Of a DNA stretch of 64,000 bases, positions 1-64,000 are shown one piece after another. The stretch spans positions 13,826,372-13,890,371 of the forward strand of contig CM119271.1 in NCBI GenBank assembly GCA_051294375.1. The letters run 5' to 3'. The notes below the pieces were generated by a model that was not told where the DNA came from, did not search any database, and was given only the letters and a program-made list of their open reading frames with translations. This DNA is from Paraspadella gotoi. Lineage: Eukaryota > Animalia > Chaetognatha. Position 1 is the stretch's first letter. The number at the start of each line of letters is the position of its first letter. The translations under genes and the position numbers were made by a program.

Positions 1-969
1 TCCATTGCGTCGTTTGCGGCGAACTCTTTTCCAGTCCGGGAGTCTTGAGTCGGCACGTCCGCGTCGTTCACGAGGTGAGGCGCTGACGTCGTGGATCGGA
101 TAGTCGTTTTGGGGGCAAATAATTTGTTTTTTTTTATTCCGGAGATGCAATCGAATCATTTGTGGAAAGATTTGGAATGATCTATTTGAATAATAATTGG
201 AAAACTAAATCATTATTAAAAGTATTGCTAAAACCGTAAAATAAGACTACTATGAAAACTGTATCAAAAATATGAGAAATGGTCTAAACTGCTACAATAT
301 GTAAATGAGATTGAAGAACTCAATCTCATTTGAAATGAACCACAAATTATTCTGCTACAATGACTGATGAGTCTTGTTCAACTGGTTGTTTTTAGTTGTT
401 TTTTTTTTTTCAATTTTTTAATCTTCTCGATATTTTACGTTGCGAATATTGGAAGTATTTTTTTGTCAGTAGTGGTCTTCAGACTTACGGGCGTCTCGTT
501 CCTTATTCATTGCAGAAAAAGTCGAACAAAATTAGCTGCGATGATTGCGGACAGTATTTCGCGGATTCTTCCATTTTGCGGAGACACGTGGTCAGCGTTC
601 ACAAAAAGGTAAGTGAGGATCCGTGAATATTGGCAACGATGGTCGTCGACAACGTTTGTGCCGCGTTCCCTTCAGCTTTTCGAGTCGGAATGCGTGATTT
701 GCGGCAAGATCTTCTCCAACTCTTTCGCCGTCCGGCGTCACGTGAGGGAACTCCACGAGCACGCCAAGGAATTCCCTTGCTCTCTTTGCGACCGATCCTT
801 CGCCCGTCGAGATCTCCTCAATCAACACGTCAAACGGATGCACGAAGACGACAGGAGATTCTCTTGCTCGCCGTGCGGGAAGAGGTTTCTCTTGGAGGCG
901 GAGTTGTTGGTGCACGAGAGGGGAAAGAGGCACGCCGAGAAAGTGGCGGAGAGTCGGGAGTCGGAGTAG
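1..969 (+). CDS. C2H2 zinc-finger protein, 3' part (exons ~1-74, ~516-608, ~676-969)
   Basis: Successive C2H2 fingers (HCVVCGELFSSPGVLSRHVRVVH, CDDCGQYF..RRHVVSVH, CVICGK.., CSLCDRSF.., CSPCGKRF..) separated by GT-AG introns; stop TAG at 969; AATAAA near 1032. Confidence 0.85.
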
Positions 970-1735
970 AGGAATGGCAGAGTTTATTCGCTTAATACGG
1001 TTAATATTGATACTGTTAATACTTCAATACAAATAAATATTAACGTTAATCGTATTATTAATACGTATTAATTTTAAATGCGATCGATGACACGGTAATT
1101 AATAATGAAAAGTAGTTTTATTCATCAAAGCGCGAATGATAATACCATAGGCTGAATTCATATTAAAATGTTCTTCAAAAGTTTATTTCCAACACGAGAT
1201 CTGGTGAAAAAGTTCCCCCACCCGCCCCTGATTCTTTAGTGCCTCTGTCCCCTCTCACAACGCGTGTCGTGCCTTCTAGTCAGCCTTTTTGATCGTAGGA
1301 ATAATTTATTATTTTGACAAATTTGAATCCAATTTCAATTTGTTAGTTTAGTGTTTTGCGTTACAATTTTTATTTCATTTTTCTGATTTAGTTTGAGTTT
1401 GACTGAAATTATCTTTTGTTTTAATCTCGACTTTTTTTTTTTTCCTCTGTCGGATTCAACGTCAACCGAGCAACTGATGAGTGATGACTTTATCTTTTCA
1501 GCTGTTAAAATTATCGTCTCAGTTAGAAACACAATGTTAAAACTAAAAAGTCGAATATTATATTATATTCGTTGATGTATTTTGGTATTTTTTCGATCCT
1601 AGTCGCTATTATAACGATATTGATTGTTCTTGGAACCTACTCGGTTCGTTTTTTTCGTTTGGAGATTAACTATTTATTAATTTCATACTATTTCATTAGT
1701 TCAATATAAGATCAGTATATCTCACGATTAAAACA

Positions 1736-4700
1736 ATGGGAAAAGCCCCGATAAGACGGTCTTGGTTGGAAAAACCCGCTCAGAGAAGAACGAGACAAAG
1801 TCTGAGAATAATCGGCGATGAATCGGCGACGCCGCTGCGGCCGCCGCCGCTGCAACCGACCCCGCCTCCGCCGCAGCCCAATGTCGGACCGTCGCCTCCG
1901 TCCCCTCGCCATACACTTCCCGCGCCAGGAACCGGAAAGCGGAAACGTGTCACGTTGACTCTGACGCCGGAGGAATTTCCGGCGCGAATTAAAAGAATCC
2001 GGACGGAAGGGGCGGACGTCGGGGCCGGACGGAGCCGGAAAAAGAAGGCGGAGCCGAGGATGAAAATTTGGGGACTAGAATCGGTGAGGTTTGGGTCATG
2101 GAAGGTTTTGATTTGTTTTGTTTTGATTTCTAATCACAGATCGACTAAGTCAATCATCGATCGATCATTTGGACAGTTAAATGTCGACATTTTTGTATTT
2201 AAATGCCCGCATGAGCGACTCGGTTTCTTTTTTGTCCATCGATCGGTCGGTTTAAAAGTTAATTTATGTTTTGCACTAGGATTAGTTATCAATTTTGTTT
2301 TATAAAATTTATGTAATATTGAATTATCTTAGTAAATATGTCGGGCAACACTTTCTAATTACCATTTCGTTTTCCTTCGCAGACGATACACAAACGATCT
2401 CATCGCCACGATCGATCGAACCGCGCCGACAACGCCGTCAAAGAAACCGGCGTTTCGACGAACGACGCCGCGTCCGTCCTTCTCAACCACAATGACAGCC
2501 ACATCGACGACGACGACACCGACGTGATTTTCGTTAAAAAATCTCGAAAATCCGTCGAGTTAAAGATTTGTCTCTCGCCCGAGCGCCGCATCGAAAAGGC
2601 GCCGCCTCCGGGACGCCGACGACGCCGGTTGATGGAAGACGCGGCGGCGTGGAATGGAAGGTGGGAAAGTAGGCTGTTGAAGGGGGGTTAATGATAATTC
2701 GACGTCAGAGATGTTTAAGTTTGTCTATACTCTATAAGTATAATTATCAAAGGAAGTCAGCAAAGTCCATATTATTTTGTTAAAACTCAACATGCAATTA
2801 TTTACACTGATAAACTATATTAAAAAAGATAGAAAAAACCCGAATATTAACTAATTATGAAGAAGAAACACAAATATATGACAATTTTTATAATTTACTA
2901 CAATATGCAAATGAATACGAAGAAATCTCTGAAGACGATTAATATTTAATCTTCTCCCATTGTCCATCCCAGATGGAGTCTTCCGTCAAAACTGGAATCG
3001 GAGGAGGGAAGCGAGAGCGTCTCCGTCAAAGAAGAAGCCAAGGAGGAAGAGAAGAACCTTCGTCTTAGAGACGCGACGAAAGAGCAAAATGAGAGACAAG
3101 GTCGAAGAGACGCCGATAAAATTCACCAGACCCTCCAAGTGAAGCGCGAGGCTCTGGAGGCCGCGCTAAAAACGATGGGTTCGGCCACGCCCACCGTGAC
3201 GTCAAATACGACGGTGACGACCCTTCCTCTCGTCGACAAAAAGTTTATCGCGGAATCTCCGTCCAGCGATCGGACCGGCATCGACGGGATTGTTGGTGTC
3301 TGTGACGAAGGCGTTTCCGCCTCCATTACTTCAGCCCCGAGCGACGCCGTCAAGAGCGAGGCTCCCGTTTCCGAACACGAAAACGAGCGTCGCTTTCAAG
3401 ATGGCGTCGCTCGATCCCCGATTCCATCCCGTCGACTCCAATGCTCTTCCTCTTCCACCTCCACACCCTCCCCGACCCCTTCACCCAAATCTTTCTCCGC
3501 CCTTCTCCGATGCGGATCCGACGGGCCGCTTCAATTCAATTCGCCGCCGTCGCCATCGACGGCAGAACGCGATGGTCGACCGCGGATTGGACTCGTTATC
3601 GCGTCGCCTAGCGACGAGCGAAACCCACGCCGTGTGGTCCCAAACGGTGTTGATCCTTTTCGTGGCGAGCTGGAAATGAAAGTATCGCAGTCCCGTGTTG
3701 GAGCCGATTCTCCCGAGCTTGAGGATAACGCTGACAGCGGCGCTGCGGCGGCGTCTGCGACTGCGGAACGGAAATGGAGATTTGGGTCATCGATGTGGAA
3801 AGACGAAAATAGAAAGGACGGGATGAAGTCGTTGTACGGAGACGCGAAAACGAACGGAGGGGGATGGACGGAGTTTTTAGATCCTGAGCGCCGATCGACT
3901 TCGTCGCCGCTCGTCGAAAATCGCGTCGGAAACAGAGGCGGCGCTCGCCTGGGCGATCGCGATGACGACGTCACCATTTTGGAAAGAAACAACAACAACA
4001 GCCATAACGTTTCAACTCCCGTCGATCGTCCTAACTCGAAACGCCGACGTCGTCACGACTCGAACGATAACTGGATCGCCGCTCGCGACGCCGATTCGAC
4101 TTTGACTCGGCGTCGTGGCGCCGAATCCGCCGGTGGCGGAGTGAAGTCGACGAAGAATTCGCGGCGTCGTGGAAGCGGCGTTCGATCGACGGGTTTATCG
4201 GGTAATGATTTAACTTGTCGAATTCGTGGTGACCATAGTAATATATAGTGGCGATCCTTAATAATTTGATTATATAATACAACGTAATTTAATGTAAGAT
4301 GGATGTGTGGGGCCTGTCTGTCTTGTTTATGGATTGAATGAATCATTTTGAATTGAAAGTATGGTGGACTAAAATCCACCAACCGTTCATCTGCGGCCAT
4401 TGGTGCCGGAGGCAAGTCATTCGCCTCCCAACCCAAAGGCCCGGGGTTCTAGCCCGGTGGTCGCCTCGTAGTTAAGAGTGACGGGGCGCTTAACCCGCCT
4501 GTAACACGGTGTTACAGCCTGATCCGAAGCTCAGGGACTGCTTATATTGAACGGTTCTGTCACTAACACAACAATTATTACTGTCGCTTCAAAAGAAAAG
4601 AAAATTGCCACTCCACTTTTTCAGGCGTTGACGGCGGAATCGACGAGACTTTCGGCAATCTCAAACTCGCCTCCTCCAAGTTTTCCGAGGATTCCCACGG

Positions 4701-4869
4701 CGGCGACGCTGGCGCTCTCGAACTCTTCAACATCAGCCTTCGCAGCGACAGAATTCAACTCAAGTGTCTCGTCTGCAACGATTACGCGCTCGAGTGCAGA
4801 AATCTTCAGGACACTTCCATTCTCGCCAACGTTTCTAATCACGTTATGGATCACGTGGACTTTTTGTGA
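1736..4869 (+). CDS. Uncharacterised low-complexity protein with a C-terminal CxxC..H..H motif (exons 1736-2083, 2383-2659, 2973-4201, 4625-4869)
   Basis: Four GC-rich exons join in frame through canonical GT-AG sites; the last exon reads ...IQLKCLVCNDYALECRNLQDTSILANVSNHVMDHVDFL*. Confidence 0.65.
4357..4600. mobile_element. Non-autonomous interspersed repeat (Helentron/HINE- or SINE-like) with a tRNA-Gly(CCC)-derived segment at 4393-4464
   Basis: Clearly homologous reverse-complement copy at ~39393-39613; hairpin GGTGGActaaaaTCCACC; inverted AACCGTTCA/TGAACGGTT; tRNA-like acceptor stem GCGGCCA/TGGTCGC and T arm. Confidence 0.75.
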
Positions 4870-5553
4870 AGTTCGCCGAGAGATCGCCAGGGAGATGTCT
4901 TGTTAAGAAAATTTTAGTTTAAGACTTACAACTCATTAACGTATTATCATGTGCGAAGAATGCTCGTCACATGGATCTAATGCCTTAGGCTTAGAACAAT
5001 AATCCATGACAAAATTTCACATCTGTTATCACAGGCGGATGACCTGTGAAAATGGAGATCAATTACGTCAGTTTTGGACGTTGAAATGGCCTATTTTGTT
5101 CTTTAATTTTGCTCACAAGAGGGTTTTTATTTACTACCTGAACAATGAACTCGCAAACAAATTGTGCCCGATTTTTTTTCTCTCAGATTTAATACAGTTT
5201 TTGTTGTTTTCGTTATTCGCTCCCACCTTGTTACTTTTATAACCAGTTGTACATTGTTTATCGCGAATGAAATTAAGATCTAATTTTTTTCGTTTTAGAT
5301 TTTGAATTGGGAATAGTTGAGCTGGGATCGTGGCGAAATCGTCGGATTGAGAAAGGATTTTGTGTTTGTCGCCTGTCACCTGACTTGTCCCGTCAATCGT
5401 CATCGTCACCATTAGACACCAATATACAGATGTGATGGACATTACATTAAAAGTTTTATTTTCTTTTTCGATTCAATATAAAGAATGACTCCTATAGAGG
5501 AAAAAGCGATGAAAACTTTACAAACTCATTGACGTCGAAATCGAAAAAAAAAA

Positions 5554-8500
5554 ATGGCGACGATCGATCCCCGACCCTTGACGAGGGAGGAACTATGGGA
5601 TCGCCTTTACGGCACCATGCAATCGCGTGGGGTCATTGAATCTTTGAGGTAACAAAAATCAAGACCTTATTGCAAATTATCACCTAATACAATCGCATAC
5701 AATATCTGCGCACCTTTTTCGCTCGTCAGATCCCAAATGCGTAACCAAGTTCTTCAAAATCTCGTCCGAGTGACGACCGACGCTCGCGTCGTTAACTTTG
5801 TCGAAGTCCCGACAGAAAACGAGAGGGATTTGCAGGTTTAATCTAATTTGCATATATTACGGTGGATTCTTTTGGTTACGACTCAAATCGAGGTTTTCTT
5901 GATATCGTTTTAAATTTTCAAGACGACGAACGCCCTGATCGCCAATCACCTTCGTTCCTGCGGATACGATTACTCTCTCTCCCTCTTCCTCCCCGAAGCC
6001 GGCGTCGCCTCCGTCGATGACGCCGATTCTCTGCTCGACGACCGATTCCGGGAAACGCGCGTTCCCCCCGGCGCCTCCGCCGGATCTCTTCTCCTCCGCC
6101 TCACGAACCGTCGGCCGAACCCGACGGCCGAATCGCCTCGTCGACGCCTCGAAGAAGCCGCCAGCCAAACGGACGAGGGTCTCGAGCCGTCCGGCGGACG
6201 AGCGACTGGAGGCTTCGACTCTCGTTTCCTCTCTTTGAAAAAGTCGCTGGAGGCGAGGAAGAGGGAGGAGGTGGAGGAGGAGACGAGAAGATTCAAGGAG
6301 GAGGAGTTGAAGAAGGTGGAGAGGGAGTTTCGCGAGAGGTTGATGACTGAGACGGAGACGGTGAGTGAAAATAAAAGTGGGTAAGATATCCGATGGGGAT
6401 GTTTTTGGTTATGGTATAACTATTGTCTTTATTCCTTAATTCTTTTCTCTAATATCTCTATCTCTTTATTTTTCTTATATCTTTTTTCTCTTTCTCCGTT
6501 TTTCGCCACTTTTTTGAGATGTCAGAAATTCGTCCCTCCCCTACCTTCCCGCCCTCCGTCTTCAGGTGCGCCGCGAATTGGAGGATCGCTACAAACGGCG
6601 CGAGGAACTCCTCGCGCAGCGAGAAGCCGATGCCGACGCTCGAGCCAAGCGGCGCCTGGACGATCGCGAGAGGGAGTCGGCGCGGCGCCGGGACGATCTC
6701 CTCGATCAAATCGAAAGGGGAAGGCTGAAAGAGGAGAACCTCAGGCTGCGCGAGGAGGAGATGGAGAGAAGGAGGGAGGACGAGGAGAGGAGAGCGAGAG
6801 GCTTGAGGGAATTGATGGAGGAGAGGGAGAGGTTGCTGAAGCAGAGGGAGGAAGAGATTGATGTCAAGGTTTCATTGGATTGGATTGGATTGATCGAGTG
6901 ATTTCGATTGATTGATTGATTCTTGTTTTGTGCCCAATTCCTAAAAAAAAAGGTCCGAACGGAAGTCCGCCGCATTCTCGTCGTCGGCGAAGAGGAGCGA
7001 GAGGAGCGATCGCGGCTCATGAAGCGCGAAGAGGAGCGATTGAAGGAGCTGGCCAACGAGCTGGAGCGACGGAAGCGGAAAGCCGACGGAGCGGAAGCGG
7101 AGGCGGAAGCGAACGAGGAGCGGTTACGGGAAGCGACGGCCGGTTGGAAGCGGGAGCGGGCGGCGCGGGAAGAAGCGGAAGAGGAGTTAATGAGGATGAG
7201 GAGAAGAGAGGAGGAGACGGCCGGAGCGGAGGAAGTGAATCGACAGAATAAGGAATTGAGGATGCACGTGGAGGAGGCCATGAAAAGGTTGGGGGGGAAT
7301 TCATACTTCATACTGTATTATTCTTTCATTCACTCGTTTATTTATTCATTCATCAGAGAGCGCGACGCTCTAGAAGCCTTGGAGGGTGAACGGATGGCGA
7401 TGGCCGATCTTCAGCACCACTTGACGAGCTGTTCGCCGGAAATCTTGGTCGCTTTGAAGACGCAGGTTTGTGCACTCCGGAAAGAATCGTATTTAGTGGT
7501 CATAATCTAAACCGTGTCTCCAATCCTTGTAGGTGGCGACCCTCCAACGCGTCGTCGAGCAGCAGCGCGAAGATCATCATCGAGAAGTGGATGAGCTCGA
7601 GACGAGGGCGGATGAGTTGCGCGGGCGGAACAAAGAGTTGGCCGCATTCGTGGAGGAACAGGGAAAGGAGATGCAGGGCGTCAATCAAACCGTCGCGGAT
7701 TTGCAGGTACGGATAAAGGAGAATGAATCAATGAATGAATTAGAAAAACAAAAATTAAGAAAAACATTCATTTTCAGCTTCAACTGCGACATTCTCAAGA
7801 AGCGTTGAGGATATTGAAGCAAGTCGGAATGGTGCCGCCGCCGACGACGACTACGAGAACCAGGAGGTCGGAGCTCGCCTTTGATTCAAGGTGAAGTCGT
7901 TAAGCCTCAGATTTTTTCCTGTTTTTTAAGTTGATAAAAGGTTGCAAACTTTCCCAGCCAAGAGGATATCAGCGAAGACACTCCTTCCAGCACTCCGTCC
8001 ACAAAGAAACGCTACGAGAGGCCGGTTCATTCCAATCGAAAAGATTCCGCCGCCAAAGCAAAAGCCCCATCGCAAACAGACACCGCCGCCGCCGCCCTCC
8101 GATCCGACTTTGCAGAAAACCGAGAGCGCATCCAAAACCTCATCGGCCAAGCGGAAGAGCTGCAGTCGACCTTCCAAAGGATCGCCGCCGCTCCGCCGGG
8201 TAAAGCGGCGGCGTCGACGCGTGAATACGAACGAACGACCACGACGGGAGGTGGCGCTTTTTCCCTGCGTCGTCGATTGCTAGACCCCGAGGATCGCGGC
8301 GCAACCGGCGGAATTAGCGGCAGTGTCAACGGCGGCGCCAAAAGAATCGGGGCGTTGGAATTTCTCGATCAACTCGGTCGCCGTCGCAGCGGGATAGAGA
8401 CGCCGCCTTCGAAGCTGAACGACGTTCTTCATCGCCGAGATTCTCCCCAACCTCTCGTGGAATCCTTCGACGCCCGCGACGCGCCTCGTCTTTCTTCCAC

Positions 8501-9803
8501 GCGGATTCGCGAGCGCCGTGACGATAACCGACGCCCCATCGTCTCGACGCCCTCGTCCGCTGTTCCGGCGCCTCTTGCAACGCCTATTCACGACGCCGGG
8601 GAAGCCGGAATCGGGCGGCGTCGTCGCGGACGGCGTCGTTCATCGGCGCCTTTAGAGATCAACTCGAATTTGTCGGATTACGAGAAGGAAAAATCGTTGA
8701 TGGAGAAAGATGATGTAGTCGATGACGAGAGAGACGAGTTCGGAACTCTGGCGGAGCAAGAGTTGGAGGCGACGACGATTCTCGATCAATCGGAGACGCG
8801 GGCCGTCGAGGCTTCCGAGTTGGAAGAGAGATTAATCCCTCCGGCGAAGAGAGATGCCGAGGAGGTTAACCCTAGTGGCGCTCGGGTTACCATGGCGACG
8901 GAGACACCCCTCGAGACTCTAAATCTTTCGGAACCAAAAGCCGAGCCGGCCCAAACGATTCCGCGTCCCGATGCGATCAACGCCGATCTCGTCAACGAGA
9001 CGCTCGACGAAACCAAGTGGCGCCCTTTAGAGGAAAGCGCTCTCTCGGCGCTGGGTGCCGGCGATGGCGATGCGTCGATGCAGCCGCTGATTCCGGACGC
9101 TTCTTTGGCGCCTTTGGAATTAGACGCCTCCTCGGCGCCGTTGCAACCGGACGCAACCTCGGTGGCGAATAATTTGAATGGAATTTCGGCGCCGGTTAAT
9201 TTGCACGCGACGGCGGAAAATCGGATTCGTCGAAGTCCTCAAGAATTCGAGGACACGATGGAAGAGTTCAAGGCGCCGCCGTTGTTGGCGAAAAAGCTTT
9301 CGTCGTCGTCGTCGTCGTCTTCCTCGTCTTTGTCGGGGAAAGAGGCCATCAGATCTAGGGACGACGCTTCGACAGGCGACACCGCAGCCACTGCGGCGAT
9401 TGCTGCCGCCACTCCCGCCGCCACCGCTTCGGCTTCTTCCTTGGATTTGGACGGAGTGAATTCTCGCAGCGGAAGCGAAGCCTCGGTGCACGTGAGCGAG
9501 AAAAACGTGAGCGGCGCTGTTGGCGGTCTCGTTGGCATCGGCGGCGTCTCTTCGAGTGAATCGAGTTATGATGAACCGAAAGTCGACGCAAATTCTGAGC
9601 GCGCCTCCGAAAAAGATCGGCCGACGCCAGCGCCGGAAGCCGCTGCTTCTGTCATGGACCCCGAATTACTCAAGTACGTTGAGAGGGCGGCGGCGGAGAA
9701 GCGGGCGGCGGCGGCGAAGGAAGAAAGCGACCTGAGTTTTGGCGGCGGCGCGGATTCTTCCGTCAGAGAAGAGTTGAGCGCCGGGAGCGAAGGATCCTGG
9801 TGA
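5554..9803 (+). CDS. OFD1: OFD1-like centriolar LisH/coiled-coil protein (multi-exon)
   Basis: N-terminus LWDRLYGTMQSRGVIESLRSQMRNQ; LisH motif NALIANHLRSCGYDYSLSLFLPEAG; long E/R-rich coiled coils; C-terminal ..SW*. Confidence 0.8.
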
Positions 9804-10030
9804 AATTGCAAACGTTAAAAATACAGAAAAGTGCCATATTCTAATTTACAATATCCTAGTTATAATGTTGATTACTATTACCTCCTACAATTCTTTTTTC
9901 AATCCATCGAATTTAAACCGAATTATTCCTCCGTCCATATTTTGCTTCTATTTTGATCGAAATTCGTTATTTGTTTATATTTTTTAAATAATCGTTAAAT
10001 CTTTATTCCCATATTTTTTTATGAGAAAGT

Positions 10031-13000
10031 ATGGCGATGAGCGGCGCCATCGATGGCGGCTTCGTCAGCGCCGCCCCCAGAGCCGGCGCGGTAACGGGCG
10101 TGGCGGTGATTCGTCGCAACCTCGAATCGATCGAATCAACTTTTCTTCTTCTCTCCGTCGACGAAAAACAAAAGGCAATCGCCGTCATCGTTCGCTTCGT
10201 GCAAAAGTTGCAAGATGAGGCCGATAGAGGGATTTTGAAGCAGAAAACGCCTCCTCCGGAACGCTTTGTTAAAGCGGAAAATTGCGTTGACGAAAAACTC
10301 GATCGAAGGGTTCGATCGAAACAAACTCCGCAATTTTTGCAAGTGGAACAATCCCTCCAACCGTTGGAACTCGACGATCTTCCCCGGCTGCTGCTGGCTG
10401 CTTCCCCGCGGCCGCTCGAGCAGCAGCAGTCTCCGCAGGTCTCAGATCGTCACCGCGACCCCGAAATTGAGGCTTCGTCGAAGGACCAATTGACGGCTTT
10501 GGATGACGTGGTTGACGACGACGCAATCTTGCAAAACTGTGCATTGGAGGTGGATTTGGACTTCAGCGCGTCCCCAGGGGAAATGGGCGGGGAGGCGTCT
10601 GCAGAGGCGGGGAACGTCGCCGACTCGATCGACTCTGCCGCTACCGAGGAAATGAAGGGCGTCGACGAAGACGTCGAGGACAACTCGAGACGATCTCATC
10701 TGTATTCTGACTTCGTTTGGGATGACGAAGACGACGAGGACGACAACGAAGTCCAGGATAAAGACGACGACTCTTGGGAACCGGGCGCCAAAGTTGCTCG
10801 AATGGTGACGAGAAAGAGGAGACGAAGGCGAGGTGCTTATGGAGAAAGTCCGAAAAAACGAAGAACCGGAACCGGCGTCGTAGGCGATTTCGATTTCGAC
10901 GCCGGACGCGATGGAGGTGGCGATGACGTCGTGGTCGGCGAAGAGAGAATCAACGGCGTCGGAATTTGCGGCGACGAAGACGACGGCGTTGAAGCCGTGG
11001 CGGCGTGGGTGTTGGACAAGATGATCGATTGCGTGGAGAGAGGGATCGAGTATGAAGCGAAGGATGACGAGGAAGAGAAGGTTAATTTTTTCTTATAAGT
11101 ATCTCGAATAAAAAAGTTTATTATTACGCAATTACATTATCATTCTATCTGATTCTAGGATCCCGCCGGAGATCCTTGCTCGTCCACGCCCGCTCCCCTT
11201 GATCGACCCCATCTCGAAACTTCCCTCGCCGAGCGAACGATGCTTCCCTACAAAGTGAGAATGTCCGCCGTCGAAGTCGCTCGCCTCGTCGCTAACGGCG
11301 CCCTCGAAACCAAAGACAATACCCCCACCGTCACTTCGACAGACTCTTCCACTCTCCCCACCTGCCTCTCTTGCGGCGCTGTCTTTCAACGACGCCGCCA
11401 ACTCGGCGTCCACCTACGCGACGACCACGAAGCGGCGGCGTTGTCTTGTCGCCGATGCCGTTGCCAATTTCTTAATCCGGCGGAATGGTTGCACCACGGG
11501 CCTTGCGGGTAAGTATTTATTATTATTATTATTATTATTAAACGTTATAAGCTATCTCATCAATTATTACAATAATCAAATATTTCATCAATACAATCGT
11601 GATTCCAATTCGGAAAGTTGAGTGCCCAACAGCGGGGATGTTATTTTGAGTTATCTCAAATGCTGCTATATGCAAATAAGATTGAAAATCCTAGTACAAT
11701 TTTGTATAATTTCATTCTTTATATTTCATAATATGTTTCCATTTCCCGACGCTAGTTCCTCGAGGACGCCGTCGGGCACGCCGATAGCTCCGACGGAACC
11801 ATCGACGGGCGTCTCGAAATTCTCTTGGCCAACTTCGCCAGTCATCGATCTTTATTCCTGCCCCATCTGTGGAGTCTTGATGGAATCCGCCCTCGGGTTG
11901 CAACGGCATCTCTTGAATCACGTCCGTAACCAATGCAGGTTTGATCCTTTCTAGTTTTCTTGTTAAAGTTTTGATATCGACATTATTCTCCTCCTGAAAT
12001 ACCAGAGTTTGTCTCCAACTCTTCCCTACGAAGAAACTCCTCTCCTCTCACCTGCAATCTTCTCACGACGCCAGCATTTCCGACTCCAAGTACATTTGTC
12101 GTTTTTGCCAAAGAAGATTTTCAAAAATAACCGCGCTCTACCTTCATTTAAAAGTAAGAGCGAATCGACGACGCAGTAGAAAAGAGACTCGTTTTCCTTT
12201 TGTTTACTAAAAGCTCTCGTCCTCAAGGTTCACGCGGATGGAGAGCAAAGGGTCTGCCTCAAGTGCGGCTTTTTGAGCGAAACGCAAATCGCCTTCGAAA
12301 AGCACATGCAAGCCCACGCCCTCCACGCTCAGTTCGCCTGCGACAAGTGTTCAAGGTAAACTTAAAAGGTTGAGGAGGAGAAAATGTAAAGGGTAAGTCA
12401 TGAAAAATGTAAAAGGAGATATAGAAATTCTTGTTTCTGTCCCTAGCACCTTCGATCGGGCCCAATATTTGCAGAGCCACTTGAAGTCTCACCAAAAGTG
12501 GGACTGCAGCATGTGCGACGAGAAACATTCGCAAAGAAGAGAATTCGAACAGCATTGCAGGTTGAAATTTTGCTTTTTTCTTTAATTATTTTCTTTTATT
12601 TATTTGTGTTGTTTTCCTCTTTTCACAGGCGCGCCCACGGTCTTCGCCTTATCGACGTCCGATCCTTCTCTTGTCCACATTGCCCCTCGATCGATTTTCC
12701 GTCGCGCTACAAACTCGGCGTCCACATCGCCGAGTCTCACGCCGACGCCAGGTTTTAATTTATGATCGGTTAATATCGAAATTGACTTCATGCGTATAAT
12801 AAATATTACTATCACTGTAGTACGTAAAATTATTTGATTATTTTGTATCAATTTCTAAGGCCTCATGTCTGCCGCATCTGCAAGCGGAGTTTCGATGATG
12901 AGGCCAAGTTGACGAAGCACTTGGAGTCGGAAACTCACCGGTTCAAAGCCGGCATTGCTAACAAAGGTGGCCCCAGTTATAGTTCAGTTTTCGCTTCGCT

Positions 13001-15155
13001 TTGGTTTCTTATTACTTATAAATTGATGACCAATATCTAACCATCTCGTATTTTAAAATGGCAGAATCGCTTGGAGTCGAATTTGCTTGCGATAAATGCG
13101 ACGCGACTTTCGACCGAAAGGAGAGACTCGATCGACATCTTAAAACGCACGAACCGGATCGACCGTTTCAGTGCATTCTTTGTCCCTTTTCCTGCAAGGT
13201 AATGTTAATAAATTATAACTTATTGATTAGACTGTCTCTTATGTCATTTTGTTTTCCAGGAAAAGGCGAATTTGAAAAATCACCTCAAGCGTCACACTTC
13301 CGAGCGAGACTTCGTTTGTCGACTCTGTGGCGCCGGGTTTCAGACGAAGAAGACGCTCGAGGTACAGCGCCTTAGAAAGGTGTTAAATTTCACCTGTTAA
13401 TGATAATAATAATCACAAATGTTCCCTATTTTTAGGATCACAACACATACGTTCACTCGGATCAAAGAGATTTTACCTGCGAGGATTGTCCCCGTGCCTT
13501 TAAATCGAGCAAGGATCTGCAAAGACACGCGTGAGATTGCAATGATAATAATGAAAATGACTAATAAATGACAACTTCTTTAAATCCCGGCAGTCGTTCC
13601 GTTCACGCCAACCTCCGACCCCACATCTGCAAAGTCTGCGACAAAGCCTTCAAGCGCAAAGCCAACGTGCGTCGCCACTTATTGACTTCGCACGGAATTT
13701 CTTTACCGACGACCAGAGTGAAAAAATTCGATCGTGAGGTAAATCGATTGGTTTGGTTCGTCCCTTTGCTCAAAATTTATGGCCCAATAAAGAAATTTGA
13801 CTCGTCTCTCTAGAACGAATCCTCTGTCGGAAACTCCTCCACTTCGACCGTCGATCCGGGCGCCGTCGCCGAGAACCTTTTGGAGACTGGGCGACGAGTC
13901 TCAAAAGAAAAATTTCTACGTTCCACGCCGTCGTCGAAGCCGACGCCAAGGACGTCGACGATTGTCGCCGTGGAATCGTCGGCAGAATCTTCTTTCAACG
14001 CATCTCGAGACTCTGTTCTTCGTCGGACGCTGATTGCCGAATCGTCGGCGATTCAGGCGCCACAAAAGGCGCCGGTTTCGATGTCATCCGGTCACGTGGA
14101 CTCGTTAGTATCGGCGGCGCTACCTCCCGTTGCAAGGATGGTTCCGCCATCGACGAGGAAAATCGATTTAGCCACTTATCAACGTCAACCAGCGACTCAT
14201 AGGTCGGCATCGAAGTCAGCGCCGCAATTAGGCGCCGCGGACCCCATGACGGAAATAATAGTGACTGTAGATCCGAACGGCGCCATCATGGGCGTTGACG
14301 CCGGAAGTGAGGCCGAGTCGACGTTGCTTAGACTCGACGGTAATTATCTGATTGCGTTGGTGTTCGTTTCAAGTTAAGGTCTTCAGAGTAATAAGCCCGA
14401 CTTATGCTCAAATTAACTGTTATTTTTGCAGAATAGATATGAAATTAGTACAACCAATCAAATAAATTATCCATTCATTTAATAAGTAAGCAATCATGCC
14501 CCTAACATTGGACAGGCTTTGGTGGTTTAAAGCCTCCATCACTTACAAGATAATGACATAGAAAATCTCTGCAAGCTTTACAAATTTACCTCAACACCAT
14601 TTTTTTCCACCATTAGGACCCAACGGAGAGACGACGCTCATTCCTCTCCAACCTGAAAACTCGAGTCTTCGTTACACAGTCGAGACCGGTCAATCTCTCC
14701 ACGCCAATGTTTCCGCCCCATTAGCCACTGCTTCTCCATCGGTTGCCAATGGATTCCCAGTTTCTGAGGAATTTCGAGTTGACTATGCGGCGCCTTTAAG
14801 TCAATCCTCGGTTATTGATTCTCCTTCTGCTCCGACCGCTCGCGGTTCCCACGACTTCGTCGTTTGTCCTCGATTCTCCGATAATGCTTCGGGCGTCGCG
14901 CTCGACGCCGCCACGGAACTCTGCGTCATCGGCGACGCCTCTAGTTCTAAATCGTCGCTTCACTTCCGGTCCGGCGCCGACAACGCCGTCATGGCGCCGT
15001 CGAATGGCGATACAAACGCCGAGACGATCGTGTTGGCGGCGATGGACGACGGCGCCGGCGTCTTTGTCGAGGGAGGAAACGGCGTCGCGGATTTAAACGG
15101 CGCGCAAGAGATTTATTACGTCATTCAGTCGCAAGACGTCACTCATTTTATGTGA
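10031..15155 (+). CDS. Large multi-C2H2 zinc-finger transcription factor (acidic N-terminus, more than 10 fingers, low-complexity tail)
   Basis: Many C2H2 fingers over small exons (CPICG..HLLNH, CDKCDATFDRKERLDRHLKTHEPDRPFQC, CKVCDKAFKRKANVRRHLLTSH); ends IYYVIQSQDVTHFM*. Confidence 0.85.
14438..14540. repeat. Interspersed repeat; further copies at ~54074-54164 and, split, at ~41670-41705 plus 42213-42275
   Basis: Reverse complement of TTAAACCACCATAGCCTGTCCAAAGTCAGGGGCAAGATAGCTTATTTATTAAATGAATGGATAATTT (54074 onward). Confidence 0.75.
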
Positions 15156-15426
15156 TTTTTTTTTTTAATTCTATATTTCGCGCAAGAATCTGGGCATTGA
15201 ATATGTTCGTCTCATGTTGTTTTTTTTTTCGTTCTTTTATACGAGGAACGTGAATTGGCATTTGAAATCTTATACTTTTTTCTTTAGTTAAAAACTCATC
15301 AAACTCGAAAAGAAACCCACTATGTCTATGACGTGGAAAAAGTGAAAAAAAAGAGACGAGTGTGAAAAGGAATTTGTGAGAAAGAAAAACGTTTTGATTC
15401 GCTGCTTTGAGAGATCGAGCGACGCG

Positions 15427-16575
15427 ATGCCGCGAATCCTCTTCATTCCCGCCATTTTCTTGGCTTCGACTCTCGGTCTTTACTTTTTGGCGACTTCGCT
15501 TCCGGAGATGAAAGAGACGCCCAAAGTGGAAGAGGTCGACGCCGACGTCATCATAACTGGTGAGAGAAAAAAAGAAACGTGAAATAAAGAGAATCAAAAG
15601 AAACGGAATGAGAAACAAAACTAAAAAAATGCAATACCCATTACCCAACAACTGCATTATCCTCTCCAGATCCCGACGCAGACTCCCAGCACCCCATCTC
15701 CAGCCGCCTTCACTTCCCCACAAACCTGGACGAACTTCGCTCACTGGCCAAGTCGCTTCGCCGCTACCACGACCATAATCATCTCCGCGTTTTCATCATC
15801 TTCTCCGCCGCCTTCGTCTACAAGCAGACCTTCTCCATTCCCGGGTCGGCCTTGCTCAACATGCTGGCCGGAGCCGTTTTCGGCACGGTCATGGGTTTTC
15901 CACTAGTCTGCGTATTAACTGGTGATTTAAGATGATCCTGGCGACTCTTTAAGCATTGTTCATTTTACTAATTCTTTCCCCAGCCTTCGGCGCCACCATG
16001 GCCTACCTCATGACTCGCGCCTTTGCCGCATCCATCGTCGAGTCTTATTTCCCCGACCGCTTGGCGGCGCTGCGTCATCGCGTCGCCGAGGAACGTAAGG
16101 CCGGAAGCCTCTTCCTCTTCCTGCTCTTCGCGCGCCTATTTCCTGTCACGCCCAATTGGATGCTCAACATTGCTTCGCCGCTGGCAGGTCACTTATTGTT
16201 TCCGAGAGATCCTTTCCAAGGTCGCGGTGTTATTAAAACAGCGTCATTTAAAGAGCGTTATTTAAACAGCGTGAGGTAAACAGCGTTATTCAAACAGCGT
16301 TAGTTAAACAGCATAAGTAAAACAACTTTATATAAACAGCGTTTAAATGGACATCTCTTTTCTTAGGCGTCACTCTTGCATACTTCATCCCCACCATCGG
16401 ACTTGGCCTCGTTCCTTACAACTTCATCTGCGTCTCCACGGGTTCGATCCTCAGCGAAATCCGTTCCGTCGAGGACGTCTTCACGTGGGAAGTCATAATG
16501 CGGCTCTGCGGCGTCTCCTCTGTTGCGCTGGCGTTGGCGCTGTTTCGACGCCGCCGGAAGAAGCCCGACTTATGA
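15427..16575 (+). CDS. TMEM41A: TMEM41A (VTT/DedA-family membrane protein), 4 exons
   Basis: LHFPTNLDELRSL, YKQTFSIPGSALLNMLAGAVFG, LFLFLLFARLFPVTPNWMLNIASP, GLVPYNFICV motifs. Confidence 0.9.
16230..16345. repeat. Degenerate ~13-bp intronic tandem repeat (TAAACAGCGTTAT)
   Basis: Repeated AAACAGCG units in TMEM41A intron 3. Confidence 0.7.
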
Positions 16576-17308
16576 TGCGTGAGCGTGACCGACTCGGGGG
16601 AGGGGAACCGATTTGTTTTTGGCTTTATATCTGTGATTCTCGTTTTGTTTTTCCTGTTGTTAAACTTTAATCCCTTTTCGATCTCAAAAGTTTGGTCGCC
16701 TTCGGTAACGTGTATGTTTTTGATTGGCGTCGATTTAAAAAAACGTGCCTCTCTTTTGTCAATTAATTTTTTTTTTTTTCGCCCGTTTTTTCGATCAAAT
16801 TCTTACCTCAAAATACGATTACTCTCGTATTATGCCATAACTAGTGTAATATGAATGGAAATCCCCAGCTGATTAGGAACATAAGGTATGGTCGCATAGC
16901 AGAAAACAGATTTAAAAAAAAACAGAGATTGCGTTCTTGTTTGCTAAATCATAAATATTCCTATACTTACATTCCTAAGAAAAAGAAAAGATGGTTCCCT
17001 TCATTTTATCTTTTCCTCATTGGCCGATTTTCTGTGATACGTCGTCATTTTCTTTATTTTTTTCTCAGCGATTGAATCATTTTCGAGTTTTACAATTTTT
17101 AAGAAGAATTAAAAAAATTGTAAAGATGTCGGGAAACAATTTATTCGATGCCGATAAAAATTGGGAAACGAACGGATAAAGTTTTGACAACCGAAAAAAA
17201 AACAAAAAACTCGATGAAAATCCACAGGGATTTTTAACCATATTTCTTTATAACGAAATAAAAAAACCCCAAATCGTCAAAATTGACGAGGACGACGACG
17301 GATCGAAG

Positions 17309-19380
17309 ATGTGGACGCAGATGGGTCAGCTGTTCTGGGGCGCCCGATTTCCCGGTCATCATCAGGCTCAGATGCAATCGGGATCGGGCGACCCCAAATG
17401 CTTCAACCCTTTCGGCAAGATGGACATGAGCGACCCCGCCTCCCACCTCGGTCACCCCATCATGAACAAACCGGGGCCTTCCATTCCCGGGGCCACGGGC
17501 ATGATGACCCCCAAAACCGAGGCCCCTCGCAGCGCCCACAGCGGACACGGAGGCGGGCACGGCAGCGGGCACGGAGGTGGTCACAGCGGACATCACGGAG
17601 GTCACCACGGCGGCCACCACAACAACCAAAGTCACGGCGGGAGTCATCATCACAACGAGCACGGCATGAACAACGGTCCCTCACCTCCTTCCTCTTCTTC
17701 TTCGAAACATCACAAAAGCGGAGGCGGCGGCGGAGGTGGAGGCGGCGGCGACATGGGAGGCAACCAGAGTCCCAATTACGGCCACCACAACCACTCTCAT
17801 CAGGGCGGTGGCAGCGGGGGTGGAGGTGGCAATTCCTCTTCGTCCCCTTCTCATCACCATTCCAACTCCTACCTACCCACGGCCAATAGCCCTCCCTCGC
17901 TTCACAACAACATGTCCCAACAACACGGTCCTCCCCCGCCGCCTCCTCCTCCTCATCCTCCTCAAGGGGCCACGCCTCCCACCTCCTCCTCCTCATCGGC
18001 CAACCAACCGCCGAAACCCGGTCAGGAAAGACTAAAAAAGTGCAAGGCCATTTTCGGTCAGGGACAGAAGGAACTCTGGTGCAACAAGTGTCGCTGGAAG
18101 AAAAAGTGCATCAGGTTGGGATCCCCGTCGACGCCGCACGGAGCGTCCAGTTATCGAAAGAGGCCGAAACGGTGCAAGGCCGTCTTTGGTCAGGGACAGA
18201 AGGAACTTTGGTGCAACAAGTGTCGTTGCAAGAAAAAGTGCATCAGGTTAAAATAGATTTTTTTGTTTGTATCCAAAAAAAAAAGTTTTTTAGTGTGTAA
18301 TAACGAATTTTTCTTTATTGACATAGAAAGTCGGACATGTTTCGACTCTGTCTTGAGAGTCTTCATCATCATTTAAATAATTGACAATTTTTTTCTTTAA
18401 TGCTAGTTTTTAGAGAGAGAGAAAGAGAGAGAGAGAAAGAGAGAGAGAGATTCCAACAAAAAATTGAGAAAGGACAGTGGTCAGTAAGGCGTAGTAAAAT
18501 TCCTAAGTTTAACTTTAATTAAAATTCTAAAAGTGAGGAACGAACAACATTATACTTATGAACATTTATGTATAAAAAAAATTTATAATAAATTTTACAA
18601 TTTACGCAGTAGGCCATATTTATACTAGTACTAAACCAATAAATGTTAAAATTTCAAAACAGTTTTTTCTAAGATTTTTTTGCAGATTTGGATTTGTCAT
18701 AAAAAGTTGATAAAAAGAAATATAACTCTTTTTGAAAAATTTCTTCATTAAGTGGGTCAAAAATTAGAAAAAGCTATATTTTAAGCTGAAAATTAACTTT
18801 TTATATATTAAATATAGTTTTTTAAATTTTTAACCCACTTAATGAAAGAATTTTTAAAAATGAATTATATTTTCTTTTATCAACTTTTGACGAGGAATTC
18901 AAATCTGCAATAAAAATTAAAAAAAGCCTATTTTGAAATTTTTCGATTTTATAAGGATAGTACTATATATAAATATAGCCTACTGCGAAAATTAAAAAAC
19001 ATAAAATTAATTTTTTTATAAAATTAATGTTCACTGATGGTATGTTGTTCATAATTGACTTTTAGAATTTTCGTATGTAGCTTTCACTACGCCTTAGTGG
19101 TCAGTTAATAGTTAACTAAGTTATTAATTTCTTTGTTACTATTAGATTAACATTGTTTGTCCATTTTAACTCTGTTATACATTGCTAAATGTAACTATTT
19201 TCTCTGCCTCTGTTTCTCTCTCTCTTCTTTCCCTCCAATTGTTTTCACCTTTCAATTTCAACCAATTTTATCTTCTTCCTTGCCCTTACCTTCACCTGTC
19301 CTCACATCTGACCAGTGACCACTGTCCTTTCTCAAATTTTTGTTGGAATCTCCCTCTTTCCCTCTCTCTCTCTCTATTTT

Positions 19381-19411
<31 letters not shown>

Positions 19412-20926
19412 TTCTCTCTCTCTCTAAAAACTAACATTAATGAGAAAAATTGTTGATTATTTAAATGCTGATGAAGACTCTCAAGACAGTCGAAACATGT
19501 CCGACTTTCTATGTCAATAAAGAAAAATTCGTTGTTACACACTAAAAAACTGTTTTTTCCTTAAATCTAATTAATATTATTAATTTTTATTAATTTATAC
19601 TTCCCAGATTCCCGGAGACGGATCCGAAGGACGATTCCGTCGTGACCAAAAAACCCAAATCTAAGAAGAAGATTCCCGATCCGCCGACGCAGGTCCCGCC
19701 TCAGCATTACCGATACCAAAACCCACCGCCGGATATCCCGCCGATGACGCAACAGCAGCAGCAGCCTTGGTTAGAATTTTCATTAATTTTTTTACAGACA
19801 TCGAATTTTTGACGTGTTTCTTTAAAATGCATGAACTGAATTAATCTTGTAGAAGAATGAAAAGGCTTATATTATTTCTGTATTAGGTACATGTCGCCGG
19901 ATTTGCTGCAGCAGCATCAACAACAACAGCAACAGCACCGTTACCGGAACTCGATGTCGTCCGGCGAACATTCTCCCCCTTCATCTTCCTCTTCCTCCTC
20001 CGCTCCCCCGATCAACCCGCAGTACCATCGCTACTCGTCGCCGGGAAGTAAGTTACTTAGGCCTTAGGTTGTCATTTACGACCGCCTTTAAGTTACTTAG
20101 CCTTGGGTTGTCATTGACGACCAACTTTAAGTTACTTAGCCTTAGGTTGTCATTTACGACCAACTTTAAGTTACTTAGCCTTAGGTTGTCATTTAGGACC
20201 GACTTTAAGTTACTTAGCCTTAGGTTGTCATTTACGACCGACTTTAACTCATCATCTTCGATTGACATTTCCTTTTTCATAGGCCATCACATGCCGCCTT
20301 CTCCGGGCAGCGTTCCCCCGCAATTCCTGGGCCAAATGCCCCCGGGATTCGGTAGTCTCGAAGCGACGAAGGTGGGCAAGTCGCCCGTCAATCACCTCAA
20401 GCCGTCGACGTCGTCCTCTTCGTCGTCCTCGCTGCATAAGGACTCGATGCAGGGACAAAAATCCCCGCCCTTCAACCCCGAAGCTCTTTTCGACGCCAAC
20501 GCGGCGGCGCTGGCGCCTCCGCCGCCGCCGCCGGGCGCCGCCTCGGCCACTCGAAAGTGCAGGGCTCTCTACGGTTTCGAGATGAAGAACAAGTGGTGCA
20601 AACCGTGCCGGAACAAGAAGCGATGCATACAGTCAGTATCGCTAGTGGGAAATAGTTTACGTTTAGAGTTGAATGAATTAAATTTGAACAATATTTAAAT
20701 TTTAATCAGCTTCAAAACGGAAGAAAAGCCGCCGCCGCCCTTCAACCCGGAATCTCTCTTCGAGGAAGGAATTGGGAGTGCGCCGGATGGTTTACCGCCG
20801 CCGCCTCCTCCGCCCCCTGGCGCCGCTTCCGCCAGCAGGAAATGCCGGGCGCTCTACGGATTCGAGCAGAAGAGCAAGTGGTGCAAGCGCTGCCGGAACA
20901 AGAAGCGATGCATTCAGTTTATTTGA
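17309..20926 (+). CDS. Protein with four C-clamp (TCF CRARF-type Cys4 zinc) domains and His/Gly/Pro/Gln-rich linkers; exons 17309-18246, 19608-19769, 19887-20047, 20283-20631, 20710-20926 (~608 aa)
   Basis: KKCKAIFGQGQKELWCNKCRWKKKCIR, KRCKAVFGQGQKELWCNKCRCKKKCIR, RKCRALYGFEMKNKWCKPCRNKKRCIH and RKCRALYGFEQKSKWCKRCRNKKRCIQF match the C-clamp consensus KKCRARFG-x5-WCxxCRRKKKC; all junctions are GT-AG and phase-compatible (1827 nt). Confidence 0.8.
18485..19096. mobile_element. Foldback MITE with long imperfect TIRs and a target-site duplication
   Basis: Ends TAAGGCGTAGT...ACTACGCCTTA; flanked by direct repeat GTGGTCAG (8 bp, or AGTGGTCAGT, 10 bp); internal halves are reverse-complementary; related copy at ~41710-42210. 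Confidence 0.85.
19468..19501 (+). ncRNA. Minimal type-I hammerhead ribozyme-like motif (Penelope-type), possibly degenerate
   Basis: CTGATGA-a-GAC..GTC-GAAAC-ATGT-C; palindromic ACATGT stem III; the antisense copy at 18334-18369 has a perfect 6-bp stem II but CUGA changed to AUGA; stem I is weak. Confidence 0.55.
20047..20246. repeat. 39-bp tandem minisatellite (~5 copies) filling an intron
   Basis: Unit AAGTTACTTAGCCTTAGGTTGTCATTTACGACCGACTTT. Confidence 0.95.
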
Positions 20927-22330
20927 GTAGGGAGGGACTCATTATCTTTCTTGACCCTTTCCGAGCGAGCCATTCTTTTTATTATTATTGAAACAGATCT
21001 CATCGTTGTTGCGAAAGCATATTGTAGACTTCGCTACATTTTTATAGTCGACACGAACTATTCTTGTATCATTTTTTTTTCGCGTGTAAATATTTCCGTC
21101 AGGAATCTTTCGTCGTTTTGAAACAATACTAAGAAGAAAAACTTTGATGTAGGTATTTTTACGGAAATGTAAGAAAAGTTTTTAAAAAATAATATCTCAA
21201 GGATGAAGTTGAAGCAAATGTCTTTTTGTCAAAATGTCCTTTTCGCCCGGGGTAACGAAAAACTGTCACCTCTGCAGTTTCCATTTTCCCACTTTTCTTT
21301 TTACTTTTGAATACGGACGACAAAAGAGGGTGCGCTTTTCTTTCGTCGCTCACCCTCTGACTTTTCTCTGCATAATTAATAGATAGCATATTTATATCGG
21401 CTCATGAAATAGATTTGCTTTCCTAATTTTTACGGATGATTCATTGTTATGTATCGATTTCTCATATTTCTCGAACGAACTACATTTGTAAAAAGAAAAA
21501 AAAACCATCAAATGCGACTTTTTTTTTCCAGTCTTCCCCGAAGTCTGCCCCGTTCCCTTGATCCCCCATTACGTTCTCAAGGCCGGCGTTTGGATGATTA
21601 GACGGACTGTAAAATAGTAATATTCCCGCGTCTTTTCTAATCCCATCATTAGCGTTTTACTATTAGAGGTGATAAAAAAAGAAAATTCCCCAGCAAATGA
21701 TATTTTTTACTCTCCATCAACCGAATACGTATTTTGAAAATCATCACCGCGAATCTCGATTGAATTTGTTGATTTGTAGATACGAGACCACGACGCTCTC
21801 CGCCGTTTTATTACTTCTCCTCTGCAACGTCACCTCTTTATTTTTAGTCGTTTTTTGGTTCGAATAAAATTAGGAACAACTATTTTTTTTAAAGAAATAT
21901 TTTATCTATGATTTCGGAAAAAAAAATTGATTGGCTTGTTAGTTTTTATTTTTTGTTAGCATAATATTTTAAAGTTATTAAATCTAAAGTAAAGTTTCCC
22001 GATGGTTCGTTTTGCAACTTCACTTCTTTGGTCGCAGCTATTTTATCCAGTTTCACCGTCTTTTGTTTTTTGGCCTCTTTTATTGTCAAAAAAAAAATCC
22101 TTTAATCACTTAGATGACAAATAAATTTAAAAAGGAAAAAAAACGATGTCTCGACTCTCGAGTTATTCTCGCTGTGTTGCGCGTTGCGCTTTTGTTTTGA
22201 TGGACATCAAAGACAAGAGACAACCATGTCTCTTAACGGAGCCAACAAACTTAAAATAAAAAATTACACTCTGGATTGAATAAGATTCACTGAGTCTGAA
22301 TTAAAACGAAAAAAAAAAAACTGGTTTAAA

Positions 22331-27144
<4,814 letters not shown>

Positions 27145-27718
27145 CTTGGCTTATCGGGCGCAGCTGCGCGACATTTGAATTTTTCAAGGATTTTTTTTTT
27201 CGGATCGAATGTGTCGAATGAGATTTGTCACAATCAAAACATGACGGAGCTTCACTAAAAAAAAAAAGACAAAGTTGAAACCCCAAATGCGATATAATTT
27301 AACTGAATTAAATATTTTTTGAGAAACTGTCATTGACATTGTAATGTAATGTCTACGTTTACGTCTTCTCCTCGTTCCGAAACGACTTTATCCTCGCATC
27401 CCAACCACTGTGTCTTATTTTTTCATTCGCCATTATTTTTCAAGATTTTATCAATGGTGCCAACCGCACCATAATATATGACCAGCTTTTATTATTTTGT
27501 TCACTTCGTAGACGTAGATTCACTCGCACTCCTGAATCCCCTCCTGAAAAAAAAAAGGGAAACAAAACAACCGAAAAAAAAAAACCATTCCTCATGAATC
27601 GCAGATCTTCCTTCGCTCTCTTTGACCTTTTACCTCAAACGTTTGCTCGTTGGAACAGATTGGAGATAATCCTGTCGTCATGTCGCCATTGGAAACTCTG
27701 ATCAATTTCTGTCTGAAC

Positions 27719-29247
27719 ATGAAGTTGAAGCAGTTGTTCTTTTTTTTCGTCGTCGTCGGCGGCGCCATCTTTCTCTTCGATCGGTGGAAATATTCCGACG
27801 ATTTTTTGACGGAGACTGTAGAAAGCGATGGCGCCGCGTCGTCGAAGGGAAAGGACGGCGCCGGAACCGCAAGAGACAGAGACGCTCCGGCGTCTTCCGG
27901 ATCGCGCGTCGCAGCGCCAATAAATAGTTCGATGTCGATCGAGAGAAATTCCATCGACGACGACGACGAGAAACACTCGGGTCCGATACACGTGGTCATC
28001 ATTTTGAAAAATTCGGAAAACAACGCGAATCTCAAGAAAAAATTTGAAGTCACCGTCTCTTCGATATTAGAACACACCAGGTACAGGAACGAAGAGTTTG
28101 TAATAAAGATTTGAAGATTACTTGAATCACGTCGTTTACCACAGCGCATCTCTCCAATGGCACGTGTTCGGCGACGACCGCAGCCTCCAATTCGCCGGCA
28201 CTACCCTCAAACGCGAGTACTCTTCCCTTACGCACGAGCGACGCCGCATTTTCGAATCGACGGTCAAAGTCTACGACCTCCAACGGGTCGTCGACAAGAT
28301 TCGCTCAACGGTCGAGGTCTTCATGAAGTATTTTACGGGTGAGAAAGCTGAGAAGGTATGGTTATAAAACGTTTTTCTCATTGTTTGTTTAAGGAATTAA
28401 AATGTTTATTTAGGTCGTCAGGTTTATTACAAAGACGAACTGTTCTTTCTCTCGACCGGACTTCATCTCGTCCTCGATCCTTCCATCGACAGAGTCATCA
28501 TGATCGACGCCGACCTCAAATTCAAGTCGGACATCAAACATCTCTACGATCTCTTCCACGAGTAAGTTGAGACTAATTAATAATAGGCTAATTAATGACA
28601 ACCTTTGGGAACTCAAATGATTTTTTTTAAAACCAAACTCTTCTTCCCCTCCCAGCTTTTCCCCCTCCAACTTGATCGGCCTGGCCTACGAGATGCAGCC
28701 GGTATATCGCCATCTCTTTTGGAGTTACCGCGGAAAAAACAAGGGAACTTTGATCGGGGAACCCGCGGGGGAAGGGGGAAACCCCGGCTTCAACAGCGGA
28801 GTGCTGCTGATGCGACTCGACCGACTTAGGGACAGTCAGATCTACGCGCAGCTTTGTCAGGTAGGCATTAACATGGTGGCAGCGGTGAAATTAAATCCCC
28901 TTTAATGAAATTTAATAATTTTCCTTTCTTTTAATAAATAACTAAAAGCTTTCTTTTCCTTGACTTTAATGCGATTCATACTTTTCTTCTCCCAGGAATC
29001 TACGATCTCCTCGTACGTCTTCAAGTACGACTTTACCAACGCCCACCTGGGCGACCAAGACTTCTTCACCCTCGTCTCCTTCGAGCACCCCGAGCTCTAC
29101 TATCGCCTCCCTTGCTCCTGGAACCGGCAGCTGTGTCGATGGTGGGAGGACAAGGGCTACTCCGAAATTTTTTACAAATACTTCGATTGTAACGAGTCTA
29201 AGATTCACGTCTTTCACGGAAATTGCGGCTCCGCAATTCCCGCGTGA
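27719..29247 (+). CDS. XXYLT1: Xyloside xylosyltransferase 1 (GT8)
   Basis: Type II TM N-terminus; IDADLKF DxD motif; GLAYEMQPVYRH; GFNSGVLL; HLGDQDFFT; LPCSWNRQLC; HGNC. Confidence 0.93.
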
Positions 29248-29793
29248 AAGGAGAGGGGTAGAAAAATCAGTTTTTCCAGCTCATGATATTTTTTTTGGAG
29301 CGTTTTCCCAGTTTGTTATTTTTTAGATATTGTTCCGACTCTTCAAACTGTCATTACGTATGAATAAGATGTACCATCTGATTCGGGAATCCCTCGCCGC
29401 AAATTGCTTATGTGTCCACTGTAGGGATTTACGGTTGAGAAATCTCGAAGGATAATTTTAGCTTTTACTTTATCTCATTCCATCCTATCGTTTTCCAAGC
29501 GTTTCCTTCCGGCATAATCTAGTTTTTTTACACCGTGTTTTTGATCTAACAAATTATATTTTTAGAGATCCGTTTTTTTTTTCTTCGCGACTCCAATGAC
29601 ATCCTGTATGCAAAAAAAAAAAAAACATTCATGAAATAGACTCAGATTTGTAAAGGCTCAAGTCTCCGTAGCGACGACCAATTGGTCCCCTGGGCTCCTG
29701 GTTTTAAAACGATTAAGAATTCCATTATTCGCGGTGAATTGCGTCCATCGCTCTCATTCTCCGAATTCCCTCTCACCCGCTCTTCCTCGCGCC

Positions 29794-30658
<865 letters not shown>

Positions 30659-31380
30659 CGATTTTCTCAGATTTACTTCGCTCTCTGAATGACGACCAAT
30701 TTTTTCTTGTTTTATGTACACAATTCAAAAACATAATATAACTAGTTTTTTCTTGTACAATATAATATGACGATGTAAACTTTAAAAACCCCAGTGCCTT
30801 TTTTATTTCCTCCCACCCTCTAAAAACAAAGCACACACGAACAGCAGTTTATGTTTATCAGCTAGGGATTATTTGAGGCTTATGTATTTTTCGGCTAGAC
30901 ACGATAGATAATGCTTTTCGGTCTGCTTGAAACCATCCGAAGGGTTAGCGTGCAATTATAAATAATAAAATCATGTAATTAAAGTAAACCTATGACTAAA
31001 TAAAAATTAAAATATTTCGCTATAACCTGGCGGTTCGCTTTTCGAGTTTTCTCGCTCACCGTGTCGCGATTTCATCGCGTCTCTTTCAACCTGAATGAAA
31101 ACAAAAATCCTTTAATCGGCGAATGTAATTTAATTTAATGTAATTTAATGCCAACTCCGATTACGACACAAAAATTTTAATCGCAAAATAAATAATAGTA
31201 TTTCTCGTTTTCTTTCTCGTTCGTCGTTGACGTCGAACTCCGTATTCCTTTTCGTGTTAAGTCTTTGAAACGGCGGGGGAAAAAAAATGACGATTTTAAA
31301 TCGCGTCAACTCGGACTCGAACCCAATTATTTAAACCCGAGCCTCATTTAGACAAAAGAACAACGAACTCGAGAATAAAA

Positions 31381-34300
31381 ATGGGGGAGAAGTCGACGGA
31401 GCGTTGCGAACTCCCCGCGGAGTCGGTGAAGATCGCCTCCGAATCCGTCGGCATTGCCAACTTGTCCGAAGAAGCTGCCTCCATGCTCGCGGAGGACGCT
31501 ACATATCGAATTAAGCAGGTAAATTGGCTATTAAAGTATTATAATGTAAACAAATCCGTTTCTTTTCGTCAATGCGTATTATATTCTCGCCTCCCCCACC
31601 CCCGCGAACCAGCTGTTGCAAGAGGCGACCAAGTTTGCCCGCCACGGACGCCGCTCTTGTCTCTCGACTTCGGATTTGGACCACGCCCTGAAATCGCTCA
31701 ACGTGGAGCCGCTTTATGGTTACCAGTCGCCGGACCTGATTCCCTTTCGCTTCGCCAGCGGCGGCGGTCGAGAACTTCACTTTCACGAGGAGAAGGAGAT
31801 CGATTTGAGGTTTCGCGTCTTTCTCTTTGTTGCTGTTACTTATTTGGGATCTATTTTATGTTAATTTTTTCAATGTCACTTCTCAAGTGACCTCCTGAAG
31901 GAGACCGTGCCGAAACTTCCAGTCGATCTGTCGTTGAAGGCCCATTGGCTGGCGATCGAAGGCGCGCAGCCAACTGTTCCCGAAAATCCTCCTCCGGTTC
32001 CGAAGAGTCAACAAAAGTTGGAGGCCGTCGATCCGGTCGCCGCCAGAGACGCCAAGAAGGCCGCTAAGGTGGGTTTAATGTTAATGATGCAGTGGATGCG
32101 GCAAGGACGTTCAAATCCAATGACCCAACCAACTGACCCCTCTCACAGAAACCCTCCCTAATTTCTGGCGCCGGCGAGGCGATAAAGATCAAACCTCTCG
32201 CCGTCCACGAACTCTCCGTGGAGCAGCAACTCTACTACAAGGAGATCACTGAAGCCTGCGTCGGCTCGGACGAGGCACGGAGAAGCGAGGCCCTCAACAG
32301 CCTGGCCACGGATCCCGGCCTTCATCAGCTCCTGCCCCGTCTGGCCATGTTCATCAGCGAGGGCGTCAAGGTCAACGTGGTGCAGTCGAATCTCGCGCTG
32401 CTCATCTACCTCATGCGTATGATCCGTTCGCTCATGGACAACCAGACGCTTTACATCGAGAAATACTTGCACGATCTTGGTGAGTGAAGAGGAAGATAGA
32501 GAGAAGAAAAAATAGAGAGGGAGCGAGATGTCATTTGATGTCTTCCTCCATTTAGTTCCGGCCGTAATGACTTGCATTTTGAGCAAGCAACTTTGCATGA
32601 GACCCGACGTCGACAACCATTGGGCGTTGCGAGATTTTTCAGCTCGCTGCATCGCCACCATGTGCAGAAACTTTGGCAACAGCACAAATAATTTGCAGAC
32701 GAGAATTACCAAGACGTGCAGGTACTAATTGTCGAATTTCCTCGCTATATTTCTTCCCGAACGAGCTGTGTGTCACCGCTTTTATTCTTCAGCTTGGCCC
32801 TGGCAAACGAAAAGGCGCCTCTGGCATCGCACTACGGCGCCATCGCGGCGCTCGCGGAAATGGGACACGAGGTCGTGAAGGCTTTTCTCTTACCGCGCGT
32901 TAAGCAAGAAGGAGAGAGGATACGGTCCTGTTTGGGTAAGATCCATAGTTGCTTAGTACTTTTCACCATTTTTCTGTTTTTTTTTTTTTTTAATTTAATT
33001 TTGTTTAATATCTTCTTTATTCTCTCTCCAGAGGGCAGCGCGGTTTCCAGCGTGGATAAAACCGCGGCGGATCACATCAAGCAGTTGCTCGTCAAAGTTT
33101 TGGTTCCCGTGGTTAAAGTGACTCGGACGGGACCCGACATGCTCGAGGAGTACAGGATCGATTACGGCTATTTGGGAACTCTCATTCATTCGCAAGTAAA
33201 GGAACGCTGTAATCTCATTTAGATATTGTCTTTATCACTTTTCTTTTGCGAATTTCAAATATGTATTCAAAGACTTTAATTACCCAGTTTGCTTTTGCAA
33301 TTTTACTCTCCCCCCCTTGCGTTCTGCCTCCTCCAGATCTCCCTCCTCAAAACTCGACAACAGCAGGCGACTCATCAGGCGCAGCTTCGATCCTCGACCG
33401 TCTCTTCCTCCGCTCCCCCTTCCTCCTCCTCGGCGCCTCCATCCGCCGCCGATTCGACGCCGCCCGTCCCCGGCGCCGCCTCAGCGACGTCCACATCCGG
33501 CGTCGCGTCGACGCCGTTCGCGTCGCCGAGACTAGCGCCGCCAGTGAGAGCGACGACGATTCCCCCAACGACGACGTCGACAACGCGTTTTCCAGTTTCC
33601 TTGACGATCAACAATCAACAACAGCAAGAGACGCAGCAGCTTCTCCCTCAGCCGCCTCTGCAGGGGTCCCAATCCGCTACGATATCCCTGCATCCGTCGC
33701 AGCTTCAGCAGCCGAAACTCATTCAACAACAGCCGCAGCAAACCAACGCCAACCGTTTCGTCATCGTTCCTCCAGGAATCCAAAACCAAGATCAACAACA
33801 GCTGCATCATCAACAACAGCAGATTCAACAGCAGCATTCTTACGCCAACGTTTCCCTTAGCGGCGCCACCGTCGCGTCGGTGCAGCAGCCGAATCAGCAG
33901 CAGCAACAGCACCAGACGGTCGTGAAACTGGTGACGTCGACTAGCGGAAATTTAGGGAATTTGACGGTCCCTTCGGCGTCGTCCGCTTCGCCGGCGATAC
34001 CCGGTTCCACGTTCGGCAAGAACGCCACTCCGGCGACAATCGTCGTCGTTCCTCAATCCGGAGATAATCACAAGGCGACGATTCCGGGCGGCGTCGGTGG
34101 AACCGGCGTCGTCGTCGGCGGCGCTCCTCGATTCGTCGGTCAACCGGCGCGGACGTTGGGATCTACTTCCGCTTTGGCGTCGACGGTCGGCGCCGTCGCT
34201 TCGTCTCACAACCAACTCGTCCTTCATCCGAGCGGATCTCTGGCGCACAGGCCGACTATTCAGCTGCAGCAACAACAACAGCAACCGCAGCAGCAAAGAT

Positions 34301-34407
34301 TTAACGCTCTGGCGCCGGGAGTGATCAGCATAAAAGCTGAGGCTAACGTGACGCAAGCCAGGGGGGCGGGGGCGGGCACCGCCAATGATCCTCACACGCT
34401 TGATTGA
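31381..34407 (+). CDS. TAF6: TFIID subunit 6
   Basis: H4-like fold [12 protein letters not shown]; LNVEPLYG; [13 protein letters not shown]; [21 protein letters not shown]; [18 protein letters not shown]; DNHWALRDF; Q/S/T-rich tail. Confidence 0.97.
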
Positions 34408-34727
34408 GGCCGGAGGGTTTTTTTTTTTCTCGTTCAATTATAACAATCTTTCTATTATTAATCGTTCGTATTCTCTCCGCTTCACTCTCCATCTTATTTT
34501 GTTAGATTTCTCCCCAATTTAATTTTTTTCTTTCGTGCGTCATTTTCTTTTTCTCGTCCAGATGGAGGAAAAGAGTCAACCAACTTTTATGGTCAAGCTA
34601 CGGTGAAACCAATGAACTTTTTTGAGAGATTTTATTATCCACTTTGCTTCGCTGTAGGAAATATCGTGAGACGTGAGAGAGAGAGAGAGAGAGAGCGAGA
34701 GCGCGCGTTTAATATTAAACGACGACC

Positions 34728-37082
34728 ATGATGACCGAGTCGACTTCGGCGATCGGTTGCAAACCCAACATTGATGAGCTTCGAGCCTTGGAGCATCCCA
34801 CGCTGAAGGTATGGGCTCGGATAGAAATTAAATTGAATCATTAGTCTTTATTAATCTTTTATAATATTACATGAAGTTCTATAAATAATTTAGGCTTATA
34901 AACATCCTAAAACCCGAAAATGAGAGTAATGTGTATGGACTAATTTTTTGAAGAACCACTGGAACTGTCAACATATTCTCTTAGTCACTTGTTTAATAAA
35001 TAAATAAATAAATCAATCAATTTTTCTCGCTTTTCAGGTTCCTTACGAAACCCTGAACAAAAAGTTTCGCGCCGCCCAAAAGAACATCGATCGCGAAGTT
35101 AGTCACGTGACCGGGGTGGCCGGAGATTTGGAGAAGGTGCTGCTGCAGAGGTGAGTTTCCAATGGAGGACGAGAAGGAGAGAGGCTGGTGGGGTTAGCTC
35201 GGTAAGAGTTGATTGTGAGAATTGGAAGTCAATACTACTTTTTGTTTTTCGCTCGAAGAAGCCCCTGCGTCGGAGACGTCGCCAAACTCTTGGACAACGT
35301 CGTGGAAAGGCTCGTCGTCTTGAAGCGGAAATCGGACGTGAGTTAATCGGGAGCAGAACGAACTGATGAGAAAAGAGCAAATTAGTGATTGACTTTTGTT
35401 TTTGCCCCCTCACCGACGTAGGAGAGCATTTGCGACGAATTGGACGCCGCCAAAATCTGCAAGAAGCGCGTGGATCACCTCAAAGACTACGCCAATCCGC
35501 AGGTAAAGCTTCCAACTAATTCTTCCTCATTTTTCCTTTTCTCTCTCTCTCTCTAAACTCTGGTTTTTTCGCCATCGCATTCAGGCCAACGTCGCTCAGC
35601 AATGGAGACGCCGTCGTTTGGATCGAATGCTGGTCGAGTATTTTCTCAGGTAGTTTTGTCGTTTCGTCGCCATTTTCTCTAATAATTATTAATGATCCGT
35701 TTCAAAACGTTCATTCTTTTGCATTCTTTATTCAGAGCCGGCTACTATCAAACGGCGCTCAAATTGGCCAAGCATTCCGACATTCAAAACTTCACCAACA
35801 TCGATCTTTTCGTCGCCGCCAAAGAAGTTGAGGAATCTCTGGCCAATCACGAGACAAGCAAATGCTTGGCTTGGTTCGTAGGCGGATAAAAAAAATATAA
35901 AAGATTTGTGTATGAGATTCAAGCTTGCGAAGACTCTCGTTGTCCGCTTCGGTTCAAAACGGCTTTTTGACGTCTTTCCGTTAAGGTGTTACGAAAATCG
36001 GACCAAACTGCGCAGAATCAAAAGCACTTTGGAGTTTAATCTTAGACAACAAGTAAAAGAATTCGATCGCTTTAAAATAAAGGATTGACCCTTTGACCTG
36101 AAATCGCCGATACTAGGAGTTCATCGAGATGGTGAAGAGAGACCAGCGCCTCGAAGCCGTGCATCACGCCAGGAAATACTTCACGGGAGCAGAACCAGAG
36201 CAAATGGAGGACATTCAGAAAGTCATGGCCTTGCTCGGTGAGAAGAGGGACCGCCGTCCTTGTCGTAGATTTCTTAAAAAACAATGAGTGCTCAGTTCTT
36301 TCTCTTACTTTTTCGTTTACAAGCTTTTCCCGCCAACACCAATCTCCCCGCTTACAGCCGATTGCTTGACGACAAGCAATGGGATCATTTGATAGTCCAG
36401 TTTCGGTAATTAAAAAACTTGGTCACACATGCTCTTTCGCAATTTTGGGCCATTTTTTACTCTATATTTTTTTTTTTTCAGCACGGAAAATTACAAGATT
36501 CACCAACTTAACTCTTATTCTGTCTTTCAAGTTTGCCTTCAGGCAGGCCTCTCGGCCTTAAAAACCCCAAATTGTTACTCCAAAGGTAAATTGTAATATA
36601 ATTTGAATTTATTAAACACTTTATCAGTGAAGTGAGTTTATCTCCATTTTTCGCAGGCGACGAGAAGCGCAGCACCGATTGCCCCGTCTGCACTTTTCCG
36701 CTCAACTCGCTCGCCAAACCTTTACCCAACGCACATTCCTCGCACTCCAGACTCATTTGTTCCATCAGGTGGAATATTTTTTGTTGTCTTATTTATTCGC
36801 CCCTCTGAGGTTGCTGCCATTATTGCATTGGTGCCTCTTTTCCAGCGGGGAACCCATGAACGAATGCAATCCCCCGCTGATGTTTCCCAACGGTCATTGC
36901 TACGGTCAGAATGCGATTCAGGTACTGATAAACCATTAGTCGCTGGTCGAGTGTTTTAATCACAAAAAAATTATTTCTTTATCCCACAGTTGAATTGTGC
37001 CGAGAACGGGGGAAAGTTCGTTTGTCCGGCGACCGGCGACATTTATCGACCCGAAGACGCCGAGAAAGTATACGTCATGTGA
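34728..37082 (+). CDS. MAEA: MAEA/GID9, CTLH E3 ligase subunit
   Basis: [27 protein letters not shown]; Lis[17 protein letters not shown]; [12 protein letters not shown]; [10 protein letters not shown]; RING-like CPVC..SRLICSISGEPMNE; ends EKVYVM*. Confidence 0.96.
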
Positions 37083-38049
37083 CCTCCTTGCGCGCCGTTC
37101 CGCTACGGCGCCGCTTCTGGAAAAGGACAAAAAAGTTCTGGACTAAACGACGTCATTCTTCTCTGCGAAATCTTTCCATCTCAATTTTTCCCTTTCGACG
37201 ATCGGATGTAATTTTGTCGCGAAGTTGAGAAAAAAAAAGGCGATCGTTTGTTGCGACGTTTTATTGTTATCCATCTTGGATAGATTTAGGTTTTTTTTTC
37301 CGCAATGTTCTTAAGTGATTCCCTAGTTTAATTATAACTAAACAACTTTTAACAAAAAAAAAATTGTTGTATTCTTCTAGATTGAGTTAGGTCTAAATCT
37401 TTTTTTTTTAAGTGATATACTTTTGAATGCGTTCTAGATTAGTTTTTCCGAGATTCAGCGTCTCCGGCGTTGCAGCTAGTCCGGCCGCGCCGTCGATGGT
37501 AAAATAAAAGGATTATTAAATCAGCGCGCGATGCGCATATATTTCCTCGTTTTTCAACAGAGATCCTTGATCGTTTTCCGACAGCTGCATTAAAAACGTA
37601 ATAATCTCGTGAGCGAGTGAATTGTCGCGCTCTTCATCATCAAAATTATTTTAGGCCGTTTCGTATACCATTGCTTAGCAATAATACTGCCGATTAATAA
37701 TCATTACTTTAACTTATTAAGACATTCCCTAGAATTTTTTAAAATATTTTTTTTCCTCCCCATAGTAAAATTTCTTTAAACAGTAAAATTTTTTCGCAGT
37801 CGCTATTTTTGTTGAAAAGGAAAGAAAAAACACAAAAAGAAATAAACCTACAAAGACACTGTGATACACGGGAATCGTCAAAAAGTGATGCGCTAAGAGA
37901 TAATATACAGGACTCGTCTCCTTCAGTCTTCACGAACCCAGGAAATAAACCCGAATTTAAGCAAAGGTGGTGTCATCGCTTCCCTCTTCTCAACTTCTTT
38001 ATCATCTCGGCTCCACTAAATCCGCAGCTCGTCGTCTCCAAGATGCAGC

Positions 38050-38928
38050 ATGATCGCCCGACAGCGCCGTCAGTGGGGCGCTGAGGTTCGAGGAAACTCG
38101 CCCGCCGCAGACGTAAATTTGTGGCCGTCGCCGGCGACCGAAAGTTACGAACAGGTCGGGATTTCTGAACTAGGAAAATTTCTTCGCACGGAAAATGTCT
38201 GACTATTATCTTTCTTTTTATCCCAGAACCTCCGCGCCTCCAAGAAAGAGCTCAATTCGGCCCCTTCGCCCCGCGACTTACCTCCCCAGCCTTACCCGTC
38301 CTTCTACACCCAAAGCGCCGACTACCAACTGCAGGGCAAAGCCGAGACCCTTTCCTCCTTTCAGTCAAGCTCCAACCCCTTCGCCCACTTCGGCCAGCAG
38401 AGCGCCAACGGCTTCAACTTTTATGCTGCTACTGGTTAGTCAACCGTTCATCAATTGAGAAAGAGTTTCAAGGTCTCTCAAACTTTTATGAAAATAAAGT
38501 TATTAATTTGTGAAGTCATACTACAATAAAATTACTAATTATTTAAATATTTAACAACGAAAGCGAATAAACCTGATAAAAAGTATCCGTAAAAAAATCT
38601 AAAACTTCTAAGTAAACCGAATCGAGAGACCTTGAGAAATAATCTAAATTACTACGATATGTAAATGAGATTAAGTAACTAGATCATATGTAAATAGAAC
38701 CGCGTGAATTTCATTCCCAGAATCCTTCCCCGACGCGGACATGACGTGTCGCGATCGCACCTCCGAGTTCTTCCGCATCGTCGAGGAAGAGCGGCTTAAG
38801 CGGCAGGGCACTGGCGCCGCCAACGCGGGCCGACCCAAGCCTTTCGCTCGGCGGAGCGAGTTCATGCAGATCGCCAAGACAATCGGTGAGGCTGGACGTC
38901 TGGGATTGTGGAATTTTGTTCCTGCCTA

Positions 38929-38959
<31 letters not shown>

Positions 38960-40874
38960 AGGCTTGGACATCAGTAACACCTACGCTAAGCTTGAGAAAC
39001 TCACCATTCTCGCCAAAAAGAAATCCTTGTTCGACGATCGGCCAATAGAGATACAGGATCTAACTTACATCATCAAGCAGGTAAAGAAAATGGGGTCTAC
39101 TTGCCTATCTTTCATACTATACATATTTACTCTCTTACTTTTTTCTGTCTTTCCATTAAGGATATTTCTAGTCTCAACAAACAAATCGCTCAGCTCCAAG
39201 AATTCTCTCGGAACCGCGATGAGAACTCGGGTCACGCGAAGAAACATTCCTCGTCCGTGGTCGTCTCCCTCCAGTCCAAACTGGCGAGCATGTCGAAGTC
39301 CTTCAAGCATGTCTTGGAAATACGCACAGGTTAGCTAAGAAGAAATCAAATATTTGCAACGAGCGAAGTTGACGCTTTCTTCCTATTTTATTATTCTTAT
39401 GAAGAGACAGTAATTATTGTTGTGTTAGTGTCAGAACCGTTCCGTATAAGCAGTCAATGAGCTTCGGATCAGGCTGTAACACCGTGTTACAGGCGGGTTA
39501 AGCGCCCCTTCCCTCTTAACTGCTAGGCGACCACTGGGTTGGGAGGCGAATGACTTGCCTCCTTCACCAATGGCCGCTGATGAACGGTTGGTGGATTTTA
39601 GTCCACCATACTTAATTTATTATTATGTTATTATGTTATGGCAACAGCCGGGTTGCCTGTGATGCTCATTGGGATGGTGCATCTCACTGTTGGCTTTGGG
39701 GGCTTCCGACCCTCAGTGACGCCTCGTGTGGACTGTGGATGGAACACAACGCCTGGGATGGTGCGTTCCCCCTCTGAGCCAATGGGATTGGCTGAACGAT
39801 GAAGGATGTGAGGCGGTGTGAATATACCGCCACAATGTTATTATTTTGTTTCCCTCTGGTATTCTTTTCAGAAAACCTGAAGCACCAGAAAGAGCGACGG
39901 GAACAGTTTTCGTCGCAACCGCCGATCGTCTCGTCGGCACTGCCGCCTCGTAATGCCCAAGGCGGTGCGCTGATGTCCGCCGCCAGGGCGTCTCCAGCCC
40001 CTACGGGTCAAGGTGGGTCTGTTTTTTTTTTCTTTTCCGCTCTCTCTAATTTAATCTCTCTTATCTAATCTCTTTAATCTCTCTAATCTAATCTCTCTAA
40101 TCTATTAACTCGCGCACTTTTTTATCTCTTTTCTCCAGGTGCTAGCAACGGGTCCTTCCTCATCGATATGGACGATGCCGCTGGCGGCGGTTCCGCGTCC
40201 TCCGCATCCTCGCAGATGCAAAATCAGATGCAGCAGCTGGCGTTGCTCGACGAGACGGACTCGTACATCCAGGAACGATCGGACGCGATGCAGAACATCG
40301 AGAGCACTGTCGTCGAATTGGGTCAGATCTTCACGCAGTTGGCGACGATGGTCAAGGAGCAAGAGGAGATGATTCAAAGGTGCGATGAAATCATTGGCTG
40401 CGGTTTGGGTTTTTTTAACAGAGGACCAAGGGGAGATGACACGAATGAAGTTTTATTCAATGGTTGGGATATATATTCAGTCTTGTGATGACAACAATGA
40501 TAGCATGAACCAACTACTAGAGCATTCTTGATTGCTTCTGACTTCATTTCTAATATCCACATTCATTTGGCTCTTTTTTTTTCTTTTCCTTCCTTTCCCC
40601 TTACTTCGTATTTCGGCCCTTTCCTTGCTCTCCTGTACACCCGAATTTTTCCTCTCGCCTTTCCTCCTCTTCACTACCAACCATATCTCGCAATCTCGAC
40701 CTTTCTTTCTTTAGGATCGACGCCAATGTGGCCGACACTGAGCTCAACGTTGAGGCGGCGCACGGGGAGATCCTCAAATATTTCCAGTCCGTCACCTCGA
40801 ATCGATGGCTCATGATTAAGATATTTCTCGTTCTGATAGTCTTTTTCATAGTCTTTATTGTATTTTTAGCTTAA
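38050..40874 (+). CDS. STX5: Syntaxin-5; long-form start 38050, short-form start 38741
   Basis: MTCRDRTSEF; ISNTYAKLEKLTILAKKKSLFDDRP; SNARE motif MQNIESTVVELGQIFTQLATMVKEQEE; C-terminal TM; upstream in-frame MIARQRR. Confidence 0.96.
39393..39613. mobile_element. Second copy (inverted, internally deleted) of the tRNA-containing repeat at 4357-4600
   Basis: Reverse-complement match; lacks part of the tRNA T-arm region. Confidence 0.8.
39625..39840. mobile_element. Adjacent structured element of similar architecture (terminal hairpins, antisense A/B-box-like segment)
   Basis: Hairpins GGCAAC..GTTGCC and GGCGGTGT..ATACCGCC; the minus strand has TGGCTCAGAGG and GTTCCATCC. Confidence 0.4.
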
Positions 40875-41341
40875 ATTAAAAAAATATAGTAATTAGACCT
40901 CAAGATTAGATCTTATTTCATATACAACGTAAGACTTAAGGATTTTTGAAGGTGCGGGACTCCGTTCATATAGGACTTTCGGCAAGAGACTCTGCTTGGA
41001 TAAAATATTTTTTTTAATAACATCTTTTTTATTTCGTCCTTTTTTAAACAAAATCAATCGTTTTCAATAATCGCGATCGTTGTGTCGCTAAATCAAGTCG
41101 TTAAAAAAACATAAATCGTTGAAGATATCATAAAATAAATTCCACGAAACTTTGTTCCTCTCCTCCCTCGCCCTCCCCTTTCAGAAAGAGTTGTTCTTTT
41201 TGAAAATATTATTTAGCCTGTGACTTAACAAGACATAAAAGGAAATGTCTCGATATCTGCGGACGATGTCTGATAAAATATTCCAAGATGTAATGAACTA
41301 AAGACCCACCGATACTTAAAAGACATCTCCTTTCGCTGGTC

Positions 41342-44305
41342 ATGGACTTTGTCCGCCGCCGGCCGGCCGTCTCCGCCTCCGCCGCCATCATGGCCGTCAT
41401 TTGGGGCGAAGTCTACATCCTCACGCGCGGCGACGACGCGACGAGACGAAGACTCGTTCGGTATCAGATGGTCGTCATCATCGAAGTCATACTCGCTTTC
41501 CTCAACGCAGTCATGCTCAATTGGAGCCTCAGAGCCCCAGCGTTAAGAGGTACAAGGAGAGACATCCCAGAATTTAAATATTTGAAATATTATAGCACTT
41601 CTTTGATAGGGAAGCCAGGTACTCTGGAAGTTGATAAACTTTATAGTCTTGATTGAAAACTTGTGAGAGGGATGGAGACCTTTAGGTCCTTTACCCACCA
41701 GTGTCCAGTGTCCAGTCGGGTGAAGTGAAAGTGAAGTGAAGTGAAAACTATCATAATAGTGAATACTAATCTGTAGTTTTTTTTTGTTTTTTTTTTTAAT
41801 TCTGAGAACAGATTCGGATTCCTTGTTAAAAGTTGATAAAAAAATAAATATTTTTCAAAAATTATGTCATTAAGTAGGTTCAAATTATAAAAAACCTGGA
41901 AATTAAAAATCAGCGTTTTAAATATATTTTTTTTTATTTTTGACCAAGTTCATGAAATAATTTTTAAAAAAGAATTATACTTTCTAGTATCAACTTTTTG
42001 CAAGGAATCCAAATCCGATCTTAAAATTTAAGAATTTTTATTTTAAAATTTTAGCTTATTACTAGATATAAATATAGCTCACTGGTGTCCTCTAAATGTA
42101 TAAAATTAAAAAATAAATTTACCAAAATATTTTATTGGTTTTTATTTTCATATTTTATATGCTCAATTTTATTTTTTTTTTTTTAAATTTTATCATTTTC
42201 ACATCACTCTACTGTCCAGTGTCCAAAGGCAGGGGCAAAATACCTTATTTATTAAATGAATGGTTAATTTCATACGATTTTGTGGTATTCGTTTTCCTCT
42301 GCCTCCTTTCTCTCTACTAATAGTACTATGCCGTTATATTTCTCCCGCTCCAGCTATTCGCTCCACTCGTCTCCTCGTCCTGCTCCACTTTTACCGCGCC
42401 TCCGTTGTCCTTCTCTCCTTCATGGCGCAGATTTCCTTTTTCACGATGCTCTTGCCTCAGGCCCCAGATCCCCGCCCTTTCGTCTACGCCTCCTGGTGCG
42501 CCTTCGGGATCGCCGCCCAGTATCTCTTCTGCGCCGGGGTAACTTAACAATAGGTTACTTTAAGATTGAGAGCGTCAAACTCATTTAGATATTATAGAAC
42601 GCTAACCTTAAGTACTTCTAGATATGTAGTTTTTATAGTAGTAGTTTTTATTGTTGATATTGTTGAATAGTTTTAATATTTCATAAGAATTTGGGGTGAT
42701 GTTTTATTGTGATGTTTAATTGTTTTATTTAAAAGATTATGGGGGTCATTCATTAACTAGCCGGCTTTCTCAAAGGTTTATTTTTTAAAAGTATAAGGTA
42801 CGTTTAAAATTACTTGTTCTATTACTTTATTAGACAATTTTAAAATGAATATAAAAGTTTAAAATACTTTTAATGGCTCATTTGTATGTCAGGTTTCATT
42901 TATCTATTTTATAATGTTTTTCGTTTGTTCAGACTTAGTCTGTTTGTTTGTTGACGATGATTGTACTGAATCAACCTTGTTGTATTCGAATAAAATCGCA
43001 TACATTTATTATTATCATTGACGAGAATATCATACCTCCATGTTCTTTTTCTCCCCCATCTCAGTTGTTGTCCTTCCTCTGGCTCGTCTACCGTCTCTTT
43101 CTCAAGTTCTTTCGCTCCTCCTCTCCCTCGACTCCATCCCTTTTCGGCGTCGACTTTAGAGACTTTCGCGCCGCCGTCTCTTTCGTCTACGCGGTCGTCA
43201 TCAGCGCCGCCTGCATTTACGGGGGATTGCAGCTGCCGACGGTGAAGGAGGTGGAGATTTCCATCTCCCGCCTCCCGCATTCTCTGTCGGGTAAGTTGCG
43301 CCGGGCGATGGTGAATCGGGTAAGGTCGTAAATACTCAAAACGTATTTTTTTTGTCGGTCCTCGCAGGTCTGGTCATCGCCCAACTGAGCGACATTCATT
43401 TGGGTCCCACCTCGGGTCTCACACGGCTTCGAGGTATCGTCGATTTGACCAACCAGTTGGGTAAGTGACTCTTGAACTGTCCCTCCTTCACTTACCATTT
43501 TATCCCATCGCCTCATTCTGAATTCTTCCACAGACCCCGACGTGGTGGTGGTCAACGGCGACCTTGTCGACGGCGACGTGCAGCACTTGGGTCCGGCCGT
43601 AGCAGAGTTGGGTCGCCTCCGCTCCAAACGTGGCGTCTTCTTCGTCACAGGGAATCACGAGTACATCTCCGGCGGCGTCGACGATCTACTCGACTTCCTC
43701 GATCGACACGGAGTTCGATCGCTGCACAATTCCAACGTCAAGATCTTTGGATCGAAAGCGGAGGATTTTCTGTGGCTCGCGGGAACGGACGACATCTTCG
43801 CCGATAAGATTGGGTAAGTCGAAACATTATTCGTTATAATTAATATATTTCATACTATAAAATGTAATAATCATGGCATTCAGCTACGAGGGTCACGGTT
43901 TTCGTCTAGCGTCGGCTCTCAACAGGACCGACGATTCTCATCCCCGCATCCTCCTCGCCCATCAACCCAAAGCCGCCCTCGCCGCGCTCAAATCCCAGTT
44001 TCGCTTGGATCTCATTCTCTCGGGTCACACCCACGGCGGTCAATTCATTCCGTACAACGTTTTGCTTTGGTTCGGCAACCCTTTTTTCAAGTGGGTAGTG
44101 TTTAAATATATCTCTCACGTTATGCAATACGCATGATTGAAGAGAAGTTATATTCATCATAACTTTTTTTTTCAGGGGACTATACCGCAACTTGGGAGCA
44201 AAAAAAGATTCGCAAGTCTACGTGACGGAAGGATCCGTGTTTTGGGGCAGCCCGTTCAGACTCGGATCAACCATGGAAATTTCCAAAATCGTGCTCAAGC
44301 CTTGA
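41342..44305 (+). CDS. TMPPE: Transmembrane metallophosphoesterase, copy 1
   Basis: N-terminal TM helices; QLSDIHLG, NGDLVDG, VTGNHEY, LLAHQP, LSGHTHGGQ, SQVYVTEG..RLGSTMEI. Confidence 0.88.
41710..42210. mobile_element. Degenerate foldback MITE related to 18485-19096, nested in another repeat
   Basis: Shares CAGATT.GGATT..AAAAGTTGATAAAA and TATCAACTTTT..AGGAAT.CAAATC inverted blocks; flanked by TGTCCAG duplications. Confidence 0.65.
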
Positions 44306-45054
44306 CACTCTGGGTTGACACGATTCCGAATATATGAAATATCATTTATAATAAATGATCAATCTCGTTTATGAAAAAGTTGTTCTTTTCATATTGAATT
44401 TATTTAGCCATACAATTACCAACCATTTTTACATGTGATATTTGGCATGATTTCATTCCGCTCGGTAAATAAATTGCTTGGAGTAAATTATTTTTTTAAT
44501 TTTTTTTTATTGTTTCTGTAGGTTGTTTCGGTATTTTAAATAAAACGGAAAATTTACATTCCATTAATTCGTCAATGATATGAGTTGAATGTATGTAGGT
44601 TTTATATTTTTGTGACATTTGTTATTAACGTTAACCGTCTGCCGTTCTCGGCTATTCACACCCGTTGCTGCGTTGGATAACTGTTTGCAGATTGGATCAT
44701 TAATATGATAGTAACAACTAACAAACAAACAAAAAAAAAACGTTTTGGGGTTATCTTTATCACATTTCATTTTACGATGATATGTATCGCGCATCGCGTC
44801 GCTCTTCAAGTTGGCTTTCTCTATTTCTGAAATTGTTTTTGAGAAATTTTTAGTTATACATATATTTTCTCCGTGTTAAATTCTATTTTTATTTTGTTGT
44901 GATTGTAATTCAATTTTTATTGCCTTTTCTCACAATTTTCCTCTCGCAAATTAGGCCTTAGTCCAAATCAAACGAACCAGGATTATGCCTCCTGCCTTTC
45001 CTTTTCCTTCGCCCGAGCGAATGACGTTGAATCCATGAAGCGGCCCGCTCTTCC

Positions 45055-45324
45055 ATGGATGTCCTCAACCACCCCTTGACCTTCGGCGTCGCCGCCGCCG
45101 CCGGGGTCTTCCTCCTCTGGGGCGAGGTCTTGGTCTTCTCCTCGGACAAAGAGACTCGCGCCAAATTGATCCGGTATCAGTTCGTCCTTCTGGTTGAGGC
45201 GATCGTCGTTTTTCTCAATATTCTCGTCTTCAACGTCAGTCAGAGGGTGCCCGCGCTCAGGGGTGAGAAAAAAAATAGTGGAGGGCTGTTATGTTCTGTT
45301 GGTGCAAATAATTTAAACGATTCA

Positions 45325-45380
<56 letters not shown>

Positions 45381-47169
45381 TCTCTCTCTCTCCTCTCTCT
45401 CTCTCTCCTCTCTCTCTTCTCTCTCTCTCCCTAGCTTTTCGCACCAAGCCCCTGGTTTGGATCCGCAACGCGTACGGTGCCTTCTTCATTGTCGTGTGCT
45501 CCTTGGCGCAAATATCGTGGTTGTCGGTGCTGATTCCTCAGCTGACTGAACCGCGTCCTGTCATCTACCTTGCATGGTGCGCCATGGGCGTCGTGCTCCT
45601 TTACGTCTTCTGTTCAACGGTCAATTAGTATAGTTTAATTCGAAAATTTATTATCATTAAAATAATAAAATTATCCACCCATTCCAGACCTTAACCATAA
45701 GTTGGTCGATTTCCCTAAAAACTCTGCCACCCAACCGGCGAATGTCGGAGGCGAGATTCCTCAACTACCGCGCCCTCTTCTCCCTCATCTACGCTGTCGT
45801 TATCGGCGGCATCGCCATCCGTCACGGACTCCAGCTTCCCGTCGTCAAGGAAGTTCCGATCGAAATTAAAGACTTTCCAGAGTCCCTGGATGGTGAGATC
45901 CCGAGGCTTTTTTTTTTGTGGTCGGAGAATGCATGAATATGATTGCAAAGTTTACATAGAAAGCATAATGTTAACATTTTTTTCCCCGACCTCCAGGGTT
46001 CGTGATTGCTCAAATCGCCGACGTTCATCTCGGACCGACCTCGGGTGCGTCGAGACTTCGAAAAGTCGTCGACATCACCAACGAAATAGGCGCGTCACAT
46101 TGAGTTGCTGTTGTTATTGTTGTTGTTGAATTACTGTTTACTCTTTTGTTTTTAGCCTAGTAAAGATAAACTTCCTTTTTATTTCCCCAGAGCCAGACTT
46201 GGTGATTCTGACGGGCGACCTCGTCGACGGCGTCATCGAGGATCTCGCCGTCGCCGTCAAGGAACTCGGTCGACTCCGCGCCAAGCACGGCGTCTTCTTC
46301 GTCACCGGAAACCATGAGTATCTCTCAGGTGAGCAGATGCAAGTGACTGTGGTCGATCATTGCTCACGTGAACAGTTTGACGCGATTTCTAACCCTCCGC
46401 AGGTCACGTGGACGCTCTGATGGCGTTCCTCCTTCGCTACGGCGTCCGATCTCTCCACAACTCGCACGTTAAGATCTGGGGAAACTCATGGAGCGACTAC
46501 TTTTGGCTCCTCGGAGTAGACGACATTTTCGCCGATAGCATTAAGTTAGTTGATAAGAATAATGTTAGATGATTAATAGATTATGATTACCTTTTAATAA
46601 GGATATTTTTTCTGTCCTTCGTTCAGGTACACCGATCATGGGTACAACTTGGCGGCGGCTTTGAAAGGTATCGACGAAGAGCACCCTCGCATACTTATCG
46701 CTCATCAGCCGAAGGCAATTGCTAACGGTCAGTGCAATTTAACACCTTTCGCTTTCTTCATACTCTTATAAATTTGCAATTTTCTATATCAATCCTTTTT
46801 TTTCCTCGCAGCCCTAAAGTCGGGAGCAAGAATCGACTTGGGTTTATGCGCTCACACACACGGGGGTCAATACATTCCCAACAATATCGTCCAGTATATG
46901 TTAAATCCCTATTTCAGGTTTGTATGAAAGAGTAAAAGTTTTGGGGAAGAGTTCCTTCTATTCGATAGACCACTTAGTTGTACTTTGTATGAGCCGGGGT
47001 CCCTATTTTTTTCTTATCCACCAGAGGGCTTTACCGGAACCAAGGACCTCGACACGACGCTCAGGTCTACGTCACCGAAGGGACCCTCTTTTTTGGCTAT
47101 CCCATCAGGCTCGCCTCTTCCATGGAAATCACGAAGATTGTCCTTCAAACTGAAAACTCTTCCCGTTGA
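45055..47169 (+). CDS. TMPPE: Transmembrane metallophosphoesterase, copy 2 (tandem paralog)
   Basis: QIADVHLG, TGDLVDG, VTGNHEY, IAHQP, CAHTHGGQ; largely the same exon structure as copy 1. Confidence 0.88.
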
Positions 47170-47697
47170 TTCTTGGCGGTCCTCGTTCGGTGATTTGTTG
47201 CGGCCGCGTATTGTGTCTTGCCTTGCCGGAGCGTAATCAGTTTTTGATCTTTCAGATATTTTGTTGTCATTATTGTTAGATGGTAACACGAACTAAGAAA
47301 GATGAACTCAATTGCCGAATAAAATCGTCTAACAATCGAAAGTCGTGCTTCAGTTAAAATAAAATAGTCTAGGATGTTGGAGTCTGTGATTGGAGTCTGC
47401 TTCGACCATATGAATGAAGATTTTGGTTAGACGTTTTTTTCTTTGGAAGGTAAGATCTTAATATTTGCAATTTTGTGGTATCGTTAACCGCAACTTGAAC
47501 AAAATTTAACTTTTGTTAGAAAATGTGAAGTTGCCTCTTCGGTTACTTAAATAATAAGCCCGTTTTCCACCGTCGAACCCGTTCCGTTCGTGAATACCCC
47601 GCGTATCAAATAGGACGAAAGAAATTGTTAATATTTTTCGCCAATAGCAAATTCGATTTTTCGCTCGATTTCGGGTTTTTTTTTCTCTCCTTCGAAA

Positions 47698-50003
47698 ATG
47701 GCGTCAACAGTAGCCCAGAAAGAGATCGGGCGACCGAAGCCGCCGACTGAAAAGTATTGTTTCTATGACTCATAATTTTTGTCGAAAACGACGGCTACGC
47801 TTTCGATTATTCGGTCAGATGTCTGGACGAGTTAAGGACGGCGACGAACCCGGAATCTTACGTCGTCCACATGAAGAAAGTCCGATTCCCCGACGATCCG
47901 GACGAATACGGGCGCCCCGTCCCGCCGCTGACGTGCAACCTAATTGACAAGGAAAAGTTCGTCAAGTCCTTACCGTTCGGGGGTTGCATGCCGAAGTCAG
48001 GTTGATCCGAGTTTGGGACACTTAAATTGCTGAGGAGATATTAGATTAACAAGGGAAAGGTGAGTTTAGGATTCAAGGAAACCCTATGGATTTGTTTTTT
48101 AAGGTTGTGATCCGATCATCACGGACGCAAATACAAAGGACTTCAAAGACCCGGGGTTGGCGCTGAAAGACACGATGGTCAGAATTATAGGCTCGAAGTT
48201 ATCAATATTACTTTAAGACACTTTGTCAATGTTCCTTCGCGATTAGTAGACCCGCGCGGATTTCGCCAACAAAAAGGCGATCACCAACTATGAGAGCGTT
48301 GACAAAAAGGTTTCGCAGCGCCAGTGGGACATCCAATTTTGGTAATGGGTCTGTCCATGATAGCGATGAATTTTGTACTCGAAATTTCTATACTGGCTTC
48401 GTCCCCTTTCCAAGGTTTGACGAAGCAAGACACGAGACTGACGAAATGGCGAAGGAAGTCAACAGTTTGTACGAGGTTTTGTTGTTAGTTTGTGAGTTAT
48501 TCAACCGATAAAGTATATGAAACGATAACGGAACCTCGCGCGAATCCCAGATGAAGCGACTTTTGGCCAAAACACTGAGAGAGAGCGACTTGTCCCTGGA
48601 GACGTCGCTAAAGTGCATCGAGTGGCGGGATCGTCGCTACGACACCGACTGCGACCTGGACGAGATTCAGAAGGAACTCTACAAGGAGGTGGAAATGATT
48701 CGCTGCCAACAGGAGAGGATGAGGGACACCCTGGAGCGGGCCGAGAGGTCGAACGATGACGAGATTGAAAGATATCAAAACTTTTATTTACGAGAGACGT
48801 CGAACTCAAAAACGCAGGATCTGCAAAACGACTCAGGCCGCCCTGGAGAAGGACAAGTTTAACAAGTTTCAAACTCTGCAAATCGAGAATTTGTGCGCGA
48901 CGACAAGAGCCACGTCCGGAGGGCTCAAGCTTTTTCCAGGGATCGAAACCAAGGATCCGACGTGAGAGTTTTTAACGTTTGACCAAAAAATATTTTAGTT
49001 TCTTCCCTTTTTTTTTTTGGTAAAACCTTTATCCGGCACGTTTTAGCGTCTCGGTGCCGGAAACTTGGGGTCAGGCGTCCAAAGACTCGATTCGCATATC
49101 GCAAGAAGAGAGATTGAAATCCTCCAACATGAGGGCGGAAATACAGAATCTGGTCAACAATACCAGGAATGGGATCTTCTCGTCCAGAGACAAGATCAAC
49201 GAGATGTTGAAGGAAAATAAAAAGTTAGAATCTTTAGAATCGAGAGAGATGGTGATCGATTTTATTATCGGAAACAGGATTTGATGACGAAGCGACGTCA
49301 AGATCTTCATAAATTCGAAGAGTCGCTCGCAACGGTGGGAGTTTTTGGGGTCTTATAGTCTTTTATCTGAGTCTAGGGGAAAGAGAGTTAATATACGATT
49401 TTCGGTCAATAACCTCAGAACCTACAACAAGCCTTCAACTTGGAGCAACTGCAAGAGTACATCAAGAAATCGATCGCCGACAAAATTCCACAAAAGATGG
49501 TGGTGCAATCGCGAATCCACGCGCGCAACCAACGGCCAGACTTCGAGAACTGTCGAGACGCCGCCCAGCAACGTCTGCTCGCCGGCTCGGGGGATTTCGA
49601 CAAAACCATGGCCGAGTTGACGGATACGCTGAGAGACGTAGAGCTGAAGTTGCGCCAAGTGAAGGTGGATACGCCAGTTTTATGTATATAATATTTTGTT
49701 TGTATAACTATAGTGAATATTACGCCAGACAAAAATTAAAATAGGAGCAACAACGGGACTTGACTAGTAAAATTGCGATGACGCGCAAATCGATTTACCT
49801 CGAGGAAGATTCATGTTTGAGGTGTGTTACCTTCGTTGTTTGCTCGTTTTCTAATTTGACAATTCGAATGTTGATGCAATTCTAAGGAGAAGTTTGGTTT
49901 TATAAAACAGTACTTGGGCTAAGGTTTAGCTTTTCATTCTGATGTGTTTATTTTTAGGACCAGAGAAAACATGGTCATGGCGCCAAGAAAGCCAACCTAC
50001 TGA
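47698..50003 (+). CDS. Tektin (divergent, tektin-3/5-like)
   Basis: WDIQFW; ELYKEVEMIRCQQERMR; ALEKDKFNK; SVPETW; signature RPDFENCRD (canonical RPNVELCRD); KSIYLEEDSCL. Confidence 0.85.
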
Positions 50004-50641
50004 AACTGGAGCGAATGAAGAAATAGAAATATTATAGAACATAATTATTACAGCATATTTAGATTCTGGGATTACGGAGATGGTGAATAAATTAGTTATA
50101 ATTACCGTAAGAGCTTAAGGCTACATTTTTTTTAGGATGGGACTGAATATAAACTAGAAACGATCTTGGTGATGTATGGAAACATTCTAGATATTGATGG
50201 TAGTTTATATTTGAGGCATTAATTACTATTTTTTTTATGCTAACTAAGCTACAAATGCAATTAAAGAATCACGATTTTTTATTTTTGTGGAATAACTGGC
50301 TTAATAAAGCTCTTCGAACATTTTTTGTTTGTTTTTATTGTGATTGGTATTAATATATAGGATATTTAAAAACGCTGTGTATTGGCCGTCACTGCGTTGT
50401 CCTCTGAGCTTTATAATTTTATTAATATTAGGTTAAGCTATGTAATTAATAAAATTATGTCAGTAACTGTACCTGTAACTTACTTGCTCTAGGCGACCAG
50501 ACTCAGAATTTTGATATTTGAACAAAAGCCTTTATTATAACATTAATATAAGCGCAAGGACAATATTATTGAATAATTTGTGCAATGAATTAACATAAAA
50601 GATAAAAACAAGCCGCGCGGTTCTTACTCTCGCCCCAAATA

Positions 50642-53611
50642 TCAGGCGGATGAATCTTTGACCGCGCGACCGACTGGACTTCCTTTGCGTCGCGTGTTGG
50701 GCGACGTCGTCGTCGCCTCTCGCGACACAAAAGAAGTCATTTCCGGTTTCTCGGCGTCGGCGCCGACTCCCGCTTTTCGTGCGAAGGACAACGGCGCTGT
50801 GTGACCGGCGCCGCAGTCGCCAATGGCCGACTTTTTGACGATTTCCAACATTCCCTTGAGCCACTCGTTCTCGCCCTCGAGAGCGCGGACGCGGTGTTGC
50901 GTTGCTGCCGCTTGGGCCTTTTGTCGGGCCAACTCTTCCTCGGCCTTTTTGGGGGTGGGGGAGAAATGTGACGTCCTTTCCCTTCCTTATGTTCATTATT
51001 CATTTCCATCTTATTCCACTCACCATCTCCAATTTTCTTTGGGCTTCTGTTGACTTTCCGTCGATCGCTCGATCTCTGGTTTCTCTCGACTCCAACTGCG
51101 TCTTCAGCTGCTGAGCCGTCGACGCCCATCGCTCAGCCTCCGACGATCTCTTGGACGCCAACGTTTGGTTGGCCTTCATTTGCTTTATAAAAACAAAAGT
51201 ATCATTATTTTAATTAACTGATTTGGTATTCTCGTCATTTTAATAATTTACTTCTCTGGCTTTCTGTAGCTCAGCCGCAAACTCTTCCTTCCTATTGTTG
51301 ATTCCCCGCAATAGATTCTCGGCGTCCTCGCGCGCTCGCCTTTCTTTCGTCGCCGTTTCCGTCGTCCTCGTTAACTTTTTCTTGAGCAGGCTAATCCGAT
51401 CGTCCTTATCCTTGACCGAGTTTTGCAGGCTCGCGTGTTCGACCCTTATATTCGTCAGCAACTTTTGCGTTTCCTCGAATTGAGTCTTGACGTTTTCGTT
51501 TTTCAGCTGCGGGTGGCGAATGGCATACGTTACGCGTGAGATTACCATATGATAACAATATCTCCATCTCGCGTCTCACTCACCAATAGTGATGTTTTCT
51601 CGGCACTGAGAACATCGATGCGTTTATACAAATCGTTCAATTGATCCTTCAAGTCGCCCTTGACTGTCTGCTTCTTCTTTTGAAGATTGGAACACATGGA
51701 TTCTATGGTGGCCAGTTGTTGACGCAAGGCCTGTCCAAAAATTGTAACGTCGATTGATAATCTTACTTAATTGTCCATGAAATTTGAACAAGGCATGCTT
51801 AGAACTTTTTAAGTTTGGTAAACATACCTCGTGAATCGCGTGCATCTGCGCGCATTGCTGCTCCAGCTTTTGATTTTGATCCAATAATTTCTGCTTCTCT
51901 TCCGTTTCCGTGGTGGCTTTTTCTTCCAGAAAGGCGATCTTTAGGTAGAAGAACGTAGATTTGCAGAAAAAAATGGAGAATAAAATTGCTACTAACCTTG
52001 TGAGCGAAGTCGACTTGTTCTGCCCTCGTCGTATTCAACTCTTCGTCCATCATCGCTTTCGTCTTTTCCAGTCGTTTCCAATTCGATTCGGCCTCCTTCA
52101 ATTTGCAAAGAATGATGCAGAGTAACTCATGGGTGGGAAAAATGAAATATTCAATGTTTATATTCATACGTATGTAAAATTTCATACTGTTACGAGTTAG
52201 TTCATGAGTTGGGAATGCTCAATGCAGACCGAGTGGATTTTTTGAAGTCAACTGCGGATTTACGATTTTCACGTGATTTCGTGGCTGTTAGTTGTATCTT
52301 GTAAAAGTAAATCTTTCGCGGTGTAAGATATTTTATATATATATATCTCGGTGACTTGTGCCATTTTTTATTACTTTGTTACCTTGAAGTCGGCTGTGGT
52401 ATCCTTAAAGTTAATACATTTATTACGTGAATAACTTTAATTCGTTGAAAAAAGCTTTTTTTAATCACCATCCCTCTCATCCAATTTCGGTCAACCTATC
52501 TCTTTGAAAAGAAGCCAAAACTTTTGCCGCCACTCGCCTGAAGTTTGACGACGATGCTTTCGCTTGTCTTTTGAGTAGAACCGAGGGACTCCTGCAACGC
52601 GCCGTGGTCCCTCGTCATCTGCTCAAGGGATCCACGGGATTCTTGGAGAAGCCTCGTCGTGGACTCCAGTTCCGATCGAAGACTGAGAAAGAGATTAAGA
52701 CATTTCTCTCGCTCTTGTTAACGAGGGTGCTACGAAAACAAATTCCAATACGAGGTGCCATCAGTTGGTAAGAAAATATATTTCGCTCACTCACTCGTCG
52801 CATCCTGAAGATAGCGATCCCTCCTTTTGCCTCAAGGCCGCGATCTCCGCCTCCTTGTCGATGAGCCTCTTCTCCAACTCCCCCTTTTCCCTCTGAAGCT
52901 CTTTCGCTCTTTCGCTCCACCTCTCGGCGGCGACGCGGTGCTGGGGATTTTCGGCCGCGAGGCGGTGCTGTAGATTTTCGGTAGTCTCTGGAACGAGGCG
53001 TCGCTCCTCACGCTTTTCCTCCACTTTTCGTTCCATCTCTTTCTTCTCCTGCTCTTTTCTTTCCTTATCCTTTTCTTTCCTCTCCTTTTCCTCCATCTCC
53101 CTTTCCTCCTTCTCCCTCGCCGGTTCGATCCTCAAACGCCGCAAAAGAATTTCCCTAAGTTCGTCGCGGGCGGAGTGTTCGCCGCTGCTGGAGCGACGCT
53201 CCAACGCTTCGTCGAAGGCGTTGACGGAGGCGCCGGAGCGAGGGCTCGTCCGGTCTCGCCGACCCCGACGACCCGATCTCATCTTTCGGCGAAGGTCTTC
53301 GATCTTCTCTTGGGCCGAGAGGAATTTGTGGGAGAGAGCTTGGTTTTTGGCCTCCAAGTCTAAGAAAAAGTATTAAGTAAGCACTGTTCATTAAATTATT
53401 TGTACAAATCTTAATTCCATTATTACTTTTTTTTTCTATTGTCTTTTTCTATTTTTGTTTTTTCGCCCATTTTTTTTTCTTTCCTTTTTTCTTTCTTTCC
53501 TTTATACTTTCTTTGTTTTCTTTATTTTTTCTCTCTCCATATCAAACCTGCATTATTAAATTCCAACTGACGAACGAGAAAGTCTTGATCTCTCTTACTC
53601 GTTCGCTCCAT
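50642..53611 (-). CDS. Uncharacterised coiled-coil protein (multi-exon)
   Basis: Series of minus-strand E/K/R-rich heptad ORFs bounded by GT-AG sites; start position uncertain. Confidence 0.6.
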
Positions 53612-54414
53612 GAGAGGCTGAACGAAATTATCGCAAAGATCGAGATTGGCCGTAAAAATTGTGCTTCTGTTTTCATGAGTTGAACATTGACATTGTTCCG
53701 AATTCATTTAAACTACCGTAACCGATCTGTAAGCATTAGCATCATGATCGCGTGTGCATCCCATAGCTCCGAAGCTTGGGTCCGCAAAATTCTATCTCCG
53801 TCGAATCTGCCCATGCGAAGTGCATGACGTTCGCCTTTCTCTATTCCGTCACGCAAACTCTTAATGGTCGATGGTCTTGTGTTTTCGGATCTTTACCTGA
53901 CACGAAGCCGATGATATCCGCCATCTAGAGTGTCTTTTCTATTTTCGAAAAAGAAAATGGCAAAATATTAAATACTATGTTAATATTATTAATATTACTA
54001 TTATTAGTTAATTAATAATATAATAATTTATAATATTATAATAATATTATATATATTAACTTATTATATATATTAAACCACCATAGCCTGTCCAAAGTCA
54101 GGGGCAAGATAGCTTATTTATTAAATGAATGGATAATTTTTATATTGGTTGTACCAATTTCATAATATAATGATAATAATTAATAATAATTATTAATAAT
54201 GTTTACTTCAATATTAATAAGATTTTTTTAAAAAGTTCTGTATCCTCTAATTTACGTGGATTTGTCCGATAAAGGAACATTTTTATTTTATTCTCCCGCA
54301 GACATCATCTCTTTAAAACGCGCGTCGTATCGACACTCGAAAATCTCCTCGTCCAAATCGACGTCAGCCTCGTTAATTTATTATAATTTATAAAACAACG
54401 AAAAAACTCTTCCC

Positions 54415-55304
54415 ATGACCCCGTCGACTCTTTTCTTCTTGAAGCGCCTCGTCCGCGACATGAGGCAGTGCGTTCTCGAGGAAGACCTGAACCGCTTGAA
54501 GCGTCTCGTCCGCAGACTAGAGAGACGAATCGAAGAGGACGAAGCGACGATAGAGACGAGCGACGATGATTCGGCGGCGATCGAAGAGTCGACGAGGGAC
54601 TTGGAGAGGATCAAAGATGATGATGATGATGATCTTGACTCCTCGCTCTCCCCCACAGACGGTAATACCAAAGAAGACTCGTCATTCTTTCTCCCTCCCG
54701 AGTTGCTCGTCAACGATCGCCCCGAAAGGGAATCTCTCAAACGATGCGACGATTGCGGCAGGAGCTTCAACAAGCCTTCTCAGTTGAAGCAGCACGTCTT
54801 CATCAAGCATCGTGGCGGGGCTCTCGCCAAGCAGGTCTGCCCTCGATGCGGACGCGCCTTCGAGGCCAAGTACCTCGTCGCTCACATCGCCGCCGTCCAC
54901 GAGGGGCGCCGATTTTCTTGCGACGCCTGCGACAAGTCCTTCGCCACTCGCAGCGTTCTCAACAAGCACCGCCGCGCCGTCCACGCGGGAAGACGCTTCA
55001 GCTGCAGGGAGTGCCCCAAGTCGTTCGTCAGCAAGTGGGGATTGGAGGTGCATTTCGGGAGGGATCACGAGAAGAGGAGTTTCGCCTGTGATTTGTGCCA
55101 GAGGTAAATGAAATGGGGATATTAATTTTGTTTAATGTTTCAAAATTAATCAATACATTGTTATCATTGATAAATTTGTATTGGGTGCAGCATCCTTAAA
55201 ACAGAAACGCTGCTCAAGCGTCACAAGAAGACGGTTCACGAAAAGATTAGATTCGCTTGTCAAACCTGTTCCGCTTCCTTCACTCAAAAATCGCAACTCA
55301 AGTA

Positions 55305-55340
<36 letters not shown>

Positions 55341-55684
55341 GTGATTTTCTATGTGCTTTTAATTCATTGATTGAGAGAAATAAACATTAAACCTTCTTCC
55401 CTTTTACTTCTCCCTTTCTTCAGCTATCACTCCCGCTTAAAGCACGGCGATGCTGGTTCCCGCTTTGCCTGCGACAAATGTAACAAGGTGATTTTGTTTA
55501 GTTAACAAACATTATTATTATTATTATTCCACTATTTATGTCAATATTTTCGGGCAATGTTTAGGTGTTCGTGATTCCGTGGAAGATGCGTCGTCACGAA
55601 GCGAAATGCGCGTCGGCGTCGACGGAGACCGGATACGCGGAGATCGCCGCCTCGCTCGCCGAGACCAATCAGTTGCCGGACTGA
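54415..55684 (+). CDS. C2H2 zinc-finger protein with a short N-terminal coiled coil
   Basis: CDDCGRSFNKPSQLKQHVFIKH, CDACDKSF..HRRAVH, CRECPKSF.., plus further fingers in three small exons. Confidence 0.88.
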
Positions 55685-55970
55685 AATTACCAAATCTCAT
55701 CTCATTTTTTTCATCTTTTTATCGTTATAATATTCTTTATTTATGTTTTCGGATGTATTTTTACATTACTCTTTTGTTTGTTTTCTTTTTTTTAATTTGC
55801 AGTGTTTTCGTTATGAGTTTCAAGTTATCTCGATGGTAAAAAAAAAAAACACAACAAAAACCTAATTAGTTCATAGATCAAAGAAAAAAACAATTGTAGG
55901 ACATTTTTAGAAACGAACAAAAAAAACAAACAAAGAAATAGAAACAAAGGCAAAAAAAAAAAATAATACT

Positions 55971-57367
55971 ATGGAAACTAATACGATGGAAAACTTCAAG
56001 TGGATCCTGAAAAACGGAGACATCGACGAAGTGAAACAATTCGTCGAGGAAAACAAAGTCGACGTCAATCAGGTAAGATTGACCACAAAGGAGACCACAA
56101 GGAGACGACAGAGAGTCCACACCACGACTTTAATTTCGTTTGTGCGAAAACTGTATCTAATATCTTGTGGATTTTATGGCGACGTGTCTTTTGATGCGTT
56201 CTTGTAATGTCTTGGTGGTGATGATCTCCGATACTAAAGCGCGATTCATACTAACCCCTTTTAGCGATAAAGATGCTGCAGATAGTCATGCAAATCTTCG
56301 TCAAATCCTCGATGTGTTTTGATTTAAGAGGATTTTGTCTTCCCAGGACGTCGACGGACGCCGCCCGCTCCACTACGCGTCCGACTTCGGTCACGTTAAA
56401 GTCGTTGAGTTCCTTTTGTCCAAAGGCGCGGAGACGAACGTCACCGACAAACACGACCTCACGCCGCTCCTCGCCGCCATCTACGAAGGTTGTTTAATAA
56501 TATTAAATTAATAATATTAATAATATTGATAGCTAAATAAACTTTTTAATTCATGAATGAAATTGGATAAATGTCCTTTTAAACTCTCACGCAACTTTAG
56601 GAAGTAAAAATTAAAAGACAAAAAAATTGAGATTGATCGGATTAAACTATAAACGGGTGGAAATTTGGGAATAACTTTAAATTTCTTCTCGATATTTCGA
56701 GTTGAAGATTAAGCTTAATTAATTAATTAATTAAAGGACAGAAGAAAAAAATATATGTATTCGAAAGTCAGCTGGAATGAAAAAAAAATATTAAACGGGT
56801 GACGGAACTGCGACGAAATATTCGCTCATTCCTTAAAGATAAATGGTAATTGGATTAAACCGATTTATTAAACGAAGAATCACTGACGAAACTATTTCGG
56901 GCGATTGCGTCAGCTGCGCGCGGAATTAACTTGGAATCTGAAAGAACGAAAAGAGAAAAGAAAACGTGTTTTTTGTCATTCGTTAGCTATTATCGTTCGG
57001 GATTTTTGTCGAGAAAAATGTTTTTTTTTATCAGCGTGCAGGGCGATCGGTTATTTCAGGTTTTTAACGAAAAAAAAAAAAGCTTTTTATTTCAGACTGA
57101 ATTAATTAACTAAAAGCATTGGGATTGAATCAACATTTTTGAAATAATTTGAATTTGGTATATAACTACAAAACAATTTTTTCAAAAATAAAATTACATC
57201 GAGTTTAAATTAAATCGGTCGACCTCTGAATTTCGTCTCCAACAGGCCACACCGAGGTGGTCGGCCTCATGCTCCGAAACGGCGCCGACAAAAACCTGCG
57301 GGCGCCGGACGGCGCCTCTTACCGCGACGCCGCCGAAAAGGAGGAGATCAAATCGTTGCTCGCGTGA
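55971..57367 (+). CDS. MTPN: Myotrophin (V-1) ankyrin protein, 3 exons
   Basis: FKWILKNGDIDEVK; GRRPLHYASDFGH; DKHDLTPLLAAIYEGHT; GADKNLRAPDG; IKSLLA*. Confidence 0.95.
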
Positions 57368-58765
57368 AGTGAGGCGCCAATTTCCGTTGCCATGACGATC
57401 GAAAAGGTGTGAGACCAAGTCGTGAGAATAAAAAACAGACTCAGAAGAGAGAGAAAAAGACTTGACGCGATTTTTGGCTAATGAAATAATTGGTTTTACT
57501 TACTTGGCAATCAGCGCCGAAAATAATATATATTGATTAGTAATTTTTTTTTTTTTTTTTTTTCTTATCCTTTTTGGTGATGGTTGCCTGTCAGAAAAAT
57601 AAAACTTAGACCGAATTAAACATTTTAAAAGCGGTTTCGATTTGATTTTTTGGCCAAAGATAGACTTCGGACTTTGGACCATTTTTTTCTTTGTAATATT
57701 TTTTCTTACTTTTTTGACGTTTTTGCTCAAAATTTAATTGTTTCGCTTGTCTCTATGTGATATACTTTCCTGTAATAAAAGGTGTAATTTGTTTTCTTTC
57801 TAAACTAAGCATACGCTTCTTTCAAAGTTGTACAATGAAGTCCTCCTTAATTATTAATTAACCATATTATTTTCCTTTGAGTTTAATATAAATGTTAATT
57901 TTCTTCGCTTCACTCGCTATTAATTCAGCCGAATTTAAATGAGATAATATTTTCTTTAAATTAAGTGTTGAGTTATACTTCCGACGTCATCCAAATACGA
58001 TAAATTTAGTCGCTTCTAGAATGTTACATAATTTTTACAACAAACTAATTGTGTTTTGAAAATTAATCATTGCAAAAAGAAACGGACTAGGATACTATCA
58101 TTTTCATTATCCCCGTCCGTCTCATTTTTCCGGAATGCATATCTCTTCCTTTCTCCTTAATCAATCCAAATTTATTGCCGTTATTTGAAAAAAGCGCTTT
58201 TTTTGTGACAAAAATTTTTGCGTGATCATTCCAACTTTCCCATGGACCCTCTCCTACTATCGGAGGGAAGGGGGAGAAACTGTGACCCGTGCCCTGTCAA
58301 ATTTCTTCAATCGTGAATTCCGTGCCTTCTCTCTTTTACGTCCCGGCTATATAGGGGGGTGTATATTTTTCGGTTTAATAAACAAAAATTATTTACGATT
58401 TTAATTATGGAATCAAACGCTTTTACGAAGTCAGGGGGGGGATTCGTGATCTCAGAAAAACGTACAATCCCGTAAATTTCTTTTAATAAACCAAACTTTA
58501 ATTTTTTTCTGTTTCATGGTTTCGTTGCAATATTGTTACTTCAACTTTTTTTTTTTTTGGTCTTCCCTCGGACAAAATATTTTTATTCCAAAATATTGAA
58601 TTTAAAAATTCATTTTGCTTTTTACTTTTTATAAAAAGCTTGATTTTTTTTTATTCGCCTAATTTTTCTTTTCCAATTCCTTCAGACTATTTAAGAGTTT
58701 TAGATTTAACTGAAAAATCCAGTCTCAAAAACTTTTGGACCTTCGTGACAATTTTTTTTATAAAA

Positions 58766-61741
<2,976 letters not shown>

Positions 61742-62167
61742 GTAAGTTCCTCAATCACAGATTAACGATTTGAGTTTCTGAACCTGATTTTCATTTCTCG
61801 TTTAAATGTTTTGGTTTAACGACTGCTATTTTTTAAGAATGTGTATTACTATTAGCCTTTGTATTTCTTTCTTTAGTCCTCCAGGACCTTTCTCATTTAG
61901 ATATATTTAATCGTCTTTTGATTTGAAGAAGGAAAACCCTAAAATTTAGCTTAAAAAATTTTAATTCTTAATAATGACAATTATTTTAAAAAACAATAAA
62001 ATAAGGAAGAGATTGTTTTAACTTAAAGTAAAAATATGTAAAACTTATTCGAGCAAGCTTTTTCTCCATGATTAGAATAAAGAACGAAATTGTGCCGTCC
62101 GTCACTATTTTCTAGTGTTCAAGACCACGGCTGCGTTTATCTAAATATTCCCATCTTTTCGGCGTCC

Positions 62168-64000
<1,833 letters not shown>

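Follow-up and report, generated by a model that had tools for sequence, protein, structure and literature searches.

A spliced Paraspadella gotoi gene encodes four C-clamps of two types, each doubled in tandem, and its full-length orthologs carry two

In the window analysed here, a 64,000-nucleotide stretch of Paraspadella gotoi DNA, one locus carries four C-clamps, which raises the question of whether these belong to a single protein and what several clamps in one chain would do. Published C-clamps fall in two clades, with one clamp per protein, and have been described as a class of unexplored DNA-binding domains that may be large. A preliminary description of the locus had proposed five phase-compatible exons encoding ~608 aa, with first Cys codons at 18041, 18173, 20558 and 20843, and this was confirmed by the exon borders, the phases and a transcript contig from run X1. 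The five exons have GT..AG borders, with end phases of 2, 2, 1, 2 and 0, and encode 608 aa plus a stop codon (Table 1). Joining across all four junctions, proposed at that stage as a check, was observed in one 6983-nt contig from which all four introns had been removed, where the transcript support is this one contig from one run (X1) whose RNA nature is a computational guess.

The X1 contig is unbroken, with no skip, from 16365 to 18243 and therefore contains no upstream exon, and an in-frame stop is present just before 17180, 5' of the start codon. Two separate genes or an upstream HMG exon are ruled out for this single contig, which spans all introns. Fusion with the upstream C2H2 gene is likewise ruled out, as the two have separate frames and their own stops (the C2H2 frame ends at 15155) with a VTT-domain gene lying between them. 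An assembly artefact is unlikely to be behind the duplicated clamps, since the copies differ at 6/27 and 16/36 codons, and the contig pieces listed over them show no alternative letters. Splicing at the donor-like site after clamp 1 is predicted to yield an in-frame three-clamp protein of 564 aa, with no use of this site among the X1 contig joints listed. Upstream of the start codon, the chance of at least one acceptor-like site such as the weak trans-splice candidate occurring in the gap was 0.105 by shuffling. The arms of the intron 1 repeats (18277-18347/19488-19558) are 97% complementary, with inner pairs also present, and summed contig depth over these repeats is high.

Table 1. Features of the four-clamp gene, with positions numbered along the window.
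Feature	Position	Strand	Description
Candidate trans-splice acceptor (weak)	17050..17068	+	Pyrimidine tract and AG 5' of start codon; no donor joined in contig
Exon 1	17309..18246	+	Start codon, family-specific N-terminal motif, His/Gly/Ser/Pro-rich region, clamps 1 and 2; continuous in X1 contig and joined to exon 2
Conserved N-terminal motif	17309..17430	+	~40 residues with LFWGARF core; shared by 10 relatives
C-clamp 1 (type A, ancestral copy)	18041..18109	+	PDB 7dta_A match, E 7.7e-7
Duplicated donor-like site after clamp 1	18115..18120	+	Read through in X1 contig
C-clamp 2 (type A, tandem copy)	18173..18241	+	132 nt spacing; Trp to Cys after third Cys
Intron 1	18247..19607	+	Nested inverted repeats, fold-back or MITE-like, apparently multi-copy
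Exon 2	19608..19769	+	Basic stretch and Pro/Gln-rich linker; spliced in X1 contig
Exon 3	19887..20047	+	Gln/Ser-rich linker; spliced in X1 contig
Exon 4	20283..20631	+	Holds C-clamp 3 (type B)
C-clamp 3 (type B)	20558-20626 (Cys codons)	+	In exon 4
Intron 4	20632..20709	+	78 nt; separates two copies of duplicated terminal unit; removed in X1 contig
Exon 5	20710..20926	+	Holds C-clamp 4 (type B) and stop
C-clamp 4 (type B)	20843-20911 (Cys codons)	+	PDB 7dta_A match, E 5.9e-6

The pattern Cys-x12-Cys-x2-Cys-x5-Cys matched only four times in the six frames of the window, at the four clamps themselves; in 40 block shuffles a loose pattern occurred 0.05 times on average and the strict one never. 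According to PMC3896468 and PMC4999783, the four Cys, their x12-x2-x5 spacing and both basic stretches are required for zinc and Helper-site binding. The C-clamp spacing as PMC4999783 defines it is present in all four copies, with all 16 Cys retained and with basic residues in each, both ahead of Cys 1 and between Cys 3 and Cys 4. The proposed C-clamp identity was upheld by matches of clamps 1 and 4 to the clamp of SLC2A4RG in its solved structure with DNA (PDB 7DTA; Table 1), and a profile built from all four clamps matched 7dta_A with an E of 2.2e-8. When a model of clamp 1, built without zinc (mean pLDDT 72), was compared with 48,161 chains using VIA-align, 7dta was the sole chain with a Z of at least 2, although this was weak (Z 2.7, rmsd 3.4, 33 aligned); an earlier prediction from 4 sequences had been poor (pLDDT 62), and Foldseek found no match with the pLDDT-72 model. 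Pfam assigned no family to three of four exon pieces, exon 1 included, and gave one weak, irrelevant match (E 0.075) for the remaining piece, with no C-clamp match in either the window exons or the orthologs P0014 and P0018, and P0014 and P0018 gave no Pfam family. HMG and C2H2 patterns were absent from the spliced 608-aa protein, as had been claimed. Within the two pairs the clamps are separated by 21 and 46 residues, and a low-complexity stretch of 201 residues lies between the pairs; 62% of the non-clamp residues (n=492) are P, S, G, H or Q. The basic stretch in exon 2 is a possible nuclear localisation signal.

Full-length orthologs were found in P0014 (444 aa, JGI/IMG) and P0018 (465 aa, Logan), which are colinear with the window protein along its whole length, exon 1 included, with identities of 297/421 (71%) and 276/430 (64%), respectively. 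Both carry two clamps, an internal type A and a terminal type B. They share the N-terminal motif and a type-A clamp that continues into the exon-2 region but, unlike the window protein, are without either tandem duplication, and no description of them was found in the literature searched. Compared with P0014, the clamps keep 28/29 (clamp 1 against the first clamp) and 25/29 residues against 297/421 overall, and the clamps are conserved far better than the linkers. Among the best 150 hits in 1.84 billion proteins, two contained two clamps and none contained more, in collections that are mostly exon-level calls for such organisms. No second type-A clamp was present downstream of the first in any of 14 relatives with a type-A clamp, nor a doubled terminal clamp in the type-B relatives P0002, P0007, P0014, P0016, P0018 and P0019; in P0016 and P0019 the region from exon 4 to the stop is a single open frame with one clamp. 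Two scans of metagenome_contigs gave 244 and 347 pattern matches but no confirmed relatives, while a full-length search with P0014 gave two hits from 4865 candidates, both through the clamp alone. The relatives are labelled PF27556 (ZNF704_C), a label that is precomputed only, and Atlas hits (0.79-0.91) serve as leads only. Four clamps as the usual state of the family are ruled out, as the orthologs carry two, and the four-clamp state is a doubling confined to this genome among the relatives found. The proposal of an undescribed multi-clamp protein thus holds in that no multi-clamp family appears in the literature searched, but requires revision in that the conserved family has two clamps, with four only here.

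The N-terminal motif had no counterpart among the other 149 clamp proteins fetched (best E 1.5) or in the PDB (best E 1.1), and its profile matched no fetched TCF. It is a possible cofactor-docking site.

The preliminary description had also held that known clamps occur singly and as auxiliary domains. The first part agrees with the literature searched, which contains only single-clamp TCF and Glut4EF/ZNF395 proteins, but the second does not, since in ZNF395 and SLC2A4RG the clamp is the main DNA-binding domain (PMC13538051, Supplementary Note 1). SLC2A4RG/HDBP1, ZNF395, ZNF704 and fly Glut4EF (PDB 7DTA; PF27556) resemble the window family in Cys spacing, lack of an HMG box, a C-terminal clamp and the use of the clamp as the likely main DNA-binding unit, but they have one clamp and a single C2H2 finger. 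In the window family the clamps number two or four and come in two types, the N-terminal motif is particular to the family, and there is no C2H2 finger. TCF/LEF E-tail isoforms, Pangolin and POP-1 likewise have a C-clamp, but TCF/LEF has an HMG box, which the window protein is without, and in vertebrate-type TCF pieces (exon-level, e.g. P0099) an intron splits the clamp, whereas the window clamps are unsplit. CXXC zinc-finger proteins, which bind clusters of unmethylated CpG (PMC13538051), offer a possible analogy in function only, their Cys pattern being different.

It is quite possible, though short of probable, that the gene is this lineage's strongly remodelled Glut4EF/ZNF395 ortholog, in which DUF4772 and the C2H2 finger disappeared and the clamp was multiplied; it would then be a derived member of a known family rather than a third class. 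Clamp 1 scored 48.9 bits on the Glut4EF profile and 35.8 on the TCF profile, the type-A clamps contain the Trp, located between Cys 3 and Cys 4, that is a hallmark of Glut4EF-type clamps, and they group with these at a FastTree support of 0.81 over 26 columns, with type B outside the group. The profile test is partly circular, however, because the pattern used to pick the Glut4EF set already demands the Trp, and type-B clamps do better on the TCF profile (about 50 bits against 28-38 on Glut4EF). The fetched Glut4EF-type example P0101 carries DUF4772 (PF15997), which we take to be a domain of the Glut4EF/ZNF395/ZNF704/SLC2A4RG family, and the type-B clamp lies at the protein end as in P0101. 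Against this, no similarity to P0101 or P0062 was found outside the clamps, and Pfam found no DUF4772 in the window exons or in P0014 and P0018, the latter two being also without an HMG box or C2H2 finger. Descent from a Glut4EF ortholog and an avidity mechanism are compatible with each other.

The type-A and type-B clamps have each been tandemly duplicated in the window gene, and the direction of change appears to be from two clamps to four. Duplication of the terminal unit (20453-20633 and 20719-20918) likely created intron 4, which is probably a novelty of this species. Of the 36 codons compared between clamps 3 and 4, 12 show silent and 4 amino-acid-changing differences. Between clamps 1 and 2 the counts are 3 silent and 3 amino-acid-changing among 27 codons, a ratio that gives no clear sign of constraint, and clamp 2 is less clearly maintained. 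This bears on whether the ancestral two-clamp protein is still the functional unit, with the extra copies, above all clamp 2, tolerated with little function. The relatives found without a second type-A or a doubled type-B clamp, the loss of Trp and the even codon ratio in clamp 2, and the in-frame donor that could skip it, would all fit. Conversely, both copies are in frame in the spliced contig with every Cys kept, the excess of silent changes between clamps 3 and 4 speaks for their maintenance, and clamp 4 is held in frame by a working intron; we regard this explanation as rather unlikely, though still one to take seriously.

On the TCF and Glut4EF profiles the window clamps scored 28-51 bits, whereas even the weakest true members reached 77 and 66 bits, so the binding specificity of the window clamps may differ. 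Such divergence from both known clades would suit clamps that have lost sequence specificity and serve as generic tethers to chromatin or nucleic acid, or as modules that bind proteins, as would a CpG observed/expected ratio of 1.4 in the window and 1010 RCCG sites in 64 kb, since with CpG so common a 4-base site would select little. Types A and B, however, share only 12-14/26 residues yet are each nearly invariant across the relatives, which suggests two maintained specificities, and we consider non-specific tethers improbable. A role as a TCF antagonist or decoy at Helper sites of Wnt-response elements, or as a binder of the TCF HMG domain, is more doubtful still. In its favour, TCF clamps bind Helper sites genome-wide (PMC4267635), the fly clamp is able to bind the HMG domain and inhibit it (PMC3896468), and type-B clamps lean TCF-like. 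No evidence seen here, however, ties the gene to the Wnt pathway. Next to it lie a C2H2 gene, a VTT-domain gene and IRE1, and it sits on a contig that also covers adjacent genes, which would better fit housekeeping-type expression. A search with IRE1 yielded no close named relative, the best identities being about 72-73%, and a quick tree of 29 rows joined the window to P0168 at a support of 100, with a support of 27 for its wider placement.

The locus encodes one spliced four-clamp protein, and we consider it probable that this is a nuclear transcriptional regulator in which each clamp is predicted to bind one zinc ion and a short stretch of DNA that is GC-rich and contains CpG. The protein is most likely a sequence-specific regulator in which several clamps per chain would provide binding strength, and hence avidity for clustered sites. 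Clamp multiplicity may thereby stand in for the HMG box of TCF, or for the apparent pairing of ZNF395-type proteins, and the conserved N-terminal motif may recruit a cofactor. In HT-SELEX, isolated human TCF7 and TCF7L2 clamps failed and 9/17 clamp proteins gave motifs, while ZNF395-type clamps are enough for binding and favour what appears to be a dimeric site, CCGGCCGG (PMC13538051 and its Supplementary Note 1). Reading of unmethylated CpG would be a property carried over by analogy from other clamps, and the type-A clamps have Lys where at least 90% of 41 aligned clamps carry Arg. More speculatively, and on balance unlikely, the family may be a third class of C-clamp transcription factor, in which one chain would combine a Glut4EF-like clamp with a TCF-like one and read clusters of unmethylated CpG by avidity alone, with both clamps doubled here, and a new intron arising from the duplication, into a four-valent reader marking CpG-rich unmethylated gene regions.

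The locus seems to document intron gain through tandem duplication. The four-clamp state is known from one genome, and the two-clamp orthologs together with this four-clamp copy offer a ready comparison of valency. Tethered clamps would provide a test for reproducing the paired CCGGCCGG preference of ZNF395-type factors, and a natural protein made of clamps only would test whether clamps, like C2H2 fingers, can work in series.

The preliminary description had proposed a gene of five phase-compatible exons encoding about 608 residues, and this model was borne out by its GT..AG borders and its translation into 608 residues. A six-frame pattern scan likewise recovered the four proposed C-clamps (Cys-x12-Cys-x2-Cys-x5-Cys), with no fifth match anywhere in the window, and 40 block shuffles of the window gave a mean of 0.05 matches to the loose clamp pattern and 0 to the strict one. 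As claimed, pattern searches of the protein detected neither an HMG box nor a C2H2 finger, and P, S, G, H or Q account for 62% of its 492 non-clamp residues.

Exons and C-clamps of the clamp gene (+ strand, window positions; clamps by motif start) and clamp scores against the two clade profiles
Feature	Position	Borders	TCF profile (bits)	Glut4EF profile (bits)
Exon 1	17309-18246	GT..AG		
Exon 2	19608-19769	GT..AG		
Exon 3	19887-20047	GT..AG		
Exon 4	20283-20631	GT..AG		
Exon 5	20710-20926	last exon		
Clamp 1	18041		35.8	48.9
Clamp 2	18173		33.4	36.8
Clamp 3	20558		50.6	28.1
Clamp 4	20843		49.6	38.1

Transcript support came from one contig (6983 nt) of one sequencing run, X1, which accounts for 0.60 of the sampled words among three runs and is guessed to be RNA. 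This contig joins all four junctions, with every clamp-gene intron removed at GT..AG ends, is uninterrupted from 16365 to 18243 and has its 3' end at 21960; its listed pieces show no differing letters from the window and one gap. Because it skips all four introns, all clamps lie on one spliced molecule, and the single-gene reading stands, with neither separate halves nor an exon upstream of exon 1 in this contig. The clamp gene is real and spliced. A short contig from run X3, under another organism code, matches 17305-17340, where the gene begins, differs there at 2 of 36 letters and may be the 5' end of an ortholog.

The X1 contig (window 12239-21960) apparently covers three same-strand genes, encoding a C2H2 zinc-finger protein, a VTT-domain protein and the clamp protein, with introns gone, those of the VTT-domain gene included, and intergenic gaps retained; the 2163 nt preceding position 15000 are consistent in length with a rough exon model for the upstream C2H2 gene, of 1857 nt and a further ~300. 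One contig over several genes is not proof of a single transcript, and it is possibly operon-like or else an assembly join via overlapping ends. Each intergenic gap has one acceptor-like site, at 15287, 17068 and 21531 (chance rates 0.04, 0.105 and 0.37), and there is a weak possibility that the locus is operon-like and trans-spliced. Next after the clamp gene, on the same strand, lies an IRE1 gene with animal relatives, none both close and named among the 120 matches listed. In a quick tree (29 rows) it paired with P0168, a retrieved protein, on a long and itself weakly placed branch, and fell outside an arthropod-plus-mollusc group (support 90), a placement subject to long-branch effects. 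As background on lineage, trans-splicing with loss of gene-body methylation is reported for nematodes, ctenophores and chaetognaths (PMC12460157).

Several repeats were observed in these introns. Intron 1 of the clamp gene holds nested inverted repeats (18277-19558), with outer arms 97% complementary and very high summed contig depth, which resemble a fold-back or MITE element present in many copies; their CpG observed/expected ratio is 0.58 versus 1.4 for the window, on 14 CpGs only. A 39-nt minisatellite (5.1 copies, 20049-20247) forms most of intron 3 from the donor on, a 14-nt repeat (8.2 copies, 16229-16343) lies in a VTT-domain gene intron, and one intron of the IRE1 kinase region (25249-25430) starts with a repeated short unit echoing the exon end.

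Searched against the PDB, clamp 1 (E 7.7e-7), clamp 4 (E 5.9e-6) and a four-clamp profile (E 2.2e-8) each had the SLC2A4RG C-clamp, 7dta_A, as sole significant match, and the precomputed family on the relatives was PF27556, named ZNF704_C in the Atlas output. A clamp 1 model from 41 sequences (mean pLDDT 72) gave no match with Foldseek and a weak one with VIA-align, to 7dta alone among 48,161 chains (Z 2.7, rmsd 3.4, 33 aligned). Clade profiles were built from fetched proteins (40 unique TCF clamps and 12 Glut4EF-type clamps), for which the leave-one-out minima of true members were at least 77 and at least 66 bits, respectively. Internal, type-A clamps (1 and 2) lean towards Glut4EF (tree support 0.81, on 26 columns), a lean that is partly circular because the Glut4EF set was chosen by a pattern including Trp, and terminal, type-B clamps (3 and 4) lean towards TCF; on these scores neither type appears to fall cleanly into either clade. 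The protein shares C-clamps with TCF but lacks TCF's defining features, and the same holds for ZNF395-type proteins. A remodelled Glut4EF ortholog, which the type-A lean would favour and which is compatible with avidity on DNA, is a possible, tentative reading, with no similarity to Glut4EF-type proteins found outside the clamps.

A profile search gave 103 candidates and from these 9 proteins, whose clusters hold two full-length relatives, P0014 (444 aa) and P0018 (465 aa), identical to the window protein at 297/421 and 276/430 positions end to end. Each has two clamps, type A lying internally and type B at the end of the protein. A second clamp after type A was seen in 0 of 14 relatives having type A, 12 of which are exon-level calls reading into the intron directly past the clamp. 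Conservation is concentrated in the clamps, and a conserved N-terminal motif of ~40 residues, common to 10 relatives, had no match among 149 other fetched clamp proteins or in the PDB.

Two tandem duplications set the window protein apart, one of a 132-nt unit including the splice donor after clamp 1 and one of a 270-285-nt unit over the end of the last exon. Intron 4 lies between both terminal clamp copies and is likely new, since relatives P0016 and P0019 have one reading frame from the exon-4 region through the stop. Across 36 codons, clamps 3 and 4 show 12 silent and 4 amino-acid-changing differences, a pattern indicative of selection on both copies; for clamps 1 and 2 the figures are 3 silent and 3 changing among 27 codons, and the Trp kept by type-A relatives is a Cys in clamp 2. 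That the extra clamps have little function, on which the Cys of clamp 2 and the silent differences between clamps 3 and 4 bear in opposite directions, we consider doubtful.

A HMMER search of 1.84 billion cluster representatives (E 0.001 or better) returned 299 hits. Of the best 150, 133 carried a single complete clamp, with an HMG signature in 69 of these, 2 carried two, none carried more than two and 15 lacked a complete one. This multi-clamp count is a lower bound, as P0014 and P0018, being cluster members, are missing from it and many of the entries are gene calls that cover one exon. The two-clamp hits have unrelated layouts, P0025 with a clamp at each end and a C2H2-like part, and P0048 with a clamp pair followed by the start of a UCH domain. 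Among other proteins, P0138 has a clamp and then a C2H2 array, and twelve single-clamp proteins (P0026, P0029, P0039, P0053, P0056, P0064, P0089, P0110, P0125, P0134, P0146 and P0165) have neither an HMG box nor Glut4EF features, their clamp often C-terminal within a low-complexity ORF. The range of contexts for C-clamps thus seems wider than the two clades described so far, and some of these ORFs may belong to mobile elements.

No multi-clamp protein or family was found in the clamp literature searched, which included few subscription papers. In the parts consulted, PMC4999783 names TCFs, three mammalian HDBP/ZNF proteins and fly Glut4EF and no others, PMC13538051 recognises two clades, Glut4EF/ZNF395 and LEF/TCF, and PMC11601247, PMC4267635 and PMC5996498 describe clamps singly only. 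InterPro holds > 8,000 clamp proteins, some of which may share this layout unremarked. The clamp gene seems not to have been described before and arranges a known domain in a new way.

Clamp function needs zinc, four Cys and basic residues (PMC3896468, in part). The sections of PMC13538051 consulted report that 17 clamp proteins tested yielded 9 motifs, that the TCF7 and TCF7L2 clamps failed in isolation, that there is an apparent dimeric site, CCGGCCGG, and, from earlier reports, that unmethylated CCGG-type sequences are bound. CpG observed/expected in the window is 1.4 (1.27-1.53 over 8 blocks), which would fit sparse gene-body methylation and means that short sites are probably very numerous. 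At a position where at least 90% of the 41 clamps aligned have Arg, type-A clamps have Lys, which calls for caution over a CpG reading. A loss of sequence specificity is improbable. Antagonism of TCF, to which the type-B lean might appeal, is very improbable, as its Wnt link is unsupported. On balance we favour a DNA-binding regulator, in which each clamp would bind zinc, several clamps in one chain would engage clustered GC-rich sites with avidity, and the low-complexity linkers and N-terminal motif would recruit partners, presumably cofactors. The broader result is a two-clamp family, with the four-clamp form representing a doubling on a local scale.
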